A stretch of DNA of 64,000 nt from Podarcis gaigeae (lineage: Eukaryota): NCBI GenBank assembly GCA_964106915.2, contig OZ066917.1; one strand, 5' to 3'. The translations under genes and the position numbers were made by a program. Shown one piece after another: positions 1-64,000 of the stretch. Each line of letters opens with the position of its first letter. Positions within the stretch are counted from its first letter, which is position 1. The notes beneath the pieces are model-generated. The model saw only the letters and a list, made by a program, of their open reading frames with translations. It did not search any database and was not told the origin of the DNA.

Positions 1-235
1 TCACCAGCATTTTAGGACAAATTTCTCCTAACAAAAACTACTTTGTATGCGATTTTGACAATGTGCATATTTTTCCAAGCAATTTTTGCTAATACGTACA
101 ATGCACCTTTTATATGTTATTTTCACTAATATCTTCATTTTTATGCACACTTCCCTTTATTACGTGCAGTTTTGTTAGACTGCTTCGCATTGCATCACAA
201 AATTCAGATAGGTGTGAATTTTGAAGGATTGTTGA
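1..235 (-). mobile_element. Fragment of an unclassified lizard interspersed repeat (same family as 29464-29865 and 61160-61490)
   Basis: Shares motifs such as GCAATTTT..CTAATA, TTTCACTAATAT and CAAAATTCAGA...GTGTGAATTTTGAAGGAT with 61160-61490, and in reverse complement with 29464-29865. Confidence 0.55.
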
Positions 236-1296
236 CGTCTCTTCAGGTGACAGAGTCTGGCTTTGCATAGTTGAAATTTATGTAGTCATTTTAAAGGTAG
301 TATGGCAGCTAAATGTTCTACACAATCTCTTCAGTCAGTTAGATTTTGAAATGTGAAATAGCAATAGTTTACGGGCTATCAGTGGTTATTACTCTCTCCA
401 GTCACATGGCTGTGTTTCAGACTCAATTTCTTCTTCCCTGACTTCCAAATCTCTTTGTGGCTTTAAGAATAGGTTTCTATGAGCTGCTGATCTTGCAAAG
501 TGGCCAGACATTGTGTCATGGATCAACACTATCAACACTATTCTGTCACTTCAAGCGGTTCAATACTGCCCCCCTCCACAACCTAGTTTCTTTCTCTGTA
601 CTTCAAAGCTTTGCAGTCACACTTTCCTGGAGAGTTCATATTCTATTCAAGTTAGAAAAATAAACTGGAGGAAAATATGTTTTTTCATGCGAGTTCTGCA
701 TCAAGTTATATAACTTTGTCAAATCTTTTTTCTACTTTGCAGAACTTCTGAAAGCTTGAGAGCTGATACTGTTGATAAGGACAATGAATATTGTTTTAAA
801 AACTGTATATTTTTTATCCAACCCTTCCTCCGGGTTGCTCAGCTGGGTGTACGTGATTCTCACAACATTGTAGGGTAGTTACATGGAGAGATAGTGACTG
901 ATCTCCCCCATTTATGGTTTATTTTTCCTGTAAACATACTGAATTGGACTGAAGCATGATGACCTCATGTCAGTCAGTACAACTAAATTCCCAGATGGGG
1001 TGTGTCAATGACTTAGTGAAGTTGTACTTGTAGCAGGGTATATGTAGCGGGCTCAATGCATTTTCAGACTCTGAAGTTGTAGAGTCTATAGTTTGGCCTG
1101 GATCTTGCTTAGTCTACTGCCATGCCCACTGCAGCCAGGGACTTGGCTGATTCTCTTCCTATCCATTGCAGAAGCACATGCTCAATTGATGATGCTGCAC
1201 ATGTTAGCCTGAAAGAAAGATGGTTGTATTCATATCTGTACTTGATGACCTTTGGCAAAATTCCAGAAGTCTTTGCGACCCTTTCAGATGCCAAAG

Positions 1297-1297
<1 letters not shown>

Positions 1298-1348
<51 letters not shown>
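1298..1348. repeat. (TC)n(AC)n compound microsatellite
   Basis: Directly visible dinucleotide runs. Confidence 0.95.
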
Positions 1349-2007
1349 TACCTAGAGATATATATTTTCCTATGTATATAAAAAGCAAGGTGTCATTCAT
1401 CATGCTATGTAGTTTGAGTGAACTCTGGTGAGAGGCCACACCTTCTGCAGTATGGGTGTACAGGGAGGGGAGTTGGCTAAGTGTGTGGAAAAGGCAAAGG
1501 GGTAGGCAGGTTTGGCAAGCAAAGTGAGCAGGGGCAATAGCCCCTAATCTCTCCCCTCCCCCCTCTCTCTCACACACAGACACACACCCCTTCCCTATTG
1601 TGAAATCCTCAGATTAGTGTGTATGTGTATCTGGCCTTACATTTTGATAACAGACTTTTGAAAAATAAAAACAACAACAACACCTGTCTTCAGTTGCCTA
1701 TAGCCTAAGGCTGACTCTTCTACATGATGAAAGTGCTCAAGAGAAGCTCTTTTGCTATTATCATTTCTTGCAACCAGTATATGCACACCACTGCATGGTG
1801 ATATTTATAATTTCATTAATGTGTGTGTGTGTGTGTGTGGAATAGTTGGCAGAGAATGACACCTTGCTATGGCTCACAGAAATGCACACCTGCACTCTAA
1901 TGCAGCATTGTTTCTCACTGCTGTTAGTCGTTGCTGCTCCTGTGAGCATACAGAGAAGGGTGTGTGTCCAGTGTGTGGCGAGGAATCACTGCAGGCAGCC
2001 AAAGTCT

Positions 2008-2087
2008 ATGGGCTGTGGCAGAGGAGAAAGAGAATTGTCAGCTGAAATGTCTCACCCATGGGGTTGCAGACAGGAGACCGCATATGG
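2008..2087 (+). other. Candidate coding first exon of an unidentified host gene
   Basis: ATGs at 2008 (MGCGRGERELSAEMSHPWGCRQETAY) and 2058 (MGLQTGDRIW) end at a consensus donor GG|GTGAGT (GT at 2088) in TE-free sequence. No homology recognised. Confidence 0.25.
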
Positions 2088-2843
2088 GTGAGTAGACAAT
2101 AAGAGCTAAACTTCGTTCAGTGCTAAATTTCCAGCTAGAAGGCATAGATTTTGAAAATGTTATTAAGTTTTATTGGCAAATGGCTTAATCAAGTGAACAG
2201 TATCATGCATATTGTAGGAAACTAATGACAGTTCCCCTTTAAGAAAACTATTATCAGACATAGTTATGTTTAAAGCTATTAAATTCACCCAAGTAGAGGT
2301 GAGAATAATTTTAATGGTGTGTGTAAATTACTCTGGAGGGGTGGAAAAAGCATATTTTGTAATGATTATTGAAGATTGCATGGCATGGCATTATTTCATT
2401 ATTAAAGAAGTATTAACAATTTATTAGTCTAGAATAAAAGTACCAAGCCGCTTCCGCAGCTGGCTGAAATTGAGGGTTCTGAAATATTGTCTCAGGCAAT
2501 GTTAGAAACCAATTAAAAGTGTGCATGGGTGGAAGAATATAAATGGTAAGACAGGAGCCGGGGGTTCTTACTTGAGATGAGCAATAGATGAGATGAAGTG
2601 TTGAATGAAGAAATGTGTTGTGGGTAATGACTAACAACAATAAGTGGATTTGCCTCTATGTATCCAAGGATGCTTCCTACCCATGTATATCTTTGAGCAA
2701 CTGCAACTTCCTGCAGGCTGCTCTATATTTTTTTATAGCCAGGATGGGTTGGGCCAGCATGCTTCATCCTTAGGCAGCCACAGTAGGCATGGAGTCGCCA
2801 TGGTAGGGGCATAGGAAGCAAGAAATAACATGGCAACCTTTGT

Positions 2844-3665
2844 CATTGGGCATGTATCCTGAATCAACCAACCTGATTGCTGATTCATCACTTCATCAGG
2901 GTCAACCCCAAGTTAAGGATCTCCATATGGTGCACAACAAATATGGGTGACCCTTCCAGGACACTATTAAAGGTAAGGTAAAGGGACCCCTGACCATTAG
3001 GTCCAGTCGTGGTCGACTCTGGGGTTGCGGCGCTCATCTCGCTTTATTGGCTGAGGGAGCAGGCGTAGAGCTTCTTGGTCATGTGTCTAGCATGACTAAG
3101 CCACTTCTGGAGATACAGAGCAGTGCACGGAAACGCTGTTTACCTTCCCGCCGGAGCTGTACCAATTTATCTACTTGCACTTTGACGTGCTTTCGAACTG
3201 CTAGGTGGGCAGGAGCAGGGACCAAGCAACGAGAGCTCACCCCGTTGCGGGGATTTGAACCGCTGACTTTCTGATCGGCAAATCCTAGGCTTTGTGGTTT
3301 AACCCACAGCGCCATCCACGTCCCTCCAGGACACTATTGGGGGAGTTCTATAGCCATTAGCCCATGTCTTGGCACATGGACCCCTTTACCAGTGACCCCG
3401 ATACTATGATCCAGAGGAGGGTGGAGTCACCCCCTCCAATTAGACTAAGGATCCAACCCAATGTCTTTTCCCGCCAACAAGTTGTGACAATTTCTGTGAG
3501 CTAGGTAAAGCCCCCAAAACTGGCCTGATTGGTTTGAAGGCAAATTCCTCCCTGGCACCGAAAACGGAAACTGAGTCACTCCACATCAAGGCCATATACA
3601 CGCAGCACCTGCTTAACTTCAGGTGGGGTGAAATTTATATAAGTTGGATGGGTGGAATGTCCAAT
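2844..3665 (-). mobile_element. Decayed copy of the ENE-bearing LTR-like element, interrupted by a Sauria SINE
   Basis: The minus strand reads ATTGG, TATATAAA, GGGAGG-AATTT-GCC...GGC-TTTA-CCT, TGTCACAACTTGTTGGCGG, CATTGGG and a GGAGGGGGTG/CACCCTCC hairpin, in the same order as in the copies at 42.6 and 62.3 kb. Boundaries are approximate. Confidence 0.55.
2969..3324 (-). mobile_element. Sauria SINE (Squam1), full length
   Basis: tRNA-derived head GGGACG..GGCGCTGTGGGTTAAACCAC, (ACCTTT)n-type tail, and 14-bp TSD TCCAGGACACTATT at 2955-2968 and 3325-3338. Confidence 0.95.
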
Positions 3666-5964
3666 ACTGACTGTGCTGCTTGAAGATGGTGCAGCCAGTT
3701 TTTATGCTCAGGAGTTGAAACAGGCTTGACTCAGGTCCGTTCTCAAAGTCCTGCCCCGTATTCTGGCCAATTCCAATACAAAAGTAGGAGAGTCCTGCCA
3801 CTGCCTGTTGGGGTTGATGATGCTGTTAGCCAGGTACACAGAATGTTTTTTGCCACCCCCATCACCTTGCCCACTGCCAAGCGGAAGAAACAACATGGAC
3901 TTTGAGAGGGCTCCTTGGTAAAATGCCTGTTGGTAGGCCTCCTATGTCAGTGGACTTCCCTGGCAGGATTACCTGGCAACATGTGGGTGGGACTGGGTCT
4001 GGCTCATTAGAACCCGATAGGAGAAAGTGAAGTTTCAGCATGTGATGTGCTGGGGTGCTGAGCCTTCGAAGGGTCTCAAGAAGATCATGGGCAGGCTCAT
4101 ATAGAGATAAGTGATAAACTTTGTCCCAAGTCCTCACCAGGCAGTGCTTCTGCTTGTATTGCAAATGAAGAGTCATGAAGACACAGGACATGAAAAGGCA
4201 TGGGGGTCTTCTTCAATCATGCATTTCCTAGTGGCTTTTCTCCTTACATTTCTATTTGTCTCAGTTCCTGGGTTTTCTATCTCGTGCAACCAGTGGTGCC
4301 CACAGAGATCTTCAACAGTTATTTTCATGAGCACAGTAGAACTTTTGTGGAGATGGTATGTGCGTGAGAATTACTTTTGATTACAAAAATCACTTGGTAA
4401 GTGTATCATCATGGCTCCAGTTCACACAGTGCTTTTCTGCATGTGATCAGGTGCATAAATGAACCCAGGAAAGACTGGATGTAAAACAACAGCAGCAGCA
4501 ACAACAACAACAACCAAGAAACAGAATAAGGCTCATGTGAATTGGCCTCTAGATTTCGGCTACTGTCTGAGAGGATCTTAATTGCACTGAAATCTAGTGA
4601 CAGGCTTTTTTCTTAGTGCTATGTTTGCTTCCATATTTTAATACACAACACTTAAGGAAATGATGTAAACGAGCCTTAACAAGAGAGAAGGGAGCATATA
4701 TTTGAATTAATAAAGCACATTAAATAAAATCTGGTTTAGACTCTGTCATGAAAGAGCTAATTGCCACAGTCCACAATTCTACAATTCTTCTATAGACTTT
4801 CAGAGGAATAAAGTAAAAATTGTTACTACTGTTGAAAATTGTAATACAGAAATTTCAGGGAGTTAGTAGCAGTGAATGCAATCATGGTCCCTAAATTATT
4901 ACTCTAGTCTTACAAGTGGAGTGTACTATTAAGGCAAGGCATGTTGATTTTATGCATTATTATTTATAAAAATATTTTTATACTCCCATCGTATAACTTA
5001 TCAAGGCAGTGTATAGCAATACATCTGTGCAATGAAACAGAAATCACCACTGAAAACAGTACAAATCAAATGAATGGCTAATCAAAAGGTATTCAACAGA
5101 TGCCTAAAAGTCAAAGTATTCCACAGGATGTTACCAATAAAACATGTAAGAGGGAAAGGTGGGGAGGGGGGATAGATAAGGGCAGGTAGGGGTTAAAGGT
5201 CAAGATGATAGCAGTACCTTGTAGTTCACAGTGTTATTCCAAATATCAAGCCTAGAAATATTACTATTGCTGGCTACACATCCAGTTTATACAATGCCTC
5301 TAACCTACCAGCAGAAAGCTATTAAAAACAAATTTGCACACATTAAGAAGCTGGAATAATTCAGTAAATGTTATTGGGTGGACCTAAGCTCAGCAAATGA
5401 ATCATTCAAACAGGTTACTATTTAAAGTTGCACACAGTTATTTTCTTATTTGCTTCCCCCCTTTTTTCTTTCTTTTTTCTAAAAAAAGAACCCTTCTTTT
5501 TACTGTAAAAAGCTTAATCTGTTTATTCACTTTTCACTGGACAAAGCACTGTTTCAATGCTATGCTGCTGTGTTTGGCAGAGTTACAATTACATCATTAG
5601 AGCAGCAGTGCTAAGAAGAACATTAAACCCTTTCAGATCCTTAGCTCTTCAGTACCTTTCATGCCAGCAGGCAATATTAATTAAATTCTTTTTTAAAAAA
5701 AGCCCAGTATCTGGTTTAAATTGTATTATAAGAAGTACTAGGAAATGTGATTGTAGTCTCAGAAAAGTTCTTGGTTCCGGGACTGAACACAGAACTGAGA
5801 AGCTGTGAAGTCCGGAGGGGGATATTCATGGTAATGATGCTACTTGTTTTCTGTACAAGCTGCTAACAATCCTTCCTGTACTTTGACCCATGTAAAAGAA
5901 TGCTAATTTAAATAGCTCTTCTCCTTGAAATATTTGGATTAGGCTGTACGTTAGGGTAGAATTA

Positions 5965-6310
5965 GGGACGCGGGTGGTGCTGTGGTCTAAACCACTGAGC
6001 CTAGGGCTTGCCGATTGGAAGGTTGGTGGTTTGAATCCCCGCCACGGGGTGAGCTCCCGTTGCTCGGTCCCAGCTCCTGCCAACCTAGCAGTTCAAAAGC
6101 ACCTCAAAGTGCAAGTAGATAAATAGGTTCCACTCCGGCAGGAAGGTATACGGTGTTTCCGTGCAGCGAGTTATTCATGCTGGCCACATGACCCGGAAAA
6201 ACTGTCTGCAGACAAACACCGGCTCCTTTGGCTAGTAAAGCAAGATGAGTGCCACAACCCCAGAGTCATTTGCAACTGGACTTAACTGTCAGGGGTCCTT
6301 TACCTTTTTA
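5965..6310 (+). mobile_element. Sauria SINE, variant subfamily
   Basis: Head GGGACGCGGGTGGTGCTGTGGTCTAAACCACTGAGC, tail CAGGGGTCCTTTACCTTTT, and 12-bp TSD AGGGTAGAATTA at 5953-5964 and 6311-6322. Confidence 0.95.
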
Positions 6311-6419
6311 AGGGTAGAATTATCAGGGTAATTATAATTCCCAGATCAATGCTACATCATGTACAACTTGGGATCAGGTTGCCTAATAGAACCAGTTTTG
6401 CCCCATATATACCTGCTCA

Positions 6420-6752
6420 GAATGGGGCACTGCTGAGAGCCCCACATGCCCCAGAGATCCTCTTGGTTTGTACGAGAAACCAGGCTTTTAATGTCGAGGC
6501 TCCAGCACTCTGGAGTCAATTACCGGCTGAAAATTAGACGGGCATCTGACATCTTGATGTTTAGGTGGCTGCTGTTGACATTTTTGTTTCAGGAGACTTT
6601 CTATGAAGTGCGACCCAGTCATTCATGGAACATTGATTCTACATCAGTACAAACGGCTGTATTCAAATTGTTTTTAATATGTTTCCCTTATTTTATCACT
6701 TGCTGTTTGCCACCCTGGGAGACAGGGCAAAATATTAAATAAATAAATAAAG
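6420..6752 (+). mobile_element. Old L2-clade LINE 3' end
   Basis: Degenerate RAFSV.AP.LW-like coding remnant (CAGGCTTTTAATGTCGAGGCTCCAGCACTCTGG) and an (AAAT)n tail. Confidence 0.6.
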
Positions 6753-6819
6753 CAATTGTTTTGAGATTCTGTATTTCAGTTTACATTTATCTTGTATATG
6801 GCTGTGGTGGCCTGAAATG

Positions 6820-6866
6820 GAAGAAGAAGAAGAAGGAGGAGGAGGAGGAGGAGGAGGAGGAGGAAG
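6820..6866. repeat. (GAA)n(GGA)n trinucleotide microsatellite
   Basis: Directly visible; it produces the poly-E and poly-G ORFs. Confidence 0.95.
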
Positions 6867-7863
6867 TAAAGGGTCATTCATTGCAACAAAACACTTTCAA
6901 GTCAGTGGATTTCCCAGATACTGCAGAAATGGGTGGGTTGCTTCAGTTCTTGAAATCTCAGCATTCCAGATCAGAAATGATCCCTGTTGTGGAACCTCCA
7001 TTGCTCAGCTGCCACCACCATGCAGTGAGACAATGGTTGGAGAGAGAAAGGGCCTTTGTGATTGGGAACACTGATATATCCAAGTGAATTAATTAATTTA
7101 TAATTTAAAACTACCAACTTATATAAAAAAGCAATAGAATGGCAGTGTACAATTAAATTATAAGAAGCTGTTGTGGGCCCAGGAGCAGTGGAACCATTTA
7201 CGTGTGCTGTATACAATACAGCTGTATACGCTGTGCCACAAGAAGGCACTGTGGAGTCCCATTTTTCCCTACCGGATTTCCCTGTTTAAATTTACAGCGC
7301 ATTTAACTGAAACGCTTTTCTGATGCGTCCAGATCTAGTTCAAGTTTAGGACTAGATGGCAGATAGATGGTATGGTGTAGATTGTGGTGATAAATGACAG
7401 GTCCAGGGTTCCAAACAAATGTTTTCTTTTCTTTTCTTTTTAAAAAGTTTCTCAAACTGTACACTAGGGAGTAAAGCTACTTGAATTTAGGACTGGGATG
7501 AATTACACATCAGATCACACAATTAGATGCCACAAAAAATGAAGGCGGGTGTCGAATACCTGATCAGAAGATAATCATGCTGCATTATGTATGGCAGTCC
7601 CACATTCACTTTTGACGTGGTGACAGGAGGTATTTTGCCTGTCAGGTGAAAGCTTGAGGACGAACAGTCTCTCTGAAATGAAAAACACGAGCTGTCACTG
7701 CATGGGGTGTGTTTGTAAGAAATACTCCCCCAAGTGAAACTGATAAGAGAAAATCCTCTTTCAATTGTTAAAATGACCACAGGAACCGGGCCATAATGTC
7801 TGCTTTTGCTTTCAATTCCTTTACCCCAACAATGGAAAAAACTTGACATTCAAAATCATCATG

Positions 7864-8782
7864 GGGGAGGCACCATAGCACAGCGTAGAGCAAATGCATT
7901 GCAGGCCCAAGGGCTCAGTTTCAATTCCCTCACATCTCCGCTTAAAAGAGTCTTAAGTATAGAATCATAGAATCGTATGCAATGCAGGAATCTCATCTAA
8001 AGCATCCATGACAATAGCAGGTAATGGGAAGGCACTCTGTTCCCGAGAATCCTGTCAGAGAAGATAATACTGGGCTGTTGTTGTTGTTTAGTCGTGTCCG
8101 ACTCTTCGTGACCCCATGGACCAGAGCACACCAGGCACTCCTGTCTTCCACTGCCACCCGCAGTTTGGTCAGACTCATGCTGGTAGGTTTGATAACACTG
8201 TCCAACCATCTCGTCCTCTGTCGTTCCCTTCTCCTTGTGCCCTCAATCTTTCCCAACATCAGGGTCTTTTCCAGGGAGTCTTCTCATGAGGTGGCCAAAG
8301 TATTGGAGCCTCAGCTTCAGGATCTGTCCTTCCAGTGAGCACTCAGGGCTTATTTCCTTAGGAATGGAGAGGTTTGATCTTCTTGCAGTCCATGGGACTC
8401 TCAAGAGTCTCCTCCAACACCATAATTCAAAAGCATCAATTCTTCAGTGATCAGCCTTCTTTATGGTCCAGCTCTCACTTCCATACATCACTACTGGGAA
8501 AACCACAGCTTTTACTATACGGACCTTTGTTGGCAAGGTGATGTCTCTGCTTTTTAAGATGCTGTCTAGATCTGTCATTGCTTTTCTCCCAAGAAGCAGG
8601 CGTCTTTTAAATTTGGTACTGCTGTCACCATCTGCAGTGATCATGGAGCCTAAGAAAGTAAAATCTCTCATTGCTTCATTTCTTCCCCTTCTATTTGCCA
8701 CGGCAAGGCAATGATCCATGAAGGGGAATACTGGGCTAGATGGACAAAATAGTCTTTTACCTGATATCAGGCAGTTTTTATC
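7864..8782 (+). mobile_element. Squam3-like tRNA-derived SINE split by a Bov-B insertion
   Basis: Degenerate tRNA head at 7864-7940. The Squam3-type body AATACTGGGCTAGATGGAC...GGCAGTT resumes at 8727, after the Bov-B. Confidence 0.65.
8077..8726 (-). mobile_element. Bov-B (RTE clade) LINE, 5'-truncated 3' end
   Basis: ORF remnants DFTFLGSMITADGDSS..KRRLLLGRKAM..LKSRDITLPTKVRIVKA..MYGSESWTIKKA and LGKIEG.RRR..QR.RWLD..VHGVTKSRTRL. (CAA)n tail. 11-bp TSD AATACTGGGCT at 8066-8076 and 8727-8737. Confidence 0.95.
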
Positions 8783-9267
8783 TATTGTAACTCAATCCAC
8801 ACGTGGGAGTTCCTGGAGAAGAGAACTCCAACCATTGTATCCCTTCATTGATTCTCCTGCTGCCACACTACCTGGGCCTTAGCCATGGTTTGGCTTCCCA
8901 GGGCTCATGGTTTGTTTTCTTTAGACAAACCACAAGAACAAACCTTGGCTGCAGCTTGTACTTTGTTTGGACTTAAACAAAGTGAGCATGGGTTTGGGTC
9001 ACATGGTAAACAATACCATAGCTTAGCCTTGGGTAGTGCAGAAGTGGGAAAACCTGGAGAGGACTGTAGTGACAACACGTTCCTCTCAATGTGTTTGTGC
9101 TAATCAGTATTTACAAGTTTAAGTTGTTTTGGAGGAAGTACTCTAGATTTAAAGTGCTTTTTAGAGGAATCACTTTGACTCCAAACTGTTTCCCTTGCAG
9201 GGGGGGGGGGGGGATACTTTGTTTAAAAATTGTTTGGATTTGGATTCAAAGTGCTTTCTCCAAAACA

Positions 9268-9639
9268 GAGTTGGGTATGTTTAACTTGGAGAAGAGGAAA
9301 CAGAGGTGATATGATAGATAGCCATCTTCAAATATCACAAGGGCTGTCACATGAAAGAGGGAGCAAGCTTGTTTTCTCCAGCTCTGGAGGGTAGGGCCTG
9401 AACCAATGGATTCAAATTACAAGGGAGATTTTGACTTAACATTAGGAAGAACTTTCTGACAGTATGAGCTGTTTGACAGTGGAATGGACTCCCTCGGAAG
9501 CTGGTGGACTCTCCTTCCTTGGTGGTTTTTAAGAAGAGGTTAGATGGCCATCTGTCAAGGTTTCTTTAGTTTTGATTCCTGCATTGCTGGGAATTGGACT
9601 AGATGGCCCTCTAACCCCACAATTCTATGATTCTATGAT
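9268..9639 (+). mobile_element. CR1 LINE 3' end
   Basis: ELGMFNLEKR remnant, the AACATTAGGAAGAACTTTCTGAC motif, and terminal (ATTCTATG)2. Confidence 0.9.
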
Positions 9640-9759
9640 CATATTACATCTATTCCATCCAGTGATTGCAATAATGCAATTATTGGCATGGCTGCTACTG
9701 CTATTGAGGATCATTCCCATGTTAGTAATAGAATGTCCCAAGTCTTCCACCTACATGGG

Positions 9760-9912
9760 CTTAGGTGAAATCTACACACAAATAAAAACGTTCTGGAAAT
9801 GCTTTTATTTAACATTGAATTTTACACTGAATTTTCTATAAGGCTCACCATTGCCATCTAGTGTCACATTGTATATTGCACTTAAAACACACTTAAAACT
9901 TTTATTTGCAGC
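9760..9912 (+). mobile_element. Non-autonomous DNA-transposon-like repeat (inverted copy at 38494-38648)
   Basis: The block GCCATCTAGTGTCACATTGTATATTGCACTTAAAACACACTTAAAAC recurs reverse-complemented near 38500-38560. Confidence 0.6.
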
Positions 9913-12333
9913 TGTAGCTGCAAATGGGTTGCTATAATCATGGGTTGCTATAATCATGATGTAACAGCATCCTATACAGGTAGAAGGCTTTAGATTAGGG
10001 GTAGGCCCTGCAGGGTAGCTCCTACAGTGATGCACAGGTGTTGCTGGGCAACAGCTCCTATCAGCCCCTATCAGCAAGCAGGCCAAGGGGATGATGTTGT
10101 ACCACAACCTTGGGATAGCACCATGTTGGCTATCTCTGTTCTCTTATTGTAATAGGAGCAACCCTGCCAGTAAATACATGTATAATACTGTACACACTTT
10201 TTTATGTGGACATATCGAATTGTGGCCAAATTGGATATGACAATAATAGTGTCTAGTTTTCAAATTTTAAAAAGCAGCTGCTTGAGCCCTTCCTATTTCC
10301 CTGTTACACAAAACAACAGATTCCTGGTTACTTCACTTTCTAACTCTGGTTGAGCTGCAGTACAGGCTCAGTGTTCTCTACCTGCTTGCCCGTTTCTTTC
10401 CAGACACCACGGAATGGCTTAAGGCAGGGAACTGCTTTGCCCCCTCTTTCTAGTCTCACTAGCAGTTTTTTCAGCATCCTCCTGGGGAGAACTGCGCTCC
10501 CAACACCAGCGTTGATTCAGCTCACCTGGATGGCGCAAAGCAGGGCAGCGTTGAGGTGTGAGCTGTTTGGGTGTACCAGTGGACCCAATCCAGCTGTTCC
10601 ACTGATGTGCCTGACCTTGCTACTACCCTGCACAGTCCCAAGCAGGTAAGAAGCAGTGCTGGTACCTCTTGTGGTACCTCCAGCTTCCCCTTACTTTCTG
10701 CCCTGCTCCTTTTGAGACCCCATTTGCTGTAGCATATATATCCCTCCTTCTCTCCATCTTTCTATCCCACTTTGTGGGCTGTTGTCCTTCCCCACCTGCC
10801 TTGTACTGATTGTCCCCCAGCCTACACATCTCCCATAGTGTTTCCAAATCTTGGGAGTGATGTATGGAGAAAGAACCAAGAGGAACCTGCAGTGACGAAT
10901 GGAACAGGTAGTCCGGCCACACACCCAAAGAAAACATTGCAAAGCTGCAGGAATGGGATATTCAAACTGTAAAGTTCCACATATAGTAATTCCCATGGAG
11001 ATCAAGGGAGCTTATGCATTGACTGTGTTTATACATCCTGGGTAGATACTGATTTATGCAGCTGTATGGAACTGAACTCTCTTCATTAAAGAACATTCCA
11101 CCAGCTCATCGCTCTTTAAAAATACAAGAAGGGAATAGTTTTTGTTTAAAGAACATCCCTATAAATTAGATATAAGACTGGGAAATTAGGGCATTGCTTT
11201 TCCAGGGGAACCTTTAATAATACTCTACGTGATCCAGATATGGAGGGCTGCATACCTGGGATGAAGATAAAATAGACTCCATGACCATTTATAATCTAGT
11301 TTTCAAAATAAATAATTAAATGAAGCGATGGGCCCAAATTTTCAGCATGAGCAACACACAAGCACATTAAAGTTTAAATTCTCCTACAGTGCTCTTTAAT
11401 GATGGGGAAGCACAGGAATAAATGCCAAAAATCTGCATATTTTGGTGAATTGCTATTGCTAGGGTTTTAGGAGGTGGGTTTTTTAAAAAAAATCTTCTAT
11501 TTAATTCTGTGTAGACCTGTTTTTAATCAGCTCCTGACTATTATTCCCCGTCTCTTTCCCCCACTTTTCCCCCTTGTTCTTTGCCTTACCTTGGCAAAGC
11601 AATTAAAAAATGAAATGAAAAGCTTTCCAATATTTATAATTGTTCATCACAAACAGCAGGCTACGAAGCTATTGGGAGGGTATTACGAGTCGTTATGCCT
11701 CAGAATTAAACCCGGTACCCAAGAGATGCTCTAACTGTCACAGAGAAAGAAGCGGCCTGCTTAGCAACATCAGCACCATTTGCACACCCCAGCCGGGTGC
11801 TCTGTCTCCCACCGGCTCTCCACAGAAAAGAAAGACTAATTCAAGGTGTCTGCCGTTTTATTCAAGGTCCCCAAAGGTATGAGTGAATGCTAATTATCAG
11901 TTCTCATTGCTCGTGGTTCTACTTTGTGCCAAGTCATACTAATGAGGAACAATTCCCCGTTCCTCAGAGCTAACGATCAAAGAGCGCAAAGAACATACAT
12001 ATGCATGTATGTGTGTTTGCACTTGTGAGTGGCCATTGCTCCTGATCTACCTCAACATGGTGCTTGCTCAGCATTAGCTCAACAGGGCTCCCATCAGAGA
12101 TAAATTGGAGGGGCAACCCCCTACGCAATAAGCACAACAACCTATTTATTTTTAATGACAGTTAAGGAAATATATCTGAACAGAAAGTCATAAAAAAGAT
12201 GAAATATTAATCCATGCCAGAAGCCTGAGGCCAAAGAAATGGTTGATTCGTTCAAATGCATAAGTGAAAGCTGCATTCCTTTGGCTACAGGCTCAGCTAC
12301 AGCATAAGTTATCCTACAAAAAGTCCTTCAAAA

Positions 12334-12472
12334 NNNNNNNNNNNNNNNNNNNNNNNNNNNNNNNNNNNNNNNNNNNNNNNNNNNNNNNNNNNNNNNNNNN
12401 NNNNNNNNNNNNNNNNNNNNNNNNNNNNNNNNNNNNNNNNNNNNNNNNNNNNNNNNNNNNNNNNNNNNNNNN
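12334..12472. other. Assembly gap (139 N)
   Basis: Run of N adjoining the 3' end of an L2 copy. Confidence 0.99.
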
Positions 12473-13099
12473 TCTGGCTGGGCTTCCCCAGCCACTCTGG
12501 GCGGCTTCCAACAAAATATTAAAATACAGTAATGCATCAAACATTAAAAGCTTCTCTAAACAGGGCTGCCTTCATATGTCTTCTAAAAGTGTGGTAGTAG
12601 TTGTTCTCTTTGACATCTGGTGGGAGGGCGTTCCACAGGGCGGGTGCCACTACCGAGAAGCCCTCTGCCTGGTTCCCTGTAACTTGGCTTCTTGCAGTGA
12701 GGGAACCGCCAGAAGGCCCTTGGCACTGGACCTCCGTGTCTGGGCAGAACGATGGGGGTGGAGACACTCCTTCAGATATACAGGACCGAGGCCGTTTAGG
12801 GCTTTAAAGGTCAGCAGCAGTTGTGCTCGGAAATGTACTGGGAGCCAATGTACGGTAGGTCTTTCAAGACTGGTGTTATGTGGTCTTGGTGGCTGCTCCC
12901 AGTCACCAGTCTAGCTGCCACATTCTGGATTAGTTGTAGTTTCTGGGTCACCTTCAAAGGTAGCCCCACATAGAGCACATTGCAGTAGTCCAAGTGAGAG
13001 ATAACCAGAGCATGCACCACTCTGGCGAGACAGTCCGCGGGCAGATAGGGTCTCAGCCTGCGTAAAAGATGGAGCTGGTAAACAGCTGCCCTGGACACA
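12473..13099 (-). mobile_element. L2-clade LINE 3' fragment (RT C-terminus)
   Basis: ORF remnants YQLHLLRRLRPYL..LVISHLDYCNVLYVGLPLK..KLQLIQNVAARLVTG..DHITPVL and FSVVAPALWNALP. Confidence 0.9.
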
Positions 13100-13624
13100 A
13101 GGGATAGAGAACCTCAGACCCAGGGGAGAAATGTTCTCCCCCAGGCCTCTCTATCTAGCCCTTGTGGTTTGCCCAAAGCCATGTCGCCTCACACCAGACC
13201 ACAACTGTGGGACTTGGAAACCACTGCCACATGACCCCAGTAAGTGAGGCTTCAGCACACAGGATGGGGGCAATAGGGGGCAGCATCTTACCATTTCACC
13301 TCTGGGGGTGAAACAGGCTGGGCCACCTCTGGCATAGTCAATCATAAAAATCACCAGCAGCAGATCCTATGCATTTCCGGGGAGGGAAGATACAAAAAAC
13401 CCACACGAACTACCCCACATAGAAAGGGCAGGAGTGGCAATTGTCCTTTCCCTTCTGACTGTCCCACCTAAGCCCATCAGAACCATGCATTCAATGGTTG
13501 CTTTCTGTGAGCCTGTGTAGTTCATTCCCTTTCTAGCTTGTAGCAGTGGGGGGAAGATGATGGAGAGAGAGGCATGTGAAAATAGATAAATTCATCCATC
13601 CATTCTTTTATGTTGAGCTTGGTT

Positions 13625-14265
13625 CTGACGAGCCTAGACATAGTGATCCATGTTTTGGCCATGCTGAGATTTGGCTACTGCAATACAATCTTCATTGGGC
13701 TGCCTTTGAAGATGGCTCTTCAGCTGGTTCAGAATGTGGCCACCAGAGTCCTGATGTGGGTGAGGCTGTTGGAACCAGCTGCACTGTTTGCCAGTGCATT
13801 TGCCAGCACTGTTTTACCCTTTAAATCCTTAAATAGATTTTGGGCCCAAGCTATTTGAAGGACAACTTGCACCTGGCATAAGTCTGTCGATATATTGAGA
13901 CCAACAGATGAAGTTCTCTTTACGTGTCTGCTGTCAAGGTCACTAAGGCTGGCGGCTGCAAGGGAGAAGGCCTTTTCCATTTTGGCCCCAATACCGCCCC
14001 CCCCCGCCGCCGCTAGTGGATTTGCAGTGATTTCCCATGCTTCAACTGTTTCAAAAGACCCTAAAGATAGACTTCTTCTGACTTATTCATTATTGGTGTT
14101 TTATGGCTGAGACTGGGGTTCATTATTGCTGTGGAAAGTGTTTTAATTGGCTGGATGATACTTTTACTTACGGTTCTCTTAGGTTGTTGTATTGTTGATA
14201 TTTAAAAATATTTATTATTCTAAGCTGTCTTTGAGAGGAATTGCCCAGAATGACTGCCTTGAAAT
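13625..14265 (+). mobile_element. Older L2-clade LINE fragment
   Basis: Remnants HVLAMLRFGYCNTIFIGLPLKMALQLVQNVATRVL and REKAFSILAP. Confidence 0.75.
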
Positions 14266-14986
14266 ATATTACATAAATCAAAAATATTAAAAAGGTAGTT
14301 GGCCCCCACAAAGTGCGCTGTGTCTGCTTTACTTCTTGCAACAACTTGAGTAGGGTGCTCACATTGTTGAGTGACCCCACTTGAAATTCTCATCCCATCT
14401 TTACTTTGCACCCTTGATTTAACTCTTGCCTCGGAGCTCCCAAACCCTTACATCCCAGGGTCTTTGGACTTCTTCCTAGTAGTCACTTGTACAAGACTTA
14501 ATCTCAGCCAAATTAAGAATTATCTCTTCCCTTATAAAGCTAGACTGAAAAATGTTTGGTTCTCTGAAACAAACTGAGCAACTGAAAATACTATATCGTG
14601 ACAGCTGCTCAACCAATCCATGTCAGAGGCTTCACTGCCTTTAGCACAAAGCAGATACATGGTGTATTAGAGGCAATCATCTCTTTTAAAGTTTCTTTAT
14701 GGTGAAAAATTCCTTCAGTACTGGGAAGACGTCCAACCTTGTGAATACCTTTTGAATGCCAGGAAGGAAAATCCTATCATAGATAATGAAGTGATGACAG
14801 AAAGCAACAATAGCATACACACAGACACATAGAAGACAAAAAAAAACTTCAAGAGGCTCTCTTTTACTTTAAACTATGGATTAATTTGCCAGCAATTTAT
14901 ACCAAATTGTTCAGGGCTTGTCATACTGCCAGGAAAATCTCTATTAGCTGCTAGCAACTTACCTCAGAAAGCTCCACGTTTCCTCA

Positions 14987-15150
14987 GAACATGATCACTT
15001 CCTCTCAAGCTTCCCAATACTTCCATTTCATCGATCAATTCCTCCCTGCTGGTGAAGATCAGGTCCAGGAGAGGTGATCCCATTGTTGCTTCTTCCATCT
15101 TCTGAGAAATGAAATTGTCAGCAAGGCAACTGAGGGATTTGTTGGACCTT
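14987..15150 (-). mobile_element. CR1 LINE ORF2 endonuclease C-terminal fragment
   Basis: LSCLADNFISQKMEEATMGSPLLDLIFTSREELI..GSLRGSDH matches the CR1 APE end motif (DNF.SQ.V.EPTRG...LDL.LTN..EL...G.LG.SDH). Confidence 0.85.
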
Positions 15151-16560
15151 ACATTCTTAAACCAAACCATCATTCCCTTTTTTAAACTGGGTAATTCTGT
15201 AGAGACCAATTTAACATTTGTAAGCTTCTTTACACAGTTTTTTTGGGCTGTTTAGCTAATATTATGTGTTCTTCAGGTTATGGGTGCTCAATGGCACCTG
15301 TGATGTAACATGATGCCATGATGTCGTGACATCTTGTTGGTGGCACAGCGGTGCTTCCGAGGCCTCGTGGGGTCCTGGAGGTCACATCTGAGGACTTGTG
15401 AGACTTCTGATGTGACTTCTGGTTTCTACTGGAAGTTTCATTCAGAGGCTTGGCAGGGCCTCCAACGTCGCTTCTGGGACCTCACAGGGTCTTGAAGATC
15501 ACGTCCAAGAGGTCACATCAGGGCTCCAACGTGACTTCTGGTAGAAACCAGAAGTCTTGGCAGAGCCCTGTGTTGTGGGTGCCTGGCACCTGGGGCCCCC
15601 TACATCTGGTGCCTATGGTGATCTTCAAATAGCATTCCACTGTTTGTGTATTAACTGACTTAAACTTCCCTACAAAAGGGAAATATGCTACGTGAAGTAT
15701 GCCACAGGTCGTTAAATGCTTTCTTTTTATTGTGTTCTAAAAGATGTGACCAATCTAACTCTATTGAGTTTTCCAATCTCAATAATTAATTTGTAACTTG
15801 GACAATTGTTTTGTCTAGAAGTATGAACAATAACAACAGCAGCAACAATAAATCCATCTGTGGCAATAGTGCTAATGTTTCATGGGTCTGTGTCAAATTG
15901 TCTATTGGAAACTTTGGAAAAAAGGCTTTCTGTCAAATGACCTGAAAGCAACGTAATATGGTCAGTGTAACATGTGGAAGTTCATTGATAGGTGCCTCCA
16001 AATAAATGCTTCTAAAGCAAGTCTTTGTGGGAAGTTGTAATGCCCATGCAAACTTATAGTTAGCTATGGCAAAACCCTAACGATCTGTTTCTTTTCAACC
16101 AAATATCCATCATCACTGGCAGAGAAGACAAGTGCCACAGAATTCCCCCCTTTTAAAAAAGTGTATTTCATACTAATGGACATCTGATTGCATCATATGG
16201 CCATTGCACTTTCTTTTGAATTTCCCAGTCTCAAACTCGGCAGTAACAAAATTGCCAACTGATATCAGTACTTCAGTGGCTCTTTCTGCTCCTGCACTTT
16301 CTTTCAGGATAATCAGGTTTGCCACAATTGACCCCTCACAGCCTGAGGTTCCCTACGCCTGGCTTAAAGACTATTCCGTACTCCAAGCACTAGAAGCATC
16401 ATAATTGTGCTTGGGGAAATGTGACATTTCTTCCAGATAGTGCATCTGCTGTTATTGTGATTGCCACATAAAATGAAGCTGCACAAGGGTTGTAAGGTGC
16501 TGAACATTGTCTGTGTCACCGTTACGTGTTTTTAAATGAAAGAACTATGAAATGTCTGAG

Positions 16561-16674
16561 TCTTTAAAGCAGAGGCTGGATTAGTCTTATCAGGGATGCT
16601 GTAGAAGTTTACTGGATTGGCAGCATGGTAGACGACATGACCTTTGAAGTATCATCTAACTCTATGATTCTATG
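16561..16674 (+). mobile_element. CR1 LINE 3' terminal fragment
   Basis: TTTAAAGCAGAGGCTGGA...AACTCTATGATTCTATG. Confidence 0.8.
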
Positions 16675-17451
16675 CACTTGTTTATTACTGTTATATATTT
16701 TTGTTATTTTTTGGCTGTTAGTCTGCTTTAAAAATACCGAAAGCACTAGACAGTCTCTCCCCCACCTCCGCTCTCTTTCACACACAAAATATCAAAAATG
16801 TTAACATTCATTACCCAACACAACCTTCTGATACACAATCTAAAACAGTAAACTAAAAATAGCTTTTAATTGAATATTTTCCAGAAGGGCTGATCTCACC
16901 CATTGAAAACACAACCTTTTCTGGAAGTGTGTCCAGATAATTACTCAAAAATTGAAAACCTAAAGTTACTTTAATGAAATCTAGCTGCATCTTTGTTGCT
17001 TTACTTTTGCAGGTCCTCCAGCCTTGAATTGATCCTAATCGGTTGAAGACTGTTTGTAACAATTCCATTCAGCCACAACCCTGGCAACAATATAGGATGT
17101 ACTTCCTTTTGTGTCCTATATTGAACTTTCTGACTCCTTTTGTTATCTGCCTTTCCATTTTAATTATCTCTCTAGGTGCCTTGTCAAATTAGTGTAAACA
17201 AATTACATGCTGTAAATTAAAAAATAATGTAATTACTATATAGCTTCTTATTAGCTGTTAACACATATGCCTTTGGACAGGCTTAACTCAGATGCATTAT
17301 AACGCTTAAAGTAAGTGACCTGCCAAGAGCTTTAGAGAAATTATTTCTTAAAAAAAAAAGACTGAAGCAACACAATTAATTAAAAGATTACATACTTGAG
17401 ATGGTTGTTGGATCCAGAGATTCTATTGTGTTTGAAAAGTCATATGCATAA

Positions 17452-17650
17452 AGAGAGCCACTGAGGCTTGGAGACTCATACTCAAATCTCCACAAGCATG
17501 GAGTTCATGGGATGACCTTGGCCCAGTCATATTTCTCAGGCTTAACTACCTCTCAGGGTGGTTCTGATGATAAAATGGGTGGGGGCAACTGAGCACACTG
17601 CCTTGAGCTCTTTGGAGCATGAGTTGGACAAACACATAATAAATAAAAGT
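17452..17650 (+). mobile_element. MIR/CORE-type SINE, old
   Basis: Core-like GGATGACCTTGGCCCAGTCA..TCTCAGGCTTAACTACCTCTCAGGGTGGTT...ATAAAATGG and an A-rich tail. Confidence 0.65.
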
Positions 17651-17831
17651 AAAGGCCAGATTCCCCGAATTGAGATCACACTTAGGTGTAATACCGCTGA
17701 GTGAAAATTGTAGCATTTTCTCCACAATAACTTTTGGTGGTTCTTTGAAAACCATGTGGCCACGTCCATGAAAAGCACTATTCTACCACCCTAACAGTCA
17801 TGGATTCCCATAAAGAATTCTGTGAACTGTA

Positions 17832-18510
17832 CCTTTGAAGGTGACTCAGAAACTACAACTAATCCACAATGTGGCTGCCGGACTGTTGACTGGGAGCAGC
17901 CACTGGGACCATATAAGACCAGTCCATTAGCTCACAGTATGTTTCCGAGAACAATTCAAAGTTTTGGTGCTGACCTTTAAAGCTCTAAACGGCCTCGGTC
18001 CTGTATACCTGAAGGAGCGTTTCCACCCCCATTGTTCAGCCCAGACACTGAGGTCCAGCTCTGATGGCCAGTGGCGCAGCGTGGGGGGTGCAGGGGGGGC
18101 CGGCCACACCGGGCGCAACATCTGGGGGTTAGGGTTAGGGGGTGCAAATCCACGGGTTAGGGGGCGCAAATCCATGGGTTAAGGGGTGCAAATTACTTGC
18201 CTTGCCCCGGGTGCTGACAACCCATGCTACGCCACTGCTGACGGCCTTCTGGCGGTTCCCTCACTGCAAAAAGTGAGGTTACAGGGAACCAGGCAGAGGG
18301 TCTTCTTGGTGGTGGCACCCGACCTTTAGAATGTTGCCTTCCCATCAGATGTTGAGGAAATAAGCAACTATCTGACTTTTAGAAGACATCTGAAGGTAGC
18401 CCTGTATAGAGAAGTTTTTAATGTTTGGTGTCTTACTGCATTTTAATTTGTTGGAAGCTGCCCAAGTGGCTCGGCAACTCAATCAGGTGGGTGGCATATA
18501 AATTGTTGTT
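17832..18510 (+). mobile_element. L2-clade LINE 3' end with a nested hAT MITE
   Basis: Remnant VLTFKALNGLGPVYLKER; the L2 resumes at 18238 with CTTCTGGCGGTTCCCTCACTG...CAGAGGG. Confidence 0.9.
18069..18237. mobile_element. hAT-type MITE with internal 22-bp TTAGGG-containing repeats
   Basis: TIRs CAGTGGCGCAGCGTGGG / CCCATGCTACGCCACTG. 8-bp TSD CTGATGGC (18061-18068) / CTGACGGC (18238-18245). Confidence 0.9.
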
Positions 18511-20477
18511 GTTTGTTAAGGGTGCAGGGTGGTGATAGACCGATTCCCTTTGTGGATCTACAGTTCCCAGAGTGGTTCAACAATCAACATATCATCTCAG
18601 GATCTCTGGGAATTGTAACTCTGTGAAAGGAACAGGGGTCTCCTAACAACCATAAGCACTTTTGTAACTGGACTTTTGGGGGTAAGCTATGTCTGTTAAA
18701 GTAGTATAATTGTGCTTTAAATGTATGACATGGCTACAGCCTGATTTTAACACAAAAGCAGTTCTATGATGCTAAGGGGTTCTCACTGGTGCATAGTAAA
18801 CATGTTCTTTACACCAGCGCCTTTTTATGGTTTTGTGTGAGGGGTTCTGTTCAACAAGGAAGGTTATAACAAGAATAGAGGGCTAATAAGCAATTTCATT
18901 AGCATGCTGCTATGAGATTTCCTGTGCTCATCAAAAATATATGCTGTCTGTAGTTTTATGATGTTAAACTCACTAAGGTCAGAACATCTCAAAATAAATT
19001 GGGCAATATTACAAGGTAAAAAAAAATCACACTTTGAAAGAAACTTACAGATAAGAAGATTCTAGTGTCACATTGAAACTTTCTAACTGGATGAAGAAAG
19101 GGGAATGGACAAAGCCATTTTATGCAAAAGTATGGAATAAAAAAACCCTACAAAATATAATTGTTTTTTTGTGCTTTTTTGCAATGTATTTGCATGCACT
19201 TTAAATTCCACATAAAGGGCCATTTTTAGCTTTGTCAAGCTTCCACATTACTTTGTTCAGAAGGAAGGGTCATGGAAAGACCAAATTGCATTGTATTTTT
19301 CTTAGATGAACAACTAAGATATTTAGAAATACATATGCCAAATGTAAATTGTGAATGTGTATTATACAATTATACTTGTCAGGGAGTGATGACTGCCTCT
19401 CTCTTTGTTGAGTGCTTCTGTACGTGAAACCTGAAGAGTGAAAAGACCTTAACACTGCAGTGCTATACATATGTATGTGGGAGTAAGACCCATACTCCTT
19501 TTATCGTTTCCCAATACTGTTTCCTGCTTCTAGTGCTGTGTTTTCAGGGAGTTACTGAATCAGTGTTCTGTGACCAGCAGATGACCTAAATTAGTTCTGT
19601 TGTGTGAATAGTTAAGTATGAGCCATGCATGCCCTTGATTTGTTTTAATTTTTTCTTTGTGCTAATTCATTGGGACTCATAAATATGTGCAAGAAGCATT
19701 TATGGGATGTTGCAAGCTCTGCCCCTGGCTTTCACGCTCACTCATCCTTAACCCTGCTAGAATTAAGAGATATACATAATAAATGATTCATTATGAGCAA
19801 TTATCTCTGGAGATTTTTTTTTAATCTTATCAAACCATAGACTATGTCAATCATATGCTAATTCTCACATGGAATTACATCTAATAAGCATCCACTTTTA
19901 AGTTTGGTAACTCATTTCAATCACATAGTTTTGCGGAGAAAAGGATCTCTGATTCCAGGAAGAAATACAATGATACTTTATTTTAATCCATCCACAACCA
20001 CATTAGCTGTCAACAGAACAACCCCTGGAGTCTCCAGGATTTCTCATAAACTTTCATCAAGAGCAAATCAATCATTTCTGGGGGGAAATAAGCATCTAGA
20101 TCCCAGTGGTTGAGTACAAACTTCAAACAGATGACATGTATTAAATGAGATGTTTGATCATGTGATTCTGTGAACATGTGTTAATACTCATTTCTCATTG
20201 AAACAATGCCTTGCAACAAAGGACCCAGAGCAAATATTATTGGAAGAATAGAACACAACATTAATAATATACCCTGTGGTAAACATTAAAAAGCATTGGG
20301 GGAAAATACCAAATTGACAAAAATGACACTCTCAAGAAATATTAAAAGGCTAATATTCTGTATCAAGCAAGCAACTTCCATTAAGGTTAATTGGAAATGT
20401 GAGGCAAATTGCGTTCATGAAAAGAGTACTTTCAGTATAATTAATCTGCTAGGCTATAGTACCGCTGGAAAGGACGG

Positions 20478-20670
20478 AGGAATTATAATGGATGATGAGT
20501 TTAACATGAGTCAATAATGTGATGCTGTTGCAAAAATGGAAAATGCTACTACAGGATCAATTGATGAACATCTATGATAAGCAATAGCACTGATTTACTG
20601 AAGGGAGGTGGATTTTTAAATTAGATTCTAGGGAGAGCTTCCTAGCCATGAGACCATTGGGCCAGTGGAA
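20478..20670 (+). mobile_element. Degraded CR1 RT fragments
   Basis: GIIMDDEFNMSQ*CDAVAKMENA resembles CR1 LGV.VD..LNMSQQC..AAKKAN. The downstream TTTAAATTAGATTCTAGGGAGAGCTTCC..CAGTGGAA is also CR1-like. Confidence 0.65.
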
Positions 20671-20827
20671 GAGCACATGGAAAGGTGGGTGGAATTTTAT
20701 GATCATTTTACCAGGTTTATCTTGATCTAATGATTTGACTTTGCTTAAAATAATGTGGATTAGTGACTCATGCATTACCCTATTCCTGTAGATGATCCAA
20801 AAGACGTCCAAGCTTCAGATTAATCAG

Positions 20828-21040
20828 AAAGAGCTTTGCTGGATCAGACCAAAGGTCCATCTAATGCAGCGTCTTTGTTCTCACAGTGGCCAACCAGCTG
20901 CCTCTGGGAAACCTGCAAACATGACTTGAGTACAATAGCACTCTACCTACATGTGAGTGCTATTCCCCAAAAGCTGATGTTCAGAGACCCTATTCTTCAT
21001 GGATTTATCAAACCCCCTCACAAACCCATCCAAGATTGGT
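20828..21040 (-). mobile_element. CR1-type LINE 3' end
   Basis: GCTGGATCAGACCAAAGGTCCATCTA...CACAGTGGCCAACCAG, as recalled for the reverse strand of squamate CR1 3' ends. Confidence 0.65.
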
Positions 21041-24000
21041 AGAGTATGGAGGGAGGAGAAGAAGGGGAAACGTCATTGCACAAATGAAATGCTACTTTCA
21101 TGATTCTAGATAAAACCCAATAAATAAAATACAAACTTTGTTCTGAGTTGAATCAATAGCACACTTCCCACTGATTTTAAAATATGGGGTTTGGAGTGCC
21201 ATCTTGTCAAGCTTGCAATATAGGATGACTGCAGTTATGTGTACTGTAGATTGTACTCTTAGTAACAAAATCCACACAGAACTGTAAGTGTAAGCTTTCT
21301 AGTGTTCACAACCTTTAAACAACAGCATAGCCATGTTTTCCTTTGCTTCCATCAGCACCTTGTGAAGAACAACCTGAGGTACAAAACTTGCCGGTGCAGA
21401 AAATAAGTAAACATAGAACAGAAAATAAGTAAGCTGTGAAACAGCGACAGTTGCAAGTTCCAGCCTCAAGGAAACATTCAGAGGATCAGATCACTTAAAC
21501 TGATTTTCAGTACAGTTGAGCAGCAATATTGGAATTTCAGCTGAATTTATTCCAGTAAGTTTGTTCACCATTATTATTATTTTTTTTTTATCATTTAATG
21601 AATTTATACTCCGCTTCCCACTGTATGGCTCAAAGCAGCTTCCAGTAAAAATAAAACTTTGTGTGAGGGGGACAGACAAGGCCACAGAGCGACTTGGAAG
21701 CTTAGTGAGTACCTGGTCTGATCCGAGATGCCTTCTTAACAGGTTGATCCAACTCAGAATTTTTTTGGAACCACAATCATTGCAAATATAGTTAGAGACC
21801 TGTAGTGAAACATCTCCACATTACTTCAGGCAATATGCAAAATACAAAGCAGACAGTCATCACTGGTGATCTTTTTGAACCCTTCAACTTCCAACCCCCC
21901 CTTGTGTGCCTTATCTATTTTGTCCCATTGTTGTTCCTATCCTTCGTAAAAGTTGTTCCCTGCTAGGTAATGTAAATTTGATTCCAGTCAGTAGCTACTT
22001 GTTTTTTTGCTTCCCCCCTCCCTAATTATTGCCTTAAAAAAATATTCTTGTTCAGTTTTGCCTATGAATGTGAGAAATACAGAGTTTTCTTTTTTGGGGG
22101 AAAAACTAATATTGTGAAGGGAAGATAGAATTAGAGGTCAAAAATGAATTATTATTCACCTCCAATGAGCCATTAACGCTTTGGGGAGTTGAATACACTC
22201 TATGACTGACTCTTCAAAGGTGAATAATTGACTAATGGATACAAAGGGGGTTATTAATCTCCACTCCCCAGCTTGGGGCAAAGATTGTGGAGTGTCACAA
22301 CCAATCCTGATGGCTGTTTTGATGGACAGGCCCTTTGTGCACGCCTTTTCTTGAAAACCATAGGAACTGATTGGGTTGTGGTGTAAAATGAAGTCCTGGC
22401 AGGTCACTTTTTGAATTTTGCCAGAAAATTATAACCTGCATGACAAGAGCAGAGCAGCCCATTTCTAGGATGCTGTTTTTGCCAAATATGAAAAGCAGCT
22501 TTTTCATAAAAGCTGTTTTTTAAAAGATAAAAATAGAGGGGAAAATAAAATTTGATCTCTTTCTGTTGGAAAATGAAAACTGGAAAATGTTGCATGTTTT
22601 AACAACAGTAAGGATCACCCCCACTCCTGTCAAATCTTATTTCCCCTTTTTTAAAAGGGAGCCATGATTGCCTCTCTTTTTTCTAATGCCATAACAGTAT
22701 GTACAGAAAAAGTTAAAAACTTCAGCCTAAAGGTCTTCAAGAAGTTATGAATACAGTAAATGGAAGTATTTATGTGAACATTGAGGGCAACAGCACAGCA
22801 AACACTGTGGCTGTCCAATCCTCATTCCTTTCAGTGTGACTGTACAAAGCCCAGACAACTTCACATCACTGTGAATTGAACCTCCTGCTGCAGCACTGAC
22901 ATACTTAAAACACGAGAGCTTCCATTTCAATCTTCTTTTAAATATGTGTCCTTAAATTACTTGCTCGCTTTTATCTATTTCAACAACTACTATGCATGTA
23001 GTTGAAGAACTTTAGCCTAATGGTTGCCATCAATTTGATTTGAATTAATTTTATAATGAAATGATTTTAGAATGTTGTACTATTTTGTTGTTGTTAGCCG
23101 CCCTGAGCCTGACTTCGGCTGGGGAGGGCAGGATATAAATAAAATTTATTATTATTATGTGTTTACAAAAGAGATACAAAGGGGGGAAAACAGTTCAAAT
23201 TCATCAGAAAAACTTACTTAAAATGCCCGCTGAAGTAATAATAGTAAAAGTTTACACCTAACACTGGAAGCCTAACAATAAAGAGGCCTGCCAGCCTGTC
23301 CTCAACTGAAAGGGAGTTCCACAGGCTCACAATACTGAATGCATGGCTCATAGCCAGAGCTGGCCCACCCATGCGGTGGGATGAGGCAGTTGCCTCAAGC
23401 AGCACCCCCAAGGGACAACACTCCCATTCCACCACCCAGCTTTGCTGCCAGTCTCCTTGGCCTCTAGGGGCAGAGAGGCCCAGTGGCAAAGGTCTGTGGA
23501 ACGCCTCCCCTTTGCCAGGTCAGTGAGAGGGGAGGCTTTCTGCCATCTAGCTTTGCTGCCGGGCAGGAGGGGGAGCTCTCTCCTCCCCCACCTGACAGTG
23601 GGGCAGGGCTCTGGTGTATCTTCTCAAACGCAGTGCAATGCCCCATTGCTGTGTGGGATTGCCAGTTGGGGGAGAGGCTCTGCAACATAGAACTGGAGAG
23701 CTGGAAGGGACCATATAGATCAATCACTATGTGTAGAAAGGTCCTCTTTTGCCAGGCTGCAATGCAGCCCACTATATAAATTTAAAAGTAACACCGGTTA
23801 CTCCACCCACTTCTGCCACCACTGGCATATGGGCTCCCGACAGTTGCACCCATGACAGAATGCAGCCCTCAGGCTGAAAAAGGTTCCTTACCACCACTGG
23901 TGCACAACTTTCTTAACCATTACTAGACTTCTCAGGGCCAAACCAGAGGCGATGCTTAAAAAGTCGCTTGAAGTTTTATTATTTTTCTTGCTTTATTTAT

Positions 24001-24395
24001 TTATTTAGTGCCAATAGCTGTAATGTGGCAGATTTTTGTCAGGATTGTGGCATGTGAGAGAAGAAGGGGTTGTTTATTATGTATACTGTTTAATATGCAG
24101 AATTCCTATGGGGATTTTTTTGTACATAAAAGATACTAAAACCAATATAACTATCTATCTATCTCACGGAAGACACAAAAATGTACAGAAATATATCAAT
24201 GAAACAGCAGTAGAACAAGCAGTACAATAAACCCTTATGAGCCAGGAAATGCCTACAGAAAAGATAAAGTCTTCAGGAGACATTTAAAGATGACTCCTGT
24301 TTCCACCTCATGAACTACACCCGGGAGGAGTGCTGACGCGGTGGCTCAGGCAGCTGCAGGCTCTGCGCTGCTCAAAAAATCAACATGGGCCTGTG

Positions 24396-24790
24396 TGTCG
24401 TAGTCCTGTGCTGCCAGCCATGGCAGAGCTCAGGGGAGGGGGAAGCCAGCCAACCAGCAGAGTCTCAGGGGAGTACTTGCCTGGAGGCAGAGTCCATATA
24501 CAAGGGACAGTCCAGTTCTAAGGTCAGGAGTATCTCAGTTCATGTAGTCAGACTATAGGGGGGTCAAGAAAGCCAAGGATCCAAGGTCACAAGAAGCAGC
24601 AAGGTCTGGTCAGGAACGACAAATATTGTTTCCAGCAACTGACTGAGGCCGGAAACCCTGCTTAAGAAAGCTGGAGCCAGCTAGTTCTCATCAAGAGCAA
24701 GAAGGCTGATGAGCAGCAGGTGGAGTTACTTCGCCTTCTGCTCCTTCAGGCTGCTGCTCAGCAGGTGAAGCAGACTACTGGCCCATGACA
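24396..24790 (-). mobile_element. Gypsy-like solo LTR
   Basis: TGTCGT...ATGACA termini (TG..CA with a short inverted repeat). 5-bp flanks CTGTG / CTGCA, both derivable from CTGCG by CpG decay. Strand is tentative. Confidence 0.7.
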
Positions 24791-25666
24791 CTGCAGGGCA
24801 CCAGGGAGAAATGGGGCTCAGGCACTGAGATTCTGGTGTGTCCTGTCCCATCCTGCCTCTCCCCACATCCCATGCGTGGTGCCTGCACCGTGGGCATCCA
24901 CATTGCCCCGGGCACTCAAGCAGCTAGCTACACCACTGTTCGGGCAAGAGTCTTTCCCATTCCTATGTGCAGATGATGGGGACTGAATCTGTGAGCTTTT
25001 GCATGCAAACAGTTTGCTCTACTATTGAGCCGTGGCCCTCGGGGATCTTGAAGTTAGGGAATCATATAATTGTCCAGTAAAATATCTGACATACTTTCTC
25101 AGCATATCAGGCAAGTGTGTACCTCCCCCCTCCTTCCCACACTTGCATTAGTCGTGATCCTGGCCTTTGCGGTGAGATTCACTTACAGCCAGAAGTGCAA
25201 GAGCATAACCTGCTCAGGCTGAGATATAAATGATGTTTCTCTTGTCTACTAGTGGAGAACAAGTAATTTACAAAAGCCAAATGGCTATCAGATGCTTCCA
25301 TTAAGATTATACAACCTTACTAATTGTGCTCAAATGCTGTCCATTATGAAAGTACAGGTTCATATTGATCTGCACAGGACATGGAAATGTTGTTCAGGTG
25401 AAAATAGGGGCCCTTGGCTGAAAAAGGTTTCTGAACCCTTCTATACAGTTCTCCATATTTTCCAGGTTTGTTGATCACTGACATTGAAGACAGGTGCCAG
25501 GATTTAGCTCCAGCAAGCACAAATTAAGCCACTCCCATTGCACCAAAATAGCAAGCTGATCACCAATGTTCTGATTAGAACATTATTTTCAATTAGACAA
25601 TCCTCTGCTGCCCCAGTGTGGGATCTTATGGGAGAAAGAGGTGAGGATCAATTCATCCAAATGGAG

Positions 25667-26092
25667 GGCTTATCCACACTTTAAGGCACAATCTGCTCTT
25701 TAAAGCTCTGTGTCTGAGCTCCCTTTTTCTTGCTTCGGAGCTTTCCCTGAGAAAACCCACTCTTTAAAGCTCAGTCGGAGCAAATGGCTAGGGCTTTCTT
25801 TCAGCTGGAACTCACTGGAACTCAGTTCCAGCAACTCTCTGGTGGGTGCAGTTTCCATTATAAGAAAATAAGGGAGGTGTTCATAGTGAGTTCTGGCACC
25901 TCTTTTTCTAGAAAAACAGCACTACAAATAGCAATCCTTTTAAAACCCAAATTGATGTTTGCTCCGGTTGAGAGCTAAAGAGTGGGGTTTTGCAGAGAAA
26001 ATTCTGGAGCAAAAAACCTCTGTAATGTTTGAACATGGAGCTTTTAAGCATGAACCTGTGCCTGGAAAGAGCAACAGAAAGGTAAATAAGCC
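25667..26092. mobile_element. Palindromic MITE with a nested hAT MITE
   Basis: Inverted arms AAAACCCACTCTTTAAAGCTCAGTCGGAGCAAA / TTTGCTCCGGTTGAGAGCTAAAGAGTGGGGTTTT. Termini GGCTTATCCAC / GTAAATAAGCC. Confidence 0.7.
25789..25924. mobile_element. hAT-type MITE
   Basis: TIRs TAGGGCTTTCTTTC / GAAAAACAGCACTA. 8-bp TSD CAAATGGC (25781-25788) / CAAATAGC (25925-25932). Confidence 0.8.
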
Positions 26093-26899
26093 TAGCTGTA
26101 CTTTCATTTTCTTTTAGAACATTAAACCAGAGGCTGGTTGTTATATATCACAGCCCCATCCCTTTTTGAAGTCCATTCAAAGCTTTTCCATGTTGCTGTT
26201 GGATGACACATCTTTTATCTCTCTACCCTGGTACCATAATTAGTGCAACACCTTCGACAAAGTCACTTGTTTTTCCAACCTCTTTAGTTTATACTGTAAA
26301 GTGCAGATGAAACATGTTTTTCTACCACTGGGAGCCATTTAGTTTTAAGATGCATGTGAATTAGCACTTACTTATTTCTCCTTGTTGGGTTCCCCCGCCC
26401 CCAATCTCTTGTTTTGAAAGGCAATTGCATTAACTGATGGCACCAACATCTACTGCACTATGTGAAAGAGTATTGTTAATGTATTTTCACAGGCATATTC
26501 CACTTGACTGTCAGGAAGGTGGGTACTTAGAAACACACTTCATTTAGTGCAATGTATTAAAGCAACATTATCTCTGTACCAATAAAGCAAACAGGATAAT
26601 GCATCACAGGAAATATGGCGAGGCACCAGATGCTTGAGAGACCAGGGACAAAAGAAGCCTCTAGTAGGCACAAACAGAAATAGCAGAGGCAAGTGACATA
26701 AGAAAAGGGAGGTCAGTACACAGGAAGGGATCCATGGAGATAAATCACTCAACCCAGGCTTTTCTGGGTATTTGGACAGCATTCAAAATGAACAGTGATT
26801 GTGTAGTCCTTAATCATAACCCTTTGTGCATCTGCTTCTCAAGGTAAGTTAAGAACTTCAGAGCCTCATTTGCAGTGAAACAGATGATCAGAGAAGTTG

Positions 26900-26948
26900 A
26901 TGCTCACAACACATATGTGTCCTAATGCTCACAACACATATGTGTCCT
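26900..26948. repeat. 25-bp tandem duplication
   Basis: ATGCTCACAACACATATGTGTCCT(A) occurs twice in tandem. Confidence 0.9.
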
Positions 26949-26983
26949 TAACTAAGGATCCTGAAAAGTTTAAGGTCTCCAAT

Positions 26984-27181
26984 CACTGGCGGAGGAAGAG
27001 TGTGGGGGGAGCGCACCTCCGCCGGCAGCGTGATCCTGGTGAGGTGCCATCACGGCTGCTCCCCTGCCTGCGCTGGGCTCCATGCCCCTGTAGATGGTGC
27101 GCCTCACCCCCAGGATGCACACCAGCCCCACCCCCACCTGCTCTCCACCCCCTGGTGCCAGAGCATGAAGCTCCGCCACTG
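26984..27181. mobile_element. hAT-type MITE (GC-rich)
   Basis: TIRs CACTGGCGGAG / CTCCGCCACTG. 8-bp TSD TCTCCAAT (26976-26983) / TCTCCAGT (27182-27189). Confidence 0.85.
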
Positions 27182-27760
27182 TCTCCAGTAGTAAGGATCA
27201 AAAACATGATCAGACTGAAGAAGTCTCCATATCCAACAGGTCAAAATAAAAAAAGTTTGACAGTGCTTCTATTAAATATAGTCCAACATAAAAATGGCAC
27301 TTTCAAATGGTTTCGTTCTAGTTCGCAATGCAACCTGGTTCAGAGTGGGATCAGAACCCAACATAGTTGTGAAAGGTTGTGCTCCCTGAAAATGTCCTCA
27401 TTAAGCCTGGTATAGCCAGCTGATGGAGTCTGGGAGTTCTGGAGGTTTAGACCATTAAAAAGTGGCCTCCTAGACTAGTCCAGGGATGACCTAGCCCATG
27501 CCAGTTTGGGATTACAACGCACATATCAAGACTTGTGCTAGTACAGTGGGTGGTTCATGCCACGTGAGGTGGCCTCCTAGGCTGTTCTAGGCTCATGAAC
27601 CATGGGCTCTGAACTGCTATGCTTCTTTGTGCATGCCTAGAGCAGATTGTGGACTCCAGCACCACTTACACATTGTATTCCAAAGTCCTGCTGGAATAGA
27701 ATGGAACTCTATTTGCCAACTCTTCTCTAATAACAGGCTTGGAAGGAAGTGATTCAACGA

Positions 27761-27956
27761 GAAGGGCTGTAGCTCAGTGGAAAGTATCTGCTTTGCATGC
27801 AAAAGGTGAAAGGCTCAGTTCCGCAGGTAGAGTTGGGAGGTACCCTGATCTGAAATCCTGGAGAACCACCGTGAGTCAATGTAGAAAATATTGAGCTGGA
27901 GGATCCAATACTGAGCTGACACAGTACAAGGCAGCTTTCTATATCCCATTGTTCCT
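27761..27956 (+). mobile_element. Squam3-like tRNA-derived SINE
   Basis: Head GGGCTGTAGCTCAGTGG..CTGCTTTGCATGCA, body TGAAATCCTGGAGA..AATACTGAGCT, and end AAGGCAGCTTTCTAT..GTTCCT. Confidence 0.8.
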
Positions 27957-27977
27957 ATAAGAAATAAAAAAGAGATC

Positions 27978-27979
<2 letters not shown>

Positions 27980-28026
<47 letters not shown>
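27980..28026. repeat. (TA)n microsatellite, left flank of the palindrome
   Basis: Directly visible. Confidence 0.95.
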
Positions 28027-28029
<3 letters not shown>

Positions 28030-28080
28030 GGTTTTGGTGTCCTCGGGTGTCTTCCCGTGTAAAAGTTGGGGTGTCTAGGC

Positions 28081-28114
28081 GACGTTTCGACGAGGTCTCA
28101 CTCGTCATCTTCAG
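28081..28114 (-). ncRNA. Minimal type I hammerhead ribozyme motif (mirror copy)
   Basis: Exact reverse complement of 28928-28961. Confidence 0.7.
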
Positions 28115-28927
28115 GCTGGTGCTTTCGGCTTCTTGTTACTGGAACAGAGCGGGATCTCAATGTTTGAGTTCCTATAAATACTGTAGAGGGGGTGTGGTGT
28201 CTAGCCTCCAATGTTCTGGGCAGAGAGGAAGTTCCCAGGCTAGTGTGCCTTTTCTTCTTTTGTTCCTTAATTACTTGAGAGATACCTTGAGTGATTTCTT
28301 GAGTGATATCCTGAGTACCACTTAGGTGGGTCATTAGGTGTGGATTAGTTGCTAAAGTCTTTGTGTCTTGACCTCTTGAACTTTGTGAAGAGTTTTCCTG
28401 AGAAGATGGCTGTATTGCACTTAGTTGTGCTTTGGCTTGGCTTCGTGTATAGGGGCGAGCTGTGGTTTTGTGGCTTGTGTCAGCCAGATCTGTGTAGGGA
28501 TTGCAGGGGGGTGCAGCATCCGGTGCTGCACCCCCCTGCAATCCCTACACAGATCTGGCTGACACAAGCCACAAAACCACAGCTCGCCCCTATACACGAA
28601 GCCAAGCCAAAGCACAACTAAGTGCAATACAGCCATCTTCTCAGGAAAACTCTTCACAAAGTTCAAGAGGTCAAGACACAAAGACTTTAGCAACTAATCC
28701 ACACCTAATGACCCACCTAAGTGGTACTCAGGATATCACTCAAGAAATCACTCAAGGTATCTCTCAAGTAATTAAGGAACAAAAGAAGAAAAGGCACACT
28801 AGCCTGGGAACTTCCTCTCTGCCCAGAACATTGGAGGCTAGACACCACACCCCCTCTACAGTATTTATAGGAACTCAAACATTGAGATCCCGCTCTGTTC
28901 CAGTAACAAGAAGCCGAAAGCACCAGC

Positions 28928-28961
28928 CTGAAGATGACGAGTGAGACCTCGTCGAAACGTC
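28928..28961 (+). ncRNA. Minimal type I hammerhead ribozyme motif
   Basis: CUGAAGA-U-[GACGAG ugagac CUCGUC]-GAAAC-GUC: both core boxes, a 6-bp helix II, and a self-complementary ACGU in place of helix III. Confidence 0.7.
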
Positions 28962-29044
28962 GCCTAGACACCCCAACTTTTACACGGGAAGACACCCGAG
29001 GACACCAAAACCTGCATTCCTGTACCCGTGAAAATCTACGAAAG

Positions 29045-29047
<3 letters not shown>

Positions 29048-29086
<39 letters not shown>
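29048..29086. repeat. (TA)n microsatellite, right flank of the palindrome
   Basis: Directly visible. Confidence 0.95.
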
Positions 29087-29090
<4 letters not shown>

Positions 29091-29149
29091 CTTTCCTAGG
29101 AATCTAGAAAGCTCTTAGGCTATATCCTAATGCCTGATCACAAATGATG

Positions 29150-29315
29150 CCACCTCTTTCGTTTACCCTGATCCTGTTTGGGGTTATTGGGTTGTTCTTG
29201 TTTTTATTTTGATTATGTATTTTGTGTTTTTATATTGTGATTTTATCCTGTGAACTGCCCTGAGACCTGAGGGTATAGGGCAGTATACTAATTTAATAAA
29301 TCATCACCACCATCA
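29150..29315 (+). mobile_element. L2-type 3' UTR/tail
   Basis: TGTGAACTGCCCTGAGACCTGAGGGTATAGGGCAGTATA..AATAAA matches the tail of the minus-strand L2 at 51641. Confidence 0.65.
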
Positions 29316-29463
29316 TCTGAGCCCATGCAGTCAATATTCCTATTTCTTTGCTCAGAGTAGATATCCAAGAATACTCTGTAGGTACATCCCAGAATCTTTG
29401 TGTGATTGAAAATTAAGTACAAGCCACTTGGGCTGCAATCCTAACACAGTTACTGAGGAGCCG

Positions 29464-29865
29464 GGGTAGGGGAGAAATTTGATTCAGTTTGCATTTAAAT
29501 GTGAACCTATCTAAGCCACTCTTTCTGAAACAATGTGCAAGCCAAAACACAGCCATCCTTTGAAATTCACGTCTCCTAACTTTGCAATGCAGTTCTCCAG
29601 CCAAGTAATTCATACAAAAATTCATATATTGGAAAGTGTGCATAAACAAGTGAAAACAATTTACAAAAATGCATCATAATATGCTTTGAAAAAATATTAT
29701 TCAAAATGTATTAAAATGTGTATAATAGAATAAATTCACACTTAAAAGGCTGGTGAATTTTAATGAGTACTTTTTAAAAATTGCTGAAAGTGATGGGAAT
29801 GTGGAGAACTGAAATTACAATGGAAAGAACTAAGAGAAACCAAAATTGTCGAATTTGCCCGCTTA
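29464..29865 (+). mobile_element. Unclassified lizard interspersed repeat (likely a non-autonomous DNA transposon)
   Basis: GAAATTTGATTCAGTTTGCATTTAAATGTGAACCTA..AAACACAGCCATCCTTTGAAATT is matched in reverse at 61380-61490. Confidence 0.6.
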
Positions 29866-31146
29866 CTTGCATAGATTGCATTGTCTATAAGATGAATAAC
29901 AAAACCTATCCAATACGCACATGTGTTTTGTTACCTGTTAAAACATGCCATTCCTCCCTTTGTCAATATATGGCCAATTTATTGGAAAAGTAAATAAAAT
30001 TTATTGGAGATCTGCTCTCAAAGTCCCAGCACTGTCTGTTTAAGGGGCACTATAATGATTTGTGACAAACCATGTTTATTAGAGAGAAGGAACACGAGCG
30101 CATAAATCAACATACCATATTGTTTTAGAAAATGAGTTGTGAAGTTATAGAGTAAGTCATGAACTTTGATAATGAATTTTAATAAGCTCTACTAACAGCC
30201 TCCTGAGGATGGATGGATGTGAGGTGACTTTTAATAGTAAAAGACAAGGGTGGGATTAAAAAGTTAGCAAAGATACCCAGTATATAGCGTAATCCCATAA
30301 ACTTCATGGGCATTCCCGAGAATCATGTTATAGGGACCCAGCTCTTATGTGAAGCTGCTATTGAAGATTTTATCCTGTTACTTAGACTGTGAATGCCCTA
30401 CTGGGCTTTCTTTTGTCAACCAGCCTCCCTTCTTTCTTTGAGTTCAGAGATAGGGAATGTCAGCCCTGAGGGCGAAACCTGGGCTTTGGAACTCTCTCCA
30501 AGCTCCACCCCTCACTCGCCAGGAACTGAGGGATTATACAGTAAAGTCCCTAGATTTAAGAGTCAGATTTCAGGAGTTCAGGTTATCATGGCAGCGAAAA
30601 GGCCCCTGCCTCTCTTGAAAGATGCAGGCATCTCTGCAGCTGTGGTGGCAAAAGCCAGTATTTGCACTGGTATAGCTGCAATGGACAGTGCATTTACAGG
30701 ATTCTCTTTTTGTTTTTATTTACACAAGTGTTTATATACTGCTCTCTCACATCAGGGTGGTGTATTGCAACATAAAAAAACCTTTAAAAGCAATACAGAA
30801 CGATGATTAATTGTAACTGGCTACTCCTGAAAATGTTAAACAACTGACTAGGCCTGTCAGCATATTGCTGGACTATTTGATTTGAATTTCTCTTTTATCC
30901 CTATCCTTAACCCAACAATTTTGGGTTAAGAGCTAAATACACCAACTGATCATGCATCAACAGCAACACAAAGTGTTGACTGTGTATTGTCACTACTTCA
31001 TAAAATGCTGTGAATATTTCAAGCTTTCATAATAAACAATAGATGGTACTGTGAGCTGAAATTTCTTTACCAGTAACAAAATGGTTGTTTTGTCACTCTT
31101 CAGTGGGTTCTCTTAATTCTATGTTCACTTTACTAGCCATTCCTTA

Positions 31147-31509
31147 AAAAGGTATAAGTACCCCTGCCCGTCCGGTCCAGTCGTGACCGACTCTGGGGTT
31201 GCGCGCCCATCTCGCTTAAGAGGCCAGGGGCCAGCGCTGTCCGAGGAAACTTCCGGGTCACGTGGCCAGCGTGACGAAGCTGCACTGGCGAGCCGGCACC
31301 AGCGCAGCACACGGAAACGCCGTTTACCTTCCCGCTATAAAGCGGTACCTATTTATTTACTTGCACTTAATTGTGCTTTCGAACTGCTAGGTGGGCAGGA
31401 GCTGGGACCGAAGACGGGAGCTCACCCCGCCGCGGGGATTTGAACCGCCGACCATACGATCGGCAAGTCCTAGGCACTGAGGTTTTACCCACAGCGCCAC
31501 CCGCGTCCC
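31147..31509 (-). mobile_element. Sauria SINE, CpG-rich (young) subfamily
   Basis: Head variant GGTAAAACCTCAGTGCCTAGG. 11-bp TSD GCCATTCCTTA at 31136-31146 and 31511-31521. Confidence 0.93.
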
Positions 31510-31696
31510 TGCCATTCCTTAGCACTTCTTTAATTCCTTGTGCTTTATTCATTTTACAACTAACTTCAAGGCATAAGGGTGCACTTGCAAATCAGAAAAG
31601 CTTGTCAGAAAGCCAGACATGTAAGCTATGCACTTAGGACCAAACCACCTTTTACATATGTTAAAGAAATACATTATTACATTTTCAAATGCAAAT

Positions 31697-31729
<33 letters not shown>

Positions 31730-34143
31730 TATCAGGTTCAGGGTCATGATGAGAAGAGAGGAATTTAACTCTTTACTTTCTGCAGTGGTCTTGATGTAAT
31801 TATTCCCCTAAAGCTGCTATTTGTATCGAGAGGGAAGCTCATATAGCGGTCAAAGTTTATTGAAGAAATTTTTGCTTTGGCAGGCTTTTGGCGTCTTGGG
31901 GTGTTATTTTAATGCACTTTTAGTAGACTGATCTGTGGAGGTATAAATGCTGGGGCCCTCTAATTATGGAACACTATTGACACTTCATTTTCGCACGGGG
32001 AAGCATTTGTGTGAAATAGCTCCCATTAGAAGCATTAAGAAGTTGGGCGGGGGGAATGCCTGCAAACTGCACCACCTCAAAAACAAATGTGCAAAATTTG
32101 CCTTATCATTGGAAGTAAGGCTAATTTCAGTCTATGAATTTGTTAGCCAGGGAAAATTAAGCATTTGATACCTTGATCCTAAATACATTTGCAATCCCAT
32201 TGGCTTAGGTCTAAAAATTGGTTGATTTAAGAAAGTTCATGGAAGGTGGGGGTGATGACCCATTCCCTCTTTCACTCAGCAGCCCCCCACATGTCTAGAA
32301 AGCATCTCTTGAAGGTCAGGGCCATCCTAAACAATGTGTGTGTGGGGGGGGGGCGGGGGTATTTCAGGAACTTCATGACCAAATGTCCATGTACTCAGCC
32401 CATGCAAAAGCACTTAGGATTCTTTTGCCACAGTAGTAAAAAAAATATGTTTCTTTTTTCTACCTACCCCAAATGCAAATCACTAGAGGGATATGTCTGG
32501 TTTTCTCCATGTGGAGAAATCTTACTGAGCATGTAGAGCAATGCCAAACTACCTGTGAATAATTTGACTAGTCAGCAAGCTATTGTATCAGCTCAGTTTG
32601 TCAAATTTGCTAAATGAGGGCCTTTTTCACATTCCTTCTGCTTCTCCCCATTGTAATAAATTTGGATTGCGTGTCAATTATCCGAATTTATTGGCTACCC
32701 GCCTCTCAGGTCTGAATATGTATGTGATTTTTAATTTAAGGCTTTCTCGAGGTACAACATTTATTATCAGTCCCCTCTTTTAAACAGCATCGAGTTAACC
32801 AGTATTTTGCACTCCCAAAACGTCTTCCCTTTTCAAGGTCATCAGTTTTGCGACACCGCTGGAAATGAAGTGAGACGTATGGTTCGGTTTAATCAAATTT
32901 CATGCTCTGCTGCCTCCTACTTATGGCCTTTCTGCTAATTGATCAAGTTTTCAATTAAAGTCTCCATCTTTGTTTTAATTCTTTGTTAAGGTTTTTATTC
33001 CATTACATGGTTTCATAGGATCTAAGTTGCTACAAGTACAAACTGTCTCCTCCTATTCTATCCACCGTCTAGTTACAATCACACACACAAAGTCCTTGTG
33101 TGCATCTATTCAACTTATTTGTGAATGCTAAGAGAAATGGTTCATCTATCAAGAGGAGATTAGTTTGTGTCTTGTATTATCATGGGTAAGAAGTTCTCCT
33201 TTTGGGGAAAAACAATTAAGCATATCATGGTTTTCAAAAATGACACCACACTGAATAAATAGGGAAATGAGACTTGGATGCTTCTCTGCTTCATTGAGGG
33301 CTGTTCTAGTAACCGAGTAAATGTCCAAATGTAATTTATTTGTAGGGCAATGAAGATCCAAATGAGTTCCATGTCTGTTGTGATGAACTACAGTCACACA
33401 CTGGGAAGCTGTGCCTCTGTGATACGAGTTTCCATCCTTGGAGCTGGAGACACTTCAAGTTATGCTATTTCTTACAAGTACAGAACTAACAATTCCCAGC
33501 CCAGGGCCATCTCTAACACACGGAGAGTGAGAAAACTATCTTAGGCAGCTCTTTTGGAGATGCCATGAAAGGGCACCAGATTGTAGGACTGTACACAGTC
33601 CCCTTGTGTCTCCTTCTAATGGTCCTTTAAAAATGTTTCTCAACTGGTTCTGAGTTGTTCTGTGCTCTGTTCACTTTGATCTGTGATTCAAGTTCTGAGC
33701 CAGCACTGCTTTGTCTAAAGTGAAGCTCTGCATCCCTATTTACTCTTACGGGGAATCTAGAAGACCTCAAACACCTCTTTTTGGCAGAAGCAGGTGAAAT
33801 ATGCCGGCACAAGGACAGAGGTAGCCCATCACATTTTGTCACCTGTGGAGAAATGGGAAGCTGTTGCACTGAATGTGCAACCCTTCCATTGCCTCCCCAC
33901 CTTGCTGCCCCTGATGAAGCATCACTTACCAGGGTTGTGTGGCTGCAGCTTCCAGGTTCCAGTGAGCTCTCACTAGAGCCCTTTGATATTTTGCAAGGCT
34001 TCCACATGATTTTGTGAGCCTCTCACAAGAGCTTTCAAGGCTCTCACAAGTTCTTTCTGGAACCTAGAAGCTGTCGCATCACTTTTCCTCACTTCTTTGG
34101 CAGGGAGTGCGGTATGCACACAGAAGCACCCCTTGGATTCTGC

Positions 34144-34426
34144 CAGTGGTGGCTGAAGCCACTCAGGCGCCTGAGGCGGCATGCCTGGGGTGGGTTGAGG
34201 CACCCATAGGGGTGGGACGCACCGCAGGGCCTCCGGAGTCTGCCTGCCTCCTCCTACTCAGCCACCCTACAGCTGGGGGGGGGGGAGCAGGCAGCAGGCA
34301 GACCGATTGGGCAACGTGGAGCCTGTGCAGGCCCCGCGGTGAGTGCCACCTGGCATTTTGTCACCCCCTTCAGTGGTGACACCTGGGGTGGTCCGCACCC
34401 ACCGCCCCCTCCTTCCTCCGCCCCTG
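34144..34426. mobile_element. hAT-type MITE related to 26984-27181
   Basis: Perfect 8-bp TSD GATTCTGC (34136-34143, 34427-34434). Ends CAGTGGTGG / CCTCCGCCCCTG. Confidence 0.8.
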
Positions 34427-35334
34427 GATTCTGCTGCCGAAGGCAGTCACCTCAGCCTGCCTCATGGATAGGGCAGACCTGCAGAGGAGCCATTCCAGAG
34501 CAGATTAAGTCTGCCAGATTGCAGCTCCAGGGGCTTTTGTGGGGTTAGTAAAAGGAAAATAGTTTCCTCCCTCACCCATATTTGTGGAAAAAAAATATCC
34601 AAAATCCATATTCATTTCGCATTTTGGGGGTGGGTGGGGAGCAGTGGAGGTTTATCTCTTGCGCTTTCTTACTCTAAAACAATTAAGAGGAGGTTGAGTG
34701 TTGTGTGGTCTTGCTTCTACTTTTTATTATTTGCAGCTTCACATTGGCTAGCTTAGTGTACTTGCCTGTGTTGGAAGGGCAAATTCCTCCAATAGGCATT
34801 TAAAGATGAAGCTGTTAATTCTGTTTGTGGAGTGCTGAAGAACTCCAGGTGATGTTTCCCTCCAAGAAGAGCAGCAGCAAATGGATGTTTGTTTGTTTTA
34901 TAAAAAAAGTTAAATGAAGCTTTTATCTTTTTTTAACAAAAACTTCTCTGCTCTGCTTTAACACAAAAATCATTCTGAGCTTTCTGGGATTCTGGAGACA
35001 GCATTTTGGGGGGTCTTATTAAAAGCCTAGATCTAGAGTAGGGAAACACAGAGACCTTGAAAAACATATAACTATGGTAATCTGAAAAGTAGAGACTATG
35101 GAAAAACATGGTAACAGAGCTACATGAGGCTTTGTGAACTGTAAATCACCTCCGGCAAATTAAGTTACTAGCCTAATCCAATTCGGGGCTCTGACATCTT
35201 AGTTCAAATAGAAGGAGGGTAAAATCACCTCATTATTCAATCCCAGCACAGTGGTTGCACATTTCTAGCAAGTACTGTAGTTGGTTATTTAATGCTTTAT
35301 TATATATTTTTCACACCCTATCAAAAATTGGTTT

Positions 35335-35662
35335 TGGCGCTGTGGGTTAAATCACAGAGCCTAGGACTTGCTGATCAGAAGGTCAGCGGTTCGAATCCCT
35401 GCGACAGGGTGAGCTCCCGTTGCTCGGTCCCTGCTCCTGCCAACCTAGCAGTTTGAAAGCATGTCAAAGTGCAAGTAGATACCTTACTGGTGGGAAGGTA
35501 AATGGCATTTCCGTGCGCTGCTCTGGTTCGCCAGAAGCAGCTTAGTCATGCTGGCCACATGACCCGGAAGCTGTACACTGGCTCCCTCGGCCTATACAGC
35601 GAGATGAGCACCGCAACCCCAGAGTTGGCCACGACTGGTCAGGGGTCCCTTTACCCTTACCT
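35335..35662 (+). mobile_element. Sauria SINE, slightly 5'-truncated
   Basis: TGGCGCTGTGGGTTAAATCACAGAGCC...CAGGGGTCCCTTTACCCTTACCT. Confidence 0.92.
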
Positions 35663-37691
35663 AACAGTACAACTTGGCCAGCCTTGGGTGTTACTTACAT
35701 AGACTTGGGGACAGGGGGTACAACCTCAGGCAGCAAAGTTTATTTGGCTGGCCCTGCCTCAACCCACTAGTCACCATCAACTGGACTTAACCCCATGATT
35801 CTCAGACACCTTGCCCTGCCAGTATATAACATAGACCTAAGCTGGCTTGACACATGAGTAAGACAAGATTCCCTGTGCACCAAGTCAGCCAGCATCAAGT
35901 TTCTGTTGAGGTACTTTAAGTAAGGTAAGAGAGAAAAAGCAGTTACACAAAAGAAAATAAATTCATGATTTTTCTAAGGCTATCACAATCCTAACTTGGT
36001 TGAAACAGATTTATAGCCTCCATTGATGAGGGAGAGTATTGAGAATTTCAGTTGAAGGCAAAGAGGGACAGGGACAGAAAATCCCATCTCAGATTATATG
36101 AATATGAGCTCTAATAGAGGTGGTGGTAGTTGGACAAAGGGGTCGGATGTCAATCAGAGAGGTTTTTTCAGTCTGCAGGTTGAAAGAAAAGAATATTTAA
36201 GGTCTAGCCAGGCCAGGGTTTTTAAATTTTCCTTTTCATTTCCTTTTCATTTTGAATTGTTTTATCCTTGTTGCAAGATGTCCTGAGAATCTTGTTATAC
36301 AGTAGCCTGTAAATATTGTTAATATTAACAACAGCCAGAAAAATTCTGAAAAAGTATTGGCAGGCAAAGAAGATATAAGAGATGAAGATATGAACCCCAA
36401 GTTAAACCTCTGGTTTGCACAAACAAAAGCAAAAGACATTCTATGAACTTTGCTGCAGTAAATATATCCCCCTTTGCACAATGATTTTTGACATTCCTTT
36501 CAATGGGGATTGGATACACAGCTGGTGGTAGATCAGTACTAACATGATGGCAGCTGGTAAATTACAATTGTGGGTGTTTTTAATGTTCTTTAAATGTCCT
36601 AAAATGGTTCCGGAGTAGCTGCTGTATTGCCACAGAATTTCCTTTGTTGCATTCATATAGACCAAGGAAATGTTTTATACAGAAGATATGTACCACAGGC
36701 AAAATACTCACAGCCCATATCTCCCTCAAGTAGCTGTCTGTCACATTTGTTCAAAGTTTGCTGCTGGCAACATGGTAGTTATTAAAATCAATATTTTCTG
36801 AAAAGCTAAAGGAAGTGTGTCAATGGGATCATGGTAAATACATTCTACACAACAAAGGCTTGTTTATTAAAGCATAGCAATTAACTTAAAAGGTGGACTT
36901 TATGCTTGGATTCTGAGGCACGGAGCTCAGTGGCAAGTAGATTGTGGATTATTCCCTGAAAAAATTGCAATGAATGTCAAGTAGTCTTAAAGGTTTACTG
37001 TTCAGAGCATTTACAATGGGGAAAATTCCCATTTTATGATAATCTTCAAATATACAATGAAAGCCTATAAAACATTTTCCATTTTCCTGCTTAAGATGCA
37101 GAAACAAGCACACTTTCTACTCCCAGTGATCTGAACATTAAACCAGGACTGATGCACTGATCAGAGAGTCACTGTAGCTCACAACAATTCCACCGTGGTT
37201 CTTGTTACGCATTTTAGTATGCCGGCAAGGTGCAAAGTTTTTCTAGTTCTAACGACTTTGCCCTTCAGGCATTCCGATCCACAAAATGTATTAGCTGGAT
37301 TTAGATTGGCTTTACACTCTGATCTAAAATACATTTACTTGGAAGCAAGTACTGTTGATGTCAGTGGAATTTGGGAATGGAACCCCCTCTCCCCGCCCCA
37401 GTTAATCTGTTTAGACCACATCCTAAAAGTCCAAAGCTGTGGGCTACATCTACTTCTCTACAGCTGAAGTGGTATTAAATCCAGAATAAGTGCCAAGCCA
37501 ATTCCTCTACTAGGAAAGGCTGTCTGCACTAGTTTGGCTTGCACTGCCTTGCATTTGCTGTTTTCACTTATCAAGCTGTGATATTGCCCTCCTCTTTATG
37601 TCTAGTAGCACGGCCACAGAGGTGCCATGAGCAAGGAGAGCTGTGGGCACTGTAGTTTATTTATTTAATTTATGAACTAGTTTGTACATTA

Positions 37692-37960
37692 CTAGTATAC
37701 CTGAAAGAGCACCTCCACCCCCATAGTTCAGCCTGGACACTGAGATCCAGTTCCGAAGGCCTTCTGGCGGTTCCCTCACCATGAGATGTGAGGTTACAAG
37801 GAACCAGGCAGAGGGCCTTCTCGGTAGTGGTGCCCGCCCTGTGGAACGCCCTCCTATCAGATGTTGAGGAGATAAACAACTAGCTGACTTTTAGAAGACA
37901 TCAGAAAGCAGCCCTGTTTAGGGAAGTTTTTAATGTTTGATTTTTTATTGTGTGTTGTTG
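37692..37960 (+). mobile_element. L2-clade LINE 3' fragment
   Basis: CAGAGGGCCTTCTCGGTAGTGGTGCCCGCCCTGTGGAACGCCCTCC, closely similar to the 46.6 kb and 12.6 kb copies. Confidence 0.9.
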
Positions 37961-37989
37961 TTTTGAAGGTATCTCAAAGGGATTTGGTA

Positions 37990-38056
37990 GGGATGTGGGT
38001 GGCGCTGTGGGTAAAACCTCAGTGCCTAGGACTTGCCGATCACACGGTCGGCAGTT
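37990..38056 (+). mobile_element. Sauria SINE head-only fragment
   Basis: GGGATGTGGGTGGCGCTGTGGGTAAAACCTCAGTGCCTAGGACTTGCCGATC, the same subfamily as 31147-31509. Confidence 0.85.
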
Positions 38057-39047
38057 GTTTCCCACCTAACAAGACAAGCATGTAGATAAAATTCAAAGCC
38101 ACTAAAACAAGAGCTAAACTTTTGCCTAAATGCCAGGCAGGGGTGGGAGGGAGGAATAAAAAGTATGTTCCTGATGTTCTAAAGATGTCAGTGTTGGTGG
38201 CAAGTGGACCTCCTTGGGGAGAACATTCTACAAATGGACAGCCATCACCAAAAAGGTCTATTATCTTTTGCCCACTTCCAAACTTCTCTCTCTAGTTGTC
38301 ATCATTTTTTAGTGGACCCGCAAGAAGCACTTGGCTGCTTGGGCTGCTTTAGTATGTTTTAGCAGGGATATTCTTATATTCATATGGATCTGGTTCTTTA
38401 TTGCCATGGCTGGCGTCTGATTTTGGTGCATTGGGCACCTGCCATGGCCCAAAGCCCTTTCAGGGACCACTATCAAGAGACTCAGCTATACTGCTGCAAA
38501 TAAAATGTTTTAAGTGTGTTGTAAAGTGCAGTATACAAATGTGACACTAGATGGTGAAGGTGAGCTTTGGCAAATCCAATTTAGTTTTCAAAATATTCTT
38601 TTTAAAAGTATTTTCATATTTTTTTCAATGTGTGTGTAGATTCCACCATGTTTGATGGAATGTAGAGAGCTTCATTTATAGTGAATCTGAACATTTGCCC
38701 ATCTCAGTATTGTCCACCCATGTGACCTTCAAGATCATCCATGACCACTGGTCATCTGGCAGGGGCTGCTGAGAATTAGAGACCAGCAAGATCTGGAGGG
38801 ACAAAAGGACACTGACTGGAACACTGGCTCGCAGGGTTTCAGACGGGAGTCTTACTTAACTCATCTATGGATCCCAGTAATTGAACCTGGGTCATTCTGC
38901 ATGCAAAGATGTGCCCAGGGAATGGACCGGGGAGCCATTTTGCCTGGGTCCCAAGTGCAAAACGGGTCAAATATATAGACACTTATTTTTAGCATTTGAC
39001 AAATTTCACAGCTTGACTTTATTCACATTGGACCAAAATATGACATA

Positions 39048-39403
39048 AAGGTAAAGGTAAAGGGACCCCTGACCATTAGGTCCAGTTGTGACCGACTCTG
39101 GGATTGCGGTGCTCATCTCGCTTTATTGGCCGCGGGAGCCAGCGTACAGCTTCTGGGTGATGTGGCCAGCATGACTAAGCCACTTCTGGCGAACCAGAGC
39201 AGTGCACAGAAATGCCATTTACCTTCCCACTGGAGCTGTATCTATTTATCTACTTGCACTTTGACATGCTTTCAAACTGCTAGGTTGGCAGGAGCAGGGA
39301 CCGAGCAACAGGAGCTCACCCCGTTGCAGGGATTCGAACCGCCGACCTTCTGATCGGCAAGTCCTAGGCTCTGTGGTTTAACCCACAGCACCACCCGTGT
39401 CCC
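39048..39403 (-). mobile_element. Sauria SINE, full length
   Basis: 13-bp TSD AAAATATGACATA at 39035-39047 and 39406-39418. Confidence 0.95.
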
Positions 39404-39553
39404 TTAAAATATGACATACTAAGGTGCAAATTTAAGAAAATAAGAGGTGTGACTCGTAAAAGACATATTTAGCTAAGTCACTGTGCTAGCAGAAGCCAGT
39501 GCGATGATTCTTAGCAGTGCAGTGGGACTTCCCCCCGCTCTCCTCCCCAAAAC

Positions 39554-39591
<38 letters not shown>

Positions 39592-41609
39592 GGGGGGAAG
39601 CGGGGAGATCATTCCATCAAATAGAACAGCTTTCACTGACAGAACAATCTCCTTAGCACTGTGTTTTCTGGCGTGGCTGCTTTGCATACTGCAGCCATTA
39701 GAAAACACCTACAAATATTTTTACACAAATGTGTGGCCTGACTTCAAGAACAAATGTGAGCCTTGACTCACTGAGGCTCAGCTTTTGAACCTTCCTTCTT
39801 TCAGTGTGTTTCACAATGTTTGAAGTTACAATAAAGAAGAGTGTCTTTGAGCATGTACAAGCTGCCTTACTTCCTTATTTCCTTTGCAGTCACTTGGTGT
39901 TCCGGCGCCATTTTTGGGCATTCCATTCATATATTCAAAGGCTGTAAAATATGTTCCATAAAACATTTGAATTCACTACAAACTGGGGCATAAAGGATCA
40001 CCCCTCTAAGAACAGTGTGGTGTCAGTTCATTCTGGTAAGGTGTGCACAAGGCACTCGTAAAATGTTGGTTGCACAGGTGGTAAATTGCAGCAGATATCA
40101 GTATGCAATGGGGAAGGGTGGGAGACATACACCAATCTGTCAAAAGCTTTCTGCTTTGCATTGCATCAGCATTATACCCAGTAGATGCATTTGGCTGCCA
40201 TAGAAATTCTTCCCAAATGAAGGGGGTAAATCTAAATCACCTTCTGGCCAAGCGCATGCTCACCCAAATTTGTTCTGATTTTTAAATTTATGATGTGTTC
40301 TGCCTTGTCACATTTGAGCCATATTATGCAATAAATTTAAAACCAATTTTACCTGTGAATGCGTGTTATTGATTTAAATTCTACTTGCTTACAAGAGAGC
40401 AGCAAAGAAGAGCAAACAGGGGAAGGAAAACTTTGGAATTTTTTTTTCTGATAGAGAAATGTAAATTTCTGTTGAATGCTCAAGGTCTCTGGACAGTTGG
40501 TTTGATTTCCTGGCTACGTTTTTGGCAGCACTAGTTATGGATGTTCTAGAAGAAGGTGGTCCAACTTGTGGCCCAAGGATGCGGCCATCAAGACCTTTTT
40601 TGTGGTCCTTGGCAACATTTGACGTTCTCCCCTGCAGGCTTCGTCCTGCCTTCCCAAAGCTGGCTAAGTAAGACGCTGGACTTTAGAAAGAAGGCATGAC
40701 TGCTCCGACAGGGTTCTAGAGTCCTCCACTCTCCTTCCCAAAGCCTTGTTAGCACTTTCTCAGCTTGGAAAGAAAGGTTGGAGGATTTTAGGACCCTGGA
40801 ATTTAATATGTGGGAATGTCTCTTTATGCCCACCCATTCCGAACTATATATTTTTAATATATACTGAGCCCACAATCAATATATCCCTAGTATCTGACTG
40901 ATTCTTTCATGAGTACATCATACAGCTGACTGGTTACTTTTCATTTCAGTTCTCCACAAAGCTTTTAACACATAACTTATTAACTTTCTTTAGGGCACCA
41001 GCCAACATTGTTACACTGAGCTACACCATCCCCAGAGATAACAGTGTGATTTCCTGTAGCAAAAAGTCTGGAACCGATCTGCTTAACATTAGAACTTAAT
41101 GACTCTAATGACCTTATTTTTAAAACCAAAGCAATGTGCTGTGCTCCAAACAGATCAATATTCATGTCTTTAATGATGCAAAAATAAACAGATAAAAAAA
41201 GTATACTATTGTGTTTCAAGATAATTCAGAGAGAAATGAAATTTAAGTAAGGAGATATGGCATATAATGTGTTCTTTTAGGTAGAATGCCCAGAGTAGAA
41301 AATTAGCATTAATTAATAATCTAATAAAAAGAGGTATATAATGAAGAACAAAATCTTTAGGTGACTACAAATTCTGCAACATTGTTAAATCCAAAGTGCA
41401 ATTGAAAGCTGCAGTGCAATCTTATGAAAGAAAACCTAATGTAGTTCATTTTTTAAAAAAGTTACCAAGTATTTGTGATAAGTTGGAAGTTAAAATAATT
41501 GTTTCTGGAAAAGCAGTTTAAAGTCTGAGGGCCAAATGAAACCCTTGAGCCAAATCCACCAGTTGCTTCTCCATTCGTAAACCAAGAGTGTCTTTGGTAA
41601 CATTTCATT

Positions 41610-41990
41610 TGTATGGTGTAGTGCACCAGATGCTATATCTTAGCAGGACAGAGGTAGCCCACTCACAGTTTTCCATGCACTGTTATGATCTAGGATTGAC
41701 TACTCGAATGTGTTGTATGTGAGGCTGCCTTTGAAAACTGTTCAGACACTTCAGATAGTTCAAAATGCAGTCACAGGCCTATTGAGCGAGAGTGATCAGT
41801 AAGAACACATCTCACAAGTAGAGAGGTGCTCCCACCATCTGTGGTAAAGGCAAATGATGACGACGACAAAAAAGGGGTCTTCTTAGTGGTGGCTCCCTGA
41901 TTGTGGAACTGCCTCCCTAGAGGTTCACCTGGTGTCAATATTGCCATCCTTTCAGGCAAAGAGTTATTGTTATCTCAAACTCTTAAATGT
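41610..41990 (+). mobile_element. Old L2-clade LINE fragment
   Basis: CATGCACTGTTATGATCTAGGATTGACTACTCGAATGTGTTGTATGTGAGGCTGCCTTTGAAA (SRIDYSNVLYV.LPLK) and GTGGTGGCTCCCTGATTGTGGAAC. Confidence 0.7.
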
Positions 41991-42556
41991 TTATTTCTTC
42001 TTGAAACATGTCATTACATTTCTTTCCCCTGTTGCTGTTTTTTTTACTACAGTTACTGCAGCCTCTGAAATGCTGGATAGTGCAGACTGATAGAGTGGAC
42101 ACAAGAGTCATAGCTGCTTATTCTCTTAATCTCCCCCATGGTCAGAATTCTGGAATAACAGGTATCATACACACCCCAACCCCTATACCCAGAAAGGGCT
42201 ATCGGTAACATGTGTACATGCTCACAACTAACCATTTACTGGTTGGTGGAATAAGAGAACAAAGTGGTGTGACTGCAGCCACTTAATTAATCTCAATCTG
42301 AACGCATCCATTGCTGGTGTGTACTGGAAAAGGCGCAATCACCCTGAAAACCCCCCAAAACAGAACTATGGCATGTATCTAGTGATGTGGAAAGTCTACC
42401 ACATTTTCACTCAAAAACACACACACATCAGAACAAACAGCAGCTATGGCACTAAAGGGGCCCTTTACTGTATATCCTACAATTGTCAATTAATATTGTT
42501 TCATTTTAACAGGTGTAACAGTGAGAATTCCTATAGCAGCTTAATGGGAGAAATCT

Positions 42557-43270
42557 TTGCGTGGCGATTCCCTCCCCATCCCAAGAAGAGTAAATAAAGA
42601 CACTGGACACCAAATTTAAGGTTAATGGGCGAAAATGGCCACAACTTTATTGATTACAGGTAAGAGCGGTATTGGCTTTTAGGCATTGGCCCTACCAGAC
42701 TATCCGGTCTAACCGGGAAGGGTTAAGCACCAACCGGGGGAGCCCCCGAGATGCACATCCCTAGGCACTCCCCGAGGGGGTTACCGCTCAGGAGCGCGCT
42801 TTAGGCCCTAGCCTTCGTAGGTTTCGGACGAGGCGACGCCCCCCGGAGTCCTTTAACGAACTACCCTTCAAGCTTTGGGGGAGGTGATGGCGTTCCTCCC
42901 CCCCGACCTCATTTCCATAACAGTACCCCTGCCAATGCCTAACCGCCAAAACCAGGAGTTGTGACGTTTTGCTAAGAGGTAGGCGAAAAAACCAAGTGGC
43001 TATAAAATACAGCCAATTAAGCCAAATGGAAAAACTCCTACCCGGCCCCATGCGGCGACCAGCCGAAGCCCATAGCAAAGTCAAATGCAAACCTAGAGGG
43101 CGGGTGGGTGGGAAACCGCTGCAGCTGTGAGAACGAAAAGGGGGCGAGCCAGGGCTGAGGGGCGGTGAATATTGATGAGCTTGGGGAATCCCTGCTTCTC
43201 ACGGGGCTGACGCAAGCCCCGCGAGATTGCTGATGGGGTCATGAGCCCGCAACCCCACCCCCTCTTAAGA
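42557..43270 (-). mobile_element. LTR-like element carrying an ENE-like motif (possibly a DIRS/Ngaro-type terminal repeat)
   Basis: On the minus strand: ENE-like motif at 42978-43042, AATAAA at 42646-42651 inside CTGTAATCAATAAAGTTGTGGCC (identical to 62986-63008), and a CGCAA end. No TG..CA termini or TSD seen. Confidence 0.75.
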
Positions 43271-43371
43271 TCAGGAGTGGCTTTTCCTGTATGTCATCTG
43301 ATTCATCTGTGTAACAATCTTGTAAGGTAAGGCAGCCATTTATTCCCATAATGCAGATGTGGAGCTGAAGC

Positions 43372-43764
43372 CTATTCCGAACTTAAAAATGGAAAGCATA
43401 ATGCTGGTGGTCAACAAAAGAGGCTTAAAGACTGTCTCAAGGCAAATCTAAAAATATATATAGTATAAACACCAACAATTGGGAAACACTAGCCTGCAAG
43501 CACTCCAATTGGAGAACAGCCTTTACCAAAGGTGTCATGGGCTTTGAAGACACTCGAACTCAGGATGCAAGGGAGAATCGTTCTAAGAGGAAGGCATGTT
43601 TGGCAAATCCACACCGTGATCAGCTCCCGCCCAGAAACCAATGTCCCCACTGTGGAAGGATGTGTGGATCCAGAATTGGCCTCCACAGTCACTTACGGAC
43701 TCATTGTTAAAACCGTGTTTATTGAAGACAATCTTACTTGGCTATGAGTGATTGCCAAAGAAGA
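43372..43764 (+). mobile_element. RTE-clade LINE 3' end (not Bov-B)
   Basis: YSELKNGKHNAGGQQKRLKDCLKANL and a C-terminal C2H2 finger CPHCGRMCGSRIGLHSHLRTHC* (43642-43710). Short GAA tail. Confidence 0.88.
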
Positions 43765-45448
43765 TCTTGCTGAATACGACTGAGGCAAGATTTGAAATGG
43801 ACACATACAGGTTCAAAAAGTTTAGCACTCTTAGACAATACACTTCCTCAGTTATCATTGTAGGAGGACTTGGAGCCAGTTACTGTGAAAAGGTTAATAT
43901 ACTTAAATGCAGTGTTTTCAGATTAGAACTGTAAATCACCTCAAGTAAATTAAGTTACCAGCCTACAAGAGATAGGAAGACTTATCACCAAATCTGGGCA
44001 CCCAATGCCCCAGCAGCATGCTATCAGTCTTTCAATGTATTGCAAGAGTTCCACCTGTTTAAATTGCCTCATCGAGCAGTTTTTGCTATGCAGTATGCAG
44101 AGTCTGTACAAAATGCACTGCAACGATTGGAAACAAGCAGATGGCATCCGCTGAATTAAAAAAAAAAAGCAACAACATTTTGAGACTACAATTCAATTTA
44201 ATCAAAGTGCATAAGAGAAAGAGTGCTGCGTACCGCATTGATTTCCATAGGTAATGGTTCTTTTCGAAATGTGACTTCGAGCTGCTGCAGGAATCAGCAT
44301 TGCTTTGATTTGGCTTTGTCAAAACTATTTAGATCCACTGTGTTAGAGAAAGCACATGAGACTCCACCTGCCAAACATGCTTCAGTTTAACCTTGAATTT
44401 TGATAATAAGAGTCATTCAAATTCCCAGGCTGGGTAAATTCCTGGGTGGGACATGAACCAGCCCAATCAAACTGGCTAGATAGGTCTGCGTATAAATTCT
44501 TTCTCATTTTCTCATAGAGTCTTATTTCATTTTAGTCCCTAGCTGATTTGTACCTGATTTGAGCTGCTAAGTCTGTCTAGCGTAGCATTCTGTCTCTGTC
44601 AGTAGCCTGTCCTGATAGAGCTCTCAAGGAAGCCAGGGCAGATTTTGGTAATCTTTTGTAATATGGCACCCTGTGTGAGCCCAAAATTTGGCACTCCCTA
44701 ATGGATCTTCTCAATTATGGATCCTTTTAGTTTTGCACCCTCTCTGCTGGGAACCACCTGCACCACACTAAAACCAGTGCTGAAGCAAGGCATGAAGCTC
44801 ACAGCTACTCCATGATGTTTGTGTCTAGCATCTGATATCATGAAGGTAGTCATCATGGCTCAAAGGCTTTGATTGATCAGTCCTCCTGACATTTGTCCAT
44901 TGTCCCCAACCCATATTGTGTGGTGAATTCTAGAACTGCGCACAGGCGCTCTCTGGCCCACTGGTAAGAGCAATTAGGTTGGTGAACATTAGGGACACGG
45001 CCTTCTCTGTTGTGACCACCAAACTCTGGAATGCCCTCCACAGGGGAATTAAGATGGGTTCCTCTTTGTTGTCCTTCTAGGGAAAGCTAAAGCATTTTTA
45101 AAATTATGGTCTGCATAAGAATGGTGTCCTGATTGTTGTTTTAAGAACTGTTGTATTTGTTCCAGTTTAAAGGTTGATCTTTAAAAACAAAAACTAAACA
45201 AAACCTCACCCCTTGTTCAAAGGTTGTAGCTGTAGCAAAATGTCCCTCTGTGCCAGGACTGAAGGACCCCTTTCAGCCTCAGGGACACGTTCCTTTCTAG
45301 ATAATTTTCCTGGGGCCACATGTGGAGCAGGGCTGCAGAGGGGTGTGGCTGTGATCTGGGGAGAATCCTGAGGGCCAGATAGAGAGGGTTGAAGGAACAC
45401 ATTTGGTCCCTGGGCCTGAGGCTTCCCATCCCTGCCCTATGCCAACAG

Positions 45449-45804
45449 TAAAGGTAAAGGTAAAGGGACCCCGACCATTAGGTCCAGTCGTGGACGACTT
45501 TGGGGTTGCGGCGCTCATCTCACTTTATTGGCCAAGGGAGCCGGCGTACAGCTTCCAGGTCATGTGGCCAGCATGACTAAGCCGCTTCTGGCAAACCAGA
45601 GCAGCGCATGGAAACGTCGTTTACCTTCCTGCTGGAGTGGTACCTATTTATTTACTTGCACTTTGACATGCTTTCGAACTGCTAGGTTGGCAGGAGCAGA
45701 AACCAAGCAACGGGAGCTCACCCCATGGGGGGGATTTGAACCACGACCTTCTGATTGGTAAGTCCTAGGCTCTGTGGTTTAACCCACAGCGCCACCCGCG
45801 TCCC
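45449..45804 (-). mobile_element. Sauria SINE, full length
   Basis: Canonical head and tail. Imperfect TSD CTATGCCAACAGTA / CTATACCAACTGTA. Confidence 0.95.
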
Positions 45805-46588
45805 TCTATACCAACTGTAGATGCATCCTTTTATCATGTCATGCTGCTATGCAAGGGAGAGTAGGTTCCAGTGTCTAGTCATTCAAGGTCAAATTCATAG
45901 GTTTTTGAAGTCAGTGGAAGGTGCGCTCTGGGCTTTGGAGAGAAACAGTAGCACAAGGGTTTGCAATTTCAATGGACGACATAAACAAGCAATATGCAAG
46001 TAAGTACAGGGAAGGAAAGATGGATGGAATGTGACAGCAGAAACAGTATGACAGCAGTGAAACACAATGCTTGCAGCTTTAGTGGCCCCATGGTGTTTGT
46101 TTACATTTTACTATTTTATTAAGAGCCAAGATTCTACAGTGAATCCCCCAAAGTCCAAACTTGGAGAAGATAAAACATTATTTTAATGCTTACCAGAAAC
46201 CTGAAGGCTTTTAGCCAGTGCACTGTGACGGAAATATGTAGTCTTACAATCCCATCTGATTTTGTTGCCATAAATATATTGTCTGAGTAAATAAAACGTT
46301 TTGACTCCTGAAGATATTAAGCAATGAATTTGATCTCATTGCCAGTACAAATATTAGGACACGGACAAAGCCGTGCCTTATGTTACTTTCCGCGAATATG
46401 GCATTGCTCAGAAGAGCAAGGAAAACTGAGGTTTTATATTTTCCTGTGATTTGGTCAAACAGAATAGTCTAGTTGTAAATCAGCCAGAAAGACCGGAAAG
46501 CAAGTGAACTGAAACCTACTTGCACAGAGTTGGACTGCTAAATCATCAGCATTATCCTTTCCAATTAGACAGGCATACTTGCTGCAAG

Positions 46589-46805
46589 ACAGAGGGCCTT
46601 CTCGGTAGCGGCGCCCGCCCTGTGGAACGCCCTCCCATCAGATGTCAAAGAGATAAAGAATTACCTGACGTTCAGAAGACATCTTAAGGCAGCCCTGTTC
46701 AGGGAAGTTTTTAATATGTAATGCTGTACGGTTTTTAACACTGATTGGGAGCCGCCCAGAGTGGCTGGGGAAAACTCAGCCAGATGGGCGGGGTATAAAT
46801 AATAA

Positions 46806-46856
<51 letters not shown>
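46589..46856 (+). mobile_element. Young 5'-truncated L2-clade LINE with a (TTA)n tail
   Basis: CpG-intact CAGAGGGCCTTCTCGGTAGCGGCGCCCGCCCTGTGGAACGCC, followed by GGGCGGGGTATAAATAATAAA(TTA)n. Confidence 0.92.
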
Positions 46857-47324
46857 TTAGATGCTTGCTAAAAACTTTTTTGTCTTGGCAATCGTACCCA
46901 GATATCTAATTTAGGGTGGTATTTAACTGTGCTTTGCTCAGAGTAGACTCATTGAAATTTTAGGATCTAACTTAATCATTTTAATGGGTTTACCCTCAGT
47001 ACAACTTAGTTGAACCCAGATTTGGTTCTAAAAGTGTGATTTAGCTAATCTTTGCTTTAATGCTGATGGTTTTATGTATGTTTGATTTTTAATTGGCTTG
47101 CAGATTGTAACTGTGTTTTAGCTGCCTTTTTTTGTGTACACCACTTGGAGAGTTTCTGATCAAGCTGTTTAGAAACATTCTAAAGAAATATAAAGAAATA
47201 AAGTCTGATGATTCGGACTCACTGCTAGTGTATACTGCAGAATGATGCTACACTATTTTGGCCTTAACATGCTGCTGCTGTCATTGTCAACAGACTATCT
47301 ATTCTAAGTCGATCTCTCAGATAG

Positions 47325-47446
47325 ATCCAGGGCTGATAAAAAATAAGGTACTTCTTCATTCAGGCTCAGCATATAATTAATCTATGGAATTTACTGCCTC
47401 AAGATGTAGTGATAGCCTTTGACTTAGATGACTTTTAACGGGCTCA
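47325..47446 (+). mobile_element. CR1 RT C-terminal fragment
   Basis: Resembles RTDKRKYFFTQ..INLWN.LPQDVV.A..LD.F. Confidence 0.7.
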
Positions 47447-48127
47447 AACAGCAGGACCCAAGAGTTTTACAGTAGAGGCTGAATAAGTTACTGACCCAAT
47501 CTGTGCTACATCATCGCTCATCACAGTGAGAGAGAGGGTACTACAGCTCTTCAATTCAGCTGGATCAGGAGATCTGAAGAACCCATCAAAGTCTGGCTCC
47601 AGGCCTGATTTCTCAGTCTTAGCAAATTGTCTCATTGAGTTCCCTAGGAAGAGGGATTGATGGCTAGATCACTCAGTAAATTGTAGCTCTGTGAGAGGAA
47701 CTAGCAAGTCTCACCATCCTTAACAAACCATAGTTCCCACAATTCTTTGTATTATTATTATTTATTAGATTTATACGACACCCCTCATCACAAGATCTCA
47801 GGACAGTATAACATTGCTTTAAATGTATGGGGTAGATACTGTACCACATGTTTTACCTCTGTTGCTTCACAACTGTCTTCACCAGAGTCTGATCCCCAGC
47901 CTATCTTCAACCACAACTTCTTCCTCTGGCCTATCTGTGCCACAACTGGACACTAGCTGCAGTCTATGTCAAAGCTTGACAAGGGGTGTGTGTAAATAAA
48001 TTCAGGAAGGATATGTCTACTAAGGGCCATTAGCCATAGTAACTGAAGTGGAACCTGAAGTTAATAATACTTCTAAATGCTAGTTCCCAGAGGGCTAACA
48101 GTGTGGAAGAGCCATTGCCTTTGTGCT

Positions 48128-48264
48128 TGGAATGGGGAATCTGTGCCCCTCCATATATTGTTGTGCTGCAATTCCCATTGTCCCAGCCAGCCTGGCCAAG
48201 GATCAGAGATGATAGGAGGTATAGTCCAACAGCATCTGGAGGGGCCACAGGTCGCCCAACCCAG
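48128..48264. mobile_element. Short hAT-like MITE (related copies near 10000-10130, 38715-38805, 49340-49430 and 59703-60630)
   Basis: Inverted termini GGGGAATCTGTGCCCCTCCA / CATCTGGAGGGGCCACAGGTCGCCC. Confidence 0.65.
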
Positions 48265-51200
48265 CTTTTTGTAGTTTGGTGGAAGTATCTCTGACTGGTC
48301 TCTGTGGGGAACAGGATGCTGATTTGGTTCAGAAGGCTCTTTCAATGTTCTTATTAAAGCTAATAATATTTGTATATACTAAGTCCGCTATAAAGCTTTC
48401 CTGTAAAGGCCCAAGAGATGAATGGGAGCAGAACAAGGAGAATTTGCTTTTACATTACACCCCTTCATGTCAGCTTGAGTTGTGCAGGGAAACAACTTGG
48501 CGGATTGTGCCCTGCAAAGGTTTCCTTCATGGGAAAGGGCTGGCATTGCCTAGAATCAGCCTACATCCTACATATTGCCTCTGTATGCACTTACACATAC
48601 GTCTTTCTTTATTCTGTGCTGTTAAGAGCCAGCTATACATACCAACATTATGGCTTTTATTTTTAGCATCCGGTATCATAGATCTGCATGGAGTTGCCAA
48701 GATTTTTGCAAGACAAGCAAGTGGCCCTGGAGAGCAAATGATCTAAAGTTTCAAAGCAATGACAGCAGTATTTATGGAACATACTGAATAATTTTATACC
48801 TTCAGCTTTTGGGGACTTTTATAAAGAAATTAATAATTAAACAAGCCATTGTGACTTTAAAATGCACCACTCTTTAGAGGGAAAAGAAAACTGAACGTGA
48901 TTTATCACAGGGGAGATATGTTAACGGCGCGTTTTCAGCTTTTGTACGATGAAAATGGTGGAATGCATTCTAGTGAACTGTGGGTGTCTAATAGGCCCTT
49001 CAGTTTAAGCACTAGTTTGAATTTCTTTTAATTCAGTAATACAATGACAAGGTAATGGAATTTATAGAATTTCAAAACATTCTTCATCCTGCAATTAGAA
49101 ATGACTTTCTGTTTGGAAGGTATTTGGGGATATTGGAAAATCATTGTGATATGTGGAAATATCTGAGGAAAAAGTGGAAAAGCTGTAAAATGGGTGTATG
49201 AGTTTTGAATGAAGGCTTTTCTACAATTTGTACATACTGACTGAACCCATGAATATTTGGATGTGGGCGGATAGGCAGGAAATGTCCCTCACTGAGAGAG
49301 TAATTCACCTTCCCATATTGCATGGATTTAACAACATAGATCAACTTCCCCAACTTGGTGCCCTCCAGATGTTTCAGGCTGCAACTCTCATCATCCCTGC
49401 CCATTATTTTTGGTGGCTGGGGCTCATAGGAATGGAAGTTTTTCAATTTTACACTTCTCCAAATTTCACAACACAGTTCTTGGCTCAAAACAAACTACAA
49501 AATGTGTATTTTGGGACATCTGTACTTTGAGATATTTATTTAAATATGAACACACACAAATTAATGCAAAAATTGGATGGAAAAGATTTATGAATTAACA
49601 AAGACTAGAAATTGATTGCTCTGCCCACCCATAGGCTAGATGTCAGCTTCTCCTGACACATAATATCTGCATGCTTTACTGGTTATCTGAAAAACAGAGC
49701 TTAAATTATGAGATCTCTCCTATATCAAAGGAGAGGCCAGAAAATGTAATGCGCAGTTCTGATGAAAATTACACTAAGAAGAATAAAGCTACCTAATATT
49801 AGACCATTCTTTTGTGGCTTTGAAAATACCTAGCAATGACAGAGTTAATCTCACCTCAGCATGTCCCCCCCCCCCCCATGATAAACAGAAAACATGAACA
49901 AAAATTAAGTTATTAAACTGCTTATGCCTTTGAGCAAAAATGAAGCTCTGAACATCTAGCCCCAAACCTGCCTGTTCTGCTAACTCGTTCCACTGATTGT
50001 GGCAGACAGAATATATTGCTTCTAGTGATCTCAACAACATTGAAAGATTTCGGTAGCACTGAAAACACTCTCACTCTGCGTTGTGCAGATAAATAATTGA
50101 CACACCATTCACTTGAATATTTGGTGGGCTTGAAAAAATAAAATAAAATGTAATTAGCTCTTATCTGCACCATGATTCCCAACACAGCATAATGAAATGT
50201 AAGAATTTAGAAAGAATGGATATTTTCACATACACATAAACAAGCTATACCACTTGTACTTGAGTTGGTTTTTCAGCTCTGTTATTGCTTAAGCATGTGC
50301 TTCATTGCTTACCCACAGCTGTACAGGCACAACCAATTTGCAATAAATAGGGAGCCATTCAAGAAATGTATGACTCTGGAAAGTGGTTTTTAAGCTACCC
50401 ATTCATAAATTACAAGACAGGGGAAATCGCCCAAATAAATACTGGCAGCATTGGATTTAATTAACCAACAGTGTTTAGTTCCCATGTTTCTCCAGTTCTT
50501 GTAAGCAGGGATACTTCAAAGCTGAATTGGGATCATTCCACTTGAAAATAATATGATTACCCACTATTCAAAACCAGCTTGTGCCTCTTGTGTGTTCAGG
50601 CAAAATCTGTGCTGCCATAATCTTGCCCTAGTTGCAACAGCCTTTCAGCATGCCCACGAAGACACTACCAGAGTCTTATTGTCAAACCTCCAGGTGGGCT
50701 TCCTAAGAGTCAGCTGTTTTCTTGAATCAAATATTTGTGGACACTCTCTTGGGTTGGCAATCAGCACTGAGGAAGGCACACGTCTTCTTCAGATGTTACG
50801 CCCCTCCTGTGATGAGGGAGAGAGTGGCGAAATTTCCCTCTGTTGCATTACTGTCACTTTCTTTGCTGCCCTCCCCCAGTTGGAGAACAAATGTCTGCAG
50901 CAAGAATCTGTTGCACTTGTGTAATTTCCCTGTGTGACTTAGAACCTGATCTTCCAGGGTTCTAAACTGGGTTATGAGTAAAGAAGGATTCTCACTTGCA
51001 GGTGTGACTCTCCTACATGTGGTGAGCTTGACCTGGTCAGTGGCAGGGGAGAGTCAGAGGAGGTGGGGTGAAGAAGTACAACCCACTCTTCTCAAATTGC
51101 ATTGCATTTGGGAGGGAATGTCTGAAGAGGGCTATAGACCATCCAATCCTATGGACACTCTTAGGAGGCACAGAGCAAACACTTAGCTATAGTGTTTAAG

Positions 51201-51640
51201 GGGAAGTAGGACAGAGACATCTCCACCTGCTATGTATAGAAAAGTTGTATTGCTGTTCTTGGATGCCTATCTTTTATGTATGGTAGTAAAATGTTGCATC
51301 TTGGATTTACCAACTGGAACAACCTATCACTGGCACTGTGTAGGAAAGGAGCTGCAGCAGAGAAGGTTTCCTCCATTGCTACCCTGACGTAGCTTGATTA
51401 AAAGGTTCTTTGCTTCAGTTGGTCAGTTTTGATCAATTGAACACTGGCTATACTCTATTAATCTACTCTGCCCTTTCCAGCCTCAAGTTCTCTGTAAATA
51501 AAGGGGAACTCGTACCAATCAAGTGACAGAGAAGGATGTTTGGAAGCAGTCTCAGTTTTGAAGTTGGCCTGGTATCTTCTAGTTGAGCTTTGCTATCCAC
51601 AAAGCAGTTGTTAGATTTCCCCCAGATCTTTCTACAATCC

Positions 51641-52270
51641 TATTATTATTATTATTATTATTATTATTGATACTGCTCTATACCTGCAGGTCTCAGAGCA
51701 GTTCACAGGATAAAATCAGAATATAGAAGAAGAGTTTGGATTTGATATCCCGCTTTATCACTACCCGAAGGAGTCTCAAAGTGGCTAACATTCTCCTTTC
51801 CCTTCCTCCCCCACAACAAACACTCTGTGAGGTGAGTGGGGCTGAGAGACTTCAGAGAAGTGTGACTGGCCCAAGGTCACCCAGCAGCTGCATGTGGAGG
51901 AGCAGGGACGCGAATCCGGTTCACCAGATTACGAGTCCACTGCTCTTAACCACTATAAAACCACAAAGTACATAATCAAAATAAAACAACAACCAATAAC
52001 CCCCTCCCCCCCACATTTTAAAAGGGCATAGGATGTCAATCAAATCAACTAAAGGCCTGGTTAAAGAGGAATATTTTTGCCTGACGCCTAAAGATGCATA
52101 ATGAAGGCACCAGGCAAACTTCCCTGGGAAGAGAATTCCCCAGATGGGGAGCCACTGCAGAAAAGGCCTGTTCTTGTGTTGCCAGCCTCCAGACCTTTTG
52201 TGGTGGAGGCACACAAAGGAGGGCCTCAGAAGATGATCTCAGGGTCTGGGTAGGTTCATACAGAAAGAGG
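51641..52270 (-). mobile_element. L2-clade LINE 3' end with a nested SINE
   Basis: Remnant YEPTQTLRSSSEALL...QAFSAVAPHLGNSLP and a (TAA)n tail at 51641-51668. Confidence 0.85.
51726..51957 (-). mobile_element. tRNA/CORE SINE (Squam2-like)
   Basis: Minus strand reads TAGTGGTTAAGAGCAGTGGACTCGTAATCTGGTGAACCGGATTCG (A and B boxes), then GGGTGACCTTGGGCCAGTCAC core, then a (CTT)n tail. Confidence 0.85.
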
Positions 52271-55200
52271 TGACTATTCCGTGTGATTGTAGGAAGAGAA
52301 CATCTTAATAGTTTGGTCAGCCTATTTGTGTAACAGTAACCATTTGTACTGATGACACGGTACACAGGATGAACTCATGGGGAGAGGTCAGAATCATACT
52401 TGTAAAAGTGTCCCCAATTTTCAGCTGTTCATCTAGATTTTTGTACCAAACCCACACACGACAAGGAGTGTCAGGTCCATGATATAAGTGAAAGGTATAA
52501 GATGAAGATCAGGTGACACCCACACACATTGGTAAGAGCTCATCTATCTGAGGGGGTAACCTGGCCCAATCAGTACATACAGAGGCAATGTTTGTGAGGC
52601 CAATCTGTGCCTGCAACACCCCACTGCAGTTCACATATTATTTCCCATTCATTATTTTCTATGCCGCTCAGGTCATCCAGATAAGTGAATTGGTATACAT
52701 TTATCTGCTGTGCTGTGTTCAGTTTTAACACAGCAGTTGTCTATTTCTCTCATGTACTAGCAAGCAATCATATTAGTGAGCATTCCAGGAAATTCTTTTT
52801 GAAGTTCACACTCTAAATCTGGTTTTGCTAAAAACTTGGGGGCTACTGGGGAAAAAATGTGTTCTGTTCTGCAAAGTGCATATCAGTGATTTAGTCCAAT
52901 CTAAATGGACACTCAGTTTCTTTCACTGAACTTCAAACCCATTCCCTCGCTGTCGAGAAATAAAGAAAATGCATGCACAGCCAACCTCCTGATTAAAGCA
53001 ATTGTGATAATCAATGTGATTAGTGTCCTCCTTGCTTTGACCTGTATTTTTATTAAGCGTTTAGAAGCATGCATCTACTGCAAAATCATGGATGTTCTCT
53101 ATTCTCTTTGCCTCGAAATCACATAGATGGAACAGTTTAGTTTGTTCCATCAATCAATATGAGTTTTACTGAATTGCTTTATTCTTGGCATAGCCTTGAG
53201 AACATCAAACACAGCAGAATCAGATTGAGGGTGGTGGTGGTGTCTATGCAAAGGCATAGTCATTACTACACATCGTGGAAGCAAATTCAATAAGAAACAC
53301 TTGCTTTTGTCTATCTCTGAATCTTTCAACATTCAGCAACATAGGGTGGCCTTGGATTCTAGTGTCTGGTGAGTTCTTGACGTGGAGCTGTAAATTCATT
53401 GTTGCACTGAAATCCTTGATTGACCTCAGCTTTTAAGAGGCAGTGAAGTCTTTAAATGCTCTTTACATGGGCATAGAACAGGCAGCACTATTCTAGACAC
53501 CCTAGCACATACAGTTAATATTTCTACAATGTTTTTTGTTTTTTAAAAGAGCCTGAATAATGAATTTGTACTTGTAGTTTACCTCAGAAGTGTCATAATG
53601 TATATATTAGTGTCACATTTATAGAAACACAGAAATTCATTAGACATGTGAAGAAGAGAAAAATGAAGCATTTTATATGGAGCAGGATGGAGTGTAAATT
53701 GTTGGCTTTTTGTGACCTGTCTCTCTGCCAAGATGCAGTCTAGACATTAGAGAATAGCAAAAAAATATTTGGATAAGCACAGTAATGTAAAATATACTGT
53801 CAAACTTTTAAACTTACTTTTTTTGTAATAGAGCTGAATGTTTACACTGCTGAGCTGAGTTGAAATATGTGCCGGCCTCTCAGGTGCTGCAGTAACTTAA
53901 TAAAGGTTCAGCTCTGCAAAAACAACAACCCCTAATAGGATTATCAGGGCTGATCCAAGGCCACTCATGAACCAAAACCTAAAATGTCAGCAATTTGTGC
54001 CTCTTGACAAGTTTTGGTTAAAGTGATGGCACTCTACAAGCATTCATTGTGTGATGAGATCAAGCATAATGAAAAAGGTTGTAAGACCATGCAGTTAACT
54101 CCAGCCCTAAGCTGCATGGCTCCACATACCCTTGTTGCCACTGTATTGGGCATAACTTCTGAAACAGGGAGAATGTTGTACATATGGAGGTTCACTGAAT
54201 GTTGTTTGAGAACTGTATTTACCCTATATTATACATGGAGACTCCATGTATAGAGCTATCTTCATAAATTATGTCCAATGCAGCGTGCCCAATGGCAGGG
54301 GTGGGAGGAGCCCTATAACTTTGAAGGTTAGGGCTAAATACTAAATTAAGCCTAAAAACTAAACCTTGTCTCCATCTCCAGCCAAAATCATAGTAAAAGC
54401 CATCCTCTGTGTGGCATTTAGCATCAGGGACAACCCCACCCCAAGCTAATTGCCATACCAGGGGGAATTAACCTTGGCTTACCCTTTCCAATACATACTG
54501 TACATACACACACTGCACATGGAACTTTATTTCTAAAATCCAATGATGTGATTGCTAATGTAGAAACATCCTTACAGTGCATTTTAAATCTCAGCTGTTT
54601 ATTCACAAGTGTACAGCTAGAGGAGATGGAACATGACCAAATATGCAGGCTTTATTGGTCCCAAATCAACATCTCTCAGGTATAACAATATTCTGTAAAG
54701 CAACTTGAAATGAGAATCCACCAGGCATCAAGCACCATTAATCAAAAGAGCATCACTGCCCATCATTATATGCCAGGCTTAATCAAGGGAGAGATCCCTT
54801 TGCATAAAGAAAGGACTTCATGACCTATTCAACCTGCTCCTAACTGTTCTTTAAAAACCAGCACATTGTTGACTTAGCCTATTGCATTAGAGTAAACCAT
54901 AAACTTCTTTTGAACCTTTTATTGGCAGCCCATTCCTCATGACCTAAAATGTCTGCTAAATCACTGTGGATTACTGCTGTTATCAGTGCAATACCTGTAC
55001 TTTGAGAACATGTTGTCTGGCATCCTGTAGCTAATCTGAAAGTAGAGAAAGTAAAATACTTCCTCAAAGATACACAAAAGGAATTTTGGATGAGTATGTT
55101 ACTACTGTAAACAAGAAGATTATTGAATTCCTTTTGACTTTACTTTTCACCTGCCATGACTCTCCTTCAGCCTGAGAAGTGTTCAAGTATTTGGATCATG

Positions 55201-58200
55201 AGTTGATGGAGTTAAAAACTATATATAGAAAAGTATTCATTTCCATGGAACTGCTGTTAACACTTTGGAAAGTTGGCAGTTCTTAGGAGGCAATGAGGTT
55301 TATTTAACTAAGCCTGACACTAATAGTCAGAAATCTCTGAGTTATAATCCCCTAAATTTGGGTGAAATCACTTTGGTCTCAGTTTTGGTCCCGAAAAATG
55401 CATAAGGCATACTGCAGTTTAGCAGTATCAACCTTTTTATTTCACCATTAAGCCTTTCATCTGTGGGCGGTCCTATTATTAGGCACAGTGAGGCAGCCGC
55501 CTCAGGCAGCAGCTCCTGGGTGTTATGAAAAGATGGTGAATGGTTACTTGTTTAATATATTATTGCTGTATTTTTATTACTAGGGAGGCGTGCTTGTGGG
55601 AGTTCATGTCTCAGACGCTAGAATAACTTATCTGACCTTGGATTATTTGCACCTTGACAGGGGGTGGAGTGGGGCACCTTAGGCAGCAAAACGTCTCAGT
55701 AGGACCCTGAATCAACCAGGTATTTATGCGGTAATGGATTATTCCATGACAAAATTAAAAAAAATTGTCAGTAAAGTTTTAACCAGCCTTCCAATCAATT
55801 ATGTGCTTGCCTTCAACACTCAGATCTAATCCTTTAAAAAAGTTTTATCTCATGGAGAAATGCACTCTTACAGATTTCCTCCACACTGAATAATTACAAC
55901 CGAGGAGCCACACAGGGAATCTCTTCCTTGACAAATCCTCATGATCCAACGGCAAAATAAGCTTAACCCTCTTCATAAGCATAAGTCTTGGGAAGAGTGA
56001 ATGAACTCAGCAGGGGGAAAGGCAAATGGTGGCACAAAGCAGGTCCTGTTCAGCATAAGGAAAGGTGGGGAAGTGCTGTAAATAAGCAAGGAGCATTTGT
56101 TCAGCAGTGGCACCGCTGACAGAGGAGCAGTAAATAAAGAAGGGGAAATATGCACTCCGAGGTAGCAAGCCCTGTCTCACATATGAAACCTTACCAGACA
56201 GAAATCTATACATTTCCCATCAGCACACACAAGCATCTTTACTAATGACATTCAGATGCATTTGATGCAATGCATAATGGGTTGGTTTAATGAGTGGGCA
56301 CCCACCTGATACCTTAAAAGTGGACCCCTCTGTATGTTGTGAACTACAATGACGGCTCCTATATCTATGGTGAAGCAACCTGTGGAAAGTAAGGCGGCAC
56401 ACAGAGTAACAAACAATTGTCAGCAGCTGGAGAGCATAATTCCTGAAGCTGCATGTTTGTGAGGAAGTGAGAGGGAAGAGGGAGTGTTTTGTGTTGCCAG
56501 TGTTCAAGTCTTATGTCGCAGAGCACATGCCCCCTTCTTACTTAGGGGATTCCAGTGGAGCACTGTGTGGAGTAGCTGTTTGTTTTCCTCCAAATACCTG
56601 GGCTTTACCTTACACATTTGAAGGTGCTCATGATTTTGGCCACTCTGAGCCCGGCCTCGGCCAGGGAGGGCGGGATACAAATAAATTTATCACTATTATT
56701 ATTATTATTATTCGGCAGTGGCAATGGCTCGTACGCCTGACCTTTGCCAACAGAGAGATTTTCTGCAACTGGGATAACTGAGAGTAGGAGATACTTCACT
56801 GTTGATGGGAAGAATGAAACACAACTCACAGAAGACACAGTATTGACACAGAACAAAGAATGTATGGAGGAGACTGAGATATAGGGAACAGTCATGCCAG
56901 CTGCACAATACAACATGGGTTTCCCAACCTTGCATACCTGTGCTTTGTCTTGGCAGCCTCTGATATAGAAGTGGAGTGAGTAGAGTTTGGTGATGGGTGT
57001 TTTGTGTCTGTAGCTCTAAGAACGGTTCTCTGTTTCAGGAGGCAAAGCGCTTTCCTCTCTTAATTCCCACCACTAAAGGGGTGTGTGTGTGTGTGTCTGT
57101 GTGTGTGTGTGCGTTCGTGCATGCGTGCATGCACAACATGGGGCCATAGCTCCAATGACCCATAGTTCTTTATCAGAGTTATGGTTTCCTTGTGTGTGAT
57201 TTATATACTGGTGTTAGTATGTTGTGATTGCATGCTGAGTTGTACCATAGCCTAATTTCAATAGTGCTGATGTGGGGTTCAGTACAGGGTGTGATCCAAT
57301 ACAGGGGAAGCTTTTTAAACAAAACAAAACACAAAATGAAACCCTCCAACAGAAGTCAGTTGGCAGCCCAAATGGAGTGATGGAAACATGCACAGGATTT
57401 CCTAAGCTGACTTTGTGCTGGAGAGAGGTCAGGACCCTGGACAAGAGCAAGGGTGCAGGTTTAGAGCTCAAGAGCAAGCATTTCAGGACCATGGGCAACA
57501 ATCTTGTAGCTGTGATCAGGAAGAAAAAAGTCACTGGCATGTTGCAAACCCCAGTTTATAGCCTGGCCTGGAGGATCTAGAATGGGAGCTGCATTCTTTT
57601 GGAGAAGGGGACACTATCCTTTAGTGCAGCTGTCAACTCCTTCTAGGTAGCGGGTTTTGGGCTGTGGAAACTAGGTTTGCAGGAGTTATGTAGGACTTTT
57701 TTGGATCCACAGGTGCGTCAGTCTGTTCCTCAGAGTCATTTGTAAAGGTACATCCTCATAGTTTGTGGGGCTAGGTACAGAATATAATGCTAGCGGGTTT
57801 ACTTTAGACAGGGTAGGGAGTGAGCCTGTTTCTTCTTCAGAGCTACTGATGCTTAGGGACTGTGAATTTGAGAACACAGGGCCATGACATGTTTAGGGCT
57901 GGAGGAAACTTTGTCATTGATTGTGTGTGACCATGGACAGCAGTGGAAGAGGATATGACATCAGTGTGCTCCTCACCCTGCTGACATATCTTCACTGATG
58001 GAACAGCTTTGCTGGTATAGTATTCTGCTGGGAAATATGGGGTTCTACTAGCATATCTGTCATGGCTGTTTTTATATATGTATATAGCTTTAATTCTATA
58101 AATGTTTAATTTTTATAATTGATCGTCCTGTGTTTTTAATGGTCCTTATTTTTATCTATATGTCTCCCGTGTCCTGACAGGGAGAATGGTGGAGTACAAC

Positions 58201-58244
<44 letters not shown>

Positions 58245-59766
58245 AAGTGTAGTAAGACCTCTGCCAGATTCTAAAGACTCTTCAGCCAGGCTATCTCAAC
58301 TATAGGATTGCATTTCTGGAGTCTTTTTGGTTTCTGATGGGAAAGGCACCATTGGACTCAGAATATATAATATAAATAACTTATGAGATAAAGATTCATC
58401 ATTTCTGCACTAAAAATGAAGAAGAAAATCAATAATATCATTTGACTTTAACCTGAAACAATGCAATTTTCTTTTCTTTATAAAAAATAAATAATGTGAT
58501 ACTTTCTTTTAAGAGGAGGATGACAGGAAAGCAAATAACGCCAGAATGTCATTAGTGTGTCCGATCCTCAATGAATTCCCTCAATAAGAGCAAAGTGCAA
58601 CTTTATGCAGAGTAAAGGGTAAACTGATGCAGAGAATCTATCCTTCATAGCATTTCCTCCTATATTCAGAATATCCTCCTAATGTCTGTTTATACTTAAC
58701 AAGCCCTGACCACGTAGTGGAGATGGATATGATATTCTTTTCCCCTTGTTGCAAATTATTTTAATTGCCTGTGCAAAGGGTAATTGCCCCAATCAGCAGA
58801 GGTTGGCGGATCATCCGAGAACATTTATTTTGCAATTTATCTATTTTAAAGTATGTATTTTGGATACTCTCACTACATGCAAAGAGTGCCTTTGAGTATT
58901 TTCTTGGAGTCCTTTTGACCTCAAGGTTCAAGAATTAATAAATTCTTTTTGGCAATCAAAGCCAAACTGAATGTTAATGTAACATTTTGACTGATGTCTT
59001 TCATGAAAACAAGATGTTTGTAAGTGTAGTATGGCTCTGTTTTTTAATACAATGAGAAAGTATAATATACTGAATAAATGTTGAAAGTACTTGGCCTCAT
59101 GCAGTGTATTTGATGTTAAAACATGCCTACTGGCAAGCTCTGAAATGGTCGCTTCCTTTTTCATTTCTGGGGTAGAATTTGCACCTTTGCTACAATAATT
59201 CCACTTTGCACCCCCCCATCATTATTCTGATAAAGGAACAATAAAGAAATATATGCAGGAGATGCTGTTTCAACAGCAGCAAGTTATGTTACATTCATGA
59301 AATTTGAACTTTTGTTGGGAAAACTATGTAGTTGAATTCGGGGGGGGGGGTTTCCCCCATTTGTGACTTACAAAATGCAGTAAAAAGCAAGGACGCAACA
59401 AATATCTCTCGTTCAGCTCCAACAGGTCACAGGGTAGGCTGAATAGATATAGTTTGCAGCAATTTGTTTCTGCCTCTTTGACGACAGAAACATGTTTGAA
59501 TTTGCTTGTGGTCAAGAGTACATGTGAGCTGTGTTTCCCCTGCTACTTGGAAATTGGGCTTTATGGAAATTTCATTTCTAGAAGAGAATACAAATCAGTT
59601 ATGATGTGGTTGGAAGAGTTCCTTTTTGGGACAGTTTTCAAAAGAAGGGTGGTTGCTGAAATGAAAGCAAATAACTGCCAGAGAAGGTCAACTTAAAGAA
59701 GGAGGGAATGGGAACCTGTAGCATCCAGATGTCTCACTCAACCTGATGGGGGTTGGAGTCCAACAT

Positions 59767-60585
59767 ATATTTTTTATTAGCTTTATTAACATCTCTTACA
59801 TCGTATGACATTTCATATACCATATCTCGTATAACATATACATATACATGTGTATTGTACATCTTCTTGAGTAAACGTATATATAATCCGTGTAAGCAAA
59901 AACCATACACAAGTAATATTTACTTGTTTACTTACATAACTTAGACTGATTCATATTTTTACTATCTTTTGTTGTCTTATCTATTTATTAACACGAATTA
60001 AAGAAAAAAACAAGAACAAAAAAGAAAGAAAAAGAAAAAGGTGTAGTTGGACTTCCTATCATTTCCCAGTGTATAGTCTTATTCTAGTAATGAATGCACC
60101 TATCGTTATTGGGTTATTCTTTATATTCCTTCTAATACATTCTTACAACAGTTAGTACCTTTTGACTTATTTCTCATATGTTTCATTACATAAGGGTCAA
60201 TTAAATGCTGCCATATACGTTATACCACTGTTATAATTTCATAAATATTTCTTATATTTATCCCATTTTTGTATGAATATTTGTCTTGTGTTGCCTCTCA
60301 AGCTACTTGTCAGTTGCACCATTCTATATAATCCTGTAATTTATTTTGCCAATCCAATATGGTAGGAACATTTTCCCCTTTCCAGTTCATTGCTATCAAT
60401 GTTTGAGCTGTAGCTGTGGCATATAGAAAAAATTCTTGCAGATTTTTCAGAATATCGTTGCTGAGAATGCTTAGCAGAAAAGCCTCAGGCTTTTTTTTAG
60501 AAAGGTTAACCCAAAGATTTTTTTCATCACAAACAAGACACCAACATTCTCTGATCTTTCTACATGTCCACTACATATGATACAT
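59767..60585 (-). mobile_element. L1-clade LINE 5'-truncated 3' end
   Basis: Minus-strand remnants MYHM*WTC and KPEAFLLSIL..FFLYATATAQTLIAMNWKGENVPTILDWQNKL, an AT-rich 3' UTR, and 15-bp TSD GTTGGAGTCCAACAT at 59752-59766 and 60586-60600. Confidence 0.88.
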
Positions 60586-60653
60586 GTTGGAGTCCAACAT
60601 TTGGAGGACCACAAATTCCCCATCACACTGTTTCAAGAAGTGTGAATTAGGTA

Positions 60654-61007
60654 AGGTAAAGGTAAAGGGGCCCTTGACCATTAGGTCCAGTCGTGACCGA
60701 CTCTGGGGTTGAGGCGCTCATCTCGCTTTATTGGCTGAGGGAACCGGTGTGGAGCTTCCGGGTCATGTGGCCAGCATGACTAAGCTGCTTCTAGCGAACC
60801 AGAGCAGCACACAGAAATGCCATTTACCTTCCCGCCAGAGTGGTACCTATTTATCTACTTGCACTTTGACATGCTTTCAAACTGCTAGGTTGGCAGAAGC
60901 AGGGACTGAGCAATGGGAGCTCACCCTGTCACGGGGATTCAAACCGCCGACCATCTGATCAGCAAGTCCTAGGCTCTGTGGTTTAACCCACAGCGCCACC
61001 CACGTCC
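60654..61007 (-). mobile_element. Sauria SINE, full length
   Basis: 13-bp TSD TGTGAATTAGGTA at 60641-60653 and 61008-61020. Confidence 0.95.
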
Positions 61008-61159
61008 TGTGAATTAGGTAGGTTTGCATTAAAAAGTGAACAAAAACAAATTTCTTCCCTATCCCTACTTGTGTCCATGTACACACAGGGAGAGAGACAC
61101 CCAGCTAATAACTGCATTCCAACAACTCATTTCTGCTGGACTTTCCTTGACTTCTGCAA

Positions 61160-61490
61160 CAATTTGCATTCTCTCCCCCCCCCCCCAAATATCCCCATGA
61201 AAATTCAGCAGCATTTTGTGCAAATTTCTAATATATATGTATTTGCAAGCAACTTTCCTAAATATAATGCATTTTTCAATGTTCACTAGTATATGCATTT
61301 GAAAACACTTTCACCTAAAATAATGTATTTTTGTATACATTGTTTGGTGTATTTGTGGTGCATTAGCACAATTCAGAGAAGTGCAGATTATGGAGGACAG
61401 CTGTGTCTAGTCATGTATTGGTTTGAGAAGTATGCATTAGGTAGGTTCTAATTAAAATGCAAACAAAGTGGAATTTGTCTGCCATTCTTA
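61160..61490 (-). mobile_element. Unclassified repeat, same family as 29464-29865
   Basis: Reverse-complement similarity to the 29.5-kb copy. Confidence 0.6.
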
Positions 61491-62434
61491 GTGTAAGGAA
61501 ATGAGAGCTGGTGCATATGTTCACACTCGATTTTCTTTTCTTTTCTTTTTTAAAGCACGCCAAACTCTCCCTGAAAAGTAAAAAGAGAAATAAAGTTGAT
61601 TTATCAGGGATACAACTTTCAGAAGAGGTAGTCATTTTAGTCCGCTTCTGGAAAAACAACAAATAATTTTGGTGTGTCTTAAAAATGAACACATTTACTA
61701 AATTATCATGGACTAAAGTCCATTTTATAAGACATAAGTACTAGAAGACAGAGCCTGCCCTTATAAATTAGGACAGTTGGAATATATAAAGCAGCCATTT
61801 TGAAATTACTTGTCAAGGTGCTATAATGGAACTTTAATGGCTCCATGAAATGTTAACTTTCTGGGACATTTTTAAAAACCTGCTCTTTTTTCTTGATTCA
61901 GGACATAAAGTCTGCTTCTTAACCATTTCTAGAAAAAAATATAATATGCTCAGTAAATCAAACAACATTTGTGTAGATCACTAAGAACATTTGTGTACAT
62001 TTCTCTCACTTTGTTTCAGCTCTTGTTGCTACAGAAGTTTGTTCCAATTGAGAAAAAGGTGCTTGTTCAGATATTCCTGCTGTTGTCATGTATAAGTTTG
62101 CACACCTTGAGCTTCATTGTTGAATGCTTTATGCTATAACCATGCAAGGTGAGTCAGCCAGCAATTTTAATTTCCTTTGCAGTTTGTGGCTCTTGTTTCC
62201 TTCCTCATCACAACTATATTGGGTGCTATGTACAGTGCATTAGTTCCGTGCCCTTGTTTATCTAATTACTAGTTAAGACAATTGCATTGTTTTATAGAAG
62301 CTACAAATGGGATCGTCTTTAACGAGCATCCTGGTTGCGCATGGGCCCCTGAGACAACCCCTGCCAGGTCGAAGGTGCTGGGCGTGGCCCAGGCCTTGTC
62401 TGTATGGTCCCACAATCACACCAGGCCATTTGAG

Positions 62435-62475
62435 CCAATCACTGCAGGTGGCGTGATTGGTGGGGGCCTATAAAA
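62435..62475 (+). promoter_or_regulatory. Pol II core promoter (two CCAAT boxes plus TATA) within the LTR-like element
   Basis: AGCCAATC, GATTGG and CCTATAAAA lie within 41 bp. Confidence 0.6.
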
Positions 62476-62993
62476 TCGGCAGCGCAACGTGGCTGAGGCA
62501 CTTGCTTTGCGCTGCCGAGCACCCTCCCTCCCCTCCCTCTTTGTAGATGTTGCTGCTTTGGCCTTGCTTCAGATATTGGCTGGTTGCCTGTTTTAGAACA
62601 GGGGCCGGATAGGAATTTTTCCATTTGGCAAATTGGCAGTGGCCACTTGGTTTTCACCTACCCCCTTAGCAACTGTCACAACTTTGTAAGGTTAGGCGGT
62701 TAGGCATTGGCTTAATGAAGTGTGTGGGAGGGGAGGTGCGGCCATCACCTGCCCCTCCATGAATAAGGGCATCCCAGTAAAGGAATCTGGGGTCCTGGAT
62801 CTCGTCTGAAGTCTGCTTGAGGGGCCAGGGCCATGCCAGGACCACAGGAACCCCGGGGTGAGCTTCGGTTGATCTTCATTGATGTTGCTCCCTCGTTTGG
62901 TGTTTACCCTTTCAGACTGCCAGCCAGAGGGGCAGGAGGCAGTTATAGTCTGTTGCCAATGCCTAAGCCAATACCACTCACTTTGCTGTAATC

Positions 62994-62999
62994 AATAAA
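62994..62999 (+). terminator. Polyadenylation signal AATAAA of the LTR-like element
   Basis: Lies in a 23-nt block conserved in the 42.6-kb copy and is followed by T/GT-rich sequence. Confidence 0.6.
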
Positions 63000-64000
63000 G
63001 TTGTGGCCTAAATTTTGCCCATTAACATAAACCAAAATTATTTGTCAGTGTAAAGTTATTTACTTGGGGAAGGGATTGGGGGCCTTGGGGCGCAACCACA
63101 ATCTTAATATACAAACCAACAGGCAACTGGCAAGGTCTCAAGGGGGGCAGCTCATCCTGAAAAGGGTTCCAAACACAAAGATTGAGATCTGGATTTAGAA
63201 ACCCTTTGTGCAATGAACTGGGTTCTTTTAGACTCAGCAGATCACATACCAGCTCAGGAGCATGTTACCTTGGGTGTTAGCCATATGCATTCCTGCAGGC
63301 CACATTGTATGTTCTACAGTGAATGCCTAAAGAGGACACTTAATTGGTAATATGCCCCAAAGTTCCATAAATATGCTTAGGATTGCACTGTTGAACCTAT
63401 TTTGTCACAAATGAAATATTATGCTTTATTTGAAAAAAAAACCCCACAGAATTCTTTTTAAAAATGTATTCTTAACTTTTTCATCTTAGATCCATTAAAA
63501 GAAATTGTGGTCTCAGCCTTAGACAACAAAGAAATAAATGCAGGAACTGCCTACCCTGAAAACGAATGTTTAAGGTTCCTCTAAGATGATCTTTGTAGAA
63601 ATGTTATAAATAACTGGAAATTCAACAAAAGCAGGGGATGTGGGAAGAAGTCAAGTAGTGGTCACAAATGTAAGACTTGAGGAGGAGAAAGCACTAATGT
63701 ACAAAAATAAAGCACTTAAAAAACAAACAAAAATAAGAAGCTCTAAAAGCAAGGATTCTTAGTCAACCACAAGCGTTTCTAAGCTTTGTACTAGATGAAA
63801 AGAAGAGTATTCTTGAGGAAAAAGCCTGCCATTGTCATGTTCAGTATTGTTTCAACCCAAGAAAAATACTTCGGGAATCAAAACAGGGTGACATTTAAAA
63901 TAAATAACTTTGGATTCTGCATAGACTATATTAAAAGAAAATATTTTGGGGAGCTGAAAAGGCTTAGTTTGTATAAAGCTGAATTACAACAATGTGTGGA

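Follow-up and report, generated by a model that had tools for sequence, protein, structure and literature searches.

Nested long-range helices predicted to bring a presumed poly(A) tail to an ENE-like motif in lizard retroelement end-repeats

The 64 000-nt stretch of Podarcis gaigeae DNA analysed here (the window) is vertebrate DNA rich in one SINE family. It carries two copies of a non-coding repeat, on opposite strands, that align with approximately 67% identity over approximately 430 nt, and a third, decayed copy described below. The two units and the promoter-like elements of copy 1 are as follows:

62305..63101, plus strand: copy 1, whole non-coding terminal-repeat unit of approximately 797 bp (edges approximate; AAA on the left, AA on the right)
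42556..43284, minus strand: copy 2, whole unit of approximately 729 bp, from the larger subfamily (AAA at both ends; depth edges 43283-42556)
62435 and 62456, plus strand: CCAAT/ATTGG boxes in the promoter-like part of copy 1
62469..62474, plus strand: TATA box (TATAAA) of copy 1, part of a putative promoter

The left edge of copy 1 was placed where the depth of matching contigs climbs from approximately 50, at 62305-62308; depth is back down by 63100. A TATA box, an AATAAA signal and a downstream GT-rich tract are all present in copy 1, features that are not specific to LTRs, and a search for a TATA box in copy 2 found none. An exact 12-bp hairpin (62476-62487 / 62507-62518) lies directly 3′ of the copy 1 TATA box and spans the likely transcription start. 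Elsewhere in the window, a run of N marks an assembly gap at 12334-12472, inside an older repeat.

The repeats are 730-800-bp non-coding retroelement ends. They are likely to be solo end-repeats of the Ngaro (tyrosine-recombinase) type, a class that we infer from the solo units. Both copies have a short core at their ends, AAA/AAA in copy 2 and AAA/AA in copy 1 (edges taken from depth, to within a few bases), which fits the trinucleotide rule for insertion of DIRS-order elements described in the available part of PMC7192593. According to the accessible text of PMC8547959, the solo AB repeats of Ngaro elements in Cafeteria are likewise isolated non-coding units: their 5′ part resembles a promoter, they contain a poly(A) signal, LTR ends are missing and a short AAA core stands at both ends. 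They differ in that the parent open reading frames and split repeats (A1-ORFs-B1-A2-B2) were not seen here, only solo units being present in the 64-kb window, and that the same text does not describe an RNA structure for AB repeats. SIRE, which corresponds to A2+B2 of VIPER in the part of PMC6681497 available, offers a further comparison of the solo AB type, while the lizard unit, at 730-800 bp, is longer than the A+B of Xenopus DIRS-53_XT (236+152). Pfam gave no matches in 10 of the 66 reading frames of at least 95 amino acids, and none would be expected for a solo unit. End-to-start joints were absent among the joints listed (all three in one contig set and 15 of 32 in another). Near the ends of copy 1 there is an unevenly placed 9-bp inverted repeat (62331-62339 / 63090-63098), which gives a strong hairpin only when the end is joined to the start (matched by 0/300 shuffles for copy 1 and 9/300 for copy 2); such a junction hairpin might be what is expected of a recombinase attachment site. 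The solo copies in the window are probably dead, and selection would have acted on the parent elements.

ENEs are known from viral RNAs and from MALAT1. They also occur in plant and fungal transposons (available parts of PMC12501189 and PMC13541005), and the accessible text of PMC7583470 contains one mention of ENEs in stickleback retroviruses. The original prediction placed an ENE-like motif upstream of the poly(A) signal, and a descriptor with the shape of an ENE matched just two places in the window, one in each of copies 1 and 2:

62608..62662, plus strand: ENE-like stem-loop of copy 1 (6-bp lower stem with 5/6 paired, U5/U4 internal loop, CCA/TGG upper stem)
42978..43042, minus strand: ENE-like stem-loop of copy 2 (lower stem 6/6 paired, U5/U6 internal loop)

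The U-rich internal loop between paired stems is present in copies 1 and 2 and decayed in copy 3, while GG/CC at the top of the lower stem, next to the loop, is found in all three copies and could supply the G-C pairs for A-minor contacts. In copies 1 and 2, AATAAA lies on the same strand as the ENE-like motif and downstream of it, and the U/U loop exists only on this AATAAA-carrying strand. At the gathering score Rfam returned nothing, and at E ≤ 5 all its matches were sub-threshold. A double-domain ENE of the TWIFB1 type was considered and rejected, there being only one U-rich loop, with merely a 2×2 pyrimidine loop above it.

Between the motif and the poly(A) signal, the original prediction described a long-range 12-bp helix, here called P3. 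Its exactness is plain: 62700-62711 is the exact reverse complement of 62955-62966, with 243 nt between, and the 42-kb copy has the same exact pair (42679-42690 / 42931-42942) with 240 nt between, on the minus strand, so that 42931-42942 is its 5′ arm. The distances given for copy 1 were also right, since the lower stem of the U-rich motif ends at 62662, 37 nt before the helix opens, and the signal starts at 62994, 27 nt after it closes. GTCACAACT and GCCATCACCT, said to be kept, are indeed present in both copies. The helix is longer than first described, and GTCACAACT is itself a 5′ arm, that of P1. The elements of the nest are:

62602..62605, plus strand: 5′ strand of P0, GGGC, predicted to pair with 63017-63020 (GGGGCC here is identical at 6/6 positions in copies 1 and 2)
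62675..62683, plus strand: 5′ arm of P1, GTCACAACT (9/9 pairs with 62999-63007 in both copies, one of them U-G)
62690..62697, plus strand: 5′ strand of P2, a short interrupted helix with 62967-62975
62700..62711, plus strand: 5′ arm of the 12-bp helix P3 (exact match; pair probability 0.92-0.99)
62727..62758, plus strand: G/C-rich hairpin within the loop (its shape, but not its sequence, is common to the three copies)
62766..62796, plus strand: another interior hairpin; TAAAGG lies within or at the hairpin loop (all three copies)
62955..62966, plus strand: 3′ arm of P3 (exact match)
62994..62999, plus strand: AATAAA poly(A) signal, the last A of which is predicted to open P1
62999..63007, plus strand: 3′ arm of P1, AGTTGTGGC (from folding and pair count)
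63017..63021, plus strand: 3′ strand of P0, GCCC, plus CA, the presumed cleavage site, 22 nt after AATAAA
42931..42965, minus strand: 5′ arms P1, P2 and P3 of copy 2 (pair probabilities 0.88, 0.94 and 0.99)
42626..42690, minus strand: 3′ arms P3, P2, P1 and P0 of copy 2 (AATAAA 42651-42646; presumed cleavage 42626)

Cleavage at the CA of 63017-63021 is presumed from the usual distance between AATAAA and CA. The TAAAGG motif sits in or at a hairpin loop at 62778-62783, 42857-42852 and approximately 3388-3383 while the surrounding loop has diverged, and the motif is a possible protein-binding site.

A single inverted pair of 12 exact base pairs within 300 nt is nothing unusual and could be due to chance; the window has seven, against a mean of 1.1 in 20 shuffles. 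The pattern of conservation, as judged from the aligned copies, exceeds chance. Between copies 1 and 2, P3 is identical at 24/24 positions and P1 at 18/18, the two ENE strands at 21/23 and 20/23 (41/46 together), and the stems overall at 80-100%, while the strong divergence claimed for the intervening loop is borne out (133/248 columns identical, 54%). The extended arm duplex has a predicted energy of −40.3 and −42.2 kcal/mol in copies 1 and 2, respectively, matched by 0/1000 shuffles in each case. When placements of equal geometry were scanned coarsely across the whole window in 10-nt steps, only 5 of 12 661 fell below −40, four of them in a 494-nt palindrome. This palindrome, at 28025-29017, is perfect, has a 5-nt spacer and lies between (AT)n runs; it is possibly an assembly artefact. 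In P0, P1 and P3, copies 1 and 2 do not differ at all, so these helices yield no covariation. In a two-sequence consensus fold, both sides had changed in 9 of 91 pairs; all nine lay within the loop and were given no weight.

The third copy had escaped the original prediction. A covariance model built from the first two copies brought it to light (26.1 bits, rough E 3e-4), and it consists of the following:

3457..3559, minus strand: decayed ENE-like part and 5′ arms of copy 3 (covariance model)
2831..2850, minus strand: 3′ arms of copy 3 (CCCAATG at 2850-2844, GCCA at 2834-2831)
2969..3325, plus strand: SINE that interrupts the copy 3 loop (target duplication of 14 nt; 370 nt of extra length)

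The 3′ arm of copy 3 lies 606 nt on, or 236 nt once the SINE and its 14-nt duplication are subtracted. The spacing, which had been described as fixed, is thus close to constant across the three copies in the window (243, 240 and 236 nt) but not in every relative, since single contigs have shortened loops. In P3 of copy 3, 8/12 pairs are kept and 4/12 are broken, and the innermost pair is G-C instead of C-G, both sides having changed; 0.0015 matches of this kind would be expected by chance in the 21-nt band searched. The 7-bp core pairs with a probability of at least 0.98 in a two-strand fold, and P2 has 4/4 pairs. Copy 3 lacks AATAAA and the P1 partner, although GTCACAACT itself is exact. GCCATCACCT is lost while the G/C hairpin shape is still there, and the two interior loop hairpins are both kept even though they lie outside the covariance model that found the copy. 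The arm duplex of copy 3 is no better than those of shuffled sequences (301/1000, with the innermost base left out of the test), a sequence-only profile of copies 1 and 2 misses this copy, and MAFFT gives an alternative alignment for its 3′ arm. A three-copy profile revealed no fourth copy. Copy 3 also has a TATA-like box at 3641.

In the fold model the four nested helices, P0-P3, are mutually compatible. When copy 2 is cut at the presumed cleavage site, its unconstrained minimum-energy fold is the nested model with the U loop open (−172.6 kcal/mol); for copy 1, the minimum is lower than the nested model by 3.8 kcal/mol. Along the chain, 405 nt (copy 1) or 408 nt (copy 2) separate the first U tract from the presumed 3′ end. 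Counted as steps through the predicted structure graph, this distance falls to 140 and 146, respectively, with P3 alone and to 16 with the full nest, including the 9-bp P1 and the 4-bp P0 clasp. The 12-bp helix had been proposed to place the tail beside the U-rich loop; it is the core of the nest and part of the geometry, but not sufficient for it on its own. Over the whole 530-nt region, folding is no better than for shuffled sequences (z = 0.33 and −0.21). A competing local hairpin forms on the 5′ strand of the ENE-like motif with a probability of 0.86-0.98 in copy 1 and of approximately 0.48, against 0.40, in copy 2, in an energy model that ignores triples. It is located at 62604-62629 in copy 1 and 43046-43021 in copy 2. 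A common family variant at 62624 converts one G-U pair of this hairpin to G-C, and the alternative hairpin may therefore be a switch that has been kept.

Relatives in public data were examined for the same features. Summed contig depth in run X1, which is not equivalent to copy number, starts from approximately 50 in unique flanking DNA and reaches 0.6-2.3e3 across the first (5′) third of copy 1. It climbs to 1.0-1.8e5 across the ENE-like motif with the 5′ arms, drops to 0.75-5.5e4 within the loop and stands at 1.2-3.0e5 across the 3′ arm with AATAAA. The family is very large, and its subfamilies share the core. Matching breaks off at the inner edge of the 5′ arm, 62710, in 41 records of X1 and 34 of X10 and at that of the 3′ arm, 62956, in 32 and 31, respectively, indicating that the loop changes but the arms are retained. 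At two mismatch sites of copy 1 (62609 and 62694), 99% and 95% of the X1 depth has the pairing letter, as in copy 2. Among the loose ends listed, the innermost P3 pair varies on both sides (T/A in the 5′ arm; A/T/C in the 3′ arm), and all three internal arm substitutions keep a G-U pair on the AATAAA strand. These variants come from unphased reads, in the best 40 of 219 and 40 of 131 variant rows, and are suggestive of pairing that has been kept. Pattern scans of public collections gave 93, 120, 0 and 4 loci in sets of viral contigs, 3 in metagenomes and 0 and 7 in prokaryote genomes, but no relative; nhmmer comparison of 216 and 11 of the pattern loci found no similarity beyond the pattern (best E 0.04, on the pattern itself).

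Four raw RNA runs, X21-X24, were read to the extent of 6-12% each. Copy 1 attracted 53 and 647 reads and the copy 2 stretch 169, 160 and 302, approximately half of the latter on a neighbouring repeat. In this 6-12% of all four runs, no A-tail was present among the best supported loose ends listed per run, and read ends did not pile up. Reads continue through the presumed cleavage site and both strands are represented, a pattern that fits passive transcription of embedded copies. In run X23, one diverged family copy gives approximately 200-300 reads over 62600-63010, mostly in one orientation, that run past the signal untailed; this copy probably sits inside a host transcript.

The arms, their conservation, the U-rich internal loop and AATAAA are directly visible in the DNA. 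Taken with the fold model, they lead us to the reading (probability approximately 0.6) that this is a conserved nest with P3 at its core, predicted to start the tail beside the U-rich loop, where a protective triple helix is likely to form. P3 (12 bp) and P2 would close off the loop of approximately 240 nt, P1 (9 bp) would pair the bases just after AATAAA and P0 (4 bp) would join the presumed cleavage site to the bases just 5′ of the ENE-like stem. The result would be a three-way junction with the root of the tail at the foot of that stem. The parent RNA would be cut approximately 20 nt after AATAAA, the tail would bind the U loop through U·A-U triples, as in KSHV PAN and Evade, and deadenylation of the template RNA would be slowed. 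Most likely, then, the fold works like an ENE with an added long-range clamp, and two features of ENEs that can be read from sequence are present.

One of the closest likenesses is to the single-domain ENE of KSHV PAN, which, in the accessible text of PMC7583470, also has a U-rich internal loop (U5/U4-6 here) beside G-C pairs, upstream of the poly(A) signal. In contrast to PAN, the lizard motif lies approximately 400 nt from the presumed tail and is bridged to it by four nested helices, has one or two additional bases separating its lower stem from the U tracts and has no Rfam match, and its triple helix is a prediction. The ENE of Arabidopsis Evade/Copia93 is likewise a U-rich loop of a retroelement near the RNA 3′ end with a proposed role against deadenylation, but has four U tracts, between the open reading frame and the LTR, and the available part of PMC12501189 does not mention a long-range clamp to the cleavage site. 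The lizard host is, moreover, a vertebrate, and the lizard element probably uses a tyrosine recombinase.

Base-pairing around or across a poly(A) signal is familiar from the HIV-1 polyA hairpin and the HTLV-1 Rex-response element. An alternative that we regard as unlikely is that the nest mainly sets where transcription ends, with pairing hiding or exposing AATAAA depending on the upstream arms; such a role is compatible with tail protection. Two identical poly(A) signals in one element mean that the first has to be read through, and split direct repeats do place B twice in the element, according to the accessible text of PMC8547959. A role in site choice would also fit the position of P1, which in both copies opens with the final A of AATAAA and takes in the following 8 nt, and the presence in copy 2 of a 7-nt complement of the signal further downstream. 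However, the predicted cost of opening AAUAAA is only 0.1-1.5 kcal/mol in all eight upstream-truncation contexts of copy 2 and varies erratically, from 0.9 to 5.7 kcal/mol, over the eight contexts of copy 1. A thermodynamic switch that hides the signal was rejected for this lack of consistency, and the A/B boundary and second signal were not located in these solo units. The predicted folds differ from those of the retroviral poly(A) regions in that AATAAA lies mostly in a loop, at the usual distance from the presumed site, with no consistent occlusion.

Somewhat less probable again is a replication signal with no part in tail protection, one that Gag or reverse transcriptase would recognize during packaging or priming or that would form in single-stranded cDNA. 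DIRS-1 makes single-stranded cDNA by means of an unknown primer, and a 3′ hairpin has been proposed (PMC7192593, in the part available). P3 is purely Watson-Crick and pairs equally on both strands, which energies calculated with DNA parameters find equally strong; GTCACAACT is kept as sequence in copy 3 without its partner, and the TAAAGG hairpin occurs in 3/3 copies. Several observations point the other way. The U/U loop is confined to the AATAAA strand, one pair of P1 is U-G in each of copies 1 and 2, and the three listed arm substitutions all keep G-U on that strand, although these are unphased, weak evidence and would do so by chance in 1 of 8 cases. The original prediction had itself raised a DIRS internal complementary region (ICR) as a possible cause of the repeat. 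The ICR of DIRS-1 resembles the lizard arms in being long-range complementarity inside a DIRS-order-like element but pairs with the two termini of the element (accessible text of PMC7192593), whereas the lizard arms pair with each other. Since neither arm is complementary to the terminal 60 nt over more than 4-7 nt, an ICR of the DIRS-1 type was rejected.

The unit could instead be the solo LTR of an integrase-using element (Gypsy or an endogenous retrovirus) with a long structured R region, which we hold to be improbable and, by a little, the less credible of these last two. The TATA box, AATAAA and GU-rich tract of copy 1 stand in LTR order, long R regions keep stem-loops (available part of PMC3601003) and ENEs are reported in stickleback retroviruses, as noted above. 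Copy 1 has TG at 62308 and a 6-nt repeat at 62302-62307 / 63110-63115, which overlaps the AAA core and could plausibly arise by chance. The same is true of a 4-nt repeat at the copy 2 boundary, one of 900 pairs tried. Yet no boundary pair combining TG...CA with a target duplication was found among the 810 pairs tried for copy 1 and the 900 for copy 2, and the depth edge of copy 2 has no TG. The depth bins suggest that many copies have the AAA before 62308 in common, with a right edge close to 63100 instead of 63109, and AAA or AA at both ends fits the DIRS-order rule cited above. We gave up reading copy 2 as a TG...CA LTR that starts near 43327 and has a 5-bp duplication, since contig depth ends near 43283. 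An LTR parent would change the class but not the fold, which could still be an ENE.

Finally, that the pairing is a chance inverted repeat, functionless and inherited by both copies, is very improbable: approximately 1.1 exact 12-bp pairs are expected per window and global folding z-scores are near 0, but conservation is limited to the paired and motif segments, the four nested helices are mutually compatible and the distant copy 3 keeps the core at a similar spacing.

Tail docking by the nest thus remains our preferred reading. A broader proposal, which we put forward tentatively and consider doubtful at present, is that the RNA of vertebrate tyrosine-recombinase retrotransposons terminates in a junction dedicated to tail docking, where four nested helices carry the cleavage site to the foot of the ENE, so that only RNA ending in the last repeat, which is needed for replication, would be protected. 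Searches of the literature found no ENE or clamp of this kind in Ngaro elements or lizard transposable elements, within a coverage that did not extend to the main ENE survey, which may list some; a motif adjoining AATAAA had no match in the text of the papers searched.

To our knowledge, the stabilization and ending of RNA in DIRS-order elements have barely been studied, and the 420-nt segment would provide a construct with which to do so. An ENE brought to the tail by nested long-range helices would explain how such an element could act from 400 nt away. As the family is very large, copies that lie within host transcripts could alter host RNA stability or the choice of 3′ end.

What the first reader, a model, noticed from the sequence alone, without database searches (positions are those of the whole stretch)
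62601..62662. ENE-like (poly(A) triple-helix) motif conserved in a lizard LTR-like element family
Seen: this copy reads GGAUAGG-AA-UUUUU-CCAUUUGGC..GCCACUUGG-UUUU-CA-CCUACC. The minus-strand copy at 42978-43042 reads GGUAGG-AG-UUUUU-CCAUUUGGC..GCCACUUGG-UUUUUU-CG-CCUACC. Both have a G-C-rich lower stem, two opposed U-tracts and a CCA/UGG-closed upper stem, and the motif is far better conserved than the surrounding sequence. Established: this is the architecture of the ENE of KSHV PAN RNA and of MALAT1/NEAT1, where the U-rich internal loop clamps an A-tract or poly(A) tail in a U-A.U triple helix and blocks decay. ENEs in transposon RNAs have been reported mainly in plants and fungi. Inference: a vertebrate retroelement family may stabilise its RNA with an ENE, and its solo copies could spread RNA-stability elements through the genome.
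Basis: partly seen in the sequence, partly recalled or inferred. Interest (0 to 1): 0.85.

Follow-up and report, generated by a model that had tools for sequence, protein, structure and literature searches.

The report
ENE-like hairpin in lizard solo LTRs
Two old, very diverged copies of a lizard LTR share an almost unchanged 57-66 nt segment that can be drawn as a poly(A)-clamping "ENE" hairpin. That fold is not the predicted one, shows no compensatory changes and scores weakly against real ENEs, so it is a reasonable but unproven candidate.

Summary
The motif is present as described, at 62607-62662 (+) and 42978-43043 (-). A loose ENE descriptor finds only these two sites in the window, against 0.06 expected, and it also recovers two genuine herpesvirus PAN ENEs.

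Both copies lie in a 760-810 bp repeat. Copy B (43316-42558, minus strand) has TG..CA ends and a 5-bp target duplication, AAGAT, so it is a solo LTR. The copies align only over about 530 bp at 65% identity. Within that, the stems and U-tracts are 46/49 identical. The poly(A)-signal block is equally conserved.

Evidence against an ENE:
- The predicted fold in both copies is two adjacent hairpins. ENE closing-pair probability is 0.01 (A) and 0.12-0.33 (B), versus 0.997 for the KSHV control.
- No pair covaries.
- The two A/G differences on stem strands break ENE pairs in copy A but keep the rival hairpin.
- A model built from two real PAN ENEs gives copy B 9.7 bits (E about 7) and misses copy A.

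Rfam has no hit, but it also misses the real PAN ENE. No further copies could be fetched, so covariation stays untested.

First-stage notes report the same motif in other LTRs of this genome; I could not check them. My probability that this is a working poly(A) clamp is about 0.3.

The parts
62607..62662 (+). ENE-like motif, copy A: lower stem 62607-62613/62657-62662, U5 62616-62620, upper stem 62621-62629/62642-62650, U4 62651-62654. Positions 62609 and 62615 are A where copy B has G, which gives A.C mismatches in the ENE drawing. 62656 is A where B has G; B's CG here reads CA in A.
42978..43043 (-). ENE-like motif, copy B, the better-preserved copy: lower stem 43043-43037/42983-42978, G-C closing pair 43035/42985, U5 43034-43030, upper stem 43029-43021/43000-42992, U6 42991-42986, 20-nt apical loop 43020-43001.
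62604..62645 (+). Competing fold in copy A: hairpin 1 (62604-62629, with three G.U pairs) and hairpin 2 (62634-62645). This is the predicted minimum-energy structure in both copies. In copy B, hairpin 2 is lengthened to 8 bp by a self-complementary insertion.
42558..43316 (-). Solo LTR, copy B, 759 bp. It starts TG and ends CA. The 5-bp direct repeat AAGAT flanks it at 43321-43317 and 42557-42553. It is the only TG..CA pair with a flanking repeat of at least 4 bp in the range searched.
62288..63094 (+). LTR copy A, about 807 bp, ends approximate and no convincing target duplication. It contains a CCAAT box at 62435, an inverted CCAAT at 62456 and TATAAAA at 62469-62475. Its CpG content is depleted (observed/expected 0.35, against 0.67 in B).
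62700..62711 (+). 5' arm of a 12-bp perfect long-range inverted repeat, identical in copy B at 42942-42931. It contains an inverted GCCAAT box.
62955..62966 (+). 3' arm of the long-range inverted repeat, identical in copy B at 42690-42679. It contains a GCCAAT box. Arm spacing is 243 nt in A and 240 nt in B.
62994..62999 (+). AATAAA inside a 23-nt block identical in both copies (B: 42651-42646), followed by a GT-rich stretch. This is the inferred poly(A) signal, 331 nt (A) and 326 nt (B) downstream of the motif.

Best explanation
The motif is a selectively maintained cis-element in the part of an LTR that ends up at the 3' end of the element's RNA, upstream of the conserved AATAAA. The most likely single mechanism is an ENE-type clamp. 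In the 3' copy of the LTR, the segment would refold from its two-hairpin ground state into one long hairpin. The opposed U5 and U4-6 tracts, closed by a C-G pair above and a G-C pair below, would then take up part of the poly(A) tail as U.A-U triples and slow deadenylation and decay.

The 12-bp long-range helix (62700-62711 with 62955-62966) would shorten the path from the clamp to the poly(A) site to about 90-100 nt.

Shown here: the sequence, its architecture, its local conservation, the LTR context and the sense orientation. Inferred: transcription, the position of the RNA ends, the refolding, and any binding of poly(A).
For: - The architecture is present in both copies and is rare by chance in the window: 2 found against 0.06 expected. 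The same descriptor recovers real ENEs.
- Copy B aligns over the whole PAN ENE model. It is the only window hit that uses both stems and both U-tracts.
- Stems plus U-tracts are 46/49 identical between LTRs that are otherwise about 59% identical, with unalignable 5' parts.
- Copy A has lost CpGs: at 12 sites B has CG where A has TG or CA, and there are none the other way. Its three G-to-A differences in the motif can therefore be decay after insertion. One of them is a CpG site.
- In full-length context, the ENE closing pairs have probability 0.33-0.35 in copy B with no triplex energy added. The ENE fold is only 1.8-3 kcal/mol above the minimum.
- The geometry is conserved between copies. Motif to 5' helix arm is 35 vs 33 nt, arm spacing is 243 vs 240 nt, and 3' arm to AATAAA is 27 vs 27 nt.
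- ENEs embedded in LTRs, and ENEs in fish retroviruses, are on record. An LTR-retrotransposon ENE has been shown to block deadenylation (PMC12501189).
Against: - The ENE fold is not the predicted fold in either copy. Two hairpins win. The ENE closing-pair probability is 0.007-0.009 (A) and 0.12-0.33 (B), against 0.997 for the KSHV control.
- No pair covaries. The two A/G differences on stem strands break ENE pairs in copy A but stay paired (A-U versus G.U) in hairpin 1.
- The conserved GGGGCC flank and the conserved AATTGGC in the 'apical loop' are not explained by an ENE.
- Copy A lacks the lower G-C closing pair and has only U4. Copy B has an A.G mismatch directly under that pair.
- The model of genuine ENEs gives 9.7 bits (E about 7) for B and nothing for A.
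- The motif is about 330 nt from AATAAA, against about 95 nt in PAN RNA.
- At 0.06 per 128 kb scanned, a few chance ENE-shaped sites are expected among all repeat families of a genome.
- Only two copies were available.
Confidence: 0.3

Rival explanations
1. The segment is a structured RNA element that works in its predicted two-hairpin form and has nothing to do with poly(A). Hairpin 1 (62604-62629) and hairpin 2 (62634-62645) would lie about 100 nt downstream of the likely start site in the R or leader part of the LTR. They would act as retroviral R-region hairpins do, in transcription, poly(A)-site control, packaging or translation. The ENE shape would be coincidental.
For: - This is the minimum-energy fold in both copies and in the RNAalifold consensus. 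Hairpin 1 has probability 0.64-0.97.
- Both A/G differences in hairpin 1 keep pairing, as A-U versus G.U.
- The 7-8 nt insertion in copy B is self-complementary and lengthens hairpin 2 from 4 to 8 bp.
- It explains the conserved GGGGCC flank and the conserved second TTGGC.
- The G.U pairs make hairpin 1 specific to the sense strand.
Against: - It leaves the fully conserved 3' part (62646-62662, including the second U-tract and the lower-stem strand) without a partner, unless it pairs further downstream.
- z-scores of the isolated segment are modest: -0.8 (A) and -2.2 (B).
- No compensatory double change supports it either.
Confidence: 0.27
2. The block is conserved as DNA. It would be a cluster of transcription-factor sites in the LTR, and the RNA fold would be irrelevant.
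For: - Conservation is at the level of exact sequence, not structure. There are no covarying pairs despite about 40% divergence elsewhere.
- All four CCAAT pentamers of copy B are of the GCCAAT form and sit at homologous positions in copy A (62632, 62706, 62956, 62968). One is inside the ENE 'apical loop' and two form the arms of the 'long-range helix'.
- Copy A has 8 CCAAT pentamers against 3.3 expected (P about 0.02).
- From my own knowledge: the 5' U-tract lies in a GGA-N-TTTTTCC string that resembles ETS, NFAT or Rel-type sites, and retroviral LTRs do carry factor sites downstream of the start site.
Against: - A 12-bp perfect inverted repeat with spacing kept to within 3 nt is more than two CCAAT boxes require.
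- In copy B the sense strand folds better than the antisense: z -2.4 versus -1.6, and -163 versus -139 kcal/mol.
- No motif library was available to score factor sites, so those site names rest on memory only.
Confidence: 0.23
3. There is no function of its own. An ENE-shaped string arose by chance in one LTR lineage. The patchy identity would reflect recombination or gene conversion between LTR lineages, or alignment of a mosaic.
For: - The chance rate of 0.06 per 64-kb window (both strands) predicts on the order of a thousand such sites per gigabase, and a few among repeat consensus sequences (inference).
- Only two copies were seen.
- The model score is not significant.
Against: - Several separate short blocks of near-identity (20-70 nt) alternate with almost unalignable sequence within 500 bp. 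This pattern fits selection better than exchange of one tract.
- The three substitutions in the motif's stems and spacers, and the 2-nt difference in U-tract length, are within what decay of copy A alone would give (inference).
- Unchecked first-stage notes report the motif in further diverged LTRs of this genome.
Confidence: 0.15

Closest known systems
KSHV PAN RNA ENE and the related rhadinovirus ENE (fetched here as L051:4285-4351 and L053:832-898)
   Same: A single hairpin with a U5 tract on each side of a G/C-closed upper stem, a 2-nt spacer on the 3' side and a G/C-rich lower stem. It lies on the sense strand upstream of an AATAAA.
   Different: - The real ENEs fold as ENEs by minimum free energy. 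The KSHV closing pair has probability 0.997, against 0.01-0.33 for the lizard motif.
- The PAN ENE lies about 95 nt before AATAAA; the lizard motif lies about 330 nt before it.
- The lizard lower stem has an extra 5' spacer and an A.G (B) or A.A plus A.C (A) interruption.
- The similarity score is 9.7 bits, not significant.
ENEs and double ENEs of plant and fungal transposable elements, including ENEs embedded in LTRs (Tycowski 2016 as described in PMC7583470 and PMC13541005), and the Evade/Copia93 ENE (PMC12501189)
   Same: A U-rich internal-loop hairpin carried by an LTR retroelement RNA. Flanking G-C pairs are needed. A-minor stems interrupted by a bulge or internal loop are tolerated in the lower domain of double ENEs.
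   Different: - Those elements have experimental or covariation support, and most plant ones are double-domain.
- Evade's ENE lies between the ORF and the 3' LTR.
- The lizard motif is single-domain, untested, and in a vertebrate.
ENEs of stickleback fish retroviruses (listed in PMC7583470)
   Same: This is a vertebrate retroelement with a predicted poly(A)-clamping element, so it is the nearest precedent by host and element type.
   Different: I could not read the primary paper. Position and sequence could not be compared.
MALAT1 / MEN-beta ENE plus A-rich tract
   Same: U-rich internal loop in a hairpin.
   Different: Those ENEs need a genomically encoded A-rich tract and a tRNA-like RNase P site just downstream, and their U-tracts are interrupted by C and G. 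Neither feature is present after the lizard motif. It is not a member.
R-region hairpins of retroviral LTRs (HIV-1 TAR and poly(A) hairpins; the HTLV-1 Rex-responsive stem that spans the distance to the poly(A) site). From my own knowledge.
   Same: Conserved stable hairpins in the transcribed LTR part, and a long-range helix that shortens the distance to the 3'-processing site.
   Different: There is no sequence similarity, and those elements have no opposed U-tracts. This is the model for the rival two-hairpin reading.

Membership tests
ENE (poly(A)-clamping triple-helix element) | Hairpin with an internal loop made of two opposed U-tracts (about 5 U each) | tested here: met
   Copy B has U5 and U6; copy A has U5 and U4.
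ENE (poly(A)-clamping triple-helix element) | G-C pairs directly flanking the U-rich loop on both sides (needed for triplex and A-minor contacts; PMC12501189, PMC7583470) | tested here: inconclusive
   The upper C-G pair is present in both copies. The lower G-C pair is present in B, followed by an A.G mismatch. In A it is replaced by A.C.
ENE (poly(A)-clamping triple-helix element) | The ENE hairpin is the stable fold of the segment | tested here: not met
   The minimum-energy fold is two hairpins in both copies. The ENE fold is 1.8-3.0 kcal/mol higher. Closing-pair probability is 0.007-0.009 (A) and 0.12-0.33 (B). The KSHV and L053 controls fold as ENEs. Triplex energy is not modelled.
ENE (poly(A)-clamping triple-helix element) | Stems supported by compensatory changes across homologues | tested here: inconclusive
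   Only two copies were available. 15 of 17 pairs are identical and 2 are broken in the decayed copy A. There are no double changes.
ENE (poly(A)-clamping triple-helix element) | Lies in the 3' part of a polyadenylated RNA, or just upstream of an A-rich tract, on the sense strand | tested here: inconclusive
   It is on the sense strand relative to the conserved AATAAA, 331 (A) and 326 (B) nt upstream. There is no A-rich tract.
ENE (poly(A)-clamping triple-helix element) | Significant score against a covariance model of known ENEs | tested here: not met
   With model R1, built from two rhadinovirus ENEs, copy B scores 9.7 bits (E about 7) and copy A is absent at E<=10. Rfam 15 gives nothing. 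It also misses the genuine PAN ENE, so that blank says nothing.
ENE (poly(A)-clamping triple-helix element) | Binds oligo(A) and stabilises a reporter RNA in a U-tract-dependent way | not testable with these tools
   Bench assay.
Solo LTR of an LTR retroelement | TG..CA termini and a 4-6 bp target-site duplication | tested here: met
   Copy B spans 43316-42558 with TG..CA ends and AAGAT on both sides. It is the only candidate of at least 4 bp in the searched range. For copy A only 4-bp chance-level candidates were found.
Solo LTR of an LTR retroelement | Promoter elements, then a poly(A) signal with a GT-rich downstream element, inside one unit | tested here: met
   Copy A has CCAAT, inverted CCAAT and TATAAAA at 62435-62475. 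AATAAA is at 62994-62999 in a 23-nt invariant block followed by a GT-rich stretch. Copy B keeps the poly(A) block but not the TATA box.
Solo LTR of an LTR retroelement | A matching second LTR with primer-binding site, polypurine tract and gag/pol between them somewhere in the genome | not tested
   There is no internal region next to either copy. Other parts of the genome could not be searched.

The most novel reading that the evidence does not exclude
The same R-region sequence acts as a context-dependent switch. At the 5' end of the retroelement RNA it sits as two hairpins. At the 3' end, the poly(A) tail, delivered by the conserved 12-bp long-range helix, captures it into an ENE-type clamp. 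Every nucleotide would then be constrained by two folds, which would explain why the block is invariant rather than covarying. This would be the first ENE of a reptile retroelement and the first one governed by a competing fold inside an LTR.
Probability: 0.1. Interest if true: 0.65.

Novelty: new member of a known kind. Interest (0 to 1): 0.35.

Why it matters
If it works as an ENE, it would extend poly(A)-tail clamps from plant and fungal transposons, a few viruses and fish retroviruses to an amniote LTR family. It would also provide a compact natural stabiliser with a built-in competing fold. Hundreds of solo LTRs carrying a promoter, a stabiliser and a poly(A) signal could affect nearby host transcripts. 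If it does not work as an ENE, the case is a useful caution. U-tract hairpins that match the ENE drawing occur by chance at a rate that matters on the scale of a genome. Sequence conservation alone does not distinguish an RNA clamp from a factor-binding cluster.

Tried and rejected
- **Rfam 15.** The whole window at gathering thresholds, and three sub-regions at E<=10, gave no ENE or other credible family. In the control, the genuine KSHV PAN ENE locus also gets no hit. Rfam is therefore uninformative here.
- **More copies.** The metagenome scan with an invariant 17-mer next to the motif gave 50 loci. All match only the 17-mer, so they are chance hits. Viral-contig scans with the poly(A) block and with the motif itself gave 0. 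A protein search with the spurious 100-aa ORF over copy B, meant to reach other assemblies, gave nothing.
- **Earlier findings.** Look-ups returned titles only and no sequences.
- **Primary paper.** Tycowski 2016 is not held.
- **MALAT1-type ENE+A.** Rejected: there is no A-rich tract and no tRNA-like element downstream.
- **Telomerase RNA, snRNA or ribozyme identity for the unit.** Rejected: no Rfam hit.
- **AATAAA acting as the TATA box, with a very short R.** I considered this because of the two GCCAAT boxes 24-36 nt upstream. It is unlikely, because no second poly(A) signal is conserved downstream.
- **A possible exon at 62020-62148** with splice-like borders has stops in all three frames.

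Full report
**Observation**

- Copy A occupies 62607-62662 on the + strand.
- Copy B occupies 43043-42978 on the - strand.

Each can be drawn with these parts in order:
- a 6-7 nt lower stem;
- a 2-nt spacer;
- a U5 tract;
- an upper stem of 3 bp, a 2x2 mismatch and 4 bp;
- an apical loop of 12 nt (A) or 20 nt (B);
- a second U-tract of U4 (A) or U6 (B);
- a 2-nt spacer and the closing strand of the lower stem.

No other copy exists in the window.

I wrote a descriptor after seeing the motif, so it is fitted to it. It finds only these two sites in 64 kb on both strands, against 0.06 expected in Markov simulations. It recovers two genuine herpesvirus ENEs. Its only other hit in about 350 kb of fetched loci is L057, a contig that an ENE-shaped search pattern had brought in. 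The shape is therefore real and rare locally. Scaled to a gigabase genome, the same rate predicts on the order of a thousand chance sites.

**What carries the motif**

The two copies belong to a repeat of 760-810 bp.

Copy B runs from 43316 to 42558 on the - strand. It starts TG and ends CA, and AAGAT flanks it on both sides. This is the only TG..CA pair with a flanking repeat of at least 4 bp in the range searched. That is the signature of a solo LTR.

Copy A (about 62288-63094) starts in a similar way but has no convincing target duplication. No gag/pol-like ORF lies beside either copy.

The copies align only from about 62531 to 63064, at 65% identity. The 5' parts cannot be aligned.
- Copy A has a CCAAT box, an inverted CCAAT box and TATAAAA at 62435-62475.
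- Both copies keep AATAAA (62994-62999; 42651-42646) inside a 23-nt invariant block followed by GT-rich sequence.

Read this way, the motif lies about 100 nt after the likely start site and about 330 nt before the poly(A) signal. That is a long R region, which would be present at both ends of the element's RNA. The RNA ends are inferred, not measured.

**Conservation**

Identity along the alignment is about 40-60% in most 40-column windows. It rises to 85% at the motif and at the poly(A) block, and to 65-72% around 62670-62719, which contains the invariant 62695-62711.
- Stems plus U-tracts are 46/49 identical.
- The motif including its indel columns is 55/71, versus 252/430 for the rest (p = 0.002).

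Copy A has clearly decayed. At 12 sites B has CG and A has TG or CA, and there are none in the other direction. CpG observed/expected is 0.35 in A against 0.67 in B. In the stems and spacers the copies differ by three substitutions, all A in copy A where copy B has G. One of them is a CpG site. The second U-tract also differs by 2 nt, and the apical loops differ more. By inference, the number of differences is what decay of copy A after insertion would give.

So the block was probably nearly invariant between two lineages that otherwise diverged by about 40%. That argues for selection. It is selection on exact sequence, not on pairing alone.

**Tests of the ENE reading**

*Fold.* In both copies the minimum-energy structure is two adjacent hairpins, 62604-62629 and 62634-62645 in copy A. 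It is not the ENE hairpin, and RNAalifold on the pair chooses the same.
- The ENE fold is 1.8-3.0 kcal/mol less stable.
- The probability of its closing pair is 0.009 (A) and 0.12 (B) in isolation, and 0.007 (A) and 0.33 (B) in a 500-nt context.
- The genuine KSHV ENE gives 0.997, and both control ENEs fold as ENEs.
- Triplex energy is not modelled. An ENE conformer at one third occupancy in copy B could be pulled over by poly(A), but nothing shows that it is.

*Covariation.* There is none. All proposed pairs are identical except two, which are G-C in B and A.C in A. The same two positions stay paired (G.U versus A-U) in hairpin 1. The insertion in copy B is self-complementary and lengthens hairpin 2 to 8 bp.

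*Model score.* Rfam has no hit. To check whether that blank means anything, I fetched the KSHV genome segment with the PAN ENE (L051). Rfam does not detect that one either.

I then built a covariance model from the KSHV ENE and a second rhadinovirus-type ENE found in a 127-kb viral contig (L053) and searched the window without filters.
- Copy B scores 9.7 bits, E about 7, third in the window.
- It is the only hit that aligns both stems and both U-tracts.
- Copy A is not reported.

The resemblance to the PAN ENE is part-by-part but not statistically significant.

*Position.* The motif is on the sense strand upstream of AATAAA. It is 326-331 nt away, against about 95 nt in PAN RNA.

A 12-bp perfect inverted repeat (62700-62711 with 62955-62966) is identical in both copies.
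- Arm spacing is 243 nt in A and 240 nt in B.
- Distances to the motif (35 and 33 nt) and to AATAAA (27 and 27 nt) are nearly the same.
- Its pairing probability in the ~500-nt fold is 0.95 in B and 0.05 in A.

**Evidence for the rivals**

The two-hairpin fold explains the conserved GGGGCC flank and the conserved second TTGGC. The ENE drawing leaves both in a flank and a loop.

A DNA-level reading also has support.
- All four CCAAT pentamers of copy B are GCCAAT boxes kept at homologous positions in copy A.
- One is in the ENE apical loop and two are the arms of the long-range repeat.
- Copy A has 8 such pentamers against 3.3 expected (P about 0.02).

Against a purely DNA-level reading, the sense strand of copy B folds better than shuffles (z = -2.4) and better than the antisense strand. 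For copy A, z is only -1.0. The consensus fold beats column-shuffled alignments (z about -6 to -8), but that control is lenient.

**Comparison with what is known**

ENEs are established in several places (PMC7583470; PMC13541005; PMC12501189):
- PAN RNA and other viral RNAs;
- MALAT1 and MEN-beta;
- many plant and fungal transposable elements, some embedded in LTRs;
- the Arabidopsis Evade element, where the clamp blocks CCR4a deadenylation;
- stickleback fish retroviruses, according to a review.

I found no paper on a reptile element. If the motif is real, it is a new member of a known kind.

**Verdict**

The functional claim is open.

| Reading | Probability |
|---|---|
| Working poly(A) clamp | about 0.30 |
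| RNA element acting as two hairpins | 0.27 |
| DNA-level regulatory block | 0.23 |
| Chance or no function | 0.15 |

The deciding data are a family-wide alignment and mapped RNA ends. I could not obtain either. The public collections on hand hold no lizard copies.

First-stage notes on other pieces of this genome report the same motif in further LTRs, one of them claiming covariation (s1-663190, s1-686418, s1-686476). I could see only their titles, and they are not evidence here.

The differences between the copies are described only.

Noticed in passing
window 28025-29017: Perfect inverted repeat with two 494-nt arms, 100% complementary and 5 nt apart, flanked by long (TA)n runs at about 27980-28030 and 29040-29090. 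It could be a real palindrome or an assembly artefact.
   Followed up: no
window 2969-3325, 31148-31510, 39048-39404, 45450-45805, 60653-61009 (+); 5964-6165, 35335-35638 (-): At least seven copies of a 300-360 bp repeat, 71-95% alike. Its 3' part looks tRNA-related (it reads as the reverse complement of a T-arm and acceptor region), so it is probably a lizard SINE family.
   Followed up: no
window 12512-12962, 17830-18453, 37695-37965, 46587-46736: A second interspersed repeat family in both orientations, 69-88% alike, not identified.
   Followed up: no
window 12334-12472: Run of 139 N (gap or masked). I left it untouched.
   Followed up: no
window 62435-63075 and 42675-43017: Four GCCAAT/ATTGGC boxes are kept at homologous positions in both LTR copies, two in each orientation. 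Copy A has 8 CCAAT pentamers against 3.3 expected. This suggests NF-Y-type sites, or a repeated pairing module in the RNA.
   Followed up: partly
L051:3300-4700 (KSHV genome segment, IMG/VR contig of 137,969 bp): Rfam release 15 reports no family for the genuine PAN RNA ENE, even at E<=1. A blank Rfam search therefore cannot be used against any ENE candidate.
   Followed up: yes
L052:3284-3348 (IMG/VR contig of 213,375 bp): An ENE-shaped hairpin (U5 and U5 tracts, G/C-closed stems) lies about 15 nt upstream of a run of AATAAA-like signals in a large viral contig. It may be an undescribed viral ENE. It was found only because the search pattern was ENE-shaped.
   Followed up: no
L053:832-898 (IMG/VR contig of 127,320 bp): A clear PAN-type ENE with two compensatory pair changes in the lower stem relative to KSHV, and an AATAAA about 125 nt downstream. 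It is presumably a rhadinovirus PAN homologue. I used it as the second sequence of model R1.
   Followed up: partly
window 62020-62148: A stretch with a polypyrimidine/AG border and an AAG|GTGAGT border, about 140 bp upstream of LTR copy A. All three frames contain stops, so it is not a clean coding exon.
   Followed up: partly
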